A stretch of DNA of 63,058 nucleotides, filler included. It is 9 parts of 9 records of this genome, joined end to end, with 100 filler letters (N's around TTAATTAATTAA, not from the genome) between each part and the next. Parts side by side here need not be neighbours in the genome. Positions count along the whole stretch, not along the records: positions 12,875 to 18,816 come from SRR31147125_10729; 8 more parts are not named here. One strand, written 5' to 3'. Position numbers and translations under genes: made by a program. Shown in pieces: positions 1 through 63,058 of the stretch (its first letter is position 1; the number at the start of each line of letters is the position of its first letter). The notes beneath the pieces are model-generated. The model was not told where the DNA came from, made no database searches, and saw only the letters and a program-made list of their open reading frames with translations.

Positions 1-260
1 TTTTTGTATCAAGACAAAAAATGAACATATTATTTGCTGAATTATATTTTATACACATGTGTTGCAGAGAATTTATAAAAATGCAGTTAAATTTTTTATC
101 TAAAGTATCTATAAAGTATTTTAATTACAATATACCCTAAATCAAATAGGGCAAAATCAAAGGCAAGATTAAAATTGTTAAAACTCAAGCAACAGCGATA
201 ACGCATAAAAAAGAAGCCAACTAAAAAGCCAGCTCCTTTATAATACTAAAATCTAAAATT

Positions 261-1424
261 CTATTCTTGCTCTTCCTCTTCAGCCATAGACTCAGCATCT
301 TGATAGAAAGTATTAAGCATAATTTCCTCTAAGCTATAGTATTCAGAAAATACACCAGAGTCATTTTCATCACCCTTCTTAATATCAAGTTCATCCCATT
401 TATCTTCACCAAAGAAGTTATTGTAATCATAAGGATATTGAGCTAAATGATCCTTAAAATCTTTAAGATCATTAACTTCAATAGATTCAACAGTCTGCAT
501 CTCAAGCGAATCTACATCAACGTCAATAAGGGTGCTAGCAAGCGAAGTAATTTCCTCTAAAGTTAAATCAGTCCTTATAAGATCACCTGTAATCAACGGA
601 CCAATAATAGCACTTACAGCCTTATCCACTCCCATGCTTTGAAGCTTTTTAGCAAGTGCCTTAACGTAAACTTGAGCATTAGATACACGACCAAGGTCAC
701 CACCAGAGTTGTGTCTATCTCTTACATAAAACATAGCCTTTTCGCCATCAAGGGTAACAGTTTGCCCCGTGCTACCAATACCAGGCATACCATTATTTAA
801 TGTAACTTCAACCCCACCAACTCTATCAGTAATCTCTCTAAGCCCAGTAAGCCCAAGCTCAACATAGTTATCAAGTGTTATATCAAATGTACCAAACGTA
901 TTCAAATATTCTTCAATACATCTCATACTATTAGCAAGCTGGAATTCATGCACATTTTCTGCACCCCCAGCACTATAAGCACTGTTCAACTTATCAAAAA
1001 ATTCATCATCCTGTTCTTGTCTTCTGTTATAATGATAAAGATGAGCAACAGTATCACGCGGTATAGATATCGCTTGTACATTGTTTGTATTAAAATCAAT
1101 GGCAAGTATAATCATAATATCTGTATTACCACCGTCACTACGATACTCTTTAACAGGAGTAGCATCTCTTCCAAGTATAGCAATTGTCAAAACTTTTTCT
1201 TTTTTAATATATGATTTTTGGTTTCTAACTAAATCAATTTTTATAAACTTTGATGCTTGTCTTTCTTCTGATTCAACTTCAGTTACCTCAATATCCTCTG
1301 CAAAGAAAACAGAAACCGGATCAGCCGCCGCTTGCTTTAACCTAAGACCCATAACGACTGTAACAACAATACCAGCTGTTAGCAATACAGAAACAACTAA
1401 AATTATTATTTTTTTTACTAGCAT
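261..1424 (-). CDS. LCP (LytR-CpsA-Psr) family cell-wall glycopolymer transferase
   Basis: N-terminal TM helix; motifs ILGRD, NTDIMII, SIPRDT, KLNSAY, YVRDR...DLGR. Confidence 0.9.
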   Translation of the reverse strand: MLVKKIIILVVSVLLTAGIVVTVVMGLRLKQAAADPVSVFFAEDIEVTEVESEERQASKFIKIDLVRNQKSYIKKEKVLTIAILGRDATPVKEYRSDGGNTDIMIILAIDFNTNNVQAISIPRDTVAHLYHYNRRQEQDDEFFDKLNSAYSAGGAENVHEFQLANSMRCIEEYLNTFGTFDITLDNYVELGLTGLREITDRVGGVEVTLNNGMPGIGSTGQTVTLDGEKAMFYVRDRHNSGGDLGRVSNAQVYVKALAKKLQSMGVDKAVSAIIGPLITGDLIRTDLTLEEITSLASTLIDVDVDSLEMQTVESIEVNDLKDFKDHLAQYPYDYNNFFGEDKWDELDIKKGDENDSGVFSEYYSLEEIMLNTFYQDAESMAEEEEQE

Positions 1425-1752
1425 AAATATATCCTTTCAAATTCAATTCGAATATGTCTAAATCGATAATAATCTTAAAAATAATATCATTTTTGATATA
1501 ATATTGCAATGCTATAGTACAACAAATAACATATGTTAATGGATTGTTTCAATTTTTACTAATCCTTATTAAAACAATAGCAGGAAATTCAATATCACTC
1601 TGCACTTTTCATCACGCATCATTGTCATACACATTATTTCCAATTCATTTTATACGCAAGCATATTTTGTTATATTTCACACCACATAAATTACTAACTT
1701 TTGGGCAAGCTAATATACGAAAAAAAACAATAACGAAAGGCGGATATAATAT

Positions 1753-1905
1753 ATGGCAATGGTGAATTGCGCAAATTGCGGAAAAATGGTTGATATAAGG
1801 TCATGCAAAAATTGCAATGCCTGCAACAGTTATATGTGCAACGATTGTTACAATAAGTCAAATAAATATTGCAACAATTGTCAAAGCGGATCAGGAATGT
1901 ATTAA
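1753..1905 (+). CDS. Unannotated 50-aa Cys-rich microprotein (putative zinc/metal-binding)
   Basis: Hand-translated MAMVNCANCGKMVDIRSCKNCNACNSYMCNDCYNKSNKYCNNCQSGSGMY; RBS-like GAAAGGCGG upstream; hairpin downstream. Confidence 0.75.
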   Translation: MAMVNCANCGKMVDIRSCKNCNACNSYMCNDCYNKSNKYCNNCQSGSGMY

Positions 1906-1913
1906 AAAATACA

Positions 1914-1970
1914 AATCCTTGGTTAAATAGTCTTTCTACTAATGAGAGCTTATTAATCAAGGATTTTTTC
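1914..1970 (+). terminator. Inverted repeat / intrinsic terminator
   Basis: AAATCCTTGGTTAA...TTAATCAAGGATTT followed by T-run. Confidence 0.6.
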
Positions 1971-2061
1971 ATTTTTATTGCATAAATAAACCATTCAATA
2001 CCTATTACTATAATACCAAATTGTTTTTCATAAATTCAAAATAATTTTTTCATAGATTTAA

Positions 2062-2091
2062 GCATATTGTCCTAAATCCAAATCATAAAAT
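2062..2091 (+). promoter_or_regulatory. Putative sporulation sigma-E type promoter
   Basis: GCATA-N17-CATAAAAT resembles ATA-N16-18-CATAcaaT and precedes a spore-coat gene. Confidence 0.5.
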
Positions 2092-2125
2092 ATAGTAGCA
2101 ATTATTCTAGGAGGATTAGCATATT

Positions 2126-3637
2126 ATGAAAACAACAAACACAACAGTAAAAATAGATAAGATATCACAAAGCATTAAATCACAAGCATTAATAGAAGGT
2201 AAACTAGCGCCGCCGCCAGAATACTCTGATCTAGCATCCATAATGTTTGTAAATGGAAAAATCAACGTAGAAAAAGCAGAGCCAGGCGATAGCAAAGTTA
2301 TTTTAGAGGGGAAATCCCTCCTTACAACAGTCTACATAGGAAACGATGATAAAATCTATTCTTTCGATTCTGAAACCGATTTTTCACACAGTATATTATC
2401 AGATGATGTGGACAAAAGCACAATTTGCAATGTTAAAGCAGCTTTAAAGGATATCGAATACAACCTTACAGAAACAAATAGTATAAGCGTAAAATGCGTT
2501 GTAGATATTGAATGCAAGATTTACAAATCAGTATCTAAAGATTATATTAAAGACGCGGTAGGCAATGATATCATGGTAAAACAGTATACTCAAAACACAT
2601 CTTTTCTATCAAAAAAAGCTTTCGATACTTTAAGCTACAATCAAGAAATGAGAATACCTCAAAATATGCCTAGAGCAAAACAACTTCTATATTCAAATTC
2701 GTTCATTAAACTTAACAACACAATTATCGACGGAAGCAAATGTGTATTAGAAGGCGACCTAAATGTATATATCATGTATCTAAGCTGCGATGATATTTCT
2801 CCAGTTCACTACATTTACGAAACATTGGATTTCGGTAAAATAGCATACATTGAGGGTTTAGACGAAGAAGACACCATTGATGTAATGTGCAAGATTAAAT
2901 CCCTTTCTCCTACACTAACCCAAGATGATAGTGATACGATAAATATCCAAGCAGAATTGTGTTTCGAAATATATGTATTTAAAAACAGCAAATCAGAAGT
3001 TGTATGTGATGCATACTCACTTTCTAAAGTTTTAAATATACAAAAACAAACACAAAGTTATAAACAGCTGTGTGCAAAAGGACATATGAAATCTATTGTA
3101 AGAACAAGTGTAGAAATAGACGAAAATATGCCGCCAGTCGCAAGAGTTCTATTCTTCAATGCAAAACCAATAATGACATCTGGCTATTGTGAGCAGGACA
3201 GAATATACATAGAAGGCATCATGCTATACAACGCATGCTATTCGTCTTCAGACGGATCAAAAAGCATAAAGGGCGAATTCCCTTTCACAACGCAAGTTCA
3301 AATAGAAGGCTTCCAAGATGATGTTACACCAGATATATGCATAGATGTCGATTATATTAACTTTGATGGCGCAGGAAGAAACATAGATTTAAAAATCACT
3401 CTATACATAGAAGCAAAAGGATATAAAACTAAAAAATTATGTGGAGTAGTGGATATAGAAGAAACTACAGAGGACGTCAAACAATTACAAGGAATGCATA
3501 TCTATTTTGCAAGCAAAAATGAAAGCTATTGGGACATAGCAAAAAAATACAACACCTCAGTTCAAAGGATAGAAAAATACAATTCAAAAGAAAGTGAAAT
3601 AATCGACATAACGAACAAAAAAATAATAGTTTTTTAA
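2126..3637 (+). CDS. sipL: SPOCS (DUF3794) repeat + C-terminal LysM spore coat morphogenetic protein (SipL-like)
   Basis: Three repeated units with KVILEG/KCVLEG/RIYIEG; C-terminal LysM-like YFASKNESYWDIAKKYNTSV; RBS AGGAGG. Confidence 0.75.
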   Translation: MKTTNTTVKIDKISQSIKSQALIEGKLAPPPEYSDLASIMFVNGKINVEKAEPGDSKVILEGKSLLTTVYIGNDDKIYSFDSETDFSHSILSDDVDKSTICNVKAALKDIEYNLTETNSISVKCVVDIECKIYKSVSKDYIKDAVGNDIMVKQYTQNTSFLSKKAFDTLSYNQEMRIPQNMPRAKQLLYSNSFIKLNNTIIDGSKCVLEGDLNVYIMYLSCDDISPVHYIYETLDFGKIAYIEGLDEEDTIDVMCKIKSLSPTLTQDDSDTINIQAELCFEIYVFKNSKSEVVCDAYSLSKVLNIQKQTQSYKQLCAKGHMKSIVRTSVEIDENMPPVARVLFFNAKPIMTSGYCEQDRIYIEGIMLYNACYSSSDGSKSIKGEFPFTTQVQIEGFQDDVTPDICIDVDYINFDGAGRNIDLKITLYIEAKGYKTKKLCGVVDIEETTEDVKQLQGMHIYFASKNESYWDIAKKYNTSVQRIEKYNSKESEIIDITNKKIIVF

Positions 3638-3689
3638 AAATATTTAAAACATAACTATCTACGAATATGTAAGGTCCTATAGAATCATA

Positions 3690-3719
3690 AAAAGCCGTAG
3701 TACTCCTGCGGTTTTTTAT
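3690..3719 (+). terminator. Intrinsic terminator
   Basis: AAAAAGCCGTAG...CTGCGGTTTTTT. Confidence 0.6.
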
Positions 3720-3733
3720 GTTAAAATAAATCC

Positions 3734-5641
3734 ATGAAAAAAAAATGCGAACTTCTATCCCCTGCTGGAAGCATGGATTCATTTTACCAAGCATTACACA
3801 ATGGTGCGGATGCTATATACATAGGTGCAAAAAGCTTTAGCGCAAGAGCATTTGCCGATAACTTTACATACGACGAAATAAAGAAGTGTTGCGATTATGC
3901 ACATATCTTCGATAAAAAAGTCTACCTTACAGCAAATACGCTTATTTTCCAAAGCGAAATAAACGATTTTCTAAATCATATAGATCAAGCTTGTAACGCT
4001 GGTATTGATGCGGTTATCATACAGGATGTCGGCATGGCAAACGTTATTAAAAAAACATTTAAGGGGTTACCAATACACGCAAGCACACAAATGCACAATC
4101 ATAATATAGGCTCATTAGAATATCTAAAAAATCAAGGATTCGACAGAGCAGTCTTTGCAAGAGAATGCGATATAAAGGAGATTTCAAAAAATTGCAGTAT
4201 CGAAAAAGAAGTTTTTATTCATGGTGCGCTTTGTATCTCTTATTCTGGACAATGCTTAATAAGCGCGCTAACAAAGCAACGAAGCGGAAATCGCGGACAA
4301 TGTGCACAGAGTTGCAGAATGAAGTATAGTCTTGTATGCCAAAAAAACAACAATCCTACTGTAAAAACACAAATTACAGATAAATACCTTTTAAGCCCAA
4401 AAGATCTGTCATTATTAACAGATATAAAACCTCTTTTAGATGCAAAAGTAACCAGCTTAAAAATCGAGGGCAGGATGAAATCTCCACAATATGTAGGCTT
4501 AGTCACTAAAATATATAGAAACATTTTGGATAACTATTATTCAAATAACACTATAAACGTAAATCCTGTTGATCTAGAAAACCTAAATAAGTTATTTAAC
4601 AGAGGATACACAAAAGGCTATATCTTTGGAGGATTTGGCGAAAGCATAATGAGTTATAAGCGTCCAAACAACAAAGGAATACCGATTGGTAAAACAACAA
4701 ATATAAATCGCAAAAAGATAATAATTAAACTATCAGGTCCTATCCATCAACATGACGGAATAAAGTTTGATAAGGCAGATAGAGGCTTCATATGTGAAAA
4801 AATATATGATAACAATGGTTTATATATTAGCTCAGCAAAAAAAGATGATACGATATCGTTAGATAACACAATAGGTCTAGAAAAATCAGACACCCTTTTA
4901 AAAACAAAAGATTATCTTTTGGAACAAGAGCTCAATCAATTACCTAGTCTAAAAAAAGAAATTGATATCAATGTAATAGTAAAATTGAATCGTCCTATTA
5001 AAGCTATATTTACATCAAACGGTAAATCCATATCAGTATCTACCCAGCAACCTCAGCTAGCAAAAAACAAACCTACAACAAAAAGCGACATAAAAAATCA
5101 GATGCAGAAATTAGGTGATACGCCTTTTGTCTGTGGCAATATAGTTATTGAATGTGACGAAAATATTTTTATACCAAAATCAATTATAAATGATCTAAGA
5201 AGAAAAGCGAGCTCTAAACTTATCAATTCATCAACATACAAAGAGGAAATAAAGAGAACAGACATTGTAGAAAAACATACGCAGGATTATACTATAAAAG
5301 AACAAACAATAGGTTATACGGCATTTGTAAAAAACCAAGACCAATTAAATGCTGCTTTGGAGTTTGACATTAAAAGAATCTATACAGATGATTTTTCACT
5401 CTACTCAAACCACAAAAAAAGTTGAGTAATTTATACTATAGTGTAAATCGAATAGATAATTCAAATTATGATTTTAAAGACGAAAATTTACTAATAGGCG
5501 ATACCTCAAGTCTTTTTAAGTATAAAGACAACAACAATATTGTATGTGATTACTCTCTAAACGCAACAAACATTCATACCTTAAACCAATTGTATTTGTC
5601 ATCAGCAAAATCAATATGCTTATCGCAAGATCTAAATAAAA
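3734..5641 (+). CDS. U32 family protein (RlhA-like RNA hydroxylation), frameshift at A7 tract 5414-5420, truncated by contig end
   Basis: ELLSPAGS, GADAIYIG, HASTQ, HGALCISYSGQC, NRGQCAQSCR, LKIEGRMK; coding continues in the -1 frame at 5422. Confidence 0.88.
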
Positions 5642-5741
5642 NNNNNNNNNNNNNNNNNNNNNNNNNNNNNNNNNNNNNNNNNNNNTTAATTAATTAANNN
5701 NNNNNNNNNNNNNNNNNNNNNNNNNNNNNNNNNNNNNNNNN
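5642..5741. other. Artificial contig linker
   Basis: N-run + TTAATTAATTAA (stops in all six frames) + N-run. Confidence 0.98.
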
Positions 5742-7277
5742 CAGGTCTTTTAGCATAAATCTTCTTAATTTCCCTAACTTAGTTTTAGGAAGCTCTTGCT
5801 TAACAATTTTGAAGTTCAGTATCTTTTTATATGGTGATGTTTTACTGTTATATTTATCAATGATATCCCACTTTACAGTTTCTTTGATATTTTGAATACC
5901 TTGTGATTCAATGTTGGCAAAGTTAGGATAGATCACGGCATTTAGATGATTATTATAATCCACAACACCTAACTCTTGGATTAAACCTTTTGATACAGCC
6001 ATAATCTCCTGTTCAATAGAGGAAGGATTGATATTTTTACCATTTGATAAAACTATCATCTCTTTTTTTCTACCTGTTATTCTAATATAGTTATCTTCAG
6101 CGTCAAATGTTGCTAAATCCCCTGTTTTGAACCATCCATCAGCATCAAGTACTTCTTTAGTTTTCTCTGGTTTATTGAAGTAACCTTTCATTACATTTCT
6201 ACCTCTAACCCATAACTCTCCATCTTCAGCGATTTTGGTTTCTAAGCCATCAATTGGGTCTCCAGCTGAACCTGGTTTGATGTTATTAGGTTTTGTAAAT
6301 GTAATAATTGGCGACGTCTCAGATAATCCGTAACCTTCAAGTACCTTAAATCCAAATGTATTAAGGTCTCTTGATACTTGCTCATCAAGTTTAGCTCCTC
6401 CAGAAACGAAATACTTAACATGTCCTCCAAATCCTTCTTGAACTTTTTTAAATATTTTTCTTCTCAACTCAATACTATCAATTTTTTGTGCTATTTTATA
6501 GATAGTTCTCGTAAGTTTTCCAGCATTGATTTTTGCCATAATTCCTTTGTGGAATATTTCATATAATCTAGGAACACCAATTAGCATTGTTATTTTATGT
6601 TTTACAAATGCTTCCCTTATTTTATCAGATGATAACTCTTTTAGGAAAATTATAGTTGCTCCAAAATAGAAAGGTATAATTGCAGATCCCATTAATGGAA
6701 GTATATGGTGTAAAGGAAGCAGAGTTAAGAATCTATCTTCATACTCATAAATGTTATATTTAGTTAACGCTTCTATCATATATTCCATATTGTCAAGTGT
6801 TAACATAACCCCTTTTGGATCTCCAGTAGTACCTGAAGTATAAAGTAATAATACACAATCATCGGCAGTTTGCGCAAAATTAAGCTCTTTTGCTTCAAAT
6901 TGTTGATGATCTTTATCTATCTCTTCAAAAACTATCACTTGAATAGAAACACCTGATTTTTCAATTGCTTCCTGAACTTTTTCTCTTGCTTCTTCAGCTG
7001 TAAATATATATTTAGGAGCACAGTCTTTTAGGACATACGTCAGCTCATCTACGCTATTTGCATAATCAATTGGGCCTGCTATCCCTTTAGAAGAGATTGT
7101 TGCAAATACTGAGTAAACTAGCTCAGGTCTATTCGGTGAGAATATAGATACTCTGTCTCCTTCTTCAATATTGATTAATGATTTATACATATTTATTTTC
7201 ATCAAAAGTTCGTCATATGAAATCTCTTTATTATCATAGTGAATCGCCGTCTTTTGATGATTTTTGATAAATATCAT
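5742..7277 (-). CDS. Long-chain acyl-CoA synthetase / AMP-binding protein (3' truncated)
   Basis: YTSGTTGDPKG, EGYGLSET, GWFKTGD, GRKKE; RBS AAGGAG before ATG 7277. Confidence 0.9.
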
Positions 7278-7589
7278 AATTTTCTCCTTTACAATCAAAC
7301 TATATCAATGTCATAAATCTACATATAATAATCTGATGTCATTTTTTATACTAAACCGCTACTAGTTTATCACATTTATTTAGGCAATACAAGGCTTTGG
7401 TCAAATAACAGTCCATATTTATTATATTACAGAATTTGCAAAAAAAACATCTATATTTTTATTTAATTTACTTTTCTGATAATCAATAAGAAGTTAATTT
7501 ATATAAACTAATAAAGATATGTAAATGGAAAATATGAAATAAAAAAGAGGACAGATTACCATCCTCTTTAAATATAGCTTCATATTTGA

Positions 7590-8036
7590 CTAGTTTATTG
7601 CAGCATATGCTCCTGTATAAACTGCACAAATTTCATTTTCCGATTTTATCTCCACATCAATCTCTATTTTCGCTTTACCCTTTTTTAGATAATTTTTTTT
7701 AAATTTCTCAAATTTATTCAAATCACATTTTATCTCTGCTATAAAATCTTTTTTTATTGGTTTTATATATCTGATATTACTTTTATAAACAACTATGTCA
7801 GGAGTTTTGGCGATAACATCCATGTGTTTCTTTGCAGCTATCCAGCCTCCAATAGTCGCAAGGGCACTTATACTTCCACCAAATGCAGTTGATTTATCAT
7901 TTATATTCGCTTCTATCTCTGCTTTTATCACTATCTTATCTAGTTCAAAACTATCAATCGTAATTCCCATCTTTTCTGTAATTGGTATATTTTTATGTAC
8001 AAGTTCTTGAAACTCTATTTTTGTCACTGCTATCAC
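7590..8036 (-). CDS. YiiD C-terminal-like hotdog-fold thioesterase
   Basis: IPITEKMGI, ANINDKSTAFGGSI. Confidence 0.82.
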   Translation of the reverse strand: MIAVTKIEFQELVHKNIPITEKMGITIDSFELDKIVIKAEIEANINDKSTAFGGSISALATIGGWIAAKKHMDVIAKTPDIVVYKSNIRYIKPIKKDFIAEIKCDLNKFEKFKKNYLKKGKAKIEIDVEIKSENEICAVYTGAYAAIN

Positions 8037-8042
8037 CTCTAA

Positions 8043-8762
8043 TTATTTAATAAAGAAAAATATTTTTGAAATAGTATTTTGTACAATGGGAATGTAATAA
8101 AGCCCTGGAATAATTAATGCTGGAAGTAAATTTAAACTTTTAATTTTAGTAATTTTAAGTATATTCATTCCAGTTGCTAATATTAAAATACCCCCTATTA
8201 GCGATATCTCATTTAACAATTCAGGTGTCAAAAATCCAGCTAATAGTCCTGCTGACATATATATACTACCTTGCCAGATAAATAGAATAAAAGCTGATAT
8301 TATTATTCCAATACCAAAGTTCGAAGCTAATACCATTGATGTAAAACCATCTAAAACTGCATTAGTTAAAATCAAAGTATGATTCCCCTTTAGTGCACTC
8401 TCAAGAGGCCCTAGAATTGACATCGTCCCTACACAGAATAAAAGTACTGCAGTTACTAAACCCTCTATAAAATTATTTTCTTCATCACCTGTCGAAAACT
8501 TTTTATTTAATTTATTTACCTTTGAATCAAGGTCAATAAATTCTCCTAATAAACTTCCAAAAATTAAGCTAAATACAAATAACAGCGGAGAGTTACTAGT
8601 CTTCATTCCACTAACCATCCACGTGGCACCTAATGAAAAAGCTATAAGTCCAATTGCTGTCATTACATTTTTCTGATACCTTTCACTTATTCCCTTTTTT
8701 AAAAGTGAACCTACTGAACTACCAACTATTATAGTTGTTACATTTACTAATGTCCCTACCAT
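8043..8762 (-). CDS. DUF554 family membrane protein
   Basis: GTLVNVTTIIVGS, LLFCVGTMSILG, VLDGFTS motifs; multi-TM; RBS GGAGG before ATG 8762. Confidence 0.88.
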   Translation of the reverse strand: MVGTLVNVTTIIVGSSVGSLLKKGISERYQKNVMTAIGLIAFSLGATWMVSGMKTSNSPLLFVFSLIFGSLLGEFIDLDSKVNKLNKKFSTGDEENNFIEGLVTAVLLFCVGTMSILGPLESALKGNHTLILTNAVLDGFTSMVLASNFGIGIIISAFILFIWQGSIYMSAGLLAGFLTPELLNEISLIGGILILATGMNILKITKIKSLNLLPALIIPGLYYIPIVQNTISKIFFFIK

Positions 8763-8831
8763 TTTACCATCCTCCATAAACTATAAAATACTCACTCATA
8801 TTTTCTATTTAACTATACGCTGAATAGACCT

Positions 8832-8862
8832 ATTATATCCCTTCCAGTTACTGGAAGGTAAA
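8832..8862 (-). promoter_or_regulatory. MerR-type promoter with operator palindrome
   Basis: -35 TTTACC, 19-nt spacer, -10 TATAAT; perfect 9-1-9 palindrome CCTTCCAGT-T-ACTGGAAGG (8840-8858) over the spacer. Confidence 0.85.
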
Positions 8863-8865
8863 GTT

Positions 8866-9699
8866 TTATTTTACAGGAATTTGAATTTCTGTCAAATATT
8901 CCTCTAAATCACTGGTTAATGCAAAGTCAATCAAAGTTCTCTCAAAAGAAGCCCCGCAAATCTCATAGTTTTTTTCTTTAATATAATTTAAAAGTTTTTT
9001 ATAATATGTAAGTGATGTTGAGTGTGAACCGTTAAAATTTATAGCAACATATTTCCCAGCTGGAAATGTTTCCAGGTTGGCTTTTAAAATCTCATTATTA
9101 TTATCTGGAATCAGAAAAATCTTATCATATTGATTGTATTCACCGCTCAATAATCTCTCTTCACTTACTGCTACTCCGACTTTTCCTATAAAAATAGTAG
9201 AGTTCTTGTTATAACTATTCTCTAATTCCCTAATCGATAGCTCTAATTCTCCTACATCTTTCATGCCTACTTCTTTTTTTAATGTATATACCTTCCTTTC
9301 AGGATATAACTTCTCAGTGATGATATCCAAAGGATAATTATTTTTTACATCATTTATATAGTTCACACGTTTTTCTATGTTAGTTTTTATTTTCTCCAAC
9401 TCAGCGATTTTTTGTTCAATATTGCTTTGCTGTTCCTTAAACAGAGTCAAAATATAATCAATATTTCGCTGTTTAACATGTGTTTTTATTGTTTTTAATG
9501 ACATTCCCAGTGCTTTTAGATAGTTAATGGTGTTTAACTGTTCAAACTGGTCTGTTGAATAATATCTATAACCTGTTTCTTCATTTATCTCTAAAGGTTT
9601 AAAGAGGTCTATCTCATCATAATATCTCAAAGTTTTAGCAGACATATTAAAAAGTTTCGCAATTTCTCCAATTAAAAATCTATCTTTCATTATCATCAT
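8866..9699 (-). CDS. MerR family regulator with GyrI-like ligand-binding domain (BmrR/BltR type)
   Basis: IGEIAKLFNMSAKTLRYYDEIDLFKP...GYRYYS; C-terminal TEIQIPV. Confidence 0.92.
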   Translation of the reverse strand: MMIMKDRFLIGEIAKLFNMSAKTLRYYDEIDLFKPLEINEETGYRYYSTDQFEQLNTINYLKALGMSLKTIKTHVKQRNIDYILTLFKEQQSNIEQKIAELEKIKTNIEKRVNYINDVKNNYPLDIITEKLYPERKVYTLKKEVGMKDVGELELSIRELENSYNKNSTIFIGKVGVAVSEERLLSGEYNQYDKIFLIPDNNNEILKANLETFPAGKYVAINFNGSHSTSLTYYKKLLNYIKEKNYEICGASFERTLIDFALTSDLEEYLTEIQIPVK

Positions 9700-9764
9700 C
9701 CTTTAATTATTATAATACAATTATAATTAGCTCTTCGTAATTAAGCAAGATTTATTTATTTAAC

Positions 9765-9812
9765 TTGACAAATACATTTTTACAAGTATAATATAGTTGC
9801 ATTTACAACTAT
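9765..9812 (+). promoter_or_regulatory. Sigma70 promoter with MarR-type operator
   Basis: TTGACA-N16-TATAAT followed by palindrome ATAGTTG-N6-CAACTAT (9793-9812). Confidence 0.7.
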
Positions 9813-9829
9813 TTAAAGGTGGACTATAT

Positions 9830-10290
9830 ATGAAAAATATTCAATTTTTAGCTTATCTAAAACATTTTCCACAAGTTATTAAAAATATATTTAGAACAGT
9901 AGATACTTCAGATTTAAATCTAAATATTAACAAAAGTCAGGAATCTATACTGGTTGAACTTATGGATAATCCTGATAAAACCATGTGTGAACTAAAAAAA
10001 GTAATCGGACTGGAAAAAGTTCTTTTACCAGATCAATCGAAAAATTAGAAAAATTAGCTTATGTAGTCAAACTGGAACATCCAAGTGACAAGAGAAAAGT
10101 ACGAATTAGATTAACAGATGATGGACAAAAGGCTGCAAAAGCTTTAGATGTAGTTATAGATGGTCATCTCGATAACATTTTAGAACTTTTCTCAAAAGAG
10201 GAACAAAAAGAATTATTCAGTGCACTAAATACTGTTGCTGAATTTTCAAAAAAATTAGATAAAAATATTAAGAGTTTAAAGAAAAATTAG
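9830..10290 (+). CDS. MarR family regulator (frameshift at an A-run near 10014-10018)
   Basis: Adding one A joins MKNIQF...GLEK to SSFTRSIEKLEKLAYV...DKRKVRIRLTDDG (MarR wing motif), stop at 10290. Confidence 0.82.
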
Positions 10291-10299
10291 GAGGTTTTA

Positions 10300-11511
10300 A
10301 TGCAAAATGCTACAGTTAGTATCCAGGATACTAAACAGAAATATTTAAAAGAAAATGGGTTGATAGTCCTAATCTGTTTACTTACAGCGGCTATACCATT
10401 ATCAATAGATATCTATTTACCAGCTATGCCAACAATGGGGAAAGCATTAAATGATACAAATGGACTAATCCACTTAACATTAGAGGGATTTTTTATGTCA
10501 TTTGGTATTTTCACATTACTAATGGGGCCAATCAGTGATAAATTTGGGAGAAAACCAATTTTGATTATAGGTTTAATAAGTTATATTATAGGTAGTTTAC
10601 TTTGTGCTTTTGCTCCAAATGTTGAGTTGTTAATTCTCTTTAGAGTGATTCAATCTATTGGTTGCGGGGCTATTGTTGCAATTACAGGTGCTATTGTAAA
10701 GGATGCCTTTGATGGTGAAAAAAGAAAAAACGTTATGGCAATTGTCCAAAGTTGTGCTATGGTTGCACCTCTTGTTGCTCCAGTCATTGGTGCGTTTTTA
10801 CTTGGATTTACATCTTGGAGAGGAATATTTATCTTCCTAACAGTTATAGGAATCTTAGCATTAATATTAACACTTTTTTATGAGGAAACACTTGAGGAGA
10901 AAAGTGAAGAAAGTTCTATAAAAGTTTTTAGTAGACTGATTCATGTATTGAGAAATCCAAATATTTCTCTATTAATGGTTGTTTTCTTACTTGCACAAAT
11001 TGGAACTATGGCTTATGTATCAAAAGCAGCTTATATCTATATTGAGAATTTTAAATTATCTGAAAAAGCATTTAGTGGATTTTTCTCTGGAAATGCTATC
11101 TTCTCAATAATTGGACCATTAATCTTAATTAAAATCTCTAAATCTATCAAAACGGATAAACTGGTTAAATTTTCGCTTTTAGTATTAACTTTAACTGGTG
11201 TACTTGTTATCAATTTTGGGATGATTAATCCTCTTGTATTTGCATTAACTGTTATTCCTTTTACTTTCTTTGCTGGAATGATTAGACCTCTTGGAGCTAA
11301 CTTAATGTTTGATCAAGAAAAAAATGATGCAGGTTCTGTCTCATCTCTATTTAACTTTTTCGGAGTTATAGCTGGAACTATTGGAATGAGATTAATGTCA
11401 GTTAACTTATTTGGTATAGGTAATATTAAAATGCTTGGCTCAATCTACATCATAACTTCTATTATCAGTTTAGGAGTTTGGTTTATGATTAATAAAAGAA
11501 TTTGTAAATAA
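10300..11511 (+). CDS. Bcr/CflA family multidrug MFS transporter
   Basis: IDIYLPAMP, GPISDKFGRKP, APVIGA, SWRGIF. Confidence 0.9.
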   Translation: MQNATVSIQDTKQKYLKENGLIVLICLLTAAIPLSIDIYLPAMPTMGKALNDTNGLIHLTLEGFFMSFGIFTLLMGPISDKFGRKPILIIGLISYIIGSLLCAFAPNVELLILFRVIQSIGCGAIVAITGAIVKDAFDGEKRKNVMAIVQSCAMVAPLVAPVIGAFLLGFTSWRGIFIFLTVIGILALILTLFYEETLEEKSEESSIKVFSRLIHVLRNPNISLLMVVFLLAQIGTMAYVSKAAYIYIENFKLSEKAFSGFFSGNAIFSIIGPLILIKISKSIKTDKLVKFSLLVLTLTGVLVINFGMINPLVFALTVIPFTFFAGMIRPLGANLMFDQEKNDAGSVSSLFNFFGVIAGTIGMRLMSVNLFGIGNIKMLGSIYIITSIISLGVWFMINKRICK

Positions 11512-11520
11512 ATTGATTAT

Positions 11521-11561
11521 AAAAAAGAATCAGAAGCTATATTTTAGCCTCTGATTCTTTT
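11521..11561. terminator. Bidirectional terminator
   Basis: AAAAGAATCAGA...TCTGATTCTTTT between convergent genes. Confidence 0.7.
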
Positions 11562-11564
11562 ATA

Positions 11565-12350
11565 TTACTTATCTAATTCATTTAACATCTCTTTAGTTTC
11601 AACAGCCTTATATGGTATGGTTTGTTTTTTCCCCATAACAATAGCATTTTTAGGACAGAATCCAACGCATCTATGGCACAGTATACATTTATTTTCAGCC
11701 ACAGGTACCCCATCTCCTTTTAGATTTCCTACAGGACAGAGTTTAACACACAATCCACACTCTATACATTTATCCTCTTTAATATTTACCGGCATTAGTT
11801 TTCTTAGCATGTTTTCGATAAATTTAGATTTTGATATACTTGCCATTAAATCTGAGTATACGGGTATATCCTTCCAAGTCTTTTTTTCTAATGTTATCTC
11901 TTCACAAAATACATTAACTTTCTCTTTTGACTTAGTAATTATATCTCTATCTGCAGAACTTGCTTTGGCTTTTCTATTAAAATTTAAGGGCATAATAAAC
12001 TCTTTTGCTACCAATGCTTTATAACCCTTTCTCTCTATAATCTTCTTAACAGGTCCTAAGAGCCCACCAGAATATCCTGCCAAACTATCTGCAAAAAATA
12101 CACTATTTCCATTTGAATTAGGTAATTTTTTGATAAATTCCCAAACTAATCTATAAGTTCCCTGCATTGCCACAGTTGTTATAATACCTATAATGGTGTC
12201 ACTATCTACAACTATTTTCTCAGGATTAGTTTTCTCAATGGGAAAGAGATTTACTTCGTGTCCTCTATTTCGAAGATTACCTGCGATCTCTTTTGTTAAT
12301 AACAACGAGTTTCCCGTTCCTGAGAACCAAAATATATTAATTTTCTTCAC
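11565..12350 (-). CDS. EFR1-type flavodoxin-ferredoxin fusion
   Basis: FSGTGNS flavodoxin motif; two CxxCxxCxxxCP clusters. Confidence 0.9.
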   Translation of the reverse strand: MKKINIFWFSGTGNSLLLTKEIAGNLRNRGHEVNLFPIEKTNPEKIVVDSDTIIGIITTVAMQGTYRLVWEFIKKLPNSNGNSVFFADSLAGYSGGLLGPVKKIIERKGYKALVAKEFIMPLNFNRKAKASSADRDIITKSKEKVNVFCEEITLEKKTWKDIPVYSDLMASISKSKFIENMLRKLMPVNIKEDKCIECGLCVKLCPVGNLKGDGVPVAENKCILCHRCVGFCPKNAIVMGKKQTIPYKAVETKEMLNELDK

Positions 12351-12384
12351 TATTTATCACTCCTTTCTCTATTCTTATATATAT

Positions 12385-12413
12385 ACTATACCGCAGACCA
12401 GTCGGTCTGTCAA
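12385..12413 (-). promoter_or_regulatory. Sigma70 promoter with TetR-like operator
   Basis: TTGACA-N17-TATAGT with palindrome CAGACC-N4-GGTCTG (12394-12409). Confidence 0.7.
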
Positions 12414-12472
12414 GACTAAAAAATAAAAATCCTGATTAAAGTCAAACTACTTTCAAACAGGATTTTACTAAA

Positions 12473-12774
12473 TTATCTAAATACAGGTTGGCCATTTCGA
12501 AATAAAAAGTCCTCTATTTTTACCTCTCTATATCTTGTCATATCTATAAAATTCCCTTGGGCTTTCATAACCAAAGGCTTCATTATTTCACTTATATTTA
12601 ATCTAACTATTTTAGCAGTACTTCCATCATTTAATACTACATTTGCACCAATATAACTCTCTAGGAATTTCTTAGTAAGCAGTCTAATAATTTTGGGATC
12701 AAGTGTTCCAAAAGCTTGCTCTTCAAATAACTCAAGTACTTTGAAAATTGATATTTTTTTCTTGTACACTCTCT
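12473..12774 (-). CDS. C-terminal fragment of an HD-GYP domain protein
   Basis: RVYKKK...FGTLDPKII...YIGANVVLNDGSTAKIV tail typical of HD-GYP proteins; 5' truncated. Confidence 0.65.
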
Positions 12775-12874
12775 NNNNNNNNNNNNNNNNNNNNNNNNNN
12801 NNNNNNNNNNNNNNNNNNTTAATTAATTAANNNNNNNNNNNNNNNNNNNNNNNNNNNNNNNNNNNNNNNNNNNN
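12775..12874. other. Artificial contig linker
   Basis: N-run + TTAATTAATTAA + N-run. Confidence 0.98.
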
Positions 12875-13639
12875 GGAAAAACGAATCTGAATACATTGTT
12901 CGGGCTGTTGAACGACGGTTGCATCCAAAATTTTAAATGAATTCAGCGATGGCACTTCCAACTCTTTGCTTCCTTTCACATCAACATCAAACGATTTTCC
13001 ATCCCATTTAACCTGCACTTTTCCGGCTTCATCCTGTTTACGAGCTATACTGTCGACGGTAAAAAAATGTTTACGCCCATCGTTATCATGGTTCCACGAA
13101 ACCGGCAATTCTGTTCCTTCGTAATTTGCTAAAAGAACTTTTTCGACAGATTCGGCTTCGGCAACATCGGCAGTTAAAATATAACCGCTCAATTGCATTT
13201 GTTTCGATTGAATGCCCTCGTAATTTTTTAATCCTTCAACCGTTACCGAAAATGTTTGCTGCACCGTTGAAAACTCAAAGGGCATTTCAGCCAGTTTATT
13301 ATCCACCTGAAGTACTTTCCCAAGCTCAAATTCGGCTTTGTAAGTAATTCCCGATTTCATTGGTTCCGAAGGCCGGAATTCAAAAATGCGGTCGCCTACC
13401 AAAATGGTTTTCCCTTTTATTTCCGGCGTAAAACGAAACAAATTTTCAACTTCCGGTTTTCCATCCACCGACTGAGTAAGATACACAGAAACTGTTGCCC
13501 GATTGGAAATCATTCCGCTGGTAAATGCCTGCACGTAATTGCTAAAAGCAACATCGGTTTGTACTGCTTTCTTTTCATCATTTTTGCAGGAAATAATTGT
13601 AAACAATAGAACAATTAGTGGGAGGATAAACTTTTTCAT
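12875..13639 (-). CDS. Lipoprotein, N-terminus of a bacterial alpha-2-macroglobulin-like protein (truncated)
   Basis: Lipobox IISC; YVQAFTSGMIS, FTPEIKG, GYILTAD pattern recalled from Bacteroidetes A2M. Confidence 0.7.
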
Positions 13640-13874
13640 TTTTATTATATTGTATCGATTTTGTAAGCTCAGTAAAATTAAATAAATAGACCACAAAAAA
13701 CATTCTTTAAATAAATTATGTTTGATAATTTTATAAACTGGTTTCCAACTATAAAATTTATAATGAAAAGATTCTTTCGCTACATTTTATTATTAGAATG
13801 AGTCGCTATTTGCAAAATGTTTGAGAGAAAAGACAAAATACCAGTTTTAAAAATTCATCTCTCAATGAAGTGAA

Positions 13875-14072
13875 GTGTTTCAGCCTTTCAGGCTGTTGAA
13901 TTAGGACATTGACTATTGACCCAATGCGATGCATTGGGCTTTGATGTGAAAGGCTTTCAGCCTTTTTTGAATACAGCTTCCTAAAGGCTGAAAGCCTTAT
14001 ACAACAAAATCCGGGGCAACGCCCCGGGCACAAATGAACGAAGTGAACAATCAGGCTGAAAGTCTGACACAC
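13875..14072. repeat. REP/REPIN-like inverted doublet of multi-hairpin units
   Basis: Two ~90-nt units in inverted orientation with AGGCT-GAA-AGCCT hairpins and central hairpins CCCAATGC/GCATTGGG and CCGGGGC/GCCCCGG. Confidence 0.75.
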
Positions 14073-14124
14073 ACCAATAATAATGAATTGAATTAACGAA
14101 AAACAAACGTAACTAATATCAACC

Positions 14125-14721
14125 ATGAAAAAAATACTAATTATCTTCGCCCACCCGGCCTACCACAAATCGCGCATAAACAAGGCGCTTATTGGTGCTA
14201 TTGAAAATATTGAAGGTGTTACTATTAATAATTTATACGAAAAATACCCCGATTTTTTTATCGATGTACCGGCAGAACAAAAGCTGCTGGTTGAGCACGA
14301 TATTATTATTTGGCATCATCCGTTTTACTGGTACAGCGCGCCGGCAATTATAAAAGAATGGATGGATTTGGTATTGCAACATGGTTTTGCATTTGGAAAA
14401 AATGGGAAAGCACTGGAGGGCAAGTGGGTCATGTCGGCTATTTCCACCGGGGGAAGCAAAGACGTTTATTCAGAATCGGGCAGCAATCAATTTACCATTA
14501 ACCAGTTTTTGGCGCCGTTTAACCAGGCTGCAAATTTGTGCAAAATGAGATACCTGCCTCCCTTTGTGGTGCATGGTTCGCACACGCTTTCGGATAACAA
14601 TTTGAATAAACACGCTGAAGATTACCGGAAATTAATACAGGCACTTCGCAATAAAACATTCGACACGAAAAAAGTAAAAAATACTGATTATATCAACTAT
14701 ATAATTCCTGAAAATGCATAA
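14125..14721 (+). CDS. kefG: KefF/KefG-like NAD(P)H oxidoreductase (flavodoxin-2 fold)
   Basis: IIFAHP, HPFYWYSAPAIIKEWMDLV; overlaps the kef antiporter start. Confidence 0.85.
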   Translation: MKKILIIFAHPAYHKSRINKALIGAIENIEGVTINNLYEKYPDFFIDVPAEQKLLVEHDIIIWHHPFYWYSAPAIIKEWMDLVLQHGFAFGKNGKALEGKWVMSAISTGGSKDVYSESGSNQFTINQFLAPFNQAANLCKMRYLPPFVVHGSHTLSDNNLNKHAEDYRKLIQALRNKTFDTKKVKNTDYINYIIPENA

Positions 14722-16609
14722 CCACGATTTCTTTTTAAGCGCTTTAATTTACCTCGGAGCTGCCGTTATTTCGGTTCCCATCGCTAAAAAGCTGGGACTT
14801 GGTTCGGTGCTGGGTTACCTGCTGGCCGGAATTATTATCGGGCCTTTTGTTTTTGGCTTGGTAGGTACCGAAGCGGGCGAAGTAATGCACTTTGCCGAGT
14901 TTGGTGTTGTGCTTATGCTTTTTATTATCGGACTTGAACTTGAACCGCATTTGCTATGGAAAATGCGGCGCTCTATTTTCGGGCTGGGAGGACTGCAAGT
15001 ATTAATAACAGCCGGAGTAATTACAGGCGTGGCTCTGGTTTTTAATTTCCAGGTGAACCGCGCCATTGCCATTGGTTTAATATTGGCTTTGTCGTCGACC
15101 GCGATTGTTCTGCAAACCTTATCGGAAAAAGGCTTAATGCGAAATACTGCCGGGCGCTCAGCGTTTTCGGTTCTACTCTTTCAAGATATGGCGGTAATTC
15201 CAATTCTGGCACTGCTTCCGTTAATTGCGACACTGGGAGCACCGGCCGACCTTTCTGAAACAGCTTTGGGAGACATTGACGGAGTAGCCCAAATGCCGGG
15301 TTGGTTACAACTACTTATTATTATAGGAGTAATTACTGCAATGGTTATTATCGGGCGTTTTGTTGCGCGCCATGTTTTCAGGTTGATTGCAGAAACCGGT
15401 TTGCACGAGGTATTTGTTGCACTGGCTTTATTAATGGTAATCGGCATTGCACTGGGAATGGATGCAATCGGGCTTTCTCCTGCGCTGGGTACTTTTATTG
15501 CCGGTGTGGTTTTGGCCGACAGTGAATATCGTCACGAACTGGAAACCACCATCGATCCATTTAAAGGATTACTACTCGGATTGTTCTTTATTTCGGTGGG
15601 TGCCAGTATTAATTTCCAATTACTTATTGAAAGTCCGGGACAAATTATAGCATTTGTTTTGCTGCTTATCCTTATAAAATTCAGTGTTCTGCTATTTTTA
15701 GGCAGAATGTTTAAGTTGAAAAAAGGCTACGAATTTCTGTTTGCTTTTTTACTTTCACAAGCCAGCGAATTTGCCTTTGTACTAATTTCCTTTTCGAAAC
15801 AAAACAAACTCTTCGATGAACAAACTGCCGGAATGATGTTATTGGTTGTTACACTATCGATGGCTATTTCTCCTCTACTTCTAATTTTTAATGATAAAGC
15901 GGTTAGCCCAATTTTGGCACGCTGGCAAAACAAACTGGAATACGATGAAATTGAAGACGAAGAAAATCCGGTAATACTTGCCGGTTTCGGGCGTTTTGGG
16001 TTGGCAATTGGGCGAATTTTGTTGGCGAATGGTTTTAAAGTCACAATTCTCGATAATAATCCGAGCAACGTTGAAACACTTCGTAAATATGGATTCAAAC
16101 TATATTTTGGCGATGTAACCCGGCCAACCTTGTTAGAAAAAGCAGGAATTAAAAATGCCCGTTTATTGATTTTAAGTATGGCCGAACACGACGAAGCATT
16201 GAAAGTTGCTAAATACGTTCGCGAAAAATATCCGAAAGTAAAAATACTTGCACGCGCCAAAGATCTTTTCCATGTATTCGAATATTTTGGAATTAACGTA
16301 AAAACCGCACAACGCGAAATGTTTGATTCTGCAACAGAATTAGGAACAAAAGCTTTGGAACATCTCGGCTTTACAAAATACGAAGCTTACCGGGCCACCC
16401 GAACTTTTAAACATCACGAAGAGCAGGTAATGGAAGAACTGTACCAACACTGGCTAGAAGACCATCACCAGTTTATTCAGGAAACACGTCGCTTTTCGGA
16501 GCAGGTTTTGGAAACTTTACAGACCGAAAAAGATTATTCTATTCATGAAACCGATTGTGCCTGGGATGTAGATTCGCGAAAGGATGAAGCGCGGGAGAAT
16601 TCGGACTAA
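14714..16609 (+). CDS. kefC: CPA2 K+/H+ antiporter KefB/KefC with KTN domain
   Basis: LGLGSVLGYLLAG, AEFGVVLMLF, LSSTAIV, FQD, GFGRFG, YFGDVTR. Confidence 0.92.
   Translation: MHNHDFFLSALIYLGAAVISVPIAKKLGLGSVLGYLLAGIIIGPFVFGLVGTEAGEVMHFAEFGVVLMLFIIGLELEPHLLWKMRRSIFGLGGLQVLITAGVITGVALVFNFQVNRAIAIGLILALSSTAIVLQTLSEKGLMRNTAGRSAFSVLLFQDMAVIPILALLPLIATLGAPADLSETALGDIDGVAQMPGWLQLLIIIGVITAMVIIGRFVARHVFRLIAETGLHEVFVALALLMVIGIALGMDAIGLSPALGTFIAGVVLADSEYRHELETTIDPFKGLLLGLFFISVGASINFQLLIESPGQIIAFVLLLILIKFSVLLFLGRMFKLKKGYEFLFAFLLSQASEFAFVLISFSKQNKLFDEQTAGMMLLVVTLSMAISPLLLIFNDKAVSPILARWQNKLEYDEIEDEENPVILAGFGRFGLAIGRILLANGFKVTILDNNPSNVETLRKYGFKLYFGDVTRPTLLEKAGIKNARLLILSMAEHDEALKVAKYVREKYPKVKILARAKDLFHVFEYFGINVKTAQREMFDSATELGTKALEHLGFTKYEAYRATRTFKHHEEQVMEELYQHWLEDHHQFIQETRRFSEQVLETLQTEKDYSIHETDCAWDVDSRKDEARENSD
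16440..16582 (+). repeat. Direct repeat copy 1 (kefC 3' end)
   Basis: 143-nt ungapped match to 17952-18094, about 26 mismatches by hand count. Confidence 0.9.
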
Positions 16610-16709
16610 TAAAACTCAAATTCAGTTTAAGTTGAATTTAATTGTTGTATTAATATTACATCCTTATATTTGGGTGAAAATAAAAAAGATATACATTTGG
16701 ACCCTCTAT

Positions 16710-17117
16710 ATGAGCAAAATTAGAGAAAAATCTGATTTTAATATTGACGCGGCAGAACGATTACTTAAAGATTCTCTTTACGCACCAAGTGTACACTGTT
16801 CTTATTATAGTTGTTTTCAATTATTAAAATTTACAATAAAAGATTTTTTTAATATTGATTATGATACTCAAGCTATAAATATTTCTCAGAGTGGACAAAA
16901 AACTCATCAATATGTTGTAAATTATGTCACAGACGAATTAAGACATCTGGCAAATATTAGAGATTCAAGAAACTTAAAAAGAACAATTAAGGACTTAAAG
17001 CAATTTCGAATTGAATCTGATTATGAAAATATCGAAATAGATTCAGGAAAAGGAAATAAAGCATTTTATAAAGCTACAGAAATTAGAAGTTACTTAATTA
17101 AAAACTTCAAGGTATGA
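16710..17117 (+). CDS. HEPN domain protein (UPF0332-like), putative RNase toxin
   Basis: AAERLL...SVHCSYYSCFQ, KTHQ and R-IES-DY motifs; likely start ATG 16710. Confidence 0.8.
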   Translation: MSKIREKSDFNIDAAERLLKDSLYAPSVHCSYYSCFQLLKFTIKDFFNIDYDTQAINISQSGQKTHQYVVNYVTDELRHLANIRDSRNLKRTIKDLKQFRIESDYENIEIDSGKGNKAFYKATEIRSYLIKNFKV

Positions 17118-17491
17118 AATCAAAAGAGTTTTTAATAGAAAAACTAAAAGACTTGTCTTCATTATTTGAAGATATTAAAATAAGGTACGAATACCGCAAA
17201 AATACAAATAGTCATATTATTGAGATTATCCCATTAGCTGAATTTAACAGCAATGAAGCATACATGTTGGCAGAAGCAGACCTGGAGGATAACTTTGAAA
17301 ATCTCTTCCCGCAAGAAGATATTGTATTTATCTCTGAAGACTCTCTAACTGAAATCAAAAATCCTATTTTACAATTAGGGTATGAACCAATTACATACAA
17401 TAATCCAGTCTCCTGTCCAGAGTTTATTGTTGAAGGATATTCTGATGAAGTTGATTCTGCAGGTTGTGAATTTTATGCATTAGCCGCTTAA
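17114..17491 (+). CDS. Small acidic protein with SsrA-like C-terminal tail, putative antitoxin
   Basis: ATGA overlap with the HEPN gene; ends AGCEFYALAA*. Confidence 0.7.
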   Translation: MKSKEFLIEKLKDLSSLFEDIKIRYEYRKNTNSHIIEIIPLAEFNSNEAYMLAEADLEDNFENLFPQEDIVFISEDSLTEIKNPILQLGYEPITYNNPVSCPEFIVEGYSDEVDSAGCEFYALAA

Positions 17492-17494
17492 AAT

Positions 17495-17904
17495 ATGAAA
17501 GATTCGATATTTCAATTCAAAGGTTTTACAATCATTCGCTCTTTAATTGAGAGAAATGAGAAAGAATCATCAAAAAAATTTCCTTGGGATTTTCGCCTAA
17601 GGGATTCATCAATAAGAATGATTCAAACTTTCAGTTACATCTTGGAGTTAAAATTGAAGATGAAAACAAATCATTCAATATTGAAATCGATGCTGTTGCA
17701 AATTACACTTTCAAAAATAAAGAAGGCCTCGACAGTCTCAACAAATATTTTTATATAAATGCTCCTGCATTATTATTCCCGTACATTCGTGCATACATAT
17801 CAACACTAACCAACCTGTCAGGTTTTGAGCCAATCAACCTTCCTACTTTAAACATGACAAAATTAGGAGAGGATTTACAAAAAAACACATCTGAAATATC
17901 ATAA
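17495..17904 (+). CDS. SecB-like chaperone (-1 frameshift at A7 17572-17578)
   Basis: NAPALLFPYIRAYISTLT...PINLPTLNM SecB-like signature; N-terminus in the 17495 frame. Confidence 0.85.
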
Positions 17905-17951
17905 AATTTTCTTTTTCGCTCAACCGTTCACTTACACCCATTCGAAAAAAT

Positions 17952-18094
17952 TGTACCAGCACTGGCTAGAAGACCACCACCAGTTTATACAGAAAACGCG
18001 CCGTTTCTGTGATCAAATTTTATAAAAATTACAGGCTGAAAAAGATTATTCAATTCATGAGATGGATTGTGCCTGGGATGTAGATTCAAGAAAA
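17952..18094 (+). pseudogene. Degenerate second copy of the kefC 3' end
   Basis: Translates YQHWLEDHHQFIQKTRRFCDQIL*KLQAEKDYSIHEMDCAWDVDSRK versus kefC YQHWLEDHHQFIQETRRFSEQVLETLQTEKDYSIHETDCAWDVDSRK. Confidence 0.88.
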
Positions 18095-18399
18095 AAACAA
18101 ACTTAATCTGAACGATTTCTTACTTTGCTGTTTTTGTCAACATTTCAGTCTTCATTATTACAATTTTCTCATCATTCTTTATTGAAATAACAAAAAGCTA
18201 CTATTTCAACACTCTATCTAAAACTTTGAATACGGCTCCTTTTTCAATAAACTAAATTAGCCCTTTCGAACCAAAAATTGAAATCTTCAATAAACTAAAT
18301 TAGACCATTTCTAAATAGACCAGATTTCACATTTTTTGGATTTTTGTCATTTGGAGATTCAAAGAATTATATAGTTTTGCAATCTCTAAATAGCAAAAA

Positions 18400-18816
18400 T
18401 TAGAAACTACGGATTCAATAATTCGACATATAGGATTTGTTAAAGAGGTAAAAGACCAATCGCTAATCGTATCAGTCATTAGTCAATCGGCCTGCGCCGG
18501 CTGCCATGCCAAAGGAGCATGTTCTGTAGCCGACCTCAAAGAAAAAGAAATAGAAGTAACCGAATTCAAAGGCAACTACAAAATTGGTCAACAGGTTACC
18601 ATACTTTTCAAACAAACCAAAGGATTTACAGCGTTAATTTGGGGCTACGTAGCTCCATTCTTTCTTGTTTTGGGCACCTTAATAGCTGCCTTAGAAATTA
18701 CCGGCGACGAATTGCAGGCCGGAATCCTGTCATTAATCATACTGATTCCATATTATATAACATTATATTTTTTTCGGCAACGTTTAAAAAAAGTGCTGAA
18801 ATTCGAACTCGAAGAA
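18400..18816 (+). CDS. RseC/MucC family (SoxR-reducing system) protein, start uncertain, truncated
   Basis: Hand translation IRHIGFVKEV...SQSACAGCHAKGACSVAD...ALIWGYVAPF; frame open from the stop at 18391-18393. Confidence 0.8.
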
Positions 18817-18916
18817 NNNNNNNNNNNNNNNNNNNNNNNNNNNNNNNNNNNNNNNNNNNNTTAATTAATTAANNNNNNNNNNNNNNNNNNNNNNNNNNNN
18901 NNNNNNNNNNNNNNNN
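18817..18916. other. Artificial contig linker
   Basis: N-run + TTAATTAATTAA + N-run. Confidence 0.98.
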
Positions 18917-19906
18917 TCCGTTTGTACCTTCACTTACAAAAACTTTAATGCGTTCTACATTCTCTTTATTAGTAATCTTCCCCGGATATTTTTCTAAATA
19001 ATACGCCAACCGTTTTTCGGAATGTTTATTACTGAAAAAGCCCACATTATCAAATTTATCCATGTGAGCAAAAAAGGCATCTTCAAGCACATTCGGAAAA
19101 GATGCTCCTCCAATTGCTCTGTTTTCAGCTCCTTTACGAACTCTGTAGTTTTCTTCAACAAAAGGGATAATATCCTTTACCAACGATTCTGCAAAAAGGT
19201 TGCTGTTATTCTGCCTGTTATTATAATCTACTTTTCCATTTACCTGTGTCCAAATAGTTGGCATTACAACAATCATTGGTTTTGCTTTGCCACTGGCAAT
19301 CAGGTTATCCATAAGAATATGAGCTTTCCCCATTGTAACCCAGGAATCTACTCCGGCTCTTCCTTCGTGGGTCAGATAAAACACCTCATAATCATCCGCA
19401 TTTGAATCATAGCCCGGAGGTAAATAAACATACATTTGTTTCTCCGAATTAACTACTGAAGCTTTGTAATAAACTAGACGAAGGTCGCCGTGCGGAACAT
19501 TTTGCTCCATCATAAAATCGGTTTCCGCTCCGGGTACCAGAAACATATTTTCAACAACATTCCCGGTTCTTACCCAACCATTATCCTGGTCAAGAATGCG
19601 AATATTATCAACCATAAAACTATAAGAATAGATATCGGGAGTTAATGAGCCAAGAGTAAGTAACCACATTCCCTGCGCATCTTTTTTCATTGGCTCGGCA
19701 TGATGATTTATTGTAAAACAATCGCCTGCCAATGAAACTTCTTTTGCATTTGGAGCTAAAAACCTGAAAGTAACAGAATTATCGTCATGTATTTCAGGAG
19801 AGTTTATTGATTTTTTTTGCTGTCCAATTACAAATCCGAACACAAATATTATTAAAAAACCCGTTAAAATAAATCTTGAAAAAATTGAAAAATATATGGT
19901 TTTCAT
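18917..19906 (-). CDS. CBM48/E-set + alpha/beta-hydrolase esterase (CE1-like), truncated
   Basis: SPEIHDDNSVTFRFLAPNA, VPHG, YLPPGYD, IMDNLIA-type motif, PMIVVMP. Confidence 0.85.
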
Positions 19907-19937
19907 AGAACTGTTGTTAATTTCAAAAAAGTCTTAA

Positions 19938-21071
19938 TTATTTAAATACCTGCGTAACAAATTCGGCAAAGTAACGTCTGAAATAAGGCCATCCGTGTAT
20001 TCCTTCCACTTCATGAAAAGTAGTTTTATAACCCATTTCATTTAAAGTACTTGTAAAATATTTAGCTCCTTCGTAAGCCGGCGCACTTTTACCTTCGCCT
20101 GCCCAAACTTTAATACGATTTACATTCTTAGGATCTGCAATTTTCCCGGGATACTTTTCCATATAATGTGCAAAACGTTCTTCGGAATGTTTGTTACTGA
20201 AAAAGCCAACATAATCGAATTTATCCATGTGTTCAAAAAAGGTATCTTCAAGCATGTTTGGATAAGAAATTCCTCCAATTGCACTGTTTTCGCTTCCTGT
20301 TAAAACTTTGTAATTCTGTTCAATAAACGGAATAATATCGGTTGCCAGCATTTCTGCAAAAAGTTTACTATTATCCTGTCTGCGATCGCTTGGAAGCGGT
20401 AAATCGATTGCCCAAACCGAAGGCATTACAATAACCATTGGTTTTACTTTACCTTCTGCAATTAAATTATCCATAATTAAATGAATTTGCCCCACAGAAA
20501 TCCAACAATCGTCGTGATCGCCACCTGCATGAAAATTATAAAATACCGGATATTTATCATCACTGGAATCATATCCGGGAGGATAATAAATATGCATACG
20601 TTTGGTTTTATTTATTACTGAAGATTGATAATGAATAATCCCAACTTGTCCGTGAGGAACCTCTTTTTCCATTAAAAAATCAGCTTCTTCGCCCGGAACT
20701 AGAAACATATTTTCGGTTACCCGAACTCCTGGTTTAATCCAGCCATTATCCTGGTCGAGTACTCTTAAGCCATCAACTATAAAACTATAAGAATAAATAT
20801 CGGGAGTTAAAGGTTCCACAGTTAACGACCACATTCCCTGGTCATCTTTATGCATTTCTTTATTATCTTCTTCTGTCTTCCAAAAATCTCCCGACATAGT
20901 AATTTTATTCGCATCGGGAGCTAAAAATCGAAAAGTTATTGAATTATCTGCATGTATTTCAGGTGAATTTATTGATTCTTTTGGCTGACCATTCACCGAT
21001 ATATATAAACTGAAAAAGAGAAAAATCAGGATTATCGGAGTTTTAAAAGAAGTAGAATAAATTGATTTCAT
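19938..21071 (-). CDS. CBM48/E-set + alpha/beta-hydrolase esterase (CE1-like) paralog
   Basis: Same architecture; C-terminal GIHGWPYFR catalytic-His region. Confidence 0.85.
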   Translation of the reverse strand: MKSIYSTSFKTPIILIFLFFSLYISVNGQPKESINSPEIHADNSITFRFLAPDANKITMSGDFWKTEEDNKEMHKDDQGMWSLTVEPLTPDIYSYSFIVDGLRVLDQDNGWIKPGVRVTENMFLVPGEEADFLMEKEVPHGQVGIIHYQSSVINKTKRMHIYYPPGYDSSDDKYPVFYNFHAGGDHDDCWISVGQIHLIMDNLIAEGKVKPMVIVMPSVWAIDLPLPSDRRQDNSKLFAEMLATDIIPFIEQNYKVLTGSENSAIGGISYPNMLEDTFFEHMDKFDYVGFFSNKHSEERFAHYMEKYPGKIADPKNVNRIKVWAGEGKSAPAYEGAKYFTSTLNEMGYKTTFHEVEGIHGWPYFRRYFAEFVTQVFK

Positions 21072-21111
21072 AATTATTGTTGTTTAAAAAAGTTATTGAT
21101 TTATAAATCGA

Positions 21112-23364
21112 TTATAACCTAAAGGTGTGTGTGTATTTTAACATTATTGTCCGGTTAAAATAATCGGGAATTTGAAGTTCGGTTAATGAATCACCGATAT
21201 TTCTGTATTCGTTAAAAACCAGGTAAAAATCATTGCCTTCGCGCGGATTATAACGAAGTCGGAAATTACTGATTAAATCATCGGTGGTACTAATATATTG
21301 CGCATAAATACTGGCCGAAACTTGTGTATTCAACATGTAAGTAACTCGTCCGCTTGCACTGTGAATATTAATTTCCTGACCTCTTTCAGGAAACGAAATA
21401 TGATTAAACTGGTAACTCCCGGTTAATTCTAAATCGGATGAAATATTAAAATATGGTGTTATTGCAATTCCATTATTATATCCATCGTAAAATTCACCTA
21501 AATCGCCTTTTACACTTAATGAAATTGGTTTTGTAGAAGGAGTGGAAATAGCATATTTTCCACTGACAAATTTGTAATTTCCAATATTTACAAGAACTTC
21601 ATCTTTTTCAGAAATGGTGTATTCACGTTGTACTCCTTCCTGCTGAAAATCGACTGAAAAACTATACCTAAAACCAGATTTGGTATTCAGTTCCCAACCC
21701 GGGCTAATCGACATCGATTCAAGTTTCCCGTCTTCTAACCGAATAAACCTAGAAAACCTCACATTTGCCTGGTAGGTGTAAAACTTAGATTCGGCTCCCG
21801 GAATCCATCCATATTGTAAATTTGTTGAAACTTTTTTCATACTTCCCTGACGAACAAATCCGATTCCGGGATTAAATTCCTGACCGGTATAAGCGGCTCC
21901 TACTTCATACGCAAATCCTTTTTCCGACCTTCTTTTTAATTTGATATAAAAAAAAGTAGGATCAAAACTATTTAACTTATTATCTAACTGGCTATCATAT
22001 GTCTGAGCAAGTTTAACATCCAGATAATCATCGCCATAAACTCTTATAATACCGTCGACTCCGTACGCAAAATTATGCGAACCATCCATGCCAAGCCGCG
22101 AAGTAAACATGCCACCAACAAACGAATTATCATTTATCACCTTTCTTCTCATTCTGAAAACTCCAAAATTTTCGCTCGGAGTTTCCCGAAATTTTTCAGT
22201 TTGCATATTAATCACTCCAAGATCCCAATTTCCTACTCGTCCTACTAATCGCGCACCTCCAAAAATTTTCACAGGAATACCTTCTGATGAAAGTCCTATA
22301 TTACGACTGTAAAACATGTATGAACTTCCGCCCAAATTGTACTGAAACAAACTTGAACGTTCCTGAAAAAACATCCTTTTCTCGGGGAAATAAAGTGAAT
22401 ATCTTGTTAAATTCACTTGTTGGTCATCTGCTTCAACCTGTGCAAAATCGGTGTTAGCAGTTAAGTCGAGTGTTAAATTGCTATTTATACTATATTTTAC
22501 ATCTAACCCTGCATTAAAGTCGGGATTATCTTTTTTCACATAAGTATTACCTTCTTCGTTTAATGCAAAATCTCTTGAAAAACCTCCAATAACATAAGGC
22601 GAAATATAAACCGGATTAGTTGATTGAATTCCATCAAAAGCGATATCGCCCGCCAACGAGGGTTTTGATGTTCCGTTATAACCATATTTTGGATCAATTT
22701 TAGGCCATGTATCTTTCTCGTTTCTTGAGCTAATTATTCGATTAACTAAAAGCCCCATGGTTGCCCTATTGTTTTCGGGTTTAAAACGAAGGCTTGAAAA
22801 TGGAATTCGAATTTCGACATACCACCCTTTGTCATCGCGAGTAGTTTTAACATCCCAGAAAGTATTCCAGCTTAAATTCTGCCAGGCATTTCCACTTCCT
22901 CCTGAACTGCCACTTCCTCCCGATGCATCCTGAGAAATTGTATAATCAATTCGAGCTCCGGTTGGCATAGTATAAAAAGCCATTGCATTTTCATTGTCGT
23001 TAAAACCGTCGATTATTATTCCAAACATATCGGAGCTTTTACTTTTATCATCGCGCTTTTTACTGGTAGCCATAATTTTAGAAGCATCTTTCATAAAAAG
23101 CCGAGCACCAATCCATAAAAACTCATCGTCGTAAGCAATCATTACTTCACTACTTTCTAATGGTTCGGCACCAAAATTTGGTTTGTTCTGTGTTAATGAA
23201 AAATATTCAAGATTATCCCATGCACTTTCATAAGGATAACCATCAAATTCAACTGGTAGATCCAACCGTTTTATTTCAACACTATTCTGAGCTACTGCCT
23301 GAACACAAAAAAATAACACCAGAAATAGTGAAGAAAACATTAATGTAAACTGTTTCATACTCAA
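21112..23364 (-). CDS. CBM9-like + DUF5916 outer-membrane protein
   Basis: Signal peptide; EIRIPFSSLRF; LDLTANTDFAQVEAD; FPEKRMFFQE; C-terminal beta-barrel pattern. Confidence 0.85.
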   Translation of the reverse strand: MSMKQFTLMFSSLFLVLFFCVQAVAQNSVEIKRLDLPVEFDGYPYESAWDNLEYFSLTQNKPNFGAEPLESSEVMIAYDDEFLWIGARLFMKDASKIMATSKKRDDKSKSSDMFGIIIDGFNDNENAMAFYTMPTGARIDYTISQDASGGSGSSGGSGNAWQNLSWNTFWDVKTTRDDKGWYVEIRIPFSSLRFKPENNRATMGLLVNRIISSRNEKDTWPKIDPKYGYNGTSKPSLAGDIAFDGIQSTNPVYISPYVIGGFSRDFALNEEGNTYVKKDNPDFNAGLDVKYSINSNLTLDLTANTDFAQVEADDQQVNLTRYSLYFPEKRMFFQERSSLFQYNLGGSSYMFYSRNIGLSSEGIPVKIFGGARLVGRVGNWDLGVINMQTEKFRETPSENFGVFRMRRKVINDNSFVGGMFTSRLGMDGSHNFAYGVDGIIRVYGDDYLDVKLAQTYDSQLDNKLNSFDPTFFYIKLKRRSEKGFAYEVGAAYTGQEFNPGIGFVRQGSMKKVSTNLQYGWIPGAESKFYTYQANVRFSRFIRLEDGKLESMSISPGWELNTKSGFRYSFSVDFQQEGVQREYTISEKDEVLVNIGNYKFVSGKYAISTPSTKPISLSVKGDLGEFYDGYNNGIAITPYFNISSDLELTGSYQFNHISFPERGQEINIHSASGRVTYMLNTQVSASIYAQYISTTDDLISNFRLRYNPREGNDFYLVFNEYRNIGDSLTELQIPDYFNRTIMLKYTHTFRL

Positions 23365-23370
23365 CTCACA

Positions 23371-24503
23371 CTATACAATTGAAGGAAGAGTTTTTCTGGC
23401 CTCTCTGTCGGGATCATTCTGAACTTCACAAACATCATCCAAAAACATTAATTCTCCTTTTTTCGATGAATATTTTGGCCATTCCGGCAGGCCGCCACCA
23501 TTTGGATTTCCCGTTTTCATAAATTGAACCAATGAAGCCGACATTTTTTGAGACAATGCTCTTGGACGGGCTCCTCCCCCTGTATGAGATAACATTAAAT
23601 CGGTATTATTAAGCCAATAACAGATATCAACACAATGAAAATCGCGCAACCTGCCATCAAACAAAGGTGGTTGCCAGCCGAACCATGAGATATAAATTGG
23701 TGCTTCATGTTTCACTTTTAATTCTGCAATATAATTTGTTGCCTGCCTGTGTTTGGTAATCATCGACCAAATTTCAACCGGTTTATTATCAGGAAAAGCA
23801 TTTCTGTAAGCCGTTACTACTTCTTCGGCCTGTTCTCTTAGCATACCTGAAATAGCTTGTCCTCCGGGAGCCAATTTTATTTTTCTTTCCACGAGATTAT
23901 CAACAACACCACTAAAATTGATATCTTCAACCGATGCATCCAACAAACTTGGCGAACATTCGTTAAGCGCAGAACAAATCATCATTGGTGTATCCACAAT
24001 ATTTGGAGCCAAATCGGGATAATACGGGTGGCGGGTAATATTTATACCATCAATCGATGAGCCAAAACCAGCCCTGTAATTTGGATTTCCTTCTTTTTTG
24101 GCTTTTTCATTAATTTCAGACATTGCATCTCTTGCCAAAACATAATAATCCTGCCAGGGCATCTCCTGAAGTTTATCGATATCTTCTGGTTTTAATCCGG
24201 CTTTTTCAACAATATGTGCACCCAGTTTTTGCTGTGGTTCCTGTTCGCGTATTTTGATTGTTGCGGTACTTAAAAGTACTGCTTTATGAAATAATCCTTT
24301 TGCTTTTGGCATTGTCATGGTAACACTTACTTTTGAAGTTCCACCTGATTGTCCCATAATTGTCACATTATTAGGATCGCCACCAAAATTTTCAATATTA
24401 TCTTTCACCCACTCAAGAGCAAATACAATATCGAGCATGCCAACATTACCTGATTCGGCATATTTTTCACCTCCAACCAATGATAAATCGGTTGCTCCCA
24501 TTG
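23371..24503 (-). CDS. Carboxylesterase type B family (5' truncated)
   Basis: ALEWVKDNIENFGGDPNNVTIMGQSGG. Confidence 0.92.
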
Positions 24504-24603
24504 NNNNNNNNNNNNNNNNNNNNNNNNNNNNNNNNNNNNNNNNNNNNTTAATTAATTAANNNNNNNNNNNNNNNNNNNNNNNNNNNNNNNNNNNNNNNNN
24601 NNN
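24504..24603. other. Artificial contig linker
   Basis: N-run + TTAATTAATTAA + N-run. Confidence 0.98.
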
Positions 24604-24802
24604 AAAAAGCAAACATAAAACTAAGAAATTATAAACCAAAATACTATCTTTTTCATATGTTTTCCTCCTTGTATATTTACAATATTAAGAAATAATTTTA
24701 ATGTCAAATACAAAGAAAAATATATTTTCTCATGCAAAAATTTCGAAAATGAACCTCTTGAAATTCTTAATAAATTACCAAATAATATACTTAAAAAATA
24801 TA

Positions 24803-24830
24803 TTGACAACGTAAAATTTTGTGGTATAAA
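24803..24830 (+). promoter_or_regulatory. Sigma70 promoter for the zinc-ribbon microprotein
   Basis: TTGACA-N16-TATAAA with TG extension. Confidence 0.55.
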
Positions 24831-24886
24831 TATATTATAAAAATATCGCCAATTAATTTGGTCGTGCATAAGAAAGGAGCAACATT

Positions 24887-25066
24887 ATGGTGTGCTGTTA
24901 TGAATGTGGCATGGAGTTTAATAGTAGATTTAAAAACGAAAGACTCCAAGCGTATGACCCTAATAAACATGCTTGGTCATATGAATGTCCTAATTGCGGT
25001 AATCCTAGTTTTGACGAAGATGATTATTATGAGTTAGATGATGATGATGAATACGTCGAAGAATAA
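24887..25066 (+). CDS. Unannotated 59-aa zinc-ribbon protein with acidic tail
   Basis: MVCCYECGMEFNSRFKNERLQAYDPNKHAWSYECPNCGNPSFDEDDYYELDDDDEYVEE; RBS GAAAGGAG. Confidence 0.8.
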   Translation: MVCCYECGMEFNSRFKNERLQAYDPNKHAWSYECPNCGNPSFDEDDYYELDDDDEYVEE

Positions 25067-25092
25067 GATTAACTATCTTTTTTAATGTTGTA

Positions 25093-25119
25093 AAAAGCCA
25101 TCCTTATAAAGATGGCTTC
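25093..25119. terminator. Terminator between convergent genes
   Basis: AAGCCATC...GATGGCTT hairpin flanked by an A-run. Confidence 0.6.
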
Positions 25120-25124
25120 AAAAA

Positions 25125-26036
25125 TTATCCTTTAATCATACCGTACCTAATTTTTATATAGTGATATATCTCTTTTGGGATATTGATATCACAACAAGTA
25201 TGTAACCCTTCGAAGCCTGGTGAAGAATTTACCTCACATATTTTGAAATGATCTTCATCAATCAAAAGGTCAACTCCTGCAATATCTAATCCTAAAATTC
25301 TTGCAGATTCTGTTGCAAGCCATTCGATTTCTGGAGTGATTTCATGCTGTTTTACGCTTCCGCCAAGTGAGTAGTTTGCTTTAAAGTTTGAATCACCCGC
25401 AATTCTTTCCATACAACCGATAACTCTTCCACCAACTACAAATACACGTATGTCTCTACCAAAGCTTGTTTTCACAAATTCCTGTAAAATAAGATTGAAC
25501 TTAGAATTTGTAATTTCAATAATTTGAGCTAAGTCTATTAAGTTTGATTTTTTCTCGGCTAAAAAAACACCTTTTCCTTGAGATCCAGAAACAGTTTTAA
25601 GAACCACAGGAAAACCGATTTGTTTTTCAACTAAATCCATGTTAATAGGAAACTTCATAAGCATAGTTTTTGGAACAGGTATATTATTTTCTGCTAATAT
25701 CTGTTGTGTAAACAACTTGTCCTTTACCGTTTCAATACCTATAGAAGAGTTGATACACGGAACACCAAGTTTTTCTAAGTGTCGTAATATCGATAGAGTG
25801 TAGTAAGTTGTAGTAGCTCCCATTCTTGGAAGCACAAAGTCTGGCAGAGAAACAGGCTTGCCGTCAACTAAAATACTTTTTCTATCTTCTCTGGTTACGA
25901 TGATATCAAACTGTTCTGGTTTAAGAACTTTAAGTTCGATACCCATCTCATTTGCTGTATCAACAAATGCATCAATTTCATACGATTCAGGTTTTATGTT
26001 CATCGCTGAATCTTTGTAAATAATCCAACCTTGCAT
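25125..26036 (-). CDS. RimK family ATP-grasp alpha-L-glutamate ligase
   Basis: DKLFTQQIL, GSQGKGV, QEFV, DIRVFVVG, GVDLL, EVNSSPG; RBS AAGGAG before ATG 26036. Confidence 0.92.
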   Translation of the reverse strand: MQGWIIYKDSAMNIKPESYEIDAFVDTANEMGIELKVLKPEQFDIIVTREDRKSILVDGKPVSLPDFVLPRMGATTTYYTLSILRHLEKLGVPCINSSIGIETVKDKLFTQQILAENNIPVPKTMLMKFPINMDLVEKQIGFPVVLKTVSGSQGKGVFLAEKKSNLIDLAQIIEITNSKFNLILQEFVKTSFGRDIRVFVVGGRVIGCMERIAGDSNFKANYSLGGSVKQHEITPEIEWLATESARILGLDIAGVDLLIDEDHFKICEVNSSPGFEGLHTCCDINIPKEIYHYIKIRYGMIKG

Positions 26037-26255
26037 AGCAAATCTCCTTGCTGATTTCATTTTTCTTATTAGATTTTACTGCAATCCAATTTGCTATGCA
26101 ACAACAAAATATTGAACATTTGTAATTTTAAATACGATTATTTTTTATATTGAAAACTCGATTTTGTTATCTATTTCCCATCACTCTTGCCAATCAACTT
26201 CATCTTATAACAGGGACTAAAAACCAAACATCAAGTTTTTTGAACCAATCATTGC

Positions 26256-26633
26256 TTAATTGGCGCGAGTTTTCTTTTTTGTTACCAAGTATATGACCAA
26301 TAGGATTAGTGTTGGTATATTTAGTTGAATAAAAAGTAAAAGTGAATTCATTACAAACAGTACTGATTTGGAGTAGTCGATACCCATTTCTATTTTATCT
26401 GATTGAATCAGTATTGTCTTACCACTTTTGCCAATTTCGGTCGTAGTAATACCGGATTCTGTTTGCGTGTTAAATGCAGCAAAACCTATTATAACGATTA
26501 AAGATATAACAACTGCGATTGCAGGTAAAATTAGTCCCAACCATTTATTTTGACTTTTTGATAAATAAAACTGAAGCCAAATGATCAAGCCAAATATTAA
26601 AAGCGTTGAAATTAGAATTATTAAATTAAACAT
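26256..26633 (-). CDS. Hypothetical membrane protein
   Basis: Three hydrophobic segments; LQFYLSK...WLGLILP; RBS GAGGTG. Confidence 0.75.
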   Translation of the reverse strand: MFNLIILISTLLIFGLIIWLQFYLSKSQNKWLGLILPAIAVVISLIVIIGFAAFNTQTESGITTTEIGKSGKTILIQSDKIEMGIDYSKSVLFVMNSLLLFIQLNIPTLILLVIYLVTKKKTRAN

Positions 26634-26817
26634 TTTTTCACCTCATAAGTTTAGTTTTCTGTGCTAAATCGATTAACTTATCGCCGGCTGGCAACATAGA
26701 TAATTCTTGTTGTGAAATGCCTTTGCTTTTGCTGGGTATAGTGCCATGGGATACCTCCTTAAAAATGGTATAAAAAAAGCAATTGATAAACAAATGCTAA
26801 TTCTTCTCATCCTACAT

Positions 26818-27363
26818 CTATTTAGAATCTTTATATTTTCTATAATAGTAGTAGCTGTCACTTTCCATATTAGGTTGTTTATGACTAACAGGTATTCGCT
26901 TTTCAAATAATTCAAAACTGCATTTCTCAGCAAGCATACACGAGGGAACATTTGCACTATCTATGGTCAATATTAGATATTTAATATCAGAAACACTAAA
27001 ACACCATTGTACTAATGCATCGACAGCTTCTTTTGTATATCCGCGTCGCTGGTGTTTTTCAGACATAAAATATGCGACTTCGACTTCATTTAATGTGTCT
27101 TCTAATCCCATGCCTACCATGCCAATCATTTCGTCAGTATCTTTTAAAGCAATAGCGTATCGCTTATTCCTATAAATATTTGTAGAATCCTTTTGAGTTT
27201 GTAGCCAATCGATATATTCATAATAGTCTTTTGCGCAACTTTTATTTTCTGCCCAATCTGGCATAAAGCGCAGAATGTTTTTCTCTCTAACAATGCGAAA
27301 AATATTCTCCGCATCTTTTCGTTCAAAGTCTCTAATAAATATGCTTTTTGCCGTTATCCTCAT
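26818..27363 (-). CDS. GNAT (RimJ/RimL-type) acetyltransferase
   Basis: EVAYFMSEKHQRRGYTKEAV; NVPS...AEKCSF. Confidence 0.88.
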   Translation of the reverse strand: MRITAKSIFIRDFERKDAENIFRIVREKNILRFMPDWAENKSCAKDYYEYIDWLQTQKDSTNIYRNKRYAIALKDTDEMIGMVGMGLEDTLNEVEVAYFMSEKHQRRGYTKEAVDALVQWCFSVSDIKYLILTIDSANVPSCMLAEKCSFELFEKRIPVSHKQPNMESDSYYYYRKYKDSK

Positions 27364-27544
27364 ACAATAAGACCCTCCAAAATATGTGTAATTATTACTT
27401 ATTTGATTTATTATAACATATATGTTTATTAACTTTTAGTCTTTGGTTTTCCAATCGAATTCATAAATGAAATACTCAATTAAAAATGACTATAACAAGT
27501 TTTTATGTTATAGCCATTTGAAAATAATGAGTTAATTGTACTGT

Positions 27545-27862
27545 TTATATTGCACTATCAAGAGCCTTTACATAGTAGTCTTTTGGCTTAACACCTACCG
27601 ATGAATCTATAATTTTTCCACCCTTGAAAATCATAACGGATGGTATGGACATAATATTATACTGCCTTGCTATCTCTTGAGCTTCATCCACATTTACTTT
27701 TCCAACAATAGCTTTTCCGTTATAATCATTCGAAAGCTCCTCAATAGTAGGTCCAAGCATTTTACATGGACCACACCATGCTGCCCAAAAATCTATGAGT
27801 ACTGGGGTTTCTGAGTTTTCTATTATTCTCGAAAAATTTTCCTTTGTTACATTTAATGCCAT
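27545..27862 (-). CDS. trxA: Thioredoxin
   Basis: DFWAAWCGPCK. Confidence 0.96.
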   Translation of the reverse strand: MALNVTKENFSRIIENSETPVLIDFWAAWCGPCKMLGPTIEELSNDYNGKAIVGKVNVDEAQEIARQYNIMSIPSVMIFKGGKIIDSSVGVKPKDYYVKALDSAI

Positions 27863-27931
27863 ATTTGTATCCTCCTAATTATTAAATTATTCAATTTTTA
27901 TTTATTAAACAACATCGTAAAATTTAGCAAA

Positions 27932-28549
27932 TTACTTTGTTGCTATCATCATATAAACTAGTTCGTTAATCTTCTTAACGGATATGTTCTTGTAATCTGC
28001 ATCAGCTAATAGTTTCGCAACTTCACTTTGTGAGATAAAATCTTCATTGGCTTTTGTTTGATCATCTGATTTTTTATTTTCATTTGCAAATTCTACAATA
28101 AATATTTTGCCATTAGGTTTTAAAAATCGACGATATATTTTTAAGAATTGTTTTCTTTCCTTAACTTCATGAAGAACAGTGCACATGAATACTTTGTCTA
28201 TGCTGTTATCTTCAACGCCTAGAATATCCATACCGTTATCAAACTTGCTGTGCTCCAATGCATGTTTGCCATTATCTACATGGATTGGAGTAATATTATC
28301 TATGGAATTTCTTAAAATTTCTCGTTTTAATAATTCCAGCGGTTGTTTATCAATATCTAATGCAAAAACTTCTCCATTTCTTGCTTTATCTGCAAAAGGT
28401 AACGAAAATGCGCCAGTACATGCACCAACATCCATGATTTTATCATCAGGATTTATATTCAAGTTCGCAATAATGCAATTAAGACCAAAATCTTCAAGTC
28501 TTTGCTTGCTGTCCATTATTTGAATTTTTTGTTCATCCATTTTTATCAC
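27932..28549 (-). CDS. Class I SAM-dependent methyltransferase
   Basis: MDVGACTG, ALDID, VLHEV, LKPNGKIFIVEF. Confidence 0.88.
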   Translation of the reverse strand: MIKMDEQKIQIMDSKQRLEDFGLNCIIANLNINPDDKIMDVGACTGAFSLPFADKARNGEVFALDIDKQPLELLKREILRNSIDNITPIHVDNGKHALEHSKFDNGMDILGVEDNSIDKVFMCTVLHEVKERKQFLKIYRRFLKPNGKIFIVEFANENKKSDDQTKANEDFISQSEVAKLLADADYKNISVKKINELVYMMIATK

Positions 28550-28940
28550 CTAATTTCTTGTCTGTATTATTAATATAAACCTAGTTAGTAAAAAGTATGT
28601 AATAAAGTTACATAGCAGATATTTTTTTTAAATTAAAACTCTTTATTGCAACAATTGATCTAACTCAAACTCTAAATCATTATTATTACTTTGTTCCCAA
28701 TAATGCTAAAAAGTAAAGGGCTAAAACCTTATCAATTATTATTGTTTGCTTTATCTTTATAAAAAATTGCTTGAAAACCAAATAGCATATGATAGAACTA
28801 AAATAGTATATATCAATCAAAAATGTTAATGATATTCACTCGGGGAATTGTATATTATTAACATTTAGTACATATATCCGTGTTATAATACTATTTATGT
28901 TGCATTTTATAATATTTGTAGCATGATGCTAGGGGTAAGT

Positions 28941-29633
28941 ATGATTAGGATTGCTATATGCGATGATGATGTAAAATTATGTAATCGTTTAGAAGAATAT
29001 TTGTTAAAAACAAGTTTTGCAAGTGAGTTTACAGATAATATTGATATTTATTATAGTGGTGAGCAATTGATAAAAGCTTTAGAATGTGAAGATAAATATG
29101 ATATTCTTTTATTAGATGTTTCTTTAGGTGGCATAGATGGCATTGAAGTTAGAAAAATCATTCGACAAAAACTAAGGGATATACATATGGAAATTATATA
29201 TATGAGTGCTGACAAAGATAATATTTGGAATATAGCTGCTGAAAAGTCGTCTGGATTTCTTGTTAAGCCAATAAACATAGACAGATTAGAGTATTTGCTT
29301 AGTGAATCGGTGAAAGTCGTAAGAAAGCAAAACCCATTATTTTATTATAGAAAAGCAAGAATATTAAATAGTTTACATCTTGATTCAATATATTATTTTG
29401 AAACTTTCGGTAAGAAAGTAAAAATAATAACAGAAAATGAAGTTGTTGAATTCTACGAGAGTTTATCTAATATAGTTAGTAAACGTCTGCCTCGCTTTAT
29501 AAAGATATCATCATCTCATTACGTAAATTTCAAGTATATTGATAATTGTTCTCTGTCTACAGTTTTTATGAAAGACGGAAAACAACTGCCGATAAGTAAT
29601 TCACAACGTCAACATGTAAAAAAGAATGATTAA
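28941..29633 (+). CDS. LytTR family response regulator (AgrA-like)
   Basis: IAICDDD, LLDV, FLVKP receiver motifs; IYYFE, SHYVN, LPIS LytTR motifs. Confidence 0.9.
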   Translation: MIRIAICDDDVKLCNRLEEYLLKTSFASEFTDNIDIYYSGEQLIKALECEDKYDILLLDVSLGGIDGIEVRKIIRQKLRDIHMEIIYMSADKDNIWNIAAEKSSGFLVKPINIDRLEYLLSESVKVVRKQNPLFYYRKARILNSLHLDSIYYFETFGKKVKIITENEVVEFYESLSNIVSKRLPRFIKISSSHYVNFKYIDNCSLSTVFMKDGKQLPISNSQRQHVKKND

Positions 29634-29660
29634 ACTGACAGGACAGGAGGCTAATAAATA

Positions 29661-30942
29661 GTGAGTACATATTCAATGATAGCTTACTTATTTATAAATA
29701 TTTTTTCAGTATATTTGTATGCAAGGGCATTTGAGGTTTTTTTAAAAGAAGATGTAATATATACATATATACCTTAGTTTATCTTGCTTTTCTTATTGTG
29801 AATAGCGTTCTTCATTTAGTGTATTTGAATATGAGACTAAATATAATTGTGAATTTATTTTTTTCACAGTAGTATCATTCCTATACAAAGGAAAAATTCT
29901 ATTAAGATTCATAGTGGCATTTTTAATTTATGCATCATTTTTTGCAATCGAATCTATTGTTGGAGGAACTTTTAATATATTTTATAAAGATATTATTGAA
30001 GCTGGCAACTCTATAGTTCTTATAACTGCGATGGTAGCATCTAGAATATTATGTTATGTAACTTTACTTATTATAAGTTGGAATAGAAATTCTTCAGACA
30101 TAAATATAATAAAAAAACCAAGAATTATTATTATATTTGTAATGTGTATTATTATGTTAGTTTACTCATATATGCTTCCAATATATAGTCATGATGTTCT
30201 ATTTGTTCTCATTTGTTCCATTACCTTATGTGTTGTTTCGGTATTAGCTTTCGGATTTATTGAGCTATACGCTAAAGCTGCAAACGCAAAATTGGATAAA
30301 GAAGTATTTGAAGTACAGGTATCTGCGTATTCGAATGAAATAAAGAAGGTAAGTGATGTATATTCGAGTATTAGGCAAGTAAAGCATAGTATTAAGGCGG
30401 AGTTAGATGTTATTTATGAAAAGCTTGAGAGTGGAAAACTTGAGGAAGCAAAAAGATACCTGAATGAAGCTTATGGATATGTCCAAAATGTAGAGAGGTT
30501 AGTTGCAACTAAAAATGTAGACCTAAACAGTTTACTTAATTATAAATTGTCGCAAGCTAAAAACGTTGATATAACTATAGATCTAAAGTTAAGAATTGAT
30601 GGTGAAATAAATATAAATTCTCATGAGCTAGTAGTATTAATTGGAAATCTTATAGATAATGCTATTGAAGCTGTTAGAAACTTAAAAAAGGAAAATCGTC
30701 ATATAGAGCTGATAATTGCATTAGCGAAAAGTATTTTTTACATTAAGGTAAAGAATCTTTTTGAAGGATTAGTAATTGAAAATAAAGGGGTGTTAAAAAC
30801 CACTAAAAGAAATAAAAATGATCACGGTTATGGAATTGCACATGTTAAAAGGATTGTAGATAAATATGAAGGTTCATTATCCATCGATTATGATGATTAT
30901 TTTATAGTTGAAGTTACACTATATAATCCAATAAAAAATTAA
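29661..30942 (+). CDS. GHKL sensor histidine kinase (AgrC-like); 5' part frameshifted
   Basis: RQVKHS, GNLIDNAIEA, TTK...HGYGI; RBS GGAGG + GTG at 29661 with a broken TM-coding 5' region. Confidence 0.85.
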
Positions 30943-30965
30943 ATTAATTTTTCCTTTAAAGTCGC

Positions 30966-31000
30966 AAAAAATTCCCATTTGAAGAAAAATGGGATTTTTT
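30966..31000 (+). terminator. Inverted repeat / terminator
   Basis: AAAAAATTCCCATTT...AAATGGGATTTTTT. Confidence 0.55.
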
Positions 31001-31045
31001 ATTGTTATAATTTAGAAAATACCTAATAACAAAAGGAGAATATCT

Positions 31046-31195
31046 ATGAAAAAGACGGATTTAAAGAGAAATTTTAGACAAGGAGTCGCAAAATTAGCTC
31101 TTAATGTTACTAAATTAAACGTTAATACAAACTGTTTGGGCTATTTACATCAATCAAAACTACCAAAAAGCGCAAAAAAAATGCGTAAATTCTAA
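31046..31195 (+). CDS. agrD: AgrD-like cyclic lactone autoinducer peptide precursor (49 aa)
   Basis: MKKTDLKRNFRQGVAKLALNVTKLNVNTNCLGYLHQSKLPKSAKKMRKF; RBS AAGGAG; C-x4-HQ-x-K-x-P pattern; adjacent to agrB. Confidence 0.88.
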   Translation: MKKTDLKRNFRQGVAKLALNVTKLNVNTNCLGYLHQSKLPKSAKKMRKF

Positions 31196-31204
31196 GGTGA
31201 AGCT

Positions 31205-31786
31205 ATGATTAAGAAATTTGCAGACAATTTAGTGGAAGAGAATCTAATAAATGTCGATGATTATGAATTATATACTTATGGTATGAAAGAAGGATTAATT
31301 CTTCTAGCTAATATCATTACAACAGTTATTATAGGAATTCTACTAAATATGTGGTGGCAAAGCATATTATTTATGCTTGCATATATTCCACTACGCTCGT
31401 TTGCAGGTGGGGCTCATGCTAAAACTCATCTAAGATGCTATTTATCCTCTATTCTAATGACCCTATTAGTGTTGATTTCAATTAAGTACTTACCCCAAAG
31501 TGATGTTGTAACTCTCTTTATAGGATTATTAGCAGGAGCTATTGTATTTATTTTAGCTCCTGTAGAGGATAGTAACAAACCTTTGGACGAATTAGAAATT
31601 AAGGTTTATAAGAAAAAAGCCAGAATTATACTATGTATTGAAATAGTGATTATATCAATACTTATAGTCTTTGATCTTATATATATAGCTAAATGCATGG
31701 CCGTTTCCTTGTTTACATTGGCAATAACTCTTTTAGCTGGAAAGATAAAGAATATGAGAGAAGAAAAATACAAAGTGAAAAATTAA
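31205..31786 (+). CDS. agrB: AgrB accessory gene regulator protease
   Basis: LRSFAGGAHAKTHLRC; APVEDSNKPL. Confidence 0.92.
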   Translation: MIKKFADNLVEENLINVDDYELYTYGMKEGLILLANIITTVIIGILLNMWWQSILFMLAYIPLRSFAGGAHAKTHLRCYLSSILMTLLVLISIKYLPQSDVVTLFIGLLAGAIVFILAPVEDSNKPLDELEIKVYKKKARIILCIEIVIISILIVFDLIYIAKCMAVSLFTLAITLLAGKIKNMREEKYKVKN

Positions 31787-32056
31787 CAAAATAATCAGTA
31801 AATTGCAACATTTATATTGCACCTCTGATATTAGTTAATAACTGATATAGGTAATATATTTTTTTATAGTTATATAGTTAGATTAGATATCATAATCTAT
31901 GTTCTATATTAATTTTAACGAAAGGTGGTGATGATATGTTTATGATTGTATAAAAAAGTCCTTACAAAACCAATGGCTCTCAACCCATCACAGTAATGTG
32001 ATGTAGGCATTGCAAGGACTATAAAAAGGATACCATAAAGTAAGGTTTCATTCAAT

Positions 32057-32156
32057 NNNNNNNNNNNNNNNNNNNNNNNNNNNNNNNNNNNNNNNNNNNN
32101 TTAATTAATTAANNNNNNNNNNNNNNNNNNNNNNNNNNNNNNNNNNNNNNNNNNNN
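32057..32156. other. Artificial contig linker
   Basis: N-run + TTAATTAATTAA + N-run. Confidence 0.98.
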
Positions 32157-32621
32157 CCAATCGAGTTCATCTTCAAAATAGAATTGGTTTAATTGTCGAA
32201 CACCGTGTATTAATGTTTTATCCTTAAATTGTCCGGATTGAAGCATGCTGTAAAAAGGGGCAATTCCTGTTCCTGTGGCAATCCAGAAAGCGGGCTCATT
32301 AGTTCCAATAAAACTCCCATATGGTTTTGATATCAAAATCTTTTCACCAGGAATGAGAGAAGCAAGTTTTGGAGTGAGATAGCCATCTTCTTTAATATTG
32401 AAAAGAACCTTCAGCTCGTTAGCCTGATTGCCACTACAAATACTGTAAATACGTGGCGGTTGCTCGTTATCGATAGCAATTTTAACGACTTGTCCAGCTT
32501 GAAAATCATGTTTCCTTTTAATGGAAAGCAAATATACATCAGGTGATATTTCTTCATTTCCTGTAAGGACTTCTTCAATTAGTTCAATATCTTTTTTCTG
32601 ATATTCCTGAGCTTTAGGCAT
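32157..32621 (-). CDS. Ferredoxin-NADP reductase-like FAD/NAD(P)-binding oxidoreductase (truncated)
   Basis: FQAGQ, RIYSICS, GYLTP, IATGTGIAPF. Confidence 0.88.
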
Positions 32622-32688
32622 AATTCTGTATTTTCATGAAGGTTAACGCAACGATTGGCTTTTAGTTTTCATCTTTTAAAGAAAAATC

Positions 32689-33024
32689 ATGAAGCAGCTT
32701 TTTATTTTGTTGATATTGTTGAATTTTATGGTTTTGGCTTGTAAGGAAAAGGAAGAAGAAAATAAGTTTGAAGCATTTCCAGAATCATTAGAGCAAACCA
32801 TAAATGAGTTGAGGGGCAACGATAGCATGTGTGATATATGTACTGTTGAGATCATCGAGTTTAACGGTGAAAGATATTATCATCTATATTGTCAGATTTG
32901 GTCTTGTATTTATTGTTATGTATATGATGTGGATGGGATTGAAGTTAGTTTTGATCAGGATGATTGGGTGGATTTTATAGAAAATCAAAAAGTGATTCGA
33001 ACTGTTCCAATATGCCAAGACTAA
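32689..33024 (+). CDS. Small Cys-containing lipoprotein
   Basis: Lipobox VLAC followed by KEKEEE; several Cys. Confidence 0.7.
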
Positions 33025-33082
33025 GCTGATTAATTTACAATCAAACTTTTCATTATTTTTGCCTCATAAATTAATAAGGGAT

Positions 33083-33358
33083 ATGCAGTGTGTGGTAAAA
33101 TTTATATTGAAACTATTGGGATGGGTGCTATTGATTCCTGTCTACTTTTATAAATATGCGATTTCCCCAATAACGCCTGCATCGTGTAGGCATGTTCCTA
33201 CCTGTTCTCAATATGCATTGGAGGCAGTGAAAATACACGGACCTTTTAAAGGATTTTGGCTAGCAACAAAACGAATTGCCAAATGTCACCCTTGGGGCAC
33301 TCATGGCTATGATCCGGTTCCAGATAAAGATCAGATCAATGTAAAAAAATCAATCTAA
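33083..33358 (+). CDS. yidD: Membrane protein insertion efficiency factor YidD (start approximate)
   Basis: [32 protein letters not shown]. Confidence 0.93.
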
Positions 33359-33468
33359 AAAAGTAATCGTTTCAGGTTTTAAACAAACATTTCAACAAAA
33401 GATAGCTTTGATGGTTACTTCAAACGTTACCGTTTAACTATATTTGAAAAAAGATTTATCAAAAGATC

Positions 33469-34329
33469 ATGAGAAAAGTTTTATTCATTTTATTGTTGTT
33501 TGTTGTTTCTTGTGGAACACAAAAGAAATCCGATAAGCCAAACCTTACCGTAAGTATCTATCCTCAGAAATATTTTGTTGAAAAAATAGCAGGTGATTTT
33601 TTAGATGTTGATGTTCTCATCCCTCCTGGAGCCAGTCCAGCAACGTATGAATTGTTGCCAACACAAATGAAAGCGTTATCAAAATCGGCAGCATGGTTAC
33701 GTATTGGGCATATTGCTTTTGAGGCCGGATGGCATGATAAGATAAGCAAGGCAAATAGCAATTTGAAAATATATGATACTTCGTTATCTGTAAATTTGGT
33801 TGCAGCTAAAAAAATAATGCATGGAGATCATGTTCATTTAAATGGTGTTGATCCGCATATTTGGATGTCTCCCAAAGAAGTGAAGAATATTGCAAGGCTT
33901 TCGTTTGAGGCATTAGTTGAGCTTTTTCCTGAGATGGAAGAAACATTTAAAAAGAACCATGATGCTTTTCAGCAGGAAGTTGATGAGTTGGATAAGAACT
34001 TTGTGACAAAGTTTGAGAATATTGGAAACCGTAAATTTTTAATATTCCATCCCTCTTTTACATACCTTGCCCGTGATTATGGATTAGAGCAAATTACCGT
34101 TGAGGTTCAGGGGAAAGATCCTTCTCCAAAATATATGAGTGAGTTAATTGATATTGCAAAGAAGAATAATCTTAAAGTAATTTTTATTCAAAAAGAGTTT
34201 GATCGGGGAAATGCGAATCAGCTTGCTAAAGAAATTGGAGCTAATGTTGTTCAGCTTGATCCGTTAACTGAGAATTGGGGAGCACAAATGCTAGTTATTG
34301 CAGACAAAATTGTTGAATTTTCGAAATGA
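33469..34329 (+). CDS. znuA: Zn/Mn ABC transporter substrate-binding lipoprotein
   Basis: Lipobox VVSC; His-rich loop, DPHIWMSP, FHPSF. Confidence 0.88.
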   Translation: MRKVLFILLLFVVSCGTQKKSDKPNLTVSIYPQKYFVEKIAGDFLDVDVLIPPGASPATYELLPTQMKALSKSAAWLRIGHIAFEAGWHDKISKANSNLKIYDTSLSVNLVAAKKIMHGDHVHLNGVDPHIWMSPKEVKNIARLSFEALVELFPEMEETFKKNHDAFQQEVDELDKNFVTKFENIGNRKFLIFHPSFTYLARDYGLEQITVEVQGKDPSPKYMSELIDIAKKNNLKVIFIQKEFDRGNANQLAKEIGANVVQLDPLTENWGAQMLVIADKIVEFSK

Positions 34330-35084
34330 TCCAGAAACTCCTTGAAATAAATAATCTTAAAGTCCGGTTTGATCAGGAGCTTATTCTAGATCAAGTTAAT
34401 TTTGAAGTCAATCAAGGTGATTTTATTGGAATGATTGGTCCTAATGGAGGAGGGAAAACAACATTAATTAAAGCGATATTGGGATTAGTAGAGCCAACAG
34501 CTGGCGAAATTGAGTTTAATATTCTTGCCAATAAGCTTGGCTATTTACCCCAGATTAATCAAATAGATAAACGATTTCCGATTACCGTTTTGGATGTGGT
34601 TCGTTCTGGAAAATCTAGTGGGAACAAACTGAATTGGTTCAAAAATAATCGTACAGACATAAAGTACGCTGAAAGCTTATTGGAAGAGATGGGAATTATT
34701 CAATTAAGAAACAAAGCAATTGGGGAACTTTCCGGAGGACAAATGCAGCGTGTTTTTCTTTGTAGGTCTTTAATGAACCAACCCGAACTTTTAATATTGG
34801 ACGAGCCAGAAACGTTTGTAGATAATCAGTTTGAAAATGAATTGTATGAAAAGCTTCGTGAGTTAAATAAGAAGATGGCTATCATATTGGTTTCGCATGA
34901 TGTGGGCACCATTTCATATTACGTAAAAACAATTGCATGTGTAAATCTTCATTTACATTATCATCCGAGCAATGTTATATCAACAGAGCAGCTTGCGTCA
35001 TATAATTGTCCCTTGCAGATTATTACTCACGGAGATATTCCTCATACTGTTTTAAGTAATCATGACCATGAACAGCATCATTGA
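34326..35084 (+). CDS. znuC: Metal ABC transporter ATPase
   Basis: GPNGGGKTT, LSGGQ, LILDEP, VSHD; His-rich tail. Confidence 0.9.
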   Translation: MIQKLLEINNLKVRFDQELILDQVNFEVNQGDFIGMIGPNGGGKTTLIKAILGLVEPTAGEIEFNILANKLGYLPQINQIDKRFPITVLDVVRSGKSSGNKLNWFKNNRTDIKYAESLLEEMGIIQLRNKAIGELSGGQMQRVFLCRSLMNQPELLILDEPETFVDNQFENELYEKLRELNKKMAIILVSHDVGTISYYVKTIACVNLHLHYHPSNVISTEQLASYNCPLQIITHGDIPHTVLSNHDHEQHH

Positions 35085-35901
35085 TTTATTTTCATATGAC
35101 TTTTTTATACATGCTTTGTGGGCATCTTTTTTTGCTGCACTTAGTTGTGGAATTGTAGGAACTTATATTGTTTCACGAAGGATTGTTTTTGTGAGTGGAG
35201 GTATTACGCATTCTTCTTTTGGAGGAATTGGAATTGGTTATTTTCTGGGATGGAACCCACTTCTAGGTGCTGTTGTTTTTGCTGTATTATCAGCTTTAGG
35301 CATTCAGTTTTTTGCTCAAAAAGCAAAGGTTCGAGAAGATTCCAGTATTGCAATTTGGTGGTCTCTAGGAATGGCAATCGGAATTATATTTATTTATATG
35401 ACCCCCGGTTATGCACCAAACTTAATGAGTTATCTGTTTGGTTCAATACTTACCGTAACAATTACAGAAATTTGGTTAATGGCAGCTCTATCAGCTGTTC
35501 TCTTATTGATTTTCCTTTTGTTTTATCGAACCATTTTATATGTTGCTTTCGATGAGGATTTTGCAAGAACAACAGGGCTTCCAGTTAGTCTGATTAATTA
35601 TTTACTGATTAGTTTAATTGCAGTAACCATTGTGCTAAATATCCGGGTTGTAGGTATTATCCTTATTTTATCTTTGCTTACCCTACCGCAGGCAACAGCT
35701 AATTTATTTACTAAAGATTTTAAGAAAATGATTGGTTTCTCAACCCTGTTCGCATTTTTAGGATCATTTATTGGCTTGCTGGTTTCGTTTTATGTCGATA
35801 TACCTTCTGGAGCATCAATTATTTTCATCCTGGTTGTTTTATTTGCATTAATGAAAACCGTGTCTGTTTTTAGAGCAAAGCTTAAACTCAAAAATGTATA
35901 A
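35062..35901 (+). CDS. znuB: Metal ABC transporter permease
   Basis: GGITHSSFGG, SYLFGSIL, FDEDFA. Confidence 0.9.
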   Translation: MTMNSIIDLFSYDFFIHALWASFFAALSCGIVGTYIVSRRIVFVSGGITHSSFGGIGIGYFLGWNPLLGAVVFAVLSALGIQFFAQKAKVREDSSIAIWWSLGMAIGIIFIYMTPGYAPNLMSYLFGSILTVTITEIWLMAALSAVLLLIFLLFYRTILYVAFDEDFARTTGLPVSLINYLLISLIAVTIVLNIRVVGIILILSLLTLPQATANLFTKDFKKMIGFSTLFAFLGSFIGLLVSFYVDIPSGASIIFILVVLFALMKTVSVFRAKLKLKNV

Positions 35902-36177
35902 GCAAGAGGAAATACTAATTTGTGAGCACTGCAGAGGGGCGTTTGAAAAAGGAAGCTTACAGCGGGATTGTGGAAATTGTTTTGCATGTACCGGATGCGA
36001 GATATACATTTGTCCGAATTGCAGACATGAGATTGTTGTTAAGCCTTACAAATCAATTAACAATAAAAAGTAAAATCAATTCTTCTGAACTGAATTTCAT
36101 AATAATTTAAGTTTGCATTTGTGAATTTTTTACAGAAGAAGTTTTAAGTTTGCTGTCGGAAACTTAACCTATCTAAC

Positions 36178-37290
36178 ATGAAGTTACTAAATCTGATACT
36201 ACTTTGCTTCTTTTCTCTCATTTCAAATAATATTTTTTCACAAAATAGAACAGAGATAAATATCCCGGATATTCCCGGATATTCCACTCTGAAATGTGAT
36301 TTTCATATGCATACTGTTTTTTCTGATGGTGATGTTTGGCCAACGGTAAGAGTTCAGGAAGCTTGGCTCGAAGGGCTAGATGCAATTTCAATTACTGATC
36401 ATATTGAGTATCGTCCACATTCTCAGGATATCAATGCAGACCATAATCGATCATATGAACTAGCAAAGCCATTAGCTGATCGACTTGATATTATTTTAGT
36501 TAAAGGAGCCGAAATTACACGAGCTATGCCTCCAGGGCATTTAAATGCACTCTTTATTACTAATGCAAATTTGCTTGAGCGTGAAGAATGGTGGGAAGTT
36601 TGTCAAGAGGCTAAAGATCAGGGAGCTTTTGTTTTATGGAATCATCCGGGCTGGAAAGCTCAGCAACCAGATACCACCCTTTGGTGGGATGAGCATACCC
36701 GTCTTTACGATGAAGGAATATTGCAAGGAATAGAATTGTTTAATGATTCAGAATTTTATCCTGAGGCTTTAAAATGGGCTAAAGAAAAAGACCTAACGGT
36801 ATTTGCGAATTCAGACGTTCATGGCTCATCAACCCTGACTTTTAATAATGGCAAAGAACGCCCACTTACTTTGGTTTTTGTAACAGAAACTTCAGTAGAA
36901 GGGATAAAAGAGGCGATGATAGACAGGCGGACTGTCGCTTATTTCGACAAACTGTTGATTGGAGACCAAAAATATTTGATACCCTTATTTTTCAACTCAT
37001 TGAATATAGCCGATAAACCAATGGCGTTAAAAAACCATGAGGTAAAGCGCATGCTAATTAAAAATGAAAGCGATGTTCCTTTTAAACTAAAACAGCGGCA
37101 ACCTTCAATCGGGTTTAATTGTCCGGAGCAAATTACAATTGAAGCAAATAGAACTGTTTTAATCGAGCTGGAAGGTGTGTCGGATAACCTTGAAAATGTT
37201 AGCGTATTAAGGATGTACTACGAAGTAGAAAACCTGAAAACTCTTTCAGGAGAATCTCTTCCAGTTGATATTGAAGTAGCCAATAAATAA
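36178..37290 (+). CDS. Secreted PHP-domain phosphoesterase
   Basis: DFHMHT, SDG, TDH, GHLN, NHPGW, NSDVH. Confidence 0.88.
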   Translation: MKLLNLILLCFFSLISNNIFSQNRTEINIPDIPGYSTLKCDFHMHTVFSDGDVWPTVRVQEAWLEGLDAISITDHIEYRPHSQDINADHNRSYELAKPLADRLDIILVKGAEITRAMPPGHLNALFITNANLLEREEWWEVCQEAKDQGAFVLWNHPGWKAQQPDTTLWWDEHTRLYDEGILQGIELFNDSEFYPEALKWAKEKDLTVFANSDVHGSSTLTFNNGKERPLTLVFVTETSVEGIKEAMIDRRTVAYFDKLLIGDQKYLIPLFFNSLNIADKPMALKNHEVKRMLIKNESDVPFKLKQRQPSIGFNCPEQITIEANRTVLIELEGVSDNLENVSVLRMYYEVENLKTLSGESLPVDIEVANK

Positions 37291-37291
37291 A

Positions 37292-37315
37292 GAAGCGGTG
37301 GGAATCCACCGCTTC
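37292..37315 (+). terminator. Hairpin after the PHP gene
   Basis: GAAGCGGTGG-GAAT-CCACCGCTTC. Confidence 0.65.
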
Positions 37316-37543
37316 ACTCTAAACAAACAACTAAAATTACCTTGAGAACTTTGCATTTTAATCAACCAATCAACCCTACTAAGTCATAAAACAAACGCTA
37401 AAACGCAAAGTATAATGTTAAATACGTTTGTGCTATCCATTTTGTTTCAACTTTTTAGATGTTTTAACAGTTTTTATCTAGATATCCAGATGTTTGATTG
37501 TTTTTCATCTTAAAGTTTCATTAAAGAATTTTAAGTTGAAGGC

Positions 37544-38235
37544 TTACAGCTTCTGATAGTATTGTGTAATTATTCCAATTATTGATGTTGAGTTCCAAAG
37601 AATATGAATAGCAAAAACGATCCAGAAATTTCTTTTTTCTGGTATATGTATGCTAACATAAATGCAGAAGGTAATAAGGCAATAATATTAGTGCTTGTAA
37701 AAATGTGCATTATGCTCCACGATAAACCATTAATAAGCCAGGTATACTTTCCGTAGAGTTTGTATTGCAACTCGAAAAGATATATTCTAAAAAATAATTC
37801 TTCAGCAAAAACACCCATCACAACAAATACAAAAGCAAATAATATAATTGTAATCCTATTTCCATAAAATTGTTCCGGACTTAGCGAAATAGGCTTAAAT
37901 AGAATACTGCCTAATTCAATATCTTGAATAAAATCAACTTCTATTAAAACTGAATAGGATAATTTACCTGCAATAAAAATGGCTAGTACAACAGGCAAAT
38001 GTTTTATCGTAAGTCTGTTTTTTAGCGGTGTAATCAGATCTCTGAATCTATTCTTTTGGAAATCAGTTAATTTATAGCTCGCAAATAGTAGAATTATCAT
38101 GAATGCAAATAAATTTATCATTTGTCCAATGACAAACCCATTATTGAGAGTTGAAATATTACTCACAACATAATTTGTAATAAATGACAACGCAATTATT
38201 GCCAATAAATCAAAAAGCCAATTATTCTTTTTCAT
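37544..38235 (-). CDS. CPBP (Abi/CAAX) intramembrane protease; frameshift at T6 37633-37638
   Basis: EELFFR, WSIMH; restoring one A gives QKKRNFWIVFAIHILWN (HxxxN motif) with stop at 37544. Confidence 0.82.
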
Positions 38236-38264
38236 TTTTAATATTTCAAAATTCCACATAGAGT

Positions 38265-39758
38265 CTAGTTAAATTCTGTCGTTTTTGATTTAGGCTTATT
38301 GCTTAGTTTTTGATCTATATCATCTTTATAGGATGAAACCTGAATTTCTTGACCACTTAAAGTAGACCATGGAATGTGCAGGCTGAAAGAAGAATTCTCT
38401 AGATGTTTCCCATTTTTAAAATGAATTGCATAAAAGCCAATATTCTCATGCTTTCCGGAGAAACTATATCCTTTTGTTGGAGAACATTCTAGCTTTACTT
38501 CTCTCTTTTTGTGAATGGAAATAAGTTTGCCATTTTTTTTGAAGTGAAATGTAGCTTCTTTGCTTTGGTGCATAACTTGATTAATTAAGGTTCTTTGTTG
38601 AGAAAATGAATTAAGAAATTTGAATTTATTTTTATTGCTTTCATTAATAGTCTCGGTAAAACTTTTATCAAATAGAAATTCATTGATCCCAATGAGTGTG
38701 TCTCCTGGCAAGATGCATTTTTCACATTCTCCTATCTCGATAGCTTCTACTGTAATTGGAGAGTTATTGGAAAAATGAAAGCCAAAAGAATTTATGCGTG
38801 TATATAAAAATTCCAAAAAAGATATGGGAACATCTTCAATTTGAGGTTTTAAGAAGTTAAGACCGAAAGCATTAGATGGCAGCTCAAAATATAAATTTTT
38901 ATTCTCATAATCAATCAAGACGGATTTGAACCGTCTCATGAAAATTGTGCCGACAAGATTCCTTCGAGATTTCACGTCATGTGTAATGCCTATATTCAAG
39001 AATTTTTTCTCACCTAAAACAAAGTCAGAAACATGAAAATTGACCGTATCGCAGGAGTACAGTTTGTTAACTTTGAAAATGCTATTAGATGGTTGGATCC
39101 AGAGTGCTCCCTTGTTTTTGTCAAGAGTAGACTTGTGTGTTTCTTGATCTATCATAAGTTCGAGATTATATCCAGAATCTAATTTAAAATCGACATTATG
39201 ATTTGAAACTGTAGCATTAAACAGTATTGAATTGTGTTGATGGTGAAAAGGAACTTTAATCCCATCTTTTTGTATGTCTTTTGATTTTGAATAAAGTATG
39301 ATCTTCTTGCTGGTGTTATCTATTTTCACGCAAAAATTACGTAAAATATCACTGCCGATTATCCCTTGTATGTTATCAATAGGTATCTGAAACTGTCCGT
39401 AGCTAAAGTCACTAATCTGAAGGTTTCCCCATGTTAGTTGATTCAGTTTTACTTCATTGATAGTTTTTTTTATTCCAGACAAGTCAGTAATTAGAATACT
39501 ATCCCCAGTATCATTCCCCTTAATGTTATATGGAATAATACTTTTATCAGCTCCAGTGTCAATCAGAAACTGCATGGTATCATTCTTTATAATAACTTCG
39601 GAAACGATCATGCCATCTAATGAATAGTTAAATGGAATTGTTGTGATATTGCAATTTGGAGGAAAGTCGATGGAGGGTGAGCTGGTGCAACTTATCAGTT
39701 CAGTGAGGATAAAGCCAGTAAGTACTATTTTAGAAATACTAATTCTTTTTCTTTTCAT
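38265..39758 (-). CDS. Lipoprotein with twin retropepsin-like aspartyl protease domains and PDZ-like region
   Basis: Lipobox LISC; FLIDTGA...GIIGSD; FKLDSGY...LVGT; PGDTLIGIN. Confidence 0.8.
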   Translation of the reverse strand: MKRKRISISKIVLTGFILTELISCTSSPSIDFPPNCNITTIPFNYSLDGMIVSEVIIKNDTMQFLIDTGADKSIIPYNIKGNDTGDSILITDLSGIKKTINEVKLNQLTWGNLQISDFSYGQFQIPIDNIQGIIGSDILRNFCVKIDNTSKKIILYSKSKDIQKDGIKVPFHHQHNSILFNATVSNHNVDFKLDSGYNLELMIDQETHKSTLDKNKGALWIQPSNSIFKVNKLYSCDTVNFHVSDFVLGEKKFLNIGITHDVKSRRNLVGTIFMRRFKSVLIDYENKNLYFELPSNAFGLNFLKPQIEDVPISFLEFLYTRINSFGFHFSNNSPITVEAIEIGECEKCILPGDTLIGINEFLFDKSFTETINESNKNKFKFLNSFSQQRTLINQVMHQSKEATFHFKKNGKLISIHKKREVKLECSPTKGYSFSGKHENIGFYAIHFKNGKHLENSSFSLHIPWSTLSGQEIQVSSYKDDIDQKLSNKPKSKTTEFN

Positions 39759-40004
39759 TAGTTAACTATATATCAGTTTCTACTTCATGTAGATTTGAAT
39801 CTATAATCTGACATGAATCTATTGGGTTAATTTAGTCTAGTAATTGATCCGGATTAAGGCAGAAATTGACATAAGTAGTCTATTCTTAAACCTAGTCTTG
39901 TTTTCTATACATTCTAATTTAAACTTATACTCATAAGGAGTGCTTGTTTCTCACTCCAGGCACTAATTTAATTCGTCAGTCTTGCTTGACTTTTTCGATA
40001 TTTT

Positions 40005-40104
40005 NNNNNNNNNNNNNNNNNNNNNNNNNNNNNNNNNNNNNNNNNNNNTTAATTAATTAANNNNNNNNNNNNNNNNNNNNNNNNNNNNNNNNNNNNNNNN
40101 NNNN
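40005..40104. other. Artificial contig linker
   Basis: N-run + TTAATTAATTAA + N-run. Confidence 0.98.
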
Positions 40105-40213
40105 TTCCTTAACAGATTTTAACCGGCCTTTAACGGACTGATTGATAGTTTGGAACGTATATTTGTTTCGGAATATTAACAGAAAAGAATAATCAATATT
40201 AAATAAGAAAAAA

Positions 40214-41089
40214 ATGAAACGAATTTTATCACTCACCGGAATTTTAGCCCTTGCAATTTTATTTACATCTGCCATTTCTATTGGAGAATTACCACAAGAT
40301 CCGCCAACAAAAAAAGGCAAGAAGCACATTAAAATGGTAAAGGTTGACGACGATGGAAAGAAAATGGAAATTGATACCGTAATTGCAGCCGACGAAATTT
40401 TTATTTGGAACGGAGATACGCTTGGAGGCGGAAATGATTTTAGCAAAGCTATGGAGAAATTGCAGGATTTAAATATCGATCTGAATTTCGACATGGATTT
40501 TGACAAAGATGGAAACATGTTTGTTTTTAAGGGTGATGGCGACTCTGCAAAACAAATCCGTATGAAAGTAATGGTTGATGACGATTGTGAAGACATTGAC
40601 ATTATGAAATGGCACGATAAAGGCGACAACGATTTTATTTTCAAGTCACCAAATTCGGCGCATGCACCACATATTATTCGCATTGACAAACAAAAAGGAA
40701 ATGTAATTGATTTAAGCGACCCGGGAATTATTTCGTACCAGAAAAAAGACATAAAAGACGGGAAAGAAAAAATTGTAATTATTCGCGAAAAACCTTCGGA
40801 AGAAGAAGTAGAAGTACACGAAGAAATTATTATTCATAGTGACCACAACACTCCGGCGTTTATTCACGAAGGTCATCCACAAAAAGCAAAAAAGATTAAG
40901 GTAATTACCGGCGACGAAGGTAAAATAGAAATTTTTGAAGATGGCGAAATTTGGAGCGTTGATGAAATGGAAGAAGGTACCAAAGTGATTGAAAAAGACG
41001 GCAAAAAAATCATCATCAAAAAAATTAAAGAAGGCGACGAGATGAAGGTAAACGTTGAGGTTGAGGAAGAAATTGAAGAAGAAAAATAA
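40214..41089 (+). CDS. Secreted hypothetical protein, K/D/E/I-rich
   Basis: Signal peptide; quasi-repeats KMVKVDDDGK, KIKVITGDEGK, KVIEKDGKKIIIKK. Confidence 0.75.
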   Translation: MKRILSLTGILALAILFTSAISIGELPQDPPTKKGKKHIKMVKVDDDGKKMEIDTVIAADEIFIWNGDTLGGGNDFSKAMEKLQDLNIDLNFDMDFDKDGNMFVFKGDGDSAKQIRMKVMVDDDCEDIDIMKWHDKGDNDFIFKSPNSAHAPHIIRIDKQKGNVIDLSDPGIISYQKKDIKDGKEKIVIIREKPSEEEVEVHEEIIIHSDHNTPAFIHEGHPQKAKKIKVITGDEGKIEIFEDGEIWSVDEMEEGTKVIEKDGKKIIIKKIKEGDEMKVNVEVEEEIEEEK

Positions 41090-41149
41090 TTAAACAGCGT
41101 AACAGATTTGAAAGGCCGGTGCAATTTTTTGTGCCGGTTTTTTTGTAAA

Positions 41150-43237
41150 TCAGCAATCAACCGGCATAGTAAACCAAATACTTACACCTTCGGTTCTTCC
41201 GGTTTTGGCTCCAATTTGCCCTCCATGCGCAAGTATTGCCATTTTACAATATGCCAATCCTATGCCGGTAGAATAGTTAAAATCTCCCTGCACGTTGTGT
41301 AATTGTGTGTACATTGCAAAAATTTCATCAATTTTATCGCTACTAATTGGCTCTCCCGAATTATAGGTTTTTACCTTTAAAAATGTTTTGTTTTCTATTT
41401 CAACCTTTTCCGACGAAATCCGAATTAATCCATTATCGCTGCCATATTTAGCAGCATTCGAGAATAGATTAGCAAAAATACGTTGCAAAATTTGTTTGTC
41501 GCCCACGATGCTTACCGAAGGAGAAATAGCATTTTCGAAGCGAATATTTTTTAATTCAATAAGAAAACGAGCAAATTCGAAAGCTTCGTTTACAAGTTCA
41601 GCTAACTGAAGCGATTCAGTATTTAATTTTATCTGCGATATTTCGTATTTATCGACATCGAGAATGTTTGTTATGAGGTTTTGCAACTGCCACCCCGATG
41701 AATTAATAAATTCGCGCGAGGCCTGAAAAACATCATCTTCTTCAGAAAAACCAATTATATTATTCAGCGGCGATTTTAAATCATGAACCATCATTTGAGT
41801 CATGTCTTTTTTAAAGTTGGCCAGTTTAAGTAATTTGTCGTTCTTCCTTTCCAACGAGTTATTCTGCTCTTCAATTCTTTCCTTCTGTTCTGATATTTTT
41901 TTAGTGCGTTGTGCAACCCTGTCTTCAAGTAAAATATTGCTGTTCCGAAGTTCTTCTGATAACAACTCAATACGCCGATAATCGGCAAGGCGTTTTTGCG
42001 ATAATACAATGGCTTGTGAGATTGCAAAAATAAAAATACCAAAAGGCATAAGGTAAGCAGATTCGGCAAGTTTGTTATAGTACAAATAGTCGTTACCAAC
42101 AAAAATGTAAAACAAAATAATGCTGCCAAATGTGAGTATTGCAAACTCTCGTCCGCGAATAATTGCAATAAAAAGTGCAACCGGAAAATATACTAAAGGA
42201 ATTAAGCTTAGTATTTGAAAAACCAAAGGAGTATAAGTAAACCATAAAACAGGTGCTACAACCACAAAAGCGATAAATGCAAAACTTATAATGCCAACCC
42301 ATTTAACCACTATTAAACTAATTTCTTTGGGGAAAAGTTCTCGAATAAAGTAGCATGAGAAGGGTGCAATTGCAATAAACGAAGCATATTCAATTCGCAT
42401 TGCAATGGAATATGGTAACCACGAAAATAATTCAAGCAATATTTTCTCTCCTGTTGTTCCGAGCCGTAATAACATTACAATACATAAAAGGCTAAAGTAA
42501 AGAGCTGATAAATCTTTTTGACGATTTAAGTTAAATACAAGAAAATACAATATTAAAATAACCAAAACACCAAAAAGAAAACAATCCACTCCTAAACGAT
42601 GGTGTTTATATTTTTTTATCGACTGCGCGTATCCTAACAAAACAGGTTTTGAAGCGCCACCCCGCCGATGTTGAAAATTTGAAACTTGCAGAACAATATC
42701 AATTTGTTTGTTAACGGGTGTAAAATAATACTCTTTGCGCTTACGGCTTGGTTGCATCAATGCTTTTGTAGTCCCCACTTCCCCTGCTCCTCCGACCAAT
42801 TCTCCGTTAATCCAAAGTTTAAATGCCGATTCAAACTCTTTAATTTTTAATCCGTAACTTTTGTTATCAGGAACCAAAATAGTTAACTTATAGGTTCCGT
42901 AGCCCTTTGCACCTACTTTCTGACCATTTTCCACCAGTACGTTCCATTTTCCCGGAATATCAAGAAAAACCTGTTCAGAGAGCTCTCGGTTCTGAAAATC
43001 GTTGGGAGTTAGTAATTGTTTCCAGTAAAACTCTGCCTGCCCTGATAATACAACATGTTGTGAGGTGGAAAAATCAAGGTCCTGAAAATCGATTACTCCA
43101 TTAACAGCTTTCGGAATATCATCATCTTTGCTAAATTGGTATTGTATTAAAAGTACTATAGCAACAGCAAGACAAACAAACATTATTCCCCAAAACATTG
43201 CCCTTTTCGTACTTTCTAACACCTTACTTTTTCCCAT
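41150..43237 (-). CDS. 7TM-DISM sensor histidine kinase
   Basis: EFYWKQLL/GYGTYKL extracellular domain, 7 TM, HDLKSPL, NLFSNAAKY, GIGLAYC. Confidence 0.9.
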   Translation of the reverse strand: MGKSKVLESTKRAMFWGIMFVCLAVAIVLLIQYQFSKDDDIPKAVNGVIDFQDLDFSTSQHVVLSGQAEFYWKQLLTPNDFQNRELSEQVFLDIPGKWNVLVENGQKVGAKGYGTYKLTILVPDNKSYGLKIKEFESAFKLWINGELVGGAGEVGTTKALMQPSRKRKEYYFTPVNKQIDIVLQVSNFQHRRGGASKPVLLGYAQSIKKYKHHRLGVDCFLFGVLVILILYFLVFNLNRQKDLSALYFSLLCIVMLLRLGTTGEKILLELFSWLPYSIAMRIEYASFIAIAPFSCYFIRELFPKEISLIVVKWVGIISFAFIAFVVVAPVLWFTYTPLVFQILSLIPLVYFPVALFIAIIRGREFAILTFGSIILFYIFVGNDYLYYNKLAESAYLMPFGIFIFAISQAIVLSQKRLADYRRIELLSEELRNSNILLEDRVAQRTKKISEQKERIEEQNNSLERKNDKLLKLANFKKDMTQMMVHDLKSPLNNIIGFSEEDDVFQASREFINSSGWQLQNLITNILDVDKYEISQIKLNTESLQLAELVNEAFEFARFLIELKNIRFENAISPSVSIVGDKQILQRIFANLFSNAAKYGSDNGLIRISSEKVEIENKTFLKVKTYNSGEPISSDKIDEIFAMYTQLHNVQGDFNYSTGIGLAYCKMAILAHGGQIGAKTGRTEGVSIWFTMPVDC

Positions 43238-43383
43238 TTCCTTTCCTAAAAACTGTCCTGTTTTATAAAATTCGAAAATAGAAGTTTAAATGAATTTAAC
43301 TATGGCATAAATCAGCATATTTCAATTAGTATTTGCTGAATTTTTGTAATACAACGGTCTAATATTCCTAAGCAAATACCTTA

Positions 43384-43815
43384 TTAACAGATTTCTACCA
43401 AGCGAATATCAAAAGAAAGCACTGCATTGGGTGGTATTTTATTTCCTGTTCCTTTCTTTCCCCAGGCTAAATCGGCGGGTACCCAAAATTTATAACGGCT
43501 GCCCACACTCATCATTGGTAAACCTTCCTGCAAGCCTTCTATTAACTCCTCAATTCTTACCTCATCTGTTTGGTTTTGCCGGTAAGTATCTTCCAAAATT
43601 TTACCATCGAGCAGCAAAGCACGCTGATGAATTTTAACCGTATCAAACAAGCCCGGCTTTGCTCCCTGTTTTTCATCAACAATTAAATACTGCAAACCTG
43701 AATCGGTTTCCACTACTCCTTCTTTAGGGCGGTTATTCAATAAAAAATCTTCGCCCGATTTTCGGTTGTTTCCTGCCGAACCTTTGCTTCTTCCTTTCTT
43801 TTCGCGCCTTGCCAT
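43384..43815 (-). CDS. FKBP-type peptidyl-prolyl isomerase
   Basis: SGLQY, LIEGLQEGL, PADLAWG, IPPNAVLSFDIRL. Confidence 0.92.
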   Translation of the reverse strand: MARREKKGRSKGSAGNNRKSGEDFLLNNRPKEGVVETDSGLQYLIVDEKQGAKPGLFDTVKIHQRALLLDGKILEDTYRQNQTDEVRIEELIEGLQEGLPMMSVGSRYKFWVPADLAWGKKGTGNKIPPNAVLSFDIRLVEIC

Positions 43816-43975
43816 GTTAAAATCATTATAAATTTAATCTCAAAATAAGTGATTTTCTGAAAAAGCGAAAACCAATTTTATTATTTGCTTACGAAAGTAT
43901 ATATTTACCGCCACTACTAAATAACTACTACATTACCGTACCAACAATATAACCTAATAAAGGATAAGGATTACT

Positions 43976-45262
43976 ATGAATTTACGTTTTATAAAGTTTG
44001 TATTTCTATTTGTATTTGCAGGAACATTCTTTGCCCATGCCGGCGATTTCCCAACCGACACCAAAACAAAAGTAAAAGGCAAGTTGTCGTACGATAAGCG
44101 AGAAACAAAATTAAAAGTCTATATAGAAGGAATAAGGCTCGATATGGATTTCATGCGTAGAAACATGCGCTATATTGATTTTGTAAACGATCCGGCTGCA
44201 TCCGATGTACATATCATCATTAACAATCGTATGAGCGGTTCGGGTGGTCATGTTTATTCTCTGATGTACAACAATAAGACATTCGAAAATTTCAGCGATT
44301 TTACTATTACAGCAACAACTGCATCGAGCGACACTTATGAGGAGCAACGCAAAAAAATTAAGAATGCTTTGGCGCTGGGATTGATGCCTTTTGTTAACCA
44401 GACAAAAGCTTCGAACAATTTAGTATTACGTTACCGAGGCAAAGACGCTGTGCAGGAAAATACCGTGGTTGACGACCCATGGAATAACTGGACATTTAGA
44501 GGCGATGTTAGCGGTAGTATTGATTTAGAAGAAAGCCGCGAGATTTACAATTATATTTTTTATGCAAGAGCCGACAAGGTTACCGAAGACTGGAGAATTA
44601 GAAACAGCGCCCGCAGAAATGTACGTACAAAAAAATATACCAGCGATGGTGAAGAATACTCCTCTGATAATACTTCAAACTACATGTCTTCAAGCATTGT
44701 TAAAAGTTTGTCGTCGCGATGGTCGGCAGGTGCATTTGGAAGCTACCAAAACAGTAACTATCAAAACATTAACTACTCATTATCTTTTAAACCTGCAATT
44801 GAGTATAATATTTTCCCATGGGATGTTTCTGACCGAAAAGTATTTACCATTGCCTATTATATTGGCCCTGAGTGGAAAGAATATTACGAAGAAACGATTT
44901 ACGAAAAACTGAGTGAAAGTTTATGGGAACAAAGCCTTCGCCTGGATCTTCAGGTGGTTAATACCTGGGGAGAAATTGGAGCAGGACTACATGCCAGCAA
45001 CTACCTGCACGACTGGAGCAAAAACCGTATTACTTTCGATACCGATTTATCGGTACGAATTATTAGGGGTCTGTCTGTTAAGTTTGGCTTCCGTTTGGAA
45101 AATATTCACGACCAAATTTATTTGCCAAAAGGTGAAGTTTCGCTAGAAGATATTCTTTTGAATAAAGTACAGTTGCCATCGACATTTGAAGTTGGCGCCG
45201 ACTTTGGTATTCGCGTGCAGTTTGGTTCAATCTACAATAACATTGTGAATAACAGGCTTTAA
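43976..45262 (+). CDS. Hypothetical outer-membrane beta-barrel protein
   Basis: Signal peptide; DPWNNW; alternating aromatic strands; FGSIYNNIVNNRL end. Confidence 0.7.
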   Translation: MNLRFIKFVFLFVFAGTFFAHAGDFPTDTKTKVKGKLSYDKRETKLKVYIEGIRLDMDFMRRNMRYIDFVNDPAASDVHIIINNRMSGSGGHVYSLMYNNKTFENFSDFTITATTASSDTYEEQRKKIKNALALGLMPFVNQTKASNNLVLRYRGKDAVQENTVVDDPWNNWTFRGDVSGSIDLEESREIYNYIFYARADKVTEDWRIRNSARRNVRTKKYTSDGEEYSSDNTSNYMSSSIVKSLSSRWSAGAFGSYQNSNYQNINYSLSFKPAIEYNIFPWDVSDRKVFTIAYYIGPEWKEYYEETIYEKLSESLWEQSLRLDLQVVNTWGEIGAGLHASNYLHDWSKNRITFDTDLSVRIIRGLSVKFGFRLENIHDQIYLPKGEVSLEDILLNKVQLPSTFEVGADFGIRVQFGSIYNNIVNNRL

Positions 45263-45331
45263 ACAGTTCAAAGCTTCGAGTTTAAAGTATTTGCTTGTTG
45301 CTACTTGCCTGTTCAGATTAACAAGGCGGAA

Positions 45332-46013
45332 TTAAATTAGTAGCAACAAGGCGGAAACTGCTGTAACTACAATTACCGCTGTTCGGTAAAGATTGTCAGA
45401 CAAACGCTTAACCAGTTTTATGCCCAGAAAAGCGCCTAAAGCAATGGCCGGAAGCATATATAAATCGAGGGTTAATGTTTGCCAGCTTATGGTTTTCCAA
45501 ACCAAAATATGCAAAGGGAATTTCGAGAAGTTAAGAATTAAGAAAAACCAGGCACTTGTTCCGATAAAACGGTTCTTCGGAAGATGCATTGCCAACAGAT
45601 AAATGGCGAAGATTGGCCCGGCAACGTTACCAATCATTGTTGCAAAGCCCCCGAGAACTCCCATAAAAGCTGCAAACCACCAGGTGTCGGGAAAAAGACT
45701 CTCTCCCTTTTTCCTATCTTTCCACAACATTAGCCCAATACAAAAGAATACCAGGATTGCGATTATATTTTTGAACCAAAGATCGTTTACTACCTCGCCC
45801 ACCCACAAAGCAATTCCAATTCCGATAAAAGCCCACGGCAACAATTTCCAGAGATATTTCCACTCGGCATGGCGATGGTAGTATCCAACACCAAATAAGT
45901 CGGCCATCATTAACATAGGGAGCAAAATTCCGGTTGAGGCTTTACCTCCAAAAATTATTGCCAATGTTGGAACCACCAACATAGAAACTCCCGGAACACC
46001 AACTTTCGACATT
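45332..46013 (-). CDS. TauE/SafE (TSUP) family transporter (5' truncated)
   Basis: SKVGVPG, STGILLP, TMIGNVAGP. Confidence 0.85.
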
Positions 46014-46113
46014 NNNNNNNNNNNNNNNNNNNNNNNNNNNNNNNNNNNNNNNNNNNNTTAATTAATTAANNNNNNNNNNNNNNNNNNNNNNNNNNNNNNN
46101 NNNNNNNNNNNNN
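46014..46113. other. Artificial contig linker
   Basis: N-run + TTAATTAATTAA + N-run. Confidence 0.98.
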
Positions 46114-46320
46114 GGTGTAGCCTTCGGAACCATGTTTATTCTTTTATTTTTCCCTGCCTTGATTATGGTACTAAATGATATCAGAAGATTTATAAGAGAA
46201 CAATGGTATGGAAGGAAATTTGAACCTGAACACGTAGAAATTGCCTGGCAAAATTCACAACGCAAATTCGACGAAACCATTTACCACGAAGGAGAAGAAA
46301 TTGAAGACGATAAAGCGTAA
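46114..46320 (+). CDS. C-terminal fragment, probably of an RND efflux permease
   Basis: GVAFGTMFILLFFP last TM helix, directly before a TolC-type gene. Confidence 0.6.
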   Translation, partial: GVAFGTMFILLFFPALIMVLNDIRRFIREQWYGRKFEPEHVEIAWQNSQRKFDETIYHEGEEIEDDKA

Positions 46321-46332
46321 ATAATAATTCTG

Positions 46333-47622
46333 ATGAAGACACTAAAAATATTTATTATACTAATGGCTGCCGGCTTATTAACACAGGCCCAGCAGCCACT
46401 TTCGCTCACCGATGCCATTGTAAAAGCTCTGGAAAATAATTACGATATAATTATTTCGAAAGGCAACAAGGAGATTGCAGAAATTAACAACAACTGGGGT
46501 ACAGCAGGGCGTTACCCATATGTAAACCTTTCGCTAAACGACAATAATTATTACACCTTCCCCGAAGGCGATAATTACACAAGCAATGCATTAAGTGCTA
46601 CAGCTTCGGTTAGTTGGACAATTTTCGATGGTTTCTCGGTTCGCATAAGCAAAACTCGTTTAGAAGAACTGGAAACTTTGTCGAAAAACAACACTGCTGT
46701 TATGGTTGAAGGAACTATTCAATCTGTAATTCTGGCTTATTACGATGTGCTGTTACAAAAAGAAAAACTGGCTACTTACGAAGAAGTGATGACACTTTCG
46801 CAAGATCGTTTCGAGCAGGCTGAACAAAGAAAAGAATATGGTTCGGCAGTTACCTACGATGTTTTGCAAGCCAAAAATTCTTATTTATCAGATCGTGCCG
46901 GGTATTTATTGCAAGAAGTAGCCTATAAAAATTCAAAGCGCAATCTTCAGTATTTAATGGCCGAAACAGAAACGGTTGATTACGAAATCTCGAATAAATT
47001 TGAAGCCATTTCCGGCGACTATACCATTGCCGATTTGCAGGCTCAAATGATGGAAAACAACAAAAGTTTGCAGAATCAATACGTAAATCAGCGTTTGCTC
47101 GAAAATTCTATTGCTGCAGCCAAAAGCAATTTTTCTCCTTCGCTGAGCTTTAGTGGAGGTTTAACAGGTTCGGGCACACGATATAATTACGAAAGCAGCG
47201 ATGTAAGCTGGACAAATTACGGCCGCCTGTACGGGAACTTTACCCTTAGCTGGAACTTGTTTAGCGGGGGCAACCGAACACGTGCAGTTAATATAGCTAA
47301 AATAGACAAAGATCTGGGCGAGATTGAATTGGCCGAAATGCAGCACGATTTATCGAACCAACTAGCCAATCTGTTTGAATTCTACCAGGTGCGTAAAGAA
47401 TTGTTAGTTGTGGCAAAAGAAAATTTGGAAGCGGCAAAACTTAATCTGCAAATCTCGCAAGACAAGTTCGATGTGGGAGCAATTAACTCGTTCAATTTCC
47501 GCGATGTACAGCAAATATATCTTCAGGCAGCGCAAGGCGAACTCGAAGCAATTTATAATTTTATTGATGCACAAACATCATTGCTCCGACTGGCTGGAGT
47601 AATTGTGCAGGAATATGAATAA
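46333..47622 (+). CDS. TolC family outer-membrane efflux protein
   Basis: ALENNYDI, WTIFDGF, WNLFSGG, two helical repeats. Confidence 0.9.
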   Translation: MKTLKIFIILMAAGLLTQAQQPLSLTDAIVKALENNYDIIISKGNKEIAEINNNWGTAGRYPYVNLSLNDNNYYTFPEGDNYTSNALSATASVSWTIFDGFSVRISKTRLEELETLSKNNTAVMVEGTIQSVILAYYDVLLQKEKLATYEEVMTLSQDRFEQAEQRKEYGSAVTYDVLQAKNSYLSDRAGYLLQEVAYKNSKRNLQYLMAETETVDYEISNKFEAISGDYTIADLQAQMMENNKSLQNQYVNQRLLENSIAAAKSNFSPSLSFSGGLTGSGTRYNYESSDVSWTNYGRLYGNFTLSWNLFSGGNRTRAVNIAKIDKDLGEIELAEMQHDLSNQLANLFEFYQVRKELLVVAKENLEAAKLNLQISQDKFDVGAINSFNFRDVQQIYLQAAQGELEAIYNFIDAQTSLLRLAGVIVQEYE

Positions 47623-47650
47623 GAATATTTAGAGTTAAGAATAAGAAGTA

Positions 47651-47697
47651 CAAAGGCCGCAAAACCATTTCTACAAATTTGGAATTTGCGGCCTTTG
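47651..47697. terminator. Bidirectional terminator
   Basis: CAAAGGCCGCAAA...TTTGCGGCCTTTG. Confidence 0.65.
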
Positions 47698-47731
47698 GTA
47701 TTTTTAGCACTCTTTTAGTTGGCTTTTTGTT

Positions 47732-47926
47732 TTAAACAGTTTCTTTAATCAACTCCAAAATACATTCCTTACACAAACAGCCTTCAAAACGCGACGAAAT
47801 ATAATCCTGAACTTTGGATGGGATTGTAATTTCCATACACCAACAGTTTGCATCGCCGGTGCAAATAACCGATTTTCCACATTTAGGACATTCGCGGGGA
47901 ACAGATTTGCGCTCAAGATCTTTCAT
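47732..47926 (-). CDS. Cysteine-rich CWC family protein
   Basis: CPKCG...C...CWC...CLCKEC. Confidence 0.88.
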   Translation of the reverse strand: MKDLERKSVPRECPKCGKSVICTGDANCWCMEITIPSKVQDYISSRFEGCLCKECILELIKETV

Positions 47927-47930
47927 GAAA

Positions 47931-49211
47931 TTAAATGATAATCTGCGTTTGAAAGATAAGAGTTCCTTTACGGTCGATTGAATCAATATTTGCCATTCCT
48001 GTTACCGGGCGCGACGAATATTGTACAGTGAATTTCAACTTCTGACCGGCTGCATAGTAATTAGCTCCGCAATCGTGGTTAAAAATAATTTCGGGTAAAG
48101 CATCAAAATCTTTGGCTGTAAATGCATAAAATAATTGAAGCCTTCCCGGAAGTCTTAAAAAGTTTTCTTTGAATAAATATCCCAGCGTTGAATAAGATAT
48201 CAGGCCGGTTCCAGCTTTGTATTCTGCGTTACCACTTCCATCCCAGATATTCATGGTGCCATATTCGCGCAAATAATTCGAGCCAAAATCGTAGTCGTAA
48301 AGTACCGAATACAAGGTAAATGCTTGTTTCCCGGCAAAAGGAAGTTCACAAAAAACATCGGCGCCAAACAGTTTGCGGTCATAAATTTGTGTTTCACCAT
48401 TTATTTGCTGTTCCGCAATCGATTCTGGATAATAATCGAAGCCCGCCCCTAAATTCAGGATTCTTTTTTCGCCCAAATAAGTCATGCTGACATAGGAGGT
48501 TGTAAAATATTCTTTATCCAGGAAATGGTAAGTATAGTAGCCTTTATAATTCAACTTTTCACTTGAAATTTCGTACGACGATTCTGCTGTTGCAGTTCCA
48601 TCGTAAGCAAATGGTTTTGAAATACCAGCCCGGTACGAAATCCTCCCGACTGTTCCTTTCATAAAAACACCAAGTTGGCGCACTCCAAGGTCGGTACGAT
48701 TTACTGCCGGAATATTCACACCCGGATTATCGAGCGTAAGTGTTTTCTGATAACTCGTATTTGTTAGTCGCGAAATGCCGTTCCAGCCATTTATTCCAAA
48801 ACCAAAACAGCAAGCTTTCTGAGCAATTTCAAACATGCCCCACACATCGTGAAAATACAGGTTAGGCTTTCCCGATTCGCGGTTCAGATTGTTAGCTCCC
48901 AACTGTGTGTAAAATACTATTTTATTGTTCAGGTTATTGAACATCGAAAAACGAGTGCGACGCAAAGCAAAATCGAATTCCGACGAAAGAGGATCGCCAT
49001 TTTGTGCAATTGTGCCGTCATTCAACCATGTATTACGTGCCCAAAACTGGGTGGCAAACGAAAATTTTGTGTACGCCGAACCATCTTCAGAAAGATTAAT
49101 TTTAATTCCCTTTTTCAGAAAATCGGTGACTTTTTCGGGTTCTTCCCCAAAAATAGTATTGCATACAAACAGCAGGACTATCAGTGTTGATAATCGTAAA
49201 AATACGTTCAT
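47931..49211 (-). CDS. Outer-membrane porin-like protein
   Basis: Signal peptide; FALRRTRF; WNGISRL; beta-strand pattern. Confidence 0.72.
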   Translation of the reverse strand: MNVFLRLSTLIVLLFVCNTIFGEEPEKVTDFLKKGIKINLSEDGSAYTKFSFATQFWARNTWLNDGTIAQNGDPLSSEFDFALRRTRFSMFNNLNNKIVFYTQLGANNLNRESGKPNLYFHDVWGMFEIAQKACCFGFGINGWNGISRLTNTSYQKTLTLDNPGVNIPAVNRTDLGVRQLGVFMKGTVGRISYRAGISKPFAYDGTATAESSYEISSEKLNYKGYYTYHFLDKEYFTTSYVSMTYLGEKRILNLGAGFDYYPESIAEQQINGETQIYDRKLFGADVFCELPFAGKQAFTLYSVLYDYDFGSNYLREYGTMNIWDGSGNAEYKAGTGLISYSTLGYLFKENFLRLPGRLQLFYAFTAKDFDALPEIIFNHDCGANYYAAGQKLKFTVQYSSRPVTGMANIDSIDRKGTLIFQTQIII

Positions 49212-49221
49212 TTAAATAGAA

Positions 49222-50877
49222 TTATAAAAAGAGCAAAACCAATACCTGGGCCATTAAAACACGCATAAACATTACCAGCGGATAAACCGTTGCGTAAGCG
49301 GTTGATTGTGCCTGGATAGGTGACAATGAATTTGCGTATTCCAACGCTGGCGGGTCGGTCATAGAACCGGCAAGTAAACCACAAATTGTCAGGTAATTCA
49401 GTTTCATTAACTTGGCAATAATTCCAATTATAAGCAATGGAAGAAAGGTAATGGCAACACCGTAAACCATCCACATATAACCTCCGTTAACAATGGTGCT
49501 TACAAAGTTTTTTCCGGCTCCAAGTCCCACGCAGGCAAGGAACAAAATAATTCCCAATTCGCGAATAAACAGGTTGGCACTCGGAGTCATATAAAAGTCG
49601 ACTTTGCCAATTCTACCTTTATTTCCGAGGAATAATGCAACTAACAGCGGACCACCTGCCAAACCCAATTTTGCCGGCGCCGGAAGTCCGGGAATTGCAA
49701 TTGGAATGCTTCCAATAAGTACTCCTGCCAAAATACCAATGAGGATTGGAATAATATTCGGGTGCGATAAATCTTTCATTGAATTACCAAGGTAATTGGC
49801 AACCTCTTTCAAGCTTTTGCGCTCTCCCACAATACGAAGTGTATCTCCAAACTCAATACTATCGTTTTCGTGCGCCAAAATTTCGTTACCTGCCCTAAAA
49901 ATTCGGGTGATATTTACCGGGTAACGGCGCCTGATACCAATTTGTTTAATACTTTTTCCGGCCAGTTTTTTATTGGTGAACACCACGTGGCGAACACCCA
50001 TTTTTCCAGTAATGTCCAGGTCTTCAGTTTTTGCAAGTTCCCCCACTTTCAATTCCAAAACACTAAAATATTGTTCGCTGGAAACACCGTAAATTACATC
50101 ACCAGCTTCAATCAGTTCATCTTCGTCGGGCACCTTACATTCATCTTTTCTGATAATGCGCGACAGGGCAAATTCTCCGGCCAGAGTTTCGCGCAAAAAG
50201 CCGAACGACTTTCCGATTAATGCCTGATTGGCTACCTGAAGATTTACTGCCTGCAGTTTTCCTGATACACCTGAAACTTTATTGGTAAAATCTTTAGCCT
50301 GGTCTTTTATATTTACACGAAATGCAAAACGAATAATAAGCATGGTTAGAATAATGCCGATAATTCCGAAAGGATATGCAACTGCATAACCCATACCGGT
50401 TATTTCGGTAAGTCCCGGGTCGGTCATTTGTTCCGTAATAACCTGCTGTGCAGCACCAAGTCCCGGAGTGTTAGTTACTGCACCACACATAATACCGGTA
50501 ATAACAGCCGTAGGAACATTGAAAGCAACCTTAATACCAATTGCAATAAGAACGCCAATTAACACAATGCCAACTGCCAACATATTCAAACGAAGTCCGT
50601 TGCTTTTTAACGACGACACGAAACGCGGACCAACATCCATTCCAATGGAATAAACAAATAAAATAAGGCCAAATTCTTTTACAAAGTGCAAAACCTTGTG
50701 GTCGAGTTCGGCACCCAAATGACCAATTAATAATCCGGCGAACAATACCCCGGCAATTCCCAGTTTAACGCTCACCATTTTTATTTTGCCCAACATTACC
50801 CCGGCAATACCTGTTAAGCTGAGAAAAACCAATGTTGATGCAGTTCCTGTTTGCGTAAAAAGCTTTAAAATTTCCAT
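49222..50877 (-). CDS. AspT/YidE/YbjL antiporter with TrkA-C domains
   Basis: LGIAGVLFAGL, GAVTNTPGLGAA, YAVAYPFG, GSMTDPPAL, YATVYP. Confidence 0.92.
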   Translation of the reverse strand: MEILKLFTQTGTASTLVFLSLTGIAGVMLGKIKMVSVKLGIAGVLFAGLLIGHLGAELDHKVLHFVKEFGLILFVYSIGMDVGPRFVSSLKSNGLRLNMLAVGIVLIGVLIAIGIKVAFNVPTAVITGIMCGAVTNTPGLGAAQQVITEQMTDPGLTEITGMGYAVAYPFGIIGIILTMLIIRFAFRVNIKDQAKDFTNKVSGVSGKLQAVNLQVANQALIGKSFGFLRETLAGEFALSRIIRKDECKVPDEDELIEAGDVIYGVSSEQYFSVLELKVGELAKTEDLDITGKMGVRHVVFTNKKLAGKSIKQIGIRRRYPVNITRIFRAGNEILAHENDSIEFGDTLRIVGERKSLKEVANYLGNSMKDLSHPNIIPILIGILAGVLIGSIPIAIPGLPAPAKLGLAGGPLLVALFLGNKGRIGKVDFYMTPSANLFIRELGIILFLACVGLGAGKNFVSTIVNGGYMWMVYGVAITFLPLLIIGIIAKLMKLNYLTICGLLAGSMTDPPALEYANSLSPIQAQSTAYATVYPLVMFMRVLMAQVLVLLFL

Positions 50878-51242
50878 TTTTTTGATTTTTGCTGATTTAA
50901 AACCAATTACAAACACATGCAATCAATCTTATAATCAACTTTGCTAACAATGTGTAAATGTTTTATTTGTAGTTACTTTATAAAAAGTAACAGTTATCTT
51001 CTTATTAAAATGTTTTTGTTCTGAAAAGGATTCAATATTATTTGAGCAATATTTCTAAAAATATTACACAGGAATTGACTGGTAGTTTTATGGTTTTTGT
51101 AAACAAATAACATTCGCTTTATTAATAATTTTGAATATTACGCGAATACAACAAAGACGGGGTCCGAAAAGATGAACAGTACAACATATTCGTTCCAAAT
51201 CATTGCTTTATACCGCGAAAGCAATAAGGTTCATTTATGAAT

Positions 51243-51410
51243 AAGACAGGTCTCCTGGCTTGTCCGTTTTCAACGCCTTCCCATCTCGGATTTCCGTTAC
51301 AGTGACATAAATGTTGAAAAATTTATCGGACTTTACAGTTGCGCGACAGCTCACGATTTTCACGTGATTCTCTATTAAATTCGGTCTACCGAATATCTCA
51401 TCCACACTTT
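51243..51410 (-). ncRNA. Cobalamin (AdoCbl) riboswitch
   Basis: Minus strand reads TTAATAGAGAATCACGTGAAAATCGTGAGCTGTCGCGCAACTGTAA...GTCACTG...GGGAAGG...AAGCCAGGAGACCTG (B12 box). Confidence 0.9.
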
Positions 51411-51426
51411 TAAATGAACGCGTGTG

Positions 51427-51434
51427 CAAATATA
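51427..51434 (-). promoter_or_regulatory. Bacteroidetes -7 promoter element for the riboswitch leader
   Basis: TATATTTG matches TAnnTTTG. Confidence 0.6.
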
Positions 51435-51544
51435 TAGGCAAAATTTTATTGCGTGTATGCGTTTTGGAGTACAATTAACTTTTTGTTGAGATTTAGTAAC
51501 AAACCACAAATGCAACGTAACATTGCATGATAATGGGGATTTTC

Positions 51545-52447
51545 CTATTCAATAACCATAAAATCTCTGCCAACAACTACATCTCCATCATATTTCTCGG
51601 CAATTTCGTTTAACAGATCTTGTTCTGTATCGCCCCAAAATAGCAGATGGTATAAAACCAATTTTTCAGGTTTTACAATAGATGCCAACTCTCCAAGTTC
51701 GTAGGTAGAGGTATGGTTTGCAGCGTGGTATTTTTGCCAAAAGTCATTTCGCTTTGTCCAGCGATTATACGAGTATACTTCGTGAATTAATATATCGGCG
51801 CCCTCCGAATATTTCTCTATATTTTCACAAGGACGGGTGTCGCCTGAGATTACGATTGTTTTATCGGGAGTAGTAAATCGAAAGCCAAATGCATTTGTCC
51901 AGCCTCCGTGCACAACATGAAAAGCTTCTACTTTTATTAGCGAATCTTTGTACACTTCTCCGTCAACATCAAATTCATGAACATTTACTTTCCAGCCGTT
52001 TTCGTTGGCCGGTTCAAGTCCGTTTAAACGGTAATCAATATCGGCTTTGTACGCTTCCACAATATTGTCGGCAAGGTGTTTTGTTCCTACAGGTCCGTAT
52101 ATTTCCAACGGAACATCGCGCTCTAATACCCAAGGAGTTAATAATAAATCGGGCAATCCAATAGTATGATCGGAATGCAAATGTGTAAGAAAGGCAGTTT
52201 TTAGGTTTTTCGCAGCCAGTTGCGGATATTCCCCACCGTAGGCCGGTGTCATTTGTGCAGCTTGCCGAACCACTCCTGCGCCAAAATCGATTAAATACGG
52301 AGTATCGTTAACCAAAATTACAATGCCGGGACCGGAATGTGCCGGGTCGGGATTTGGAGTGCCTGTGCCGAGTAAAATAACTTTGGTTTGAGCCAAACCG
52401 CTACTAATAAACAAGCAAAAGAAGAATATACTGAACAAAAACCTCAT
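51545..52447 (-). CDS. Secreted MBL-fold metallohydrolase (RNase Z/AtsA-like)
   Basis: LLGTGTP, THLHSDH, ISGDT, ILIHE; signal peptide. Confidence 0.88.
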   Translation of the reverse strand: MRFLFSIFFFCLFISSGLAQTKVILLGTGTPNPDPAHSGPGIVILVNDTPYLIDFGAGVVRQAAQMTPAYGGEYPQLAAKNLKTAFLTHLHSDHTIGLPDLLLTPWVLERDVPLEIYGPVGTKHLADNIVEAYKADIDYRLNGLEPANENGWKVNVHEFDVDGEVYKDSLIKVEAFHVVHGGWTNAFGFRFTTPDKTIVISGDTRPCENIEKYSEGADILIHEVYSYNRWTKRNDFWQKYHAANHTSTYELGELASIVKPEKLVLYHLLFWGDTEQDLLNEIAEKYDGDVVVGRDFMVIE

Positions 52448-52570
52448 AAGTCAAAAATATATATGTAAAAAATCGCTATTGAAAGAATACTCTTTGTTCG
52501 TTCACTCAGAGAAATCTAACTTTTAATAAAAAAGGCAAGATAAAAATAGTTGCGAAATTTTCAGGTCTTC

Positions 52571-53578
52571 CTACACTTTCAAAATTTCTTCCCAAATTCC
52601 TCTATTTACCGGTATTCCCTTTTCCAAATTCTCTTCCCGGTTTTGAACCACCCTTTCTCCCGGATAACGAACCGGATTTTCAGGATCTATTAATTCCGAA
52701 TTTTTGAAATCTTCTACTATGTCGGAGACCGTTTTTTCAATAGATGGAAAATTACTTAACTTTTTAATGTCTATTGCAATAAAAACCTGCGAAACTCCGT
52801 ATTCTGCTTCCAGCTTGCTGAGTTCATTTGTGGATAAACCGGCAGAAAGAATTGTTGCTAAAATATCGAGTAAAAGCGATAATCCGGCACCTTTCCAATA
52901 ACCAATTGGTAAACCGCGCATGGTTTCCAAAATCTCATCGGGATTTGTAGTTAACTCGTCATTCTTATTGTAGCCACCCGAAAATGGCAGTTCTTTCCCT
53001 TCAATTTTTGTGGCTTCAATTTTTCCGTATGCAAACTGTGTCATTGCAAAATCGAGAACAATTGCCTCATCACCAGAAGGCACTGCAAATACCAGGGGAT
53101 TATTTCCCAATCTGCTGTCGCGAGCTCCCCAGGCCGGCATATTTTTTTCGGTGTTAGTCCAGCCAATAAACACAAAACCTTTTTTTGCTGCCTTCCAACC
53201 GTAGGTTCCGCCCCGCATCCAATGATTGGTATTTGCAATTGCTACACAACCAATCCCGTTATTTTGTGCAAGTTCCATGGCTCGGATTGAACAAAATTCA
53301 GCATTTAACGGCCCCGGGCCAAGGTTGCCATTCCACTGTTCCAAAGCGCCTGCCGAATGCACTTTTGTAGGCTCGGCATCCGGTTTTACATATCCCTTTT
53401 TAATGTAATCGACAAAACGTGGGAAACGGTACACCCCATGAGAATAAATACCTTCAATACTGTTTGTGGCAAATATTTCGGCACACTTTTCAGCTTTAGT
53501 TTTTGTAAAATCGAGCTTTAATAAAATCCGTTTGAATTCAGATTTCATTTCGTTAAAAGGTACTCTCACAGATTCCAT
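52571..53578 (-). CDS. yiaK: 3-dehydro-L-gulonate 2-dehydrogenase (Ldh_2 family)
   Basis: YSHGVYRFPRF, NTNHWMRGG, GNNP, GYWKGAGL. Confidence 0.9.
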   Translation of the reverse strand: MESVRVPFNEMKSEFKRILLKLDFTKTKAEKCAEIFATNSIEGIYSHGVYRFPRFVDYIKKGYVKPDAEPTKVHSAGALEQWNGNLGPGPLNAEFCSIRAMELAQNNGIGCVAIANTNHWMRGGTYGWKAAKKGFVFIGWTNTEKNMPAWGARDSRLGNNPLVFAVPSGDEAIVLDFAMTQFAYGKIEATKIEGKELPFSGGYNKNDELTTNPDEILETMRGLPIGYWKGAGLSLLLDILATILSAGLSTNELSKLEAEYGVSQVFIAIDIKKLSNFPSIEKTVSDIVEDFKNSELIDPENPVRYPGERVVQNREENLEKGIPVNRGIWEEILKV

Positions 53579-53901
53579 ATTAAATACTTTTGAGTTCGTT
53601 TTTTATTCTTTTCTTCCTTCGCCTTAAAAGCTTCTTCCAAATCAATTCCTTTTCGGTTGGCAATGGCACAGAGGTAAATAAAAATGTCGGTAAGTTCGTC
53701 GCCAACTTCAGTAAACGTTGAGTTAGAATCAATAAGCAATCCTTCAGTTTTTCGAACCGCTTTAAATAACTCGCCCACTTCTTCGCCCAGCAACAGGCAT
53801 TTGTCAATGGTTGTTTGAGGTGCAAATCCACGTTCTATTTCAAGTTCCGAAACGTATTTCTGAAAGTCGGTTAAGGTTGGTTTTTCTTTTAAATTGGGCA
53901 T
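53566..53901 (-). CDS. MazG-like nucleotide pyrophosphohydrolase
   Basis: EEVGELFKAVRK...DELTD. Confidence 0.88.
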   Translation of the reverse strand: MPNLKEKPTLTDFQKYVSELEIERGFAPQTTIDKCLLLGEEVGELFKAVRKTEGLLIDSNSTFTEVGDELTDIFIYLCAIANRKGIDLEEAFKAKEEKNKKRTQKYLIWNL

Positions 53902-53903
53902 AC

Positions 53904-54815
53904 TTATATTTTCTTTAAGGCAAATTTTACATTGTTTAATAAAACAGGAACTTTTTGATAAGGATCTCCGGCTCCTAATGTTTCAAGAGGCAAATAACCT
54001 CTGTAATCTGCATTCTTTATAATTTTAAACAGTTTAACAAAATCGGTTGGAGTTTCTTCTCCGTTAATCCAAACATTTTCTTTTATCTGCCAGGTAACAG
54101 CGTGTTTAATATTCCTTTTTATTTCTTCGTACGGATTATTTACCCGGTAACTTCCAATATCAAGATTTAGTCCGAGCCATTCCGAATCCACCATTTCAAA
54201 TATCCAGTTCACATCCTCGGCAGTTTTCAAAAATTCGTTATGGTTTTGAAGGGCGATAATTACTCCATATTTTTTTCCAATTTCGCAACAGCTTTTAAAA
54301 TCGTGGGCCATCCACTCATATACCTGCTCTCTGCTAAATCCTTCGTGAGTATGTTTTCCCGTAAAAACTCTTAAAGCTGGAACCCCCAATTTTGCTGAAG
54401 CAATTACCCAATTTTCAATCATTTTAATGTCCGACTTGCGACTTTCTTTATCGGGGGTTACAAAATTATTACGAATACCAGTACCACTTATGTCGAGGCC
54501 AAGAAGAAAAGCCCTTCGTTTAAATTTTTGGATAAAATCGTCGGTAGGAACTTCCGGATATCCGGGGAAGTAATAACCGGTAGGATCGATAGCATCGAAA
54601 TTATATTCAGCGCAAAAATCTAATACATCGAACAGGTCGATTTTTCCATCGCGTAAAAGACCATTAAACGAGTACACATTCAAACTGAGTTTAAATTTGT
54701 GTCCGAACTCTTTTGATATAGAATCTGCACTTGCTGAAAATGGATGAAATCCGGCAGCAACAAATGGAAGCGCCATCAATGATTTCACAAAGTTACGTCG
54801 TTTAGTTAGTTGCAT
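53904..54815 (-). CDS. Sugar phosphate isomerase/epimerase (TIM barrel), Tat signal
   Basis: KRRNFVK; LQNH; LDIGS; YRGYLPLE. Confidence 0.85.
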   Translation of the reverse strand: MQLTKRRNFVKSLMALPFVAAGFHPFSASADSISKEFGHKFKLSLNVYSFNGLLRDGKIDLFDVLDFCAEYNFDAIDPTGYYFPGYPEVPTDDFIQKFKRRAFLLGLDISGTGIRNNFVTPDKESRKSDIKMIENWVIASAKLGVPALRVFTGKHTHEGFSREQVYEWMAHDFKSCCEIGKKYGVIIALQNHNEFLKTAEDVNWIFEMVDSEWLGLNLDIGSYRVNNPYEEIKRNIKHAVTWQIKENVWINGEETPTDFVKLFKIIKNADYRGYLPLETLGAGDPYQKVPVLLNNVKFALKKI

Positions 54816-54817
54816 GC

Positions 54818-55768
54818 TTATTTAAATTTTATGATTGAATTTCTTTCGCGATTAACCACAAGTTGTGTAACATCGGGGCGCGAGTAATGTCCGGCAGGAT
54901 CAAAATTCTGACGTTCTTCTCGCACCCGGGCATAATCTATTTCGGCTGTAAAAATTCCTTCGGTGTGTAACTGTGGTTCAATTATCCATTTTGCATTGGG
55001 GCCGGCTAAACACGAACCGCCGTCGGTAAGAATATCTTCACAATTCTCTTTTATCAAATCGGCATGAGGAATATAATCGGGAATGTCGCTTTTGCGCATT
55101 AATCCGGAAACTGAAATAACAAACGACCGGCTTTCTTCTGCAATAAAACGCGTAATCATTTCAGTGTTACGAGCACTTCCCGGCCAAATGGCAATGTGCA
55201 AATCTTCGCCTTGTCCGTAAAGAGCAGTACGCGAAAGTGGCATCCAGTTTTCGTAACAGTTTAGTGCGCCAACAGTAAAGTTTTTCAATGGCTGAACCTG
55301 CAATCCGTGTCCGTCGCCAATGCTCCAAACCAAACGTTCGTCGTAGGTTGGCATTAGTTTTCGGTGTGTATGGGTAATTTGTCCTTCGGCATTAATATAC
55401 ACCAAGGTACAATACATGCTGTGCCCTCCACGGTCGGGCGCGCGTTCTACGGTTCCCAAAACCACAGTTATTTTTCGTTCTTTGGCAATTTTACAAACAT
55501 CATTTAAATGCCCGGCTCCAATTTGAACGCCTTGCTCTAAATAGTGCGCAAAAATTTCTTTTTGAAGCTGCGAATTAAATCGTGCACCTTCGGTACGTTC
55601 CACCCAAAACGGATAGCCCGGTACCAGAGCTTCGCCAAAAACAACCAGTTCGCAACCTTTTTGGGCAGCATCTTCAATAAAACTGCAAACTTTCTGAATT
55701 GTCTTTTCGCGGTCGAGCCAAACAGGAGCCATTTGCGCCAAACCAACTTTTAATTTATCCTGATTCAT
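54818..55768 (-). CDS. Nitrilase / carbon-nitrogen hydrolase
   Basis: FGEAL, HRKLMPT, LNCYEN (E-K-C triad), DPAGHYSRPD; likely start MNQDK. Confidence 0.92.
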   Translation of the reverse strand: MNQDKLKVGLAQMAPVWLDREKTIQKVCSFIEDAAQKGCELVVFGEALVPGYPFWVERTEGARFNSQLQKEIFAHYLEQGVQIGAGHLNDVCKIAKERKITVVLGTVERAPDRGGHSMYCTLVYINAEGQITHTHRKLMPTYDERLVWSIGDGHGLQVQPLKNFTVGALNCYENWMPLSRTALYGQGEDLHIAIWPGSARNTEMITRFIAEESRSFVISVSGLMRKSDIPDYIPHADLIKENCEDILTDGGSCLAGPNAKWIIEPQLHTEGIFTAEIDYARVREERQNFDPAGHYSRPDVTQLVVNRERNSIIKFK

Positions 55769-55839
55769 AATATAGCAATGGGCAAAGCGCATGGAGCAAA
55801 GAGCTTTTCTCCAGCCCTTTGCTCTCTGCACTCTGCGGT

Positions 55840-56553
55840 TTAACTAATGTTATACGGTGTTTCTATAATCACTTCTTTAACACAGGCTCCGGGCGAAAGA
55901 CTTAACAACCATTCTATTGTTTTAAATAAATCTTCGGGTTGAATCATTTGCCCGGCTTCGAGAGTTGTTCCTGCCTCGTAAGCCATTTTTGTATTTACCC
56001 AACCCGGACAAAGCGCTGTTACCCGAATTCCCAGTGGATTTAATTCGCGGTAAAGCGATTCGCTCAATCCAACCATCCCGAATTTTGAAGCGCTGTAAGC
56101 ACCGCTTCCGGCAAAACCAATTTTCCCGGATCGAGATGCCACATTAAAAATGAAACCTGATTTCTGCTTTTTCATAACCGGAACCACTTCTTTCAAAACA
56201 GAATACTGTGCAGTAAGATTTGTTGCCAATTGTTTCTCAAAATTCTCCTTCGAAAGCTCAAGTGAATTTCCGAAATATACTCCCGCATTATTCACCAGAA
56301 CATCAATTTGCCCAAACTCATTTACAATTTCAGCAATTTTTTTCTGCACCTCTTCCGAATTGGTAATATCCAATTGAAAAATGGCAGGCGTATGACAGTC
56401 GCTCTCTATTATTTCGTTATAAACAGAATATAAATCCTGCTGGTTTCGTCCAATTAATACGGCTTGATAATGCATTTGCGCCAGACCAATTGCAATAGTT
56501 TTCCCAATTCCTTTACTGGCCCCGGTAATTACAGCGACTTTTATTTTTAACAT
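55840..56553 (-). CDS. SDR oxidoreductase
   Basis: TGASKGIG, NNAG, YSASK. Confidence 0.93.
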   Translation of the reverse strand: MLKIKVAVITGASKGIGKTIAIGLAQMHYQAVLIGRNQQDLYSVYNEIIESDCHTPAIFQLDITNSEEVQKKIAEIVNEFGQIDVLVNNAGVYFGNSLELSKENFEKQLATNLTAQYSVLKEVVPVMKKQKSGFIFNVASRSGKIGFAGSGAYSASKFGMVGLSESLYRELNPLGIRVTALCPGWVNTKMAYEAGTTLEAGQMIQPEDLFKTIEWLLSLSPGACVKEVIIETPYNIS

Positions 56554-56664
56554 TTGATACGATTTGGGATTAAAGATAAAAATTGGCGAGCAGATTACGT
56601 AAGATTAGGTCAATCTTCTCAGATTATTTCAGTGATTATCTTCCAAATCAGAGTCATCTGCGTT

Positions 56665-57034
56665 CTATTGTTTTACTTCCAATAAAAATCCGCTCCCATG
56701 AATATTTTTTATTTCAATATCCGGGTCGCCTTTCAGAAATTTACGGAGTTTAGTGATAAAAACATCCATACTTCGAGCTGTAAAATAGCCGTCTTCGCCC
56801 CAAATTTTGCGCAGTGCAGTTTCACGCGAAAGTAGTTCGTTTTTATTTTGACATAGCAGTTTTAAGAGGTCAGCTTCTTTTGGTGAAAGCTTTTGTTTCT
56901 GCCCGTTTCTGGAAATGCTGCGTAGCTTTGAGTCGAACTCGTACGAACCAATTGTGAATACAGTTTCTTCTGAAATGGGCTGTGTTGATTGTCGTTTTAT
57001 AATTGCCTGAATTTTACAAAGCAAAACTTCGGTA
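56665..57034 (-). CDS. OmpR-family response regulator C-terminal fragment (RprY-like)
   Basis: LSPKEADLL, IWGEDGYFTARSMDVFITKLRK. Confidence 0.88.
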
Positions 57035-57134
57035 NNNNNNNNNNNNNNNNNNNNNNNNNNNNNNNNNNNNNNNNNNNNTTAATTAATTAANNNNNNNNNN
57101 NNNNNNNNNNNNNNNNNNNNNNNNNNNNNNNNNN
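57035..57134. other. Artificial contig linker
   Basis: N-run + TTAATTAATTAA + N-run. Confidence 0.98.
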
Positions 57135-57147
57135 GGATGTAAATATT

Positions 57148-58326
57148 GTGACTAACCAAGAGTTGAAAAATGAGTTTTTAGAGTTATATGGACAAAGTGA
57201 TGAAGATATAAGAATTTTTCAGGCGCCAGGCAGAATAAACCTTATTGGAGAGCATATCGACTACAACGGCGGAAATGTTTTTCCGCTAGCGTTGGATATG
57301 AACAACAAGATAATTGCTAGGCTCAATGGGACTGATAAAATAAACATGGCTGTAACGAGTCTTCCTAACAAAGAGAGCTTAGAGATTTCTGATTTGAGTC
57401 AGTATAAGGACTTGGAGTGGGGTAATTATCAAGCAGGGGTTGCATATTACCTTAAAGAAGAAGGATATAATATAGTTGGATGCGATTTGCTATACCATTG
57501 TGATGTGCCATATGGTGCGGCGCTTTCTTCTTCGGCAGCTATAGAGGTTTCTACTGCTGTATGCTTGGCTATGATGGCTGGTAAGAATGATTTAGTGATG
57601 GAGGACATTGCTGTTTTATGCCAAAGAGCTGAAAACGAATATGTTGGAATGAACTGCGGAATTATGGATCAGTTTATATCTGCTGTTGCTAAAAAAGATC
57701 ATGCAATCTTTTTGAATTGTGCTACGTTGGAATATGACTATGTTCCGCTAGAGCTTGGAGACTATACTATTGTAATTACAAATACAAACGCGCCTCATAA
57801 ACTTACAGATTCTCAGTATAATACAAGAAGAACGCAATCTGAACAGGCGCTTGATATCATTAATGCAAATGAAAATGAATATCAGTATCTTTGTGAAATC
57901 GACCCAGATAGACTGTATGATGTTCTTGATTATTTTGAAGGTGAAGAGGATGTTTTGTATAGAAGAGCCAAACATTGTATTACAGAACAGCAAAGAACTG
58001 TAATGATGGCAAGTGCGCTCAATAAAAGCGATATGAATCAGGTTGGCAGGATACTTTGTAAAGGCAATATATCTATTAGAGATGATTATGAATGTACTGG
58101 TAAAGAGTTAGATGCTGTATTTGATATCGCTATGAGAATTGACGGTGTTATAGGTTCTAGAATGACTGGTGGCGGCTTTGGCGGTTGTAACATAAGTATT
58201 GTCGAAAAAGATAAAGTGGAAGATTTTAAAAAGATCATGTCAGAGCAATATGAAAAAGCTGTTGGCTTAAAGCCAACTTTCTATAGCACTAATGCAGGAA
58301 ACGGAGCATGCGAAGTTTTTGAATAA
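57148..58326 (+). CDS. galK: Galactokinase
   Basis: GRINLIGEHIDYN, LSSSAA, CGIMDQ, RMTGGGFGGC. Confidence 0.95.
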   Translation: MTNQELKNEFLELYGQSDEDIRIFQAPGRINLIGEHIDYNGGNVFPLALDMNNKIIARLNGTDKINMAVTSLPNKESLEISDLSQYKDLEWGNYQAGVAYYLKEEGYNIVGCDLLYHCDVPYGAALSSSAAIEVSTAVCLAMMAGKNDLVMEDIAVLCQRAENEYVGMNCGIMDQFISAVAKKDHAIFLNCATLEYDYVPLELGDYTIVITNTNAPHKLTDSQYNTRRTQSEQALDIINANENEYQYLCEIDPDRLYDVLDYFEGEEDVLYRRAKHCITEQQRTVMMASALNKSDMNQVGRILCKGNISIRDDYECTGKELDAVFDIAMRIDGVIGSRMTGGGFGGCNISIVEKDKVEDFKKIMSEQYEKAVGLKPTFYSTNAGNGACEVFE

Positions 58327-58417
58327 TTAGACTTTGATTAAGAGAGATTTTAGATAATACTAATTAGTACAATAAAAAAGGCTGATGTGTTTTTTCACTC
58401 AGCCTTTTGAATGTTCA

Positions 58418-58875
58418 TTAATGATGATGATCGTGTTCAGCTTCGGATTTTGTCTTATGGACTGTACCGGGTTTGTGCTCTGGCGGAGCGTAAATTGAAT
58501 ATAGTTTTAATGGTGCATGACCTATGTTTGTTAAGTTATGCCATTTACCTTTAGGAATCAATATTGCATCACCTGCACATGCGCGTTTTTTATAAGTTAA
58601 GCAATCTTTACTATCACCCATTTCAACCAAACCACAGCCTTGCTCGATTCTGATAAATTGATCTACATCAGGATGAGATTCTAAGCCGATATCATCTCTT
58701 GGATTTATGCTCATAAGCGTAAGTTGCAAATTATCTCCTGTCCATATAGTTTTTCTAAAACAGTTATTTCTTCTTGTTTGTCTTTGAATATCAAATACGT
58801 AGGGTTCTTTTCCGTAGTCTTTATATTCGTAATCTTTACATGAATGATTTTTACAACATTTTTTGAATAATCCAT
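58418..58875 (-). CDS. Cupin domain protein (frameshift at T6 58859-58864)
   Basis: Restored frame DYGKEPYVF...FRKTIWTGDNLQLTLMSI...GLESHPDVDQF...WHNLTN...LYSIYAPPEH. Confidence 0.85.
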
Positions 58876-59033
58876 AACACTGCCTTTCTTATACATGTAT
58901 TTTTATTAAAAACGATTAGTATAAATGTACTTTATAACAATATATTCAACTATCTAAAAAAGCGTGTATGAAAAAAGCGATAAACAATTACGCTTATCGC
59001 TTTTAAAATTACGCATTCAATTTTTGGTTAAAA

Positions 59034-59957
59034 CTATTCAGCGGTTGCAGGCTCTGTTGTATCTGAAGTTACTCTGCCGTCTAAATCCATGTCTGGCATT
59101 TCAATCATAATACCATCTGTCTGTGAACCAGCCATAAAGTAAGGAAGAATTCCATTCCATCTTTTAATCCATTCAAGTTCCAAAATCTCTGGGCTTGATG
59201 CGATAGCAAGTGCAAGAATTTCTTTTTCTTTAGCTTCAGCTTCTGCTTGAATAATTCTTGTTTCAGCTTCAACTTCTGCTTGTGTTCTTCTTTGCTTTGC
59301 TGTTTCAACTTCTTTTTTAGCAACAGCTTCTGCACGGATAGCGTTTTCTACATCGTCACCTGCATCAGTGTCGATAAACGTAATGGAGTGAAGAGTGATA
59401 CCATCGTTGCTGAATCTATCTTGAAGATCAATTTCTATCCTCTTATAGACCTCTTCTCTTTTAGAACCTAGAATTTCAATGATGTTATAGTTAACACATG
59501 CATTTTCGATAGCTCTCTGTGCAGCTGGTGAAACAAGAAAGCTGTTTACGTTTTGGAGAGTCTTGAACTTTTTAAAAACATCAAATGCCTTATCTTTATC
59601 TATATAGTACTTTACGTCTACTGCGATAGTAAGATATTGGCTGTCTTTAGTTTGTCCAGAAAGATTCTCTATAGTCTTTGTTTGAACTTCTGTAGAAATC
59701 ATATACATTTCATCAAAAGGATTTTTTATGTTGAAACCTTCTTGATAAACTCTGTCCTGTACACCGCCTTTAAATGGTGAATATAAAATTCCAACAGCAT
59801 TTGCAGGAACTTTTGCGACGAAAGCTAAAAGCATTATTATGATACCTATTATAGAAAACAATTGCTTTGGGTTTGATTTCCATGTTCTGTCTTGCTTAAA
59901 ACCTAATGCAAAGAAAAGTAATAAAGTTACAACTAACCCTAAAACAAATAAACTCAT
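59034..59957 (-). CDS. SPFH/prohibitin family membrane protein
   Basis: Two N-terminal TMs; TKDSQ; AE-rich coiled coil; WIKRWNGILP. Confidence 0.88.
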   Translation of the reverse strand: MSLFVLGLVVTLLLFFALGFKQDRTWKSNPKQLFSIIGIIIMLLAFVAKVPANAVGILYSPFKGGVQDRVYQEGFNIKNPFDEMYMISTEVQTKTIENLSGQTKDSQYLTIAVDVKYYIDKDKAFDVFKKFKTLQNVNSFLVSPAAQRAIENACVNYNIIEILGSKREEVYKRIEIDLQDRFSNDGITLHSITFIDTDAGDDVENAIRAEAVAKKEVETAKQRRTQAEVEAETRIIQAEAEAKEKEILALAIASSPEILELEWIKRWNGILPYFMAGSQTDGIMIEMPDMDLDGRVTSDTTEPATAE

Positions 59958-60109
59958 TTTTTTCCTCCCTATATATTAATTTAATGTTAACAATACTATA
60001 TCATAATTAAATAAAAATTTCTGTATCTATATTATTAACAATAATGTAATTTTGAATTATGATTATCATGTGATATAATTATATTTCATACGGCAGGGGG
60101 GTTGAATAT

Positions 60110-60852
60110 TTGGAAATAAAAACGAAACGCAACCGAGACGATTTTATTTTTATAAGTGTGCTTGTTGCGCTTTCTATTGTGCTTTACATAGTGCATTTTT
60201 TAATTTTTAGGGATCTACATCATATTTTTATATTTGCATTGGAGGATTTGGCTTTTGTACCTATAGAGGTAATATTTGTATCGTTAATATTGCATAGGGT
60301 TATGACGGCTAATGAAAACAAAAAAAGCTTGCTAAGCTTTATATGGTTATTGAAGTCTTTTTTAATAGTATTGGATTTGAGATACTACATATAATGGCGA
60401 CAAAAGATTTAAATATTGAGCAGGTTCAGGATGATTTTATTATAGAGGAAAACTGGAATAAAAAGGCGACAATTAAAAAGATTAAAGCATATAAGCCCAA
60501 TTTGGATTTAGAACCTGAGGATTTTTCTGAACTTTATGGGATATTGGAGCAGGAAAAGGACAATATGCTGCGTATGATTGAAAACCCTATGCTCTTAGAA
60601 CACGAAACATTTTCAGAACTTTTGATGGCTGTTTTTCATATGTATAAAGAATTTAGCATGCGTGTGGATTTTAATGTGCTTACAGAATCGGATAAACTGC
60701 ATTTGATAAGTGATGTTGAAAGAGCGTATGTATTGCTTTGTATTGAATGGATAGAGTATCTTGAGCATATGCAGATACATTATCCTTATCTTTATAACTT
60801 TTCTATGAGGGTTAACCCATATGAAGAAGAAACTCACGCGGAGATAGATTGA
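60110..60852 (+). CDS. Conserved hypothetical membrane protein (frameshift at A7 near 60320-60326)
   Basis: Two ORFs join on adding one A; DLAFVPIEV, ENPMLLEHETFSELLMAVFH. Confidence 0.75.
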
Positions 60853-62075
60853 TGGATATTTTTATAATTATTTTGGTGTTAATATCGATAGGCTTGAATG
60901 TTTTTTTGATATATAGATTGATTATAAGTAAAGAAAAAGACACAAGTGTTTACCTTGATATGGTAAGGATTCATCTTGAAAACCAAAAGGATATGTTTAA
61001 AGATGAAATTGCTCAGGTGAAGACCCAAGGCTTAGAGCTTAATTCGCTTATTAGAAAAGATATGGTTTCGCTTTTCTCGGACTTTAATGGGTTGAATATA
61101 AAATCTATAAACGAGATATCAAAAAGCAACTCGGAGCAGATGGAAAGACTTAGACATTCTGTTGATAACTCACTTAAGAACATACAGAGTTCTAATGAGA
61201 TTAAGCTTGATGAGATGCGTAAGACTGTTGATGATAAGCTAAATGAAACGTTGGAAAAGAGGTTATCATCATCATTTCAAAGGGTTTCTAAGCAACTTGA
61301 GATGGTTTATACTAGCATGGGAGAAGTTAAACAGCTTGCTAATGGTGTTGGGGATTTAAAAAATGTACTCAGTAACGTAAAAGCAAGAGGGGGCTGGGGT
61401 GAAGTGCAGCTTGAAATTTTGATTGAAGATATGCTTGCTAAAAATCAATTTGAAAAAAATTACAGGATTGGCACAGGTGCTGTTGAATTTGCGATTAAGA
61501 TGCCAGGCAAGTTTGAGACACCAATTTATCTTCCTATAGATTCAAAATTCCCAATGGAGGATTATAATAGAATTATAGCAGCGCAAAAATCTGGTGATAT
61601 GGCGATGCTTGAATCTGCTAGAAAAGGCCTTGCTGCTAGGTTTAAAGAAGAAGGGAAAAAAATAAACCAAAAGTATATAAACCCACCGCAGACAACGGAG
61701 TTTGCTATTATGTTTATGCCAGTAGAGGGGCTTTATGCAGAAGCAATACAAGGCGGGCTTTTAGAAGAGTTGCAAAATAGATATCGCGTGGTAATAACGG
61801 GCCCTGCAACTTTGGCGGCACTTTTAAACAGTTTGCAGATGGGCTTTAAGACATTAGCGATTGAGCAAAAATCAGCTCAGGTATGGAAGACGTTATCGGA
61901 GATTAAAAAAGGTTTTTCAAACTTTAGCACAGTACTTGATAAGACGAGAAAAACATTGGAAACAGCGCAAAACCATCTAAGTGATGCATCTACAAAGACG
62001 AGGACGATTGAAACAAAGCTTAGAAAAGTTGAGATCATAGACGAGCCGAGCACACCTTTGGATTTAGATTCTTAA
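60849..62075 (+). CDS. rmuC: DNA recombination protein RmuC
   Basis: RGGWGEVQL, PIDSKFP, FAIMFMPVEGLY. Confidence 0.93.
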   Translation: MMDIFIIILVLISIGLNVFLIYRLIISKEKDTSVYLDMVRIHLENQKDMFKDEIAQVKTQGLELNSLIRKDMVSLFSDFNGLNIKSINEISKSNSEQMERLRHSVDNSLKNIQSSNEIKLDEMRKTVDDKLNETLEKRLSSSFQRVSKQLEMVYTSMGEVKQLANGVGDLKNVLSNVKARGGWGEVQLEILIEDMLAKNQFEKNYRIGTGAVEFAIKMPGKFETPIYLPIDSKFPMEDYNRIIAAQKSGDMAMLESARKGLAARFKEEGKKINQKYINPPQTTEFAIMFMPVEGLYAEAIQGGLLEELQNRYRVVITGPATLAALLNSLQMGFKTLAIEQKSAQVWKTLSEIKKGFSNFSTVLDKTRKTLETAQNHLSDASTKTRTIETKLRKVEIIDEPSTPLDLDS

Positions 62076-62132
62076 TGAATATTGAAGGTGTTCATGGTAT
62101 AATATTTGTATATTAAGCATGAGGTGGAAATA

Positions 62133-62879
62133 TTGACAAATAATTCTATTCGTAAAGAAAATAGTTTTACTGGTGAAGAGCTTTCAAAGAGCCATAATGA
62201 CATTAAAAGCGTACTTAAAAAAACGCATGGTGGTGATTTAAAAGATCATTATCATATTCAGTTTAAAGAGATGCGTGATGAGCAAGTTGTAATGCTTGCT
62301 AAAGATTATGATGTTGATGCTTTGGACTATATCTTATCCAAATACAAGGGGCTTGTGCATTTAAAGTCCAGCTCTTATTTTTTGATAGGTGCGGATAAGG
62401 ATGATATTGTTCAGGAGGGTATGATAGGGCTTTATAAGGCTATAAGGGATTTTAAGCCCGATAAGCTTGCATCTTTTAAGGGGTTTGCTGAGCTTTGTAT
62501 TACAAGGCAAATTATTACTGCTATTAAAGCTGCTACAAGACAAAAGCACCAACCGCTTAACTCTTATGTTTCGCTTAATAAGCCAGTATATGAGGACGAA
62601 TCGGAAAGAACGCTTTTAGACCTTTTGATTGCTAGTGATATTACGAACCCTGAGGATATTGTTGTTAGCCAAGAGGGACTTGACAGCCTAGAAAAAAAGA
62701 TAAATGAGTTTTTATCAAAGCTTGAGATGCAGGTGCTTTTATCTTATGTCGATGGAAAATCTTATGTAGAGATTGCTGATGAACTTTCACGCGATGTTAA
62801 GTCTGTTGATAATGCGCTGCAGCGTATAAAAGCAAAAATTGAGCGTTATTTAGAGGGTGAAAGAACTAATTTAAAGTAA
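62133..62879 (+). CDS. sigH: RNA polymerase sigma factor SigH
   Basis: YFLIGAD...QEGMIGLYKAIRDF, FAELCITRQIITAIKAATRQKH, KSVDNALQR; RBS GAGGTGG before TTG 62133. Confidence 0.93.
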   Translation: MTNNSIRKENSFTGEELSKSHNDIKSVLKKTHGGDLKDHYHIQFKEMRDEQVVMLAKDYDVDALDYILSKYKGLVHLKSSSYFLIGADKDDIVQEGMIGLYKAIRDFKPDKLASFKGFAELCITRQIITAIKAATRQKHQPLNSYVSLNKPVYEDESERTLLDLLIASDITNPEDIVVSQEGLDSLEKKINEFLSKLEMQVLLSYVDGKSYVEIADELSRDVKSVDNALQRIKAKIERYLEGERTNLK

Positions 62880-62935
62880 GGACAAGAGTCTTTTTTTAAG
62901 GGATATAATTTGTAAAAAAATTATCAGAAAAGATG

Positions 62936-62964
62936 TTGACATCAAAGGACTCGTTTGCTATACT
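62936..62964 (+). promoter_or_regulatory. Sigma70 promoter for the tRNA
   Basis: TTGACA-N17-TATACT. Confidence 0.75.
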
Positions 62965-63011
62965 ATCATAGCGGTTTGAAACAAGCGCACAAATAAAACT
63001 TAATAAATTTT

Positions 63012-63058
63012 GGAGAGATGGCAGAGTTTGGTTGAATGCACCGGTCTTGAAAACCGGC
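63012..63058 (+). tRNA. tRNA-Ser(TGA), truncated by window end
   Basis: GGAGAGATGGCAGAGTTTGGTTGAATGCA, anticodon arm CCGGT-CTTGAAA-ACCGG. Confidence 0.9.

Follow-up and report, generated by a model that had tools for sequence, protein, structure and literature searches.

The question raised by this locus is why a gene for a small protein should itself encode, at its extreme 3' end, a peptide that reproduces the closing residues of the tmRNA (SsrA) tag. The window (the whole stretch of DNA analysed, 63,058 nucleotides from nine records of one genome joined end to end, filler included) contains an open reading frame (ORF) of 125 amino acids whose product has the C-terminus DEVDSAGCEFYALAA, followed by a TAA stop codon at 17489-17491 (Table 1). 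The last ten residues, AGCEFYALAA, are the exact translation of positions 17459-17488, as the original prediction had claimed for the middle gene of this cassette. Since a conserved protein-coding ORF runs in frame through this peptide to its stop codon, it is a mimic rather than a product of trans-translation, and a scan of the 63-kb window for tRNA and tmRNA genes found none. The reading favoured here, and considered likely, is that the tail is a degron copied on the tag of the host, carried by the antitoxin of a HEPN-type toxin-antitoxin-chaperone (TAC) system and shielded by a chaperone of the CmdC type.

Table 1. Features of the locus, with coordinates given as positions in the window.
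Feature	Coordinates	Strand	Basis or context
Kef-type cation/proton antiporter gene	14714..16609	+	Pfam Na_H_Exchanger 2.4e-57, TrkA_N 1.4e-21
Putative toxin gene, 135-aa HEPN-fold protein	16710..17117	+	Pfam HEPN PF05168, structure model
Putative antitoxin gene, 125 aa	17114..17491	+	Between HEPN-like and SecB-like genes
Candidate ChAD-like chaperone-binding segment EFIVEGYSDEV, residues 103-113	17420..17452	+	Alignment, disorder in model
Antitoxin tail AGCEFYALAA with TAA stop	17459..17491	+	Putative ClpX degron; genome-encoded copy of tmRNA (SsrA) tag end
SecB-like, CmdC-type chaperone gene	17495..17904	+	Split: ORFs 17495..17758 and 17584..17904
Degenerate second copy of the kef-like gene's 3' end	17950..18095	+	Compare 16440-16590

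The antitoxin gene occupies the middle of a row of three genes in the order HEPN protein, antitoxin, SecB-like chaperone; the stop codon of the first overlaps the start codon of the second (ATGA), and 3 nt separate the second from the third. Among 24 distinct genomic loci, the ORF downstream of the antitoxin scores above the Pfam SecB cut-off in all 24, and the upstream ORF matches HEPN at E<0.01 in 15 of the 19 loci where one was called (10 of them above the cut-off). The cassette is a TAC system. A contig search with the single antitoxin protein returned one locus (L001), and a profile search recovered the family from 3 of 401 genomes in a phylum-wide sample and 21 of 401 in an order-wide sample. 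In all, 84 antitoxin homologues were found, and the search with the family profile (E<=1e-3) returned 1560 clusters at 50% identity.

The first gene, whose start was placed from homologues (MSKIR.KSDFN...), encodes a protein that matches Pfam HEPN with an E-value of 1.7e-6 (28.6 bits; cut-off 22), and its AlphaFold model consists of six helices with a pLDDT of 96.4. The top rows of a Foldseek search with this model are HEPN proteins (e.g., 2hsb, TM 0.73/0.78, E 1.4e-2), and the family profile matches the HEPN entry 9xbd_A in the PDB (E 5.3e-7). Residues K7, S8, N11, L18, H29, Y32, R100, D104, and Y105 are invariant and H66 is nearly so. The canonical Rx4-6H motif was not found in this protein, as no histidine stands 5-7 residues past the arginine in any of 18 aligned sequences; the motif present is R100-x3-D104-Y105 (R-x3-D-Y), with H29 and H66 located elsewhere. 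Because R-x3-D-Y stands where canonical HEPN RNases have Rx4-6H, the toxic activity of the protein is only putative. PADLOC returned no match for it, including none to PD-T4-9_A.

The structure model of the antitoxin predicts a folded N-terminal domain that reaches to about residue 90, after which the chain (residues 92-125) continues as a disordered C-terminal extension: residues 1-90 form an alpha/beta fold with pLDDT values of 72-87, and residues 91-125 have values of 44-54 and no secondary structure. The unstructured C-terminal extension typical of TAC antitoxins is thus present in the model, and in the alignment its length and sequence vary except for an aromatic patch and the extreme end. 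The patch, EFIVEGYSDEV, lies inside the disordered tail with a semi-conserved aromatic and hydrophobic pattern (E-F/L-x-V-x-G-F/Y), and by analogy with the aromatic ChAD patterns given in the available text of a published study (bioRxiv 10.1101/2024.02.24.581848) it is a candidate ChAD. The whole protein matched no family in Pfam, NCBIfam, or PADLOC, and its N-terminal domain gave no row at E<=1e-3 in a Foldseek search against the PDB. In a wide VIA-align search KhpB scored highest (Z 8.7), and the MNT proteins 8xeh_E and 1no5_B (both Z 6.2) and 1ylq_B (Z 6.0) stood beside numerous unrelated structures with comparable Z; these matches are non-specific, and the domain is not assigned to a fold family.

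The third gene bears out the predicted SecB-like chaperone: its C-terminal part matches Pfam SecB PF02556 (E 2.6e-10) and the PADLOC profile PDLC04072, PD-T4-9_C or CmdC (99.1 bits, E 5.5e-29), and the family profile matches the SecB structures 1fx3 (9e-8) and Rv1957 (5mtw_C, 2e-4). The gene in the window is broken by a shift of 1 nt at a run of seven adenines (17572-17578). This raises the alternative that the cassette in this genome is a decaying remnant, in which a real frameshift in the chaperone has left the system inactive or rewired, a reading that would be in keeping with the disruption of the 5' part of the chaperone gene at two of 24 other loci (L013 and L016) and with the origin of the cassette as an insertion. 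The cassette lies directly 3' of the kef-like gene and is followed by a degenerate second copy of that gene's 3' end, which marks the right border of an inserted segment of 1.3 kb; in a pairwise alignment the two copies share long identical runs, with a mean column identity of 80% across the whole aligned stretch, and one contig piece matched both. The orthologous chaperone at L001 is intact at 136 amino acids (PD-T4-9_C, E 1.1e-30) and reads ASKKISLVFSPKG across the site of the frameshift. The remnant reading is considered unlikely. A contig from the public run X1 carries an extra A behind 17571 that restores the frame, although this is a single contig at a depth of 4.6 from a run that may be the window's own sample. 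The HEPN and antitoxin ORFs are intact, and under the TAC model a toxin set free by loss of its chaperone should be selected against. Programmed -1 frameshifting at the A-run was also considered and is not favoured, given the single frame with an interrupted A-run at L001 and the extra A in the X1 contig. A scan for promoters and terminators gave nothing above shuffle expectation.

With the cassette defined, the rarity and conservation of the tail can be assessed. A scan for YALAA followed by a stop codon, using the degenerate nucleotide pattern TAYGCNYTNGCNGCNTRR, found a single site in the window (17474-17491) and none in any of 100 shuffled versions of it (mean 0.00). In the 7.6-Mb genome G001, which carries an orthologous cassette, only two such sites occur on both strands together, one within the tmRNA gene and the other where the antitoxin gene ends, and the reversed pattern, used as a control, had no match in the same genome. 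Short C-terminal motifs can arise by chance, and an end of this kind could in principle be a coincidence or an annotation artefact without function; nothing further speaks for this explanation, which is refuted by conservation and deserves practically no credence. A check of whether homologues lack the LAA end was run, and the close homologues retain it almost without exception: all 84 end in AA, 83 in LAA (the other in IAA), and 77 in YALAA, despite identities of 39-75% and a variable tail before the YALAA end. Synonymous variation among loci occurs at all five YALAA codons, which indicates that selection acts on the peptide. Among the 24 distinct genomic loci, 22 antitoxins end in AA, 17 in LAA, and 8 in YALAA, the two without AA ending in EEILC (L023) and YAKAS (L012); among the 150 best representatives of the 50%-identity clusters, the corresponding numbers are 107, 86, and 54. 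Of the 43 representatives in which the AA end is absent, 17 fall below 110 aa in length and could be incomplete, and the other 26 are unexplained.

The resemblance of the tails to the tmRNA tag extends beyond these terminal residues. The tag predicted in G001 is GENNYALAA, and the tags predicted in 24 further host genomes are similar (GENNYALAA, GETNYALAA, and others), in agreement with the form GE(T/N)NYALAA that the original prediction had given for Bacteroidetes. The tails of the relatives fit the tag of their own host better than those of other hosts. Over 26 tail and tag pairs from 25 genomes of relatives, compared with shuffled pairings that ignore the kinship of the genomes, identities at the last nine positions number 139 versus 119.6 (reached in 0 of 20,000 shuffles), those at positions -6 to -9 number 42 versus 26.9 (reached in 1 of 20,000), and with non-consensus tags only the count is 23 versus 11.2 (0 of 20,000). 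At two loci (L019 and L028) all nine tail residues equal the host tag GENNYALAA, and in genome G600 the tail DESYDYTLAA faces the tag DESYDYALAA. The G600 peptides are nearly the same with just 20 of 33 nt in common (e.g., a serine encoded by AGT in one and TCT in the other), and therefore the tail is not a DNA copy of the tag. Capture of DNA from the tmRNA gene was considered more generally and rejected, as the identity between tails and tags is 18-26 of 30 nt and most synonymous sites differ in the G600 pair.

A second toxin-antitoxin family in the same order presents a similar picture. Of 11 short ORFs that immediately precede other SecB-like genes, 10 have a terminal AA and 5 a terminal LAA, with one ending in LAGENNYALAA, and the toxin ORF upstream is CmdT-like (PADLOC PD-T4-9_A) in all 10 loci tested. 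Outside the order, a TAC antitoxin of a Vibrio phage ends in GFAA and one of a Lactiplantibacillus plasmid in GDVA, neither with a tag copy, although two cases are anecdotal.

The length of the matched tail bears on which protease would read it. In E. coli, LAA alone suffices for ClpX, and ClpAP, Lon, and FtsH also act on SsrA-tagged proteins. A tail that tracks the host's own tag as far as positions -6 to -9 within this order, together with the short ends GFAA and GDVA outside it, could thus point to a reader other than ClpXP, either an adaptor specific for the tag or a protease of the ClpAP, Lon, or FtsH type, that recognises more than LAA and so accounts for the long, host-matched tail. Against such a reader, which we regard as quite unlikely, stands the presence of clpX above the cut-off in all five host genomes tested, adjoined in each by a clpP-like gene (E 1e-75 to 1.9e-85, below the equivalog cut-off), and the experiments on related systems, so far as described in the available text of the reports, point to ClpXP.

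Those related systems also provide the frame in which the tail is interpreted. In the available portions of the published reports, the antitoxin CmdA of E. coli ends in LAA and is unstable in a ClpP-dependent manner, an instability abolished by changing AA to DD, and the T4 capsid protein and lambda gpV titrate TAC chaperones (bioRxiv 10.1101/2024.02.24.581848; PMC11618068); the terminal Ala-Ala is described as key for recognition by ClpX (bioRxiv 10.1101/2024.02.24.581848). The same sources, as far as available, indicate that a degron ending in alanine is not universal in TAC systems, since HigA of E. coli NT1F31 ends in Leu-Pro (bioRxiv 10.1101/2024.02.24.581848; PMC8165232; PMC11618068). 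For Mycobacterium tuberculosis HigA1, the accessible text reports a C-terminal Val-Ala degron for ClpX, located within the ChAD region and protected by SecB-TA, the SecB-like chaperone, with the chaperone site and the degron made up of different residues (PMC8165232). This last distinction weighs against the further alternative that the YALAA end is mainly a determinant of chaperone binding, or an element of solubility or aggregation, with its likeness to the tag being secondary. An aromatic residue does occupy position -5 in 91 of the 107 AA-ended cluster representatives, as such a role might predict. However, chaperone binding alone would leave the tracking of the host tmRNA tag unexplained, and the most conserved feature in two unrelated antitoxin families is AA-COOH, the determinant of ClpX; the alternative is considered very unlikely.

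Under the favoured reading, a host-tag-copying degron under chaperone protection, the N-terminal domain of the antitoxin would bind and neutralise the HEPN protein, and the internal aromatic and hydrophobic patch of the tail would be held by the chaperone tetramer. The terminal (N)YALAA-COOH would be a built-in degradation signal for whichever protease removes SsrA-tagged proteins; to judge from the homologous systems, this is most likely ClpXP. With the chaperone on the tail, the antitoxin would be stable; with the chaperone occupied by another client (e.g., a structural protein of a phage), the tail would become exposed, and degradation of the antitoxin would free the HEPN toxin, leading to aborted infection or growth arrest. 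Binding, shielding, ClpXP dependence, and HEPN toxicity are all features that we infer. The analogy supports the earlier suggestion of a chaperone-shielded ClpXP degron that a phage protein would lay bare by titrating the chaperone, a mechanism that is not new, having already been published for HigA1 and CmdA.

What appears to be new is the presence of a HEPN-type toxin-antitoxin pair in a TAC system, together with a long copy of the tag matched to the host. The literature search found no paper describing a HEPN toxin with a SecB-like chaperone, and the only TAC toxin-antitoxin pairs found described were HigBA, HicAB, MqsRA, and CmdTA. The cassettes represent a large unnamed TAC family, with a HEPN toxin that lacks the canonical RNase motif and an antitoxin domain that belongs to no known family. 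Tails that track the host tag over about nine residues amount to a natural mutational scan of the machinery for SsrA recognition in Bacteroidales, and their match to the host hints that more than LAA is recognised. For annotation, the single genome checked (G001) suggests a simple rule, namely that YALAA followed by a stop marks either the tmRNA gene or a TAC antitoxin.

A bolder generalisation, which is rather doubtful, is that the tails of TAC antitoxins in this order are full-length copies of the tmRNA tag of each host, kept by selection at the level of the peptide in at least two unrelated antitoxin families. If so, the machinery that clears SsrA-tagged proteins would read nine residues or more, whether by way of some adaptor or because the protease itself makes extended contacts, and the antitoxin would compete directly with genuine tmRNA-tagged proteins. 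The firing of TAC systems would then be coupled to the load of trans-translation, and cleavage of mRNA, for instance by the freed toxin or during phage attack, would load ClpXP with so many tagged substrates that further antitoxin would be lost more slowly, forming a built-in feedback loop. The tails would also act as a natural reporter of which residues of the tag matter.

Of the known systems, CmdTAC (PD-T4-9; the ADP-ribosyltransferase CmdT with CmdA and CmdC) shares with the HEPN cassette its gene order, the PD-T4-9_C chaperone family, and a small antitoxin whose unstructured C-terminal region closes with LAA; the same bacterial order also contains cassettes of the CmdT type in which the antitoxin ends in AA. 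According to the available text of the report, CmdA is degraded in a ClpP-dependent manner once the phage capsid protein titrates the chaperone (PMC11618068). The HEPN cassette differs from CmdTAC in that its first gene encodes a HEPN-fold protein without a PD-T4-9_A match, the N-terminal alpha/beta domain of its antitoxin is unrelated to that of CmdA, and the tails of its family, as seen in relatives, match the host tag over six to nine or more residues where CmdA has just LAA.

The HigB1-HigA1-SecB(TA) system (Rv1955-Rv1957) resembles the HEPN cassette in the ChAD-like extension at the C-terminus of the antitoxin, with HigA1 being addicted to its chaperone and the HEPN-cassette antitoxin possibly so by analogy, and in the ClpX-type degron (putative in the HEPN cassette) at the extreme C-terminus, which in HigA1 lies inside the chaperone-bound region in the available account (PMC8165232). 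It differs in having a RelE-like toxin, a helix-turn-helix antitoxin, and a Val-Ala degron that is no copy of the tag, and its chaperone is just distantly related to that of the HEPN cassette (the Rv1957 profile match noted above). HEPN-MNT (type VII) systems likewise place a small HEPN-fold protein beside a small alpha/beta protein, and the middle protein bears a weak, non-specific resemblance in fold to MNT antitoxins (Z 6.0-6.2). Unlike those pairs, the HEPN protein here is without Rx4-6H, the middle protein is without a nucleotidyltransferase family match or motif, and the cassette possesses a third gene for a chaperone and a degron-like tail, both absent from HEPN-MNT. Finally, the terminal peptide YALAA-COOH is shared with the SsrA tag itself and with natural ssrA-like ClpX degrons; here, by contrast with the SsrA tag, the peptide is encoded in the gene, and a dedicated chaperone is proposed to control when it becomes exposed.

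The 125-aa putative antitoxin encoded by gene 2 of the cassette terminates in the SsrA-like peptide AGCEFYALAA that the original prediction had noticed, and this ending was confirmed. A degenerate DNA pattern for YALAA followed by a stop has a single match in the 63-kb window, and a match was obtained in 0/100 shuffles. When both strands of G001 (a 7.6-Mb genome carrying an orthologous cassette) were searched with the same pattern, two matches were found, the tmRNA gene (tag GENNYALAA) and the antitoxin gene, and the reversed-pattern control gave 0. The YALAA-stop ending of gene 2 is thus both real and rare.

Coordinates of the cassette and of other features in the window
Feature	Position	Strand	Details
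Kef-type gene, last ~150 bases, upstream copy	16440-16590		
TATATTTG	16665-16672		~38 nt 5' of the HEPN start codon
Gene 1, HEPN-fold protein, 135 aa	16710-17117	+	Pfam PF05168, E 1.7e-6
Gene 2, putative antitoxin, 125 aa	17114-17491	+	C-terminus ...DEVDSAGCEFYALAA, then TAA
SsrA-like end	17459-17491	+	Exactly the final ten gene 2 codons and the stop
YALAA-stop match	17474-17491		
Gene 3, SecB-like	17495-17904	+	PF02556, E 2.6e-10
A7 run in gene 3	17572-17578		Site of 1-nt shift
Kef-type gene, last ~150 bases, downstream copy	17950-18095		Decayed
Masked N stretch	~18820-18870		
CBM48 and 'putative esterase' (PF00756) gene, first	18869-19906	-	3' end enters the masked N stretch
CBM48 and 'putative esterase' (PF00756) gene, second	19938-21071	-	Tandem paralog of the first

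The cassette is an operon of three closely packed genes, with the stop of gene 1 overlapping the start of gene 2 (ATGA). The octamer TATATTTG upstream of gene 1 fits TAnnTTTG, the Bacteroidetes -7 promoter consensus. The AlphaFold model of the gene 1 protein consists of six helices (pLDDT 96.4), and its top structural matches are HEPN proteins (e.g., 2hsb, TM 0.73/0.78, with a Foldseek E of just 1.4e-2). Alignment of the gene 1 family (A2) reveals invariant residues K7, S8, N11, H29, Y32, R100, D104, and Y105, as well as a near-invariant H66. HEPN RNases usually carry the motif Rx4-6H, whereas this family has R-x3-D-Y (R100-x3-D104-Y105), with H29 and H66 located elsewhere in the sequence; the putative toxin may use another arrangement of its active site or act other than as an RNase. 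Gene 2 has no family match in Pfam, NCBIfam, or PADLOC, and its model comprises an alpha/beta domain (residues 1 to ~90, pLDDT 72-87) followed by a disordered tail (residues 91-125, pLDDT 44-54). Fold matches to the domain are non-specific, with MNT antitoxins (Z 6.0-6.2) appearing amid many unrelated rows. Gene 3 is of the CmdC type (PADLOC PD-T4-9_C, E 5.5e-29), and a profile of its relatives matches SecB structures and the Mycobacterium tuberculosis toxin-antitoxin-chaperone (TAC) chaperone Rv1957.

In the window, gene 3 is divided over two frames by the shift at the A7 run, while at locus L001 the intact 136-aa orthologue has ...ASKKISLVFSPKG spanning the shift site. A single 275-nt contig of depth 4.6, from the public sequencing run X1, which is possibly the window's own sample, has A8 at this position; since the extra A restores the frame, the shift is probably a homopolymer error. 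The 5' part of the chaperone gene is also disrupted in two related loci (a shift at a short A-run in L013 and a stop at codon 4 in L016).

The 1.3-kb cassette lies directly 3' of a Kef-type antiporter gene, the end of which occurs twice, flanking the cassette, and the neighbors of the orthologous L001 cassette differ from those in the window. These flanks mark the cassette as a mobile insertion at the Kef-type gene, whose 3' end was either replaced or duplicated; no integrase was found inside the 1.3-kb insert. Elsewhere in the window, on the - strand, are the tandem CBM48 genes.

The LAA end of the proposed degron is conserved in the homologues. A word-indexed search recovered 84 gene 2 homologues (39-75% identity), all of which end in AA (LAA in 83, IAA in 1; YALAA in 77), and in an alignment the N-terminal domain is conserved and is followed by a linker that varies, a patch of semi-conserved aromatic/hydrophobic residues (E-F/L-x-V-x-G-F/Y), and a near-invariant Y121 A122 L123 A124 A125. 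Searching 1.84 billion cluster representatives with a profile gave 1560 proteins at E<=1e-3 (942 at <=1e-10); among the best 150 of these, 107 end in AA (LAA 86, YALAA 54), and of the 43 lacking this end, 17 have fewer than 110 residues and are possible fragments, whereas the other 26 are not explained in this way. Profile searches placed the family in 3/401 sampled genomes of the phylum and 21/401 of the order of G001. At 24 distinct loci (L010 duplicates L001 and was omitted; L033 is a stop-containing 51-aa fragment and yielded no ORF match), 22 proteins end in AA (LAA 17, YALAA 8), the exceptions being L023 (...EEILC) and L012 (...YAKAS). Synonymous variation among loci was observed at all five YALAA codons, indicating that the constraint acts on the peptide. 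A SecB-like gene above the Pfam cut-off is directly downstream at 24/24 loci, and of the 19 loci with a called upstream ORF, 15 give a HEPN match for it at E<0.01 (10 above the cut-off). Five family members (L011, L012, L029, L030, and L031) are longer, at 174-217 aa, with a long variable insert separating the conserved N-terminal domain from the C-terminal end, which is AA in all except L012.

SecB-like genes are present in 40/401 genomes of the order of G001, and 13 of the 30 SecB-like loci listed lack a member of the window antitoxin family. Eleven of the 13 have a short unrelated ORF immediately 5' of the chaperone gene (L059 has no called short ORF, and L037 has a different architecture). 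Ten of the 11 ORFs end in AA, five in LAA, and one in LAGENNYALAA, with L058 (...LFYI) as the exception; the first gene is CmdT-like (PADLOC PD-T4-9_A) in 10/10 such cassettes tested. The same ending thus occurs on two antitoxin families, so the tag-like tail goes with the chaperone module and not with one antitoxin fold. Two TAC antitoxins from outside the order end in GFAA and GDVA and carry no tag copy. SecB-like relatives of the window chaperone (34-36% identity) also occur on small plasmids of beer and cheese lactic acid bacteria. In the one examined, L097 on Lactiplantibacillus plantarum plasmid NZ_CP023495.1, the SecB-like gene is preceded by an HTH antitoxin-like gene, the one ending ...GDVA, and adjoins a MazF/PrlF pair.

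Antitoxin tails co-vary with the SsrA tags of their hosts. Among 31 genomes searched, 26 tmRNA loci were submitted to ARAGORN, which gave tags for 24 host genomes beyond G001, mostly G(E/N/D)NN(Y/F)ALAA-like, with some unusual. In 26 pairs from 25 genomes (eight tails without a recovered host tag were excluded), tails are closer to their own host's tag than to shuffled hosts' tags, in a test that ignores the kinship of the genomes.

Identities between antitoxin tails and own-host tags, compared with 20,000 shuffles of hosts (kinship of genomes ignored)
Pairs	Positions	Observed	Shuffled mean	Shuffles reaching observed (kinship ignored)
All	Last 9	139	119.6	0/20,000
All	-6 to -9	42	26.9	1/20,000
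Non-consensus tags only	-6 to -9	23	11.2	0/20,000
HEPN-type only	Last 9	108	96.8	26/20,000
CmdT-type only	Last 9	31	23.2	145/20,000

The clearest single case of tag mimicry at the level of the peptide is genome G600, where the CmdT-type antitoxin (L045) ends in DESYDYTLAA and the unusual host tag is DESYDYALAA (tmRNA locus L079), a match at 9/10 residues. Tail and tag are identical at 9/9 residues in G626 and G529, and near-identical in G721 (GENNFALAA and GDNNFALAA) and G722 (GENDFALAA and GENNFALAA). Such likeness does not stem from recent copying of the tmRNA gene, as the singled-out pairs have just 18-26/30 nt in common (20/33 in G600) and the serine codons in G600 differ (AGT in the tail, TCT in the tag).

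The cassette is probably a TAC system working by a chaperone-gated degron tail. The N-terminal domain of gene 2 would neutralize the HEPN protein, and a chaperone tetramer would hold the disordered tail. Once a client, for instance a phage structural protein, titrated the chaperone away, the (N)YALAA-COOH end would be exposed to the protease that clears SsrA-tagged proteins in the host, most likely ClpXP, leading to loss of the antitoxin and release of the putative toxin. All five host genomes tested contain clpX above the curated cut-off, with an adjoining clpP-like gene that does not reach the equivalog cut-off (E 1e-75 to 1.9e-85).

The interpretation in the original prediction, a chaperone-shielded ClpXP degron freed when the chaperone is titrated, for example by a phage protein, is supported, and the mechanism is already known, being that of the published TAC model. 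In TACs as described by Bordes et al. (2016, PMC5105189), a HigBA, HicAB, or MqsRA pair is joined by a SecB-like chaperone, and the antitoxin bears a C-terminal chaperone-addiction segment (ChAD) that is transferable. M. tuberculosis HigA1 has a C-terminal Val-Ala ClpX degron within the same ChAD region bound by SecB-TA (2021 review PMC8165232, summarizing Texier et al. 2021). In E. coli CmdTAC, binding of CmdC by the T4 capsid protein leads to ClpP-dependent loss of CmdA (Vassallo et al., PMC11618068). Mets et al. (bioRxiv 10.1101/2024.02.24.581848) report that an AA-to-DD change in CmdA abolishes CmdTA toxicity, that lambda gpV and the ChAD compete for HigC, and that one HigA with a Leu-Pro end is ClpXP-independent. 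Searches of open-access papers and preprints found no description of a HEPN toxin paired with a SecB-like chaperone, or of TAC antitoxins that copy the entire tmRNA tag specific to their host. Relative to the known TACs, the elements that appear new are the HEPN-type family and the long, host-matched tag copy.
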